From positions 173,786,001 to 173,850,000 of the forward strand of contig OZ024741.1 in NCBI GenBank assembly GCA_964016885.1: a stretch of DNA of 64,000 nt. The letters run 5' to 3'. Below are positions 1 to 64,000 of the stretch, piece after piece (the stretch's first letter is position 1; each line of letters opens with the position of its first letter). The position numbers were made by a program, and so were the translations under genes. The notes beneath the pieces are model-generated. The model did not search any database and was not told the origin of the DNA. It worked only from the letters and a program-made list of their open reading frames with translations. This DNA is from Eledone cirrhosa. Lineage: Eukaryota.

Positions 1-38
1 ACACACACACACACACATACACACACACACACACACAT

Positions 39-512
39 ATTTGTTGTGAAAGAGTCATTTCTCAATCTTGGCGCAAAACCAATTTTTTATCCACATGACC
101 TCTACCGACCAATCAAAATTGTTTTGACCAAGAATTTTTGCTGGAGCCACTTTTTTAACATAAAAACAGTCTTGGCGCAAAATCAACTTTTTACATTCAC
201 ATGACCTCTACCGACCAATCAAAATTATATTGACCACAAGCATTTTTGCAACACAAAAATAACGCTGGAGCCACTTTTTTAACATAAAAACAGGTAGAAT
301 TCCCAAAACTAATCAGATCAGAGCAAACAGCACGGACACTCTATCTCAAAATTATTTTTGAAAAGCATTTAGAAATGCGCAACCGGTAAAAACTTAAAAA
401 CTTAAAACCACAACTGAATACTAACCCATACAATCACTAATACTCTTTTATTCCTAATTAAACCATTTTTCAACTGTGAACAATTTGTCAGCATTTTCTA
501 TTCCGTTTACCA
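39..512 (+). repeat. Non-coding repeat family A (PLE terminal-repeat-like) with internal ~105-125 bp tandem duplication
   Basis: tcttggcgcaaaa...taaaaacag occurs at 67-169 and 170-293; 321-512 matches 56253-56434; ends in (TA)n; HHR-like motif at 358-388. Confidence 0.7.
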
Positions 513-878
<366 letters not shown>

Positions 879-960
879 TAAGATAAGCAGAACAAGTAAA
901 ATTCAATCAATTTTTCAAAATACATTAAAAAATATAATATAAATATTTACCTCTTCTAGT

Positions 961-1046
961 GGCCCTTACTGATCAGTTTCGCTTTGTAAAACCTCATAAA
1001 TCCGATGGATTCATGATGGAAAACCAAAGCTCATCAGAGAAGCATT
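961..1046 (-). ncRNA. Type I hammerhead ribozyme, family B (inverted copy)
   Basis: Reverse complement of the motif at 1697-1780. Confidence 0.8.
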
Positions 1047-1696
1047 TTCCCATCCTAGGGCTAAACGTCCCAGGAACGACAAAATATACAACCTCCTGCC
1101 AGCTAATAAAGGTCTGAAAGGTCGTAAAAGTGACCCGTATGTAAACTGGACCGAAGTAAAAGCGGGAAAATCAAAGACTTGCTGTCTACAATTACTACTA
1201 AAGAAATAGCAGCCTAGTAAAGCAACAGATTTGTTCTCAACGGACGGAGAAAAAGGTATAAGTTAATATGTCCAGTAAACTGATCAGTAAGGGCCACTAG
1301 AAGAGGTAAATATTTATATTATATTTTTTAATGTATTTTGAAAAATTGATTGAATTTTACTTGTTCTGCTTATCTTAATATTAAAGTTCTGGTGTATCAA
1401 ATTAACACCATTGAACAACCCTGAATCATAGACAACCTATGTATTTCTAGGGGTACCTAGTATCCCTGGACATATTAACTTATACCTTTTTCTCCGTCCG
1501 TTGAGAACAAATCTGTTGCTTTACTAGGCTGCTATTTCTTTAGTAGTAATTGTAGACAGCAAGTCTTTGATTTTCCCGCTTTTACTTCGGTCCAGTTTAC
1601 ATACGGGTCACTTTTACGACCTTTCAGACCTTTATTAGCTGGCAGGAGGTTGTATATTTTGTCGTTCCTGGGACGTTTAGCCCTAGGATGGGAAAA

Positions 1697-1780
1697 TGCT
1701 TCTCTGATGAGCTTTGGTTTTCCATCATGAATCCATCGGATTTATGAGGTTTTACAAAGCGAAACTGATCAGTAAGGGCC
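1697..1780 (+). ncRNA. Type I hammerhead ribozyme, family B
   Basis: CTGATGA 1704-1710; stem II gctttg/caaagc with inner tcatgaatcc/ggatttatga; GAAA 1761-1764; palindromic ctgatcag; GUA site at 1772-1774; stem I wobble-rich. Confidence 0.82.
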
Positions 1781-1965
1781 ACTAGAAGAGGTAAATATTT
1801 ATATTATATTTTTTAATGTATTTTGAAAAATTGATTGAATTTTACTTGTTCTGCTTATCTTAATATTAAAGTTCTGGTGTATCAAATTAACACCATTGAA
1901 CAACCCTGAATCATAGACAACCTATGTATTTCTAGGGGTACCTAGTATCCCTGGACATATTAACT

Positions 1966-4669
<2,704 letters not shown>

Positions 4670-4710
4670 CGATATTAAACAAATGGAAACTATATTTATA
4701 AAACCATATT

Positions 4711-4776
4711 TATTTCATTATATATATTTCTGGGATATCATATTAAAAATATGGTATGCCTTCCTCAGACAAAATA
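4711..4776 (-). ncRNA. Type I hammerhead ribozyme, family C
   Basis: Minus strand: tattttgt CTGAGGA a-ggcat-accatatt-ttt-aatatgatatccca GAAA tatata TA atgaaata. Confidence 0.75.
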
Positions 4777-6120
4777 CAATATATAAGCCGTTTTATAAAT
4801 AAATTTGACATACCTTAAAATAATGCAACTTCCATTTAAAAAGTTGATTTGGTAGTGAAACTGTTAAGGACAGTTATAAAGAAAGACGAAGAAAAACGAA
4901 GAGAAAAAACGAAGAGAAAAAAAAGAAGGAAAGTGTATAGTGCTAACGACGAAGAGAAGAAGAAAGAGAGTGTATAGTGCTAAGGACAGTTAGAGAAGAA
5001 GATGAAGAGATGTATGTAAAGAAAAACAACAGAGCGAGATAGAGAGAGAAGGAGATATGGGAGAGAGAAATATATTGAGGAAGTGAAAAATGGTAGGCAG
5101 CTTGGGGACAGATGATCAGCGTACAAGTGAGAGGTTAAGGAGGGAAGGGATACAGTTAAAACAGCCGACACATAAATCACGTCAAGTGTAGAGGAGAAAA
5201 AGAAAGAAAAATGATATATTTAAAATATTATGTCTCATCCATTTGAATTATCAATTTTTATGAATTAGGTATTATAATGTAAATATCAATATTCATGAAT
5301 GAGACACATATCCATAATGTGTGAAAAAATGAAAAAATAAAAAAATAATGACCCCATGTTTAGTTTAAAAATTCTTAGGTTTATAAGCAAAATCTGAGAT
5401 AAAACTTCAAAAATACATAAGTATATATGCATTTTCATGAAAAAAGGAAAAAGAGAAAAGAGAAGGTTATCTCAAATTCAAGTTGACAATTATAGACACA
5501 CATGTGAACTTACGTGATATGCTCCGCAAATTCTTATTTTTCATGAAAATCTTCATTGCGTTACAAAAGATTCCACCATACATATATGTACATACATATA
5601 TATATAGACATAAAATATACATTAATATTAATAGTAATATTCTTGCCCTCACTTACATGATTATCGTTCAAGCATAGAATAGACAACAGATATCAATATA
5701 TTAAAAATTAAAAACGCCAAGAATATCTTCATCACTCCCCAGAGTATCTAGGGACGTAAGAGAACATAGTATGCCACGCATATCAATCACATAAAACCAC
5801 CCTTCCAATTTATTTGACAATATATTGTCAAGTTCATTAGAAGCAATCAGAATCAAAAGCAAACAAAAACCAAAATTGTTCAACAAAACTTATTTAGCAG
5901 AAATCATTCAAAAACTTATTCTACAAATGCTCTTATATTTATTATAGAAGTTTATCTAGCTTAAAAATGTATTCAATAGATTGGGAACATCGCCATTTTA
6001 GGGTAGTTTAATTAATCTCATTAATTATATATTCATGCAGAAAGGTTTTAAAAAAAATTGAAGGAATCGAAAGATTTATCGCCAAGTTTCATAAATAGTT
6101 AAATATCTTAAGTAAATATA

Positions 6121-6789
6121 CTACATTTTAAATTTATATTTATATTTAAAAGTTGAGTTCAATCTATGTCTGCAGCAGCTGAATAAATTGGTCCGTAAAT
6201 TAAGGGAATTTTTAGATTTTAGTATAAAGAATATCTCCTCCGCGCAGAGGTCACATGTCTCAGAAGAGGAATTAAAAGGAATCCCTTTTGAGACTATATT
6301 CCAAACCATCGAATATCCAACTTTATCATGTTTAAGTTGCCAGAGTAAGCCTGATAGTGATGTTGAAGATTTTTTATTTGGATCCGTGAAAGAATTCTTG
6401 TGATTATTATAGCGAAGTTTAAATTCTGTCGAGGTGGAACCAACATAATTAAAAGAATTTAAGTCAGTTTTAACATTACAGTTGTATATTATATTTTTAA
6501 CTAAGCAATTGTTATTTAGCGGACATTTAGATCTATCTCTACAGTTACAGTTGTTTACTTGAATATTGTTTAGGCTATTTTCGGTATTTTGGCTAGGTTT
6601 TAGATTCCTATTATTTATTCTATTAATATTTTGTGCTAAATTTTTGGTGGACGAGTATGTTAATTTTATAGTATGTCTATTGAAAATTGAGTGATACTTA
6701 TGTGTTCTAGGGAAGCGTTTGTCAGGAGCATTAAAAAATAGTTTAGCGATGTGGGTTTTAATGTTTAGTGAGAAAGGGGGGGGGGGCAA
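6121..6789 (-). pseudogene. PLE linker + GIY-YIG endonuclease (frameshifted from the RT frame at a G11 run, 6776-6786)
   Basis: CNCRDRSKCPLNNNC, IIY...YVG, FKLRYNNH, CDLCAEE, LN motifs; homologous to the C-terminal half of ORF 46890-48527. Confidence 0.9.
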
Positions 6790-8141
6790 ACCATATTATA
6801 TTTCTAGTTCTATTTCTTTTCTGGTTTTTGGAATTATTGTAATGCTTTCTATTATAGTTGTTAAAGTTGTTACCGTAATTAAAATTGTTGTTATTTTGGT
6901 TAGTTTGTCTATTATCGATGTACATAATTTTATCACTATATCCTGCTCTAGCTAACGCTTCATTATAATACTGGGCTTTTTCGTCAAAAATATTTTTATT
7001 GGATGAGATTCTAGAGATACGTTTTTGAACAGAGTTCACTATAGTATTTTTGACAGAACTGGGGTGATTGGAGCTAAAATTGACATAATTCAAGTTTTCA
7101 TTTAACTTGTGAAATGGATAGTGAAGACATGTGTTGAGATTTAATGTTACGTCTAGGAAATTGACTATTCTATGGTTATTCTCAATTTCTATTTTTAGAT
7201 TAAGGTAATTAAAAAATTGTATAATTTGTTTTCTTTTTCTATTTAGTTCAGAGTTATTATTTTCAATAAGTAAAAGCATGTCATCTCTATATAAACCTCC
7301 GGTAACACCGGGTATTTTCCTATGCAGCGAATTAATTATAAATAGGCCCACAAGGTCCGTTACCTGAGCTGAGTCTGATGATCCCATAGTAATGTCGAAA
7401 TTATTATCTCTATCTGCCCTAGTCCATAGTTGGTTATTAAATTCTATCAATGTTTTCCTTGCCGATAATATAATGTGCATTCCATTGCTAGTTAGGTCTG
7501 TATGTTTGAATACGTAATTTAGTGCCTTATTTAGTAGATTAGGGGTAATGGATGAATAGTAGTTAGCAATATCTAGTTGAATAAATTTATTATTATTGTT
7601 ATATTTAATTTCATTAAACCACTCAATGACCTCCCCAGTTCCCTTCCACAAGGTCAAGTTAGGTAAACAATTCAAGTCCTTAATTTTCTGTATCACCCTG
7701 TCTAGAATGTTCTTGCTAAGTTTACCCAGGTCAGATTTTGATGGTGCAATCAATCTGACTGGCAAGTCATTTTCAAAATTTCTTTTGTGATCTTTCATAT
7801 TGATCTTGGGTTTCCTGGGCACGAAAGGTTGTGTTTTGTTATCAATTTCCAACTCATGCATTATACAAGATGCCTCAACATTCATTTTCTCAAGTTCAGC
7901 CTTATCTGCTACCTTGTACTTTTTCCTTAGTTCTTTCAGTATGAGGCCATTATACATGTCTTTTTCCACTCCATAGAGGTTGTTGGTTTTGTCCGATTTC
8001 ACCAAGATCTTCTCTGTTCTCTCTAAGCTCACAATATTATCCTTAATGCTTTTCAGATATTCCTGACCATTGAAGTTTCTTTTGAATTTGACTCCTTGTA
8101 TGATAGAGATTATATCGTTTTCAAAATCAGTTAAAAGTTTG
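6758..8141 (-). pseudogene. PLE reverse transcriptase (5'-truncated at a TA tract)
   Basis: KSDKTNN, KDHK, PVRLI, LDIANYYSSI, FDITMGSSDSA, GLYRDD, NFLDVTL, SNHP motifs. Confidence 0.92.
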
Positions 8142-8153
8142 TATATATAAAAG

Positions 8154-8185
<32 letters not shown>

Positions 8186-8186
<1 letters not shown>

Positions 8187-9353
8187 CGGCGATGAATTAG
8201 TTTAGCGAGGTTTTTTATATGAAATCGTGTGTCGAAACAGATATTGTTATATTTGGGGAGGGTCATATTTGCGTAATATTGCCAGAATTAATAACAGAAC
8301 ACACTCACTGTTTGGTTGGTTTTCGCTTCTCGCTGTCTTTTATATCTGCGATCTAACTTACTCGGTCCTCAATGTTGCCATTGACTGACCGGCGGTCAAA
8401 AATATAATACAGATACAATATAGACACAAACACATATATATAGTTTACATAATTTACATAAATCTTTCGTTGCACATCTGCAACATCGTCAGTGGTGTTA
8501 TATTCATTGTTCCTCCTGTTGTGTTGTATGTCTACGCCATTTTTTATTCAGTCTGTCTATATATTTATTTATTTATTTGCTTGTTTGTTTATCTTATTTA
8601 TTTTGTCTTCTTTGCGCATGCGTTTGCGTGTGTGTGTATAGTGTTATGTGTGATGTGTGACTAGTGTGTATAGTGTTGTGTCTGCTGGGTGACTAGTGTG
8701 TGTTTATGTGCTTGTTGTTATTGTGCTTGTGTATGTGTTTATTTATCTTATTTTATTTTATTTACTTATTTATACTTCTCTTAGGTCAGTGTTGTTTGTT
8801 TGGGTGTTGTTGTTGTTCCACTCATTCTTTATGTTTTGCTTTGGTCTTCTAATTTCTATTTCACTGGCCTCTCTGATTTGCCTATCTGCTGGGTCATTCC
8901 TATGTTTAGATATTATTCTAATTTCTATGTTGTCTATGTTACTGTCATGTTGTTGTCTAGCATGTTCGTATAGTACTGACCCGTTTTTTCGTCCTTTTAG
9001 TTCCCCCAGTGTTGGTCTATCCTCTCACCTATGCTACGAGCTGTCTCACATATGTATGTTGTTGTCATGTTTCTGCAAATACCCTTTGTACATCTTATGC
9101 TATAGACTACGTTTCTAGTTTTACAGTTTATCCGGGGGGTTCACCTTACATATGATACATTTCCTATTGTTACAGTGGGTTTTCTTAAAAGGGTAGGTTT
9201 TGCTGATCAGGGATTTTATGGTGGTTCCTGGCTTTTCTACCACCTTAATTTTTAAGTGGGTCTTTCTCAGGGCCTTTCTACACTGGTTAGCTAATTTCCC
9301 TCCAGGGGTAGCTTCCACAAACATGACACTCTGATATCTCTGGTTGTCGTACC
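8186..9353 (-). mobile_element. 3' fragment of a second PLE type: degenerate linker + GIY-YIG and 3' UTR
   Basis: [14 protein letters not shown]..., [15 protein letters not shown], then SVLYEHARQQH...RQIREASEI...NIKNEW read manually at 9000-8817; stops and frameshifts present. Confidence 0.8.
8401..8504 (-). ncRNA. Degenerate hammerhead-like motif in PLE 3' UTR
   Basis: CTGACGA (8486-8492) t-gttgca-gatg-tgcaac GAAA is clear; stem III, cleavage site and stem I do not close cleanly. Confidence 0.45.
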
Positions 9354-9369
9354 ATATATACATATATAA

Positions 9370-9545
<176 letters not shown>

Positions 9546-9546
9546 G

Positions 9547-9667
<121 letters not shown>

Positions 9668-9678
9668 TATATATATAT

Positions 9679-10117
9679 AATGAAGGTTTAGCAAATAAGA
9701 AAAAGTTTCAAAAATAAATTTTTGAAAATTAACTTTCCTCACTATGGTTACCTTTACCGAAACGGTTTCGAGTCTCAAAAATAAATGGACAGTCCTTACG
9801 GCATCCATTGCAAAGATAAACTCTCGTCAGAAGGATCTTTTCACTCGGAGAATATAAAATTCCCGAGTTCAAATTACGAACTGGCGCTATTCAAAATTGT
9901 TCCCGAGATGAGAATAAATGATGTGAGAGCAATTCCTTCAAGTGCCGTGTGTAAAGATAGAAGCAAAGGCAGGGAGGTCAGTCAACTACCACTATAACTA
10001 GCAGCAGTCAGAACGACCAAATTTTTTCTCGACCAAGAGGAGAGTAATAATAAAGTATACATATCCATACACGCACAAAGCGATTAGGGAAACATGTATT
10101 GTCCAACCATATGCATA
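9679..10117 (-). mobile_element. Family K ~440-bp non-coding HHR element between TA tracts
   Basis: Unique island flanked by TA tracts 9354-9678 and 10118-10605; contains an HHR. Confidence 0.7.
9751..9834 (-). ncRNA. Type I hammerhead ribozyme, family K
   Basis: Minus strand: cctt CTGACGA gagttt...atgga..tccat...agactc GAAA ccg-ttt-cgg TA aagg. Confidence 0.82.
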
Positions 10118-10134
10118 TGTATATATATATATAC

Positions 10135-10181
<47 letters not shown>

Positions 10182-10210
10182 TATATACAGATATATATAT
10201 ATATATATAT

Positions 10211-10317
<107 letters not shown>

Positions 10318-10320
10318 TAC

Positions 10321-10490
<170 letters not shown>

Positions 10491-10767
10491 GTACATATAT
10501 ATATATATATAGATATATATATATATGTACATATATATATATAGATATAGATATATATGTACATATATATATTTACACACACATATATATATACATATAT
10601 ATATATGGAGGAGGTTATAGTTCACTTGAAGCATTGTGTAATGAGGTATAAACGTTAGAATATGTGTAATAAGGCCAAGACAATGCAGATATGGACATAG
10701 AAAAAAGAATGCAATAGTGAAAGATATTGATGTGAATTCGTCTTTCACCTTGAATTTATTTAAATGT

Positions 10768-10802
10768 CCTTAATTTTCGAGATAATATCTCTTCTTCGGA
10801 GG
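10768..10802 (-). ncRNA. Candidate minimal hammerhead variant (CCGAAGA core)
   Basis: Minus strand: cct CCGAAGA a-gagat-att-atctc GAAA at TA agg; stems I and III very short. Confidence 0.35.
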
Positions 10803-10828
10803 GAAGTAAAGGTCTCAGACCAGCGTCT

Positions 10829-13369
10829 TCAAATCTCTAATGAAGCCATGGAAGTCATGGGTTTGGCATAATGGGAATGGGGGATTTGTTTTTTGTTATT
10901 AATGGTATCTAACCAGAGCTCTGTGTCTAGTACAGGTAATCGATGGTTGGGGTGTTTACTTGGGTAGTCTATAGTAACTCTAATGCTTTGGTGGATGGAG
11001 TTAGCTATTTGCTGGATGCTTTCCATTGTGTTTTTCTCTAGTTCCTGACTGTTCTCTAGTGGGGGTGTCTTAACTACGATGTTTATATCATCAACGTAGC
11101 GGGAGTACATTATCAGGGTTAAGGGGTCTTCTAATTGTTCTTTAAGCTTATGTTTAAGTCTACTGTCCCACCATACCATGAATAAGTTAGCTATGTCGCC
11201 TCCAATGCTAACACCAATGGCTGCTCCTTCCTCTTGGGCACATGTTTTTCCATTAAATTTGAACATATGTTCCTTAAGGGTTAGTTTTATGCTGGCCCCT
11301 ACCGCATGTGCAATCATTTTCTTCAGTTCAACGTGGTTTTCGTGTGTCCGTATGGCTCTGGTCCACCCGTTCCATCTATCTGTGTGGGTTTTCTTGGCCA
11401 TTGAGGTAATGGTAGGTGGTCTGCCTCTTGCTGGTCTTGTAGGGCACAGGTTGCTAAGGTCATATGTGTCTAGGTAATTATTACTATAGGTAAGTTTAAG
11501 TAGGAGTCCCAACTCACTGGTATCAATCCCACGGAACTCAACATTGCTCTCACTGATCATTTCTACGCACTTCTCCACAGCAAAATCCACGTCAATAGAT
11601 GGATACAGGGACACAACATCCATACTACCTATTATGCAGTTTGTTAGGTCCCTAGATCGGTTACTCACGCCGATTCTGCTGAGGAGGTCCTCCATGCTGT
11701 CACATACATCTGGGGACATTTCAATAATGGGGCGTATGATCAGGGAGAGGAAGTAGGACAGTCTGTAGATACTAGCAATGTTAGCTCCACAGACTGGCCG
11801 TGTTGGTGGTCCCGCGACAGGGTCACTGCCCGTTTTATGGTCTTTTCGAAGCCCATACAACGCCGGCACGTCATTGTTCCAGGCCTGGAAGTTGTTGGCA
11901 GTCCTTTTGTTGGGCTGCATTATATTCGTCCACATCACCATATGGGCATTGAGGGCTTTTTCTCTATCCTCATGCTCCTGTGGTGTTACCTCTCTTGTGT
12001 TAGTGATGTGGGGTTGCATTGCCTGGATGTAGTTTGGCAGGCTGTCAACCGACATTCTGCCAGACTTGTCTGTTGGAAAGCATGCTATCTCTCCATTACG
12101 CGAGCGCTGCATGAGCTTACGCAAGCCATTTGCAGATTTTTCTCCCAGTTGCTGGGCCTCCATTCTATTATGCTTCTTGCTATACTGTTCTATAATATTT
12201 CTAAGTTCGGATCTAGCTATACTAAATTGTGCTTCTGTTTGTTCATCGACCTGCGACGGCAATTGCGTGCGTTTGTTAAATGGTAAAGTCGTGGCGTGGA
12301 CTCGTCGCAGGTCGAACGATTTATCCGAGGGATTATAAAAACTAGAGTTCCAGGCTGCTGCTTTATGTGTACTAGTGCTATTGTTATTGTTAGTTGTGTT
12401 GTTTCTATTTCTATTTCCACCAACAGCCTCATGGTTGTTTCTATGTCTCTCATAATTACTCCTGTCTCTTTCCACTGGCTCATTGTTGTTATCTACCCTA
12501 TTTTGTGTGTCTGTGTGTTCGTCTTGGTTATTTTCTTTGTCCTTAGTCTCCCTTCTCCTTTTAATCCTATTACTTTCCCTTATTTCTGTGATTTCTGTGC
12601 TACTGTCATTACTTGTTTTCTGTGTCTGTGTGTTTGTTAAGATTGTGGTGGTGGTGAGAGGCATTGAATGTGTGTGTGTTGTTGTTGTTGATGTGTGCTG
12701 TTGTTGATGTGTGTTGTTGTTGTCTCCGTGTGTGTTATTATTGTTGTGTATGTTGTTATTGTTGTTTGTGTCTGCGTGTCTGTTGTTGTTGTTTCTAGGT
12801 ATGTTGTTATTGTTGTTGTTGTTGGTGTGTGTGTTGTTGTTATTGTTGTTTGTGTCTGTGTGTCTGTTGTTGTTGGGATGTGTGTTGTATATGTGTGTGC
12901 GTATATTGCTGCTTTCGTTTTTGTTTTTGTTTTTGTTTTTGAGGCTCCAGCGTAGTTTTGTAAATGATTTTTCTATTTCTGACAGACAACTAATCATATT
13001 TACCTTCTTGAATGTCGCAAATTTCGGGGGTAGACATAATACAGATAACTCATCATTATCTATTTTTGTGTTGCCGTATATATTTCTGTTGTTGTTGTTG
13101 TTGAACTCATCTGTTAATGAGGTGTCGGCCATATTTATACCGTCAATTTTGTCGGGATATCTATTGGTATTCTCTATAGTATCCTGATTTAGCTTTATCT
13201 GCTTAAGCCACTTTAGTTTCTTGTTAAAGTGCTTATCACATTCTTCAGTAATGTACTGTTCTTCAGGACGTATAAGGCTTATAAATATTAGTTTCTCTCT
13301 TGGTGTTGTGATCCTAGCTATTTCTTGTATTAGGTTACGCTTATGTTTTTCTTGATGATCTATAGAGAA
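10829..13369 (-). pseudogene. PLE ORF: N-terminal domain, Asn/Thr/His-rich linker and RYVDD-type reverse transcriptase; truncated in the thumb region
   Basis: PTDKSG, LYGLRKDHK, PTRPV, GSMDVVSLYPSI, QEEGAAIG, YSRYVDD, LPVLD, HYAKPM; frame stays open upstream of the ATG to 13369 (...HFNKKLKWL...). Confidence 0.9.
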
Positions 13370-13374
13370 TTAAG

Positions 13375-13540
13375 TCATTGTCCTTCAGTACATCTTATGC
13401 TATATACTACATTTCTAGTTTTACAGTTAATATGGGGGCTTAATTTACAGATTATACATTTCTTATCTATACAGGGAGGTCTTTGAAAGGGGTATGTATT
13501 GCTAATAAGTGTTTTTATGGAGGTACCTGGTCTTTCTGTT
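13375..13540 (-). pseudogene. Fragment of PLE linker/GIY-YIG start
   Basis: Manual translation [52 protein letters not shown], homologous to 9090-9240. Confidence 0.8.
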
Positions 13541-13567
13541 CAACACCTTTTTGTTCAACACTGACAC

Positions 13568-13620
13568 AGGAACGATATACTAGTTTCAAGCCTATTAGCT
13601 ATCGTCAGCATCGTATACCT
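13568..13620 (-). ncRNA. Minimal type I hammerhead ribozyme, family D
   Basis: Minus strand: acgatg CTGACGA t-agct-aata-ggct-t GAAA ctag TA tatcgt. Confidence 0.8.
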
Positions 13621-14451
13621 TCCTGCCAGATGGTTGAATGTCTGAAAGTATATACTTTCCTTATGCATATTAACGGCTGAGCAGCCTAATTTGCATATCG
13701 AGTGAGTTCAGTCGGCCTGGCACACCGAAAACGATAAATGGAATAGAATGAAACGAAATTTCATTTCTCACTCTTAGTACGGCACTTACTTAAATGTAAG
13801 TATGTATGTATGTATGTATACAGACGTACAGTAGTATGTATATATATATATACACATGCACACATATGTATATGCACGTATCGGTTTACCGAACATTTAT
13901 AATAATGCTCGGTTTGTTTGTTTGTAAACAAACAAACAGCCCGATTTACGCCGTACAGTGTGTAGGCAACCACGTCACCTTTTTGTTCAACACTAACACA
14001 GGAACTCAGCCGTTAATATGCATAAGGAAAGTATATACTCTCAGACGCTCAACCATCTGGCAGGAAGATATACGATGCTGACGATAGCTAATAAGCTTGA
14101 CACTAGTTCACGGTTTGTTTGTTTACAAACAAACAAACCGAGCATTATAATAAATGTTCGGTAAACTGATACGTGCATATATATATGTGTGCATGTGTGT
14201 ATATATATACTTACTACTCTACGTCTGTATACATATATGTATGTACGTATACATACATACATACATACATACTTACATTTAAGTAAGTGCCGTACTAAGG
14301 GTGAGAAATGTAATTTCGTTTCATTCTATTCCATTTATCGTTTTCGGTGTGCCCGGCCGACTGAACTAACTCGATATGCAAATTAGGCTGCTCAGCCGTT
14401 AATATGCATAAGGAAAGTATATACTTTCAGACGTTCAACCATCTGGCAGGA

Positions 14452-14504
14452 AGGTATACGATGCTGACGATAGCTAATAGGCTTGAAACTAGTACATCGT
14501 TCCT
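14452..14504 (+). ncRNA. Minimal type I hammerhead ribozyme, family D
   Basis: acgatg CTGACGA(14464-14470) t-agct-aata-ggct-t GAAA(14485-14488) ctag TA catcgt; broken sister copy at 14072-14107 (GACA). Confidence 0.85.
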
Positions 14505-14711
14505 GTGTCAGTGTTGAACAAAAAGGTGACGTGGTTGCCTAAACACTGTACGGCGTAATTCGGGCTGTTTGTTTGCTTACAAACAAACCGACCATTATGA
14601 TAAATGTTCGGTAAACCGATACGTGCATATATGTGTGCATGTGTGTATATATATATACATACTACTGTACGTCTGTATACATATAAGTATGTACGTATAC
14701 ATACATACATA

Positions 14712-14817
<106 letters not shown>

Positions 14818-14818
14818 T

Positions 14819-64000: not shown

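Follow-up and report, generated by a model that had tools for sequence, protein, structure and literature searches.

The question raised by this locus is whether a short non-coding repeat unit carrying a hammerhead motif has kept its RNA structure by selection and, if so, how such a unit spreads. The window is the whole stretch of DNA analysed here, 64,000 nt of the Eledone cirrhosa genome (assembly GCA_964016885.1, contig OZ024741.1, positions 173,786,001 to 173,850,000 of the forward strand), and it holds two diverged copies of the unit, hereafter copy A and copy B. The initial annotation had placed the first of these at 878–1966; there is indeed an insertion at this place, but its limits lie slightly further out, at 875 and 1969. 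The features on which our argument draws are listed below, in window coordinates.

600–874, no strand: left flank, a (TA)n/(CA) microsatellite and the insertion target (read directly; a TA-rich flank is found at 56 of the 60 arms whose 3′ end lies near unit position 105)
875–1275, minus strand: minus arm of copy A, 0.83 unit (unit 190–485, then 1–105), 100% complementary to 1466–1866
961–1044, minus strand: hammerhead of the copy A minus arm (core scan; model R1, 102.7 bits at 942–1050), with predicted cleavage at 967/966 on the minus strand
1277–1969, plus strand: plus arm of copy A, 1.43 tandem units of 485 nt (direct repeat 1277–1484 = 1762–1969, spacing 485, 100% identity)
1375–1484, plus strand: segment between the two fixed 3′ ends of the family, unit 99–208 (ends taken from 101 arms; fold)
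1697–1780, plus strand: complete type I hammerhead of the copy A plus arm (sequence, core scan, model R1, fold and alignment)
1970–2400, no strand: right flank, a (TA)n microsatellite that extends past 2400 (read directly)
33975–34540, plus strand: copy B, a single plus arm of 1.15 units with a period of 487, from an older subfamily (relatives are 87–95% identical to it)
34263–34346, plus strand: hammerhead of copy B (model R1, 130.1 bits)

Layout of the insertion and its hammerhead

Read directly, the non-repeat sequence of copy A is confined to 875–1969 and is embedded in a long (TA)n/(CA) microsatellite. Its two arms stand head-to-head, such that the 3′ end of the minus arm (unit 105, ...CTTATCTTAATAT) adjoins the left (TA)n and that of the plus arm (unit 208, ...CATATTAACTTAT) adjoins the right one, while the minus arm is 5′-truncated at the center of the insertion; own-genome matches span 980–1275 of this arm as unit 190–485. 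The unit has a G+C content of 36%, carries one hammerhead, contains no open frame longer than 83 amino acids and has no match in Pfam. An own-genome DNA search returned copies 100% identical to the copy A unit on 10 contigs.

The hammerhead of the plus arm has both of its ends in helix I, the 5′ strand of which occupies 1698–1703 (with 1700 bulged) and the 3′ strand 1775–1779. The catalytic box CTGATGA lies at 1704–1710 and the GAAA at 1761–1764, with helix II between them (1711–1760), in which a conserved internal loop separates a proximal stem of 6 bp from a distal hairpin of 10 bp. Helix III is the 10-nt palindrome ACTGATCAGT at 1764–1773, in which A1764 and T1773 correspond to A15.1-U16.1; H17 is the A at 1774, and cleavage is predicted at 1774/1775, after GUA (unit 13/14). 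The three helices round the core, open at helix I, comprise 27 pairs and have the support of covariation, as set out below. Copy A thus has the complete type I core (CUGANGA...GAA, A15.1-U16.1 and an H17 other than G), whereas copy B does not. In copy B, the GAAA is at 34327–34330, helix III is ACCGATCGGT at 34330–34339 and the site equivalent to that of cleavage is 34340/34341, but the box reads CAGATGA (34269–34275), a change of U4 to A at 34270 that the initial annotation had overlooked. This change is private to copy B, being absent from the 40 other B-type rows of alignment A2, most of which read CTGATGA and a few of which have other changes in the box. Copy B is a decayed copy with a broken core.

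Scans against Rfam gave no hammerhead match, either over the whole window at the gathering score or for the two copies at E values of up to 10, probably because helix II is some 50 nt long. The Rfam matches that did appear (mir-3689, snoRNAs and others) were discarded as chance.

We note that helix III consists of only 3 bp and a palindromic tetraloop, and that, for a lone 109-nt monomer of copy A, the hammerhead fold has a computed energy of −18.0 kcal mol–1, which is less stable than a competing fold (−29.4 kcal mol–1) in which CUGAU of the catalytic box pairs with helix III. The palindrome is perfect over all 10 nt in 62 of 74 aligned family sequences, as ACTGTACAGT in 29, ACTGATCAGT in 18 and ACCGATCGGT in 15, and cofolds of five family members all give a 10-bp intermolecular helix III, 11–16 kcal mol–1 below two monomers. 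Amphibian satellite 2 hammerheads cleave as dimers through a weak helix III. Taken together, the palindromic helix III, the cofolds and the preference of the copy A monomer for the competing fold point to dimeric cleavage here, as in amphibians, and these models suggest that the hammerhead probably cleaves as a dimer through its 10-nt palindromic helix III.

Compensatory changes between the copies and across the family

The paired differences that the initial annotation had described between the two copies are all present in the sequence. In helix III, ACTGATCAGT of copy A (1764–1773) is replaced by ACCGATCGGT of copy B (34330–34339); in the distal part of helix II, TCATGAATCC/GGATTTATGA is replaced by ATTGGAAGTCC/GGATTTCCAAT, with one G·U pair in each; and at the base of helix II, GCT/AGC becomes ACT/AGT, while the length of the unit is kept (a period of 485 in copy A versus 487 in copy B). 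Over the full unit, the copies share 368 of 478 aligned positions (77% identity), with gaps in 16 columns. When the 27-pair structure is laid over them, 22 pairs are standard in both copies and 5 are unpaired in one; there are 7 two-sided compensatory changes and 3 one-sided changes with pairing kept. Sliding the partners by 1–3 columns leaves 0–1 two-sided changes, and random re-pairing of these columns, repeated 5000 times, produces 0.74 on average and 5 at most, which bears out the claim of compensatory changes across the ribozyme. The differences between the copies are moreover enriched in paired columns (24 of 54, versus 11 of 57 unpaired).

The family was collected with a pattern of two anchors placed outside the core, which has 1661 matches in the genome, compared to 11 for the reversed pattern used as a control. 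The first 100 matches in chromosome order provided the sample for alignment, from which 2 unrelated sequences were left out and 2 real copies with broken cores were filtered out, resulting in 74 sequences, of which 72 are distinct genomic sequences and the other two the copies in the window. The initial annotation had itself allowed that its reading would fall if a larger alignment lacked significant covariation. In the 74 sequences, 86.0% of pair cells are standard, compared to 33–47% with slid partners; 124 cells have changed on both sides, compared to 5–28; and the covariation score is 0.225, compared to at most 0.075. None of 500 column shuffles reached the observed paired share, two-sided cells or covariation score. 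An earlier set of 44 sequences behaved similarly (87.2% paired, compared to 32–47% with slid partners), such that over both alignments 86–87% of cells are paired, against 32–47% in the controls. The two-sided changes fall in helices I, II and III. Two further counts in the 74 sequences did not rise above column shuffles, namely the number of pairs with any two-sided change (11, with a shuffle mean of 10.5) and the number of further pair types (28, compared to 33.3).

Since changed cells are not the same as evolutionary events, we counted the origins of two-sided pair types on a tree of the flanks, for which the 32 copies that had complete flanks were used (the 42 others among the 74, whose flanks run out of the element, were dropped). 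This tree gives about 20 origins in 11 pairs, compared to 1–11 for slid partners. Fixed RNA editing was considered as a source of A-to-G changes in the stems, but a change from A-U to G·U is also the expected neutral path in AU-rich helices. Intermediate states can be found at individual pairs: at pair 36–57, U-A, U·G and C-G are all present, and pair 23–69 is found as U-A, U/C and G-C, with an independent C-G in addition.

Conservation is highest in the core, with a mean of 98% per column, compared to 83% in paired and 85% in other unpaired columns, and the core is intact in 60 of the 74 sequences. The internal loop of helix II is likewise invariant, its TTTC and TTTT columns being 98–100% conserved. 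Pairing is looser at two places: the pair at the base of helix II, 10.1–11.1, is standard in 27 of the 74 sequences and non-standard in 47 (35 of these with U/U), and the outermost pair of helix I is non-standard in 60 of the 74. As read from these alignments, compensatory changes have preserved the helices throughout the family and the RNA fold is under selection. The larger alignments, the flank tree and the lack of coding content thus support the proposal in the initial annotation of selection on RNA structure in a non-coding unit. What is selected are the lineages from which new copies arise, as opposed to copies already inserted.

Insertion shape and relation to Penelope-like elements

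The subfamily of copy A is very young, with 28 units on 10 contigs matching the query at 100% identity from end to end (875 bits), and its arrays reach about 15 units, whereas the copies of subfamily B, at 87–95% identity, are older. The family is old yet still active, the latter being indicated by the many copies that are 100% identical.

We surveyed 73 loci, taken in chromosome order, which together hold 101 arms. Their 3′ ends fall near unit position 105 (60 arms) or near 205 (31 arms), with 10 elsewhere, giving two fixed ends about 100 nt apart, while their 5′ ends are spread over 71 distinct unit positions. A (TA)n flank adjoins most ends of both types (56 of 60 near position 105 and 20 of 31 near 205); in the older subfamilies, arms of the 205 type close with a few extra bases before the repeat. 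Copy B, which sits between (GA)n/(TA)n and (TA)n, likewise has a 3′ end of this type (...CATATTAACTTCTTTTA). The arms have a median length of 488 nt, the longest reaching 1553 nt. Arms stand head-to-head in 23 pairs: in 17 of these, one arm ends at 105 and the other at 205, in 1 both end at 205 and in none do both end at 105, the remaining 5 having an atypical end. Copy A, with 105 at its left and 208 at its right, is in line with this pairing rule.

The segment between the two fixed ends can be folded as a domain of its own. The sequences TTAATAT (1375–1381) and ATATTAA (1472–1478) are complementary and close a three-hairpin domain in the predicted fold; for 1366–1490 this fold has an energy of −29.5 kcal mol–1 (z −3.4), and none of 200 shuffles was as good. 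We note that the closing helix (1375–1381/1472–1478) is missing from the minimum-energy fold of the whole monomer, and that copy B has one mismatch in it. As the arms start away from the cleavage site, at two AU-rich positions inside the unit, and may exceed three units, the template would be a circle or a multimer that is primed internally. At one locus (L070) both arms carry the same dead box, CTTATGA (G5 to U), showing that the RNA copied in this case carried an inactive ribozyme. An uncleaved multimer would account for this as well as a circle would.

All 73 sampled loci consist of arms of unit sequence only, up to 3.2 units, and no common reading frame is found in their flanks, which indicates that the unit spreads alone. 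With 1661 matches, identical units on 10 contigs and this uniform composition of the sampled loci, the family is dispersed, multicopy and spreading on its own. The second ground on which the initial annotation had allowed that it might fail, namely that the unit is no more than the terminal repeat of a coding Penelope-like element (PLE), is thus not borne out at the 73 loci. In four sequencing runs the element is present in contigs of unknown kind; these are short and deep, and their loose ends run into (TA)n, as would be expected of genomic DNA.

The insertions nevertheless have the Penelope-type shape, with a (TA)n target, 5′ truncation, a partial tandem, an inverted 5′-truncated copy and an extension at one end. 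Potential partners are abundant, with at least 10,597 GIY-YIG candidates in the genome, among them intact frames of 844–938 amino acids with RVT_1 and GIY-YIG that end in (TA)n. Examples are a 938-aa frame with both domains (locus L171) and an 844-aa frame with RVT_1, which was located through its GIY-YIG match (locus L172). These intact elements end in ...CTTTCTAATAT before (TA)n and have a minimal hammerhead of their own, with a U3-A8 box. No physical joining of the unit to a frame with reverse transcriptase (RT) and GIY-YIG domains was seen at the sampled loci. Model R1 matched none of the best 30 GIY-YIG loci and was absent from the own ends of all 40 PLE loci examined, among more than 10,000 candidates.

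Two candidate links to a coding partner were considered and set aside. Among 10 loci with long frames, strong R1 matches were found only at L172; these we rejected as the end of that PLE, as they belong to an independent retrozyme, with a period of 459 nt, in the microsatellite next to it. Within the window, an 846-aa frame at 10829–13369 on the minus strand lies beside another hammerhead but is separated from that element by (TA)n, and has no Pfam match even at E values of up to 10.

A proposed cycle, its alternatives, and the place of the family

The unit has the features of a metazoan non-LTR retrozyme, being a non-coding tandem unit of a few hundred nucleotides with low G+C content and a type I hammerhead in each unit. 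We consider it highly probable that the region is a single two-armed insertion of such a retrozyme, 485 nt in length, with a type I hammerhead kept by compensatory changes, the RNA of which is predicted to cut itself and was likely copied into (TA)n by a Penelope-like RT. By analogy with known retrozymes, tandem arrays would be transcribed, the hammerhead would cleave after GUA (1774/1775) to give 485-nt monomers, and a tRNA ligase of the RtcB type would circularize these. A Penelope-like enzyme would then nick (TA)n and prime from both DNA ends at the two AU-rich sites, the circle or multimer may be copied round and round to give arms of more than one unit, and the two cDNAs would be joined internally at random positions. 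Selection on the fold would bear on those RNA lineages that complete such a cycle, while inserted copies such as copy B would subsequently decay.

A more specific version of this cycle is possible, and we put it forward tentatively. Here, one small RNA, probably circular, would serve as template for both ends of a (TA)n break, which would prime at two fixed sites on it; these sites are the complementary strands of the helix that closes the predicted domain. The hammerhead would be selected for its dimeric form, with the palindromic helix III variants GAUC and GUAC both kept. Priming at two sites on one RNA would explain why head-to-head insertions nearly always pair a “short” (unit 105) with a “long” (unit 205) end.

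An unlikely reading, if one that deserves to be kept in view, accepts that the fold is real and selected but takes the template to be an uncleaved linear multimeric transcript, with the hammerhead serving another step, such as trimming read-through RNA or marking RNA for the RT, and with no part for circles. The 3′ ends of the arms at about 105 and 205 do lie away from the predicted cleavage site at unit 13/14, both arms of L070 carry the dead box CTTATGA, genomic arrays of up to 15 units could yield long transcripts, and the function of hammerheads in PLEs is called unclear in the part of PMC8557442 on which we draw. Internal priming on a circle would, however, explain 3′ ends off the cut site equally well; arms longer than the median source array, together with two fixed start points, fit a small template that is read repeatedly; and homologous elements of coral, mussel and axolotl do form circles, according to portions of PMC7229834. 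The present observations are compatible with either template.

The two other alternatives concern the nature of the unit itself. In the first it would be a mere pseudo-LTR of a coding PLE, with the copies being solo or truncated ends and not a self-standing family; the terminal bases of one arm type (TCTTAATAT) do resemble those with which an intact PLE in the genome closes at its 3′ end (TTCTAATAT). Passages of the literature lend this some color, in that PLE insertions are heavily 5′-truncated and form hammerhead-bearing tandem and inverted terminal repeats (PMC8557442), and Xenopus retrozymes resemble pLTRs (10.64898/2026.07.22.740005). We find it quite improbable here, as 73 of 73 sampled loci hold unit sequence only (up to 3.2 units, and about 15 elsewhere) with no common frame in the flanks, the 5′ truncation points run round the whole unit and not into an internal region, and a hammerhead of this family is found in the own ends of 0 of 40 PLE loci; the loci sampled are 73 out of about 1661 copies, and the PLE loci 40 out of more than 10,000 candidates, figures that are compatible with a rare parent element. 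Scarcely credible, in turn, is an ordinary satellite or a palindrome at the level of DNA, in which the paired changes would come from the shared descent of a few subfamilies or from repair of DNA hairpins. It is true that many two-sided cells stem from few subfamily splits, that column shuffles yield about as many pairs with a two-sided change, and that related sequences can beat shuffles without any structure. The slid-partner controls, however, keep this relatedness and yet fall far lower (33–47% paired, 5–28 cells), the flank tree sets 20 origins against 1–11, and the most conserved part of the motif is the unpaired catalytic core, which DNA hairpins would not explain. Dispersal in (TA)n, fixed 3′ ends and 5′ truncation, moreover, speak of retrotransposition and not of unequal crossing-over.

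The reading of the region as a retrozyme insertion, likely made by a Penelope-like RT, can be set beside systems that have already been described. The portions of Cervera and de la Pena (2020, PMC7229834) used here describe retrozymes with type I hammerheads, circularization by tRNA ligase, dimeric action and U/U at the base of helix II, the last of these in HHR_Amex2 of the axolotl. A Penelope-like origin of retrozymes is reported in the part cited of the vertebrate survey by Li, Clavereau and Pollet (2026, 10.64898/2026.07.22.740005), while sections of Craig et al. (2021, PMC8557442) describe PLE insertions with partial tandems, an inverted 5′-truncated copy, an extension at one end and a preference for (TA)n. 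As far as these portions go, our family resembles the metazoan non-LTR retrozymes in its short, non-coding, AT-rich tandem units with a type I hammerhead in each, in its many dispersed copies and in its association with PLEs, and it resembles the axolotl retrozyme in its short helix III with a palindromic tetraloop, suggesting dimeric action, and in having U/U at the base of helix II in many copies. It differs from the retrozymes described there in the length of its unit (485 nt, compared to RNAs of about 170–400 nt and repeats of 150–450 bp), in its helix II, which is unusually long (about 50 nt) and has an invariant internal loop, and in having a cephalopod host. With EN+ PLEs, as the same portions describe them, it shares the (TA)n target, strong 5′ truncation, partial tandems, an adjacent inverted 5′-truncated copy, a one-end extension and a hammerhead near the 3′ end; unlike them, it has no RT or GIY-YIG frame, and its one-sided extension is about 100 nt, compared to 30–40 bp (PMC8557442). 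It also differs from the intact PLEs of this genome, which bear a different, minimal hammerhead with a U3-A8 box. By description, it can be likened to satellite 2 of newts and salamanders and to SM-alpha of Schistosoma, which are tandem genomic repeats with type I hammerheads, and set apart from both by their shorter units and short helices II.

Retrozymes, their hammerheads and their link with PLEs are already published, and knowledge of the kind is unchanged by our analysis. A narrow literature search on octopus returned no retrozyme report for this host, octopus being named only in passing.

For the biology of the animal, the analysis means that a small non-coding repeat is very probably a living retrozyme lineage and not dead satellite DNA, with a ribozyme fold kept through many compensatory substitutions and a youngest subfamily that is still identical across chromosomes. 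The family also provides a natural mutational series for a hammerhead with a long helix II, in terms of the wobbles that are tolerated, the loop that is invariant and the helix III palindromes that are permitted. The regular shape of the insertions, in turn, offers a concrete and testable picture of Penelope-like mobilization, a step that is still a hypothesis in the literature. If the tentative picture of two-site priming on one small RNA is true, the family is a record of the way in which small ribozyme RNAs are copied by Penelope-type enzymes.

Base pairing and box variation in the retrozyme family

In the alignment of 74 distinct hammerhead sequences from the non-coding 485-nt-unit retrozyme family (here, the retrozyme family), one-sided helix changes are, family-wide, mostly from A-U to G.U, as exemplified by the pairs between alignment columns 35 and 58 (UA in 54 sequences, UG in 19) and between columns 11 and 88 (UG in 51, UA in 22). 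Such a pattern fits neutral wobble substitution and RNA editing copied back into DNA alike.

A conserved hairpin also lies directly upstream of the hammerhead, at window 1660-1690 in the two-armed insertion at 875-1969 and at the equivalent place in other copies. Its strands read TCCTGGG...CCCTAGGA in this insertion and TCCTGGGG...ACCTTAGGA in another subfamily, and, as judged by eye only, the differences between subfamilies appear to preserve pairing.

In a head-to-head insertion of the same family elsewhere in the genome (L070, G000:C1:30627741-30630849), both arms carry the rare box CTTATGA (G5 to T), and therefore both derive from one template or from templates of identical sequence. The ribozyme of such a template should be inactive.

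Other hammerheads and coding frames in the window

The window holds the following further features:

9690-10110, minus strand: single-arm non-coding element of ~420 nt, flanked on both sides by (TA)n tracts
10829-13369, minus strand: stop-free frame of 846 aa
16256-17218 and 23327-24883, minus strand: reverse-transcriptase (RVT_1) frames
20926-20951, 21395-21420, 28226-28251 and 28695-28720, plus strand: four copies of a minimal hammerhead of another type than that at 1697-1780
53339-53448 (minus) and 54237-54346 (plus): inverted hammerhead pair of yet another family

The ~420-nt element represents a separate retrozyme family. Its hammerhead has the architecture of the one at 1697-1780, with a CTGACGA box, a long helix II and ACCGTTTCGGT as helix III; R1, the covariance model of the retrozyme family's hammerhead, gives it 38.3 bits. 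With the same model the inverted pair, which has the helix III palindrome ACTAATTAGT, scores 38-40 bits, and it looks like another head-to-head insertion.

The minimal hammerheads combine CTGATGA, a helix II of 4 bp, GAAAC and the palindrome ACTAGT, and form two pairs, with a spacing of 469 nt within each pair and ~7.3 kb between pairs; the RVT_1 frames lie on the opposite strand. A Pfam scan of the 846-aa frame returned zero matches, even at E values up to 10.

A young Penelope-like element and its neighbor

Elsewhere in the genome, three loci carry a Penelope-like element that is young and keeps its frame intact (844-938 aa; domains RVT_1 and GIY-YIG):

L171, G000:C1:145868500-145877500, where a pseudo-LTR tandem junction is visible
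L172, G000:C5:100716500-100725500
L180

The element has its own minimal hammerhead, in which the box, a U3-A8 variant, reads TTGAAAA and helix III is ACCGGT. The 3' end of the element, ...CTTTCTAATAT, lies within (TA)n. At L172:5500-6415 we found a relative of the retrozyme family with a period of 459 nt and the box CTGAAGA (model R1, 86.5 and 84.6 bits), inserted where the Penelope-like element's 3' end gives way to the (TA)n tract that directly follows it.
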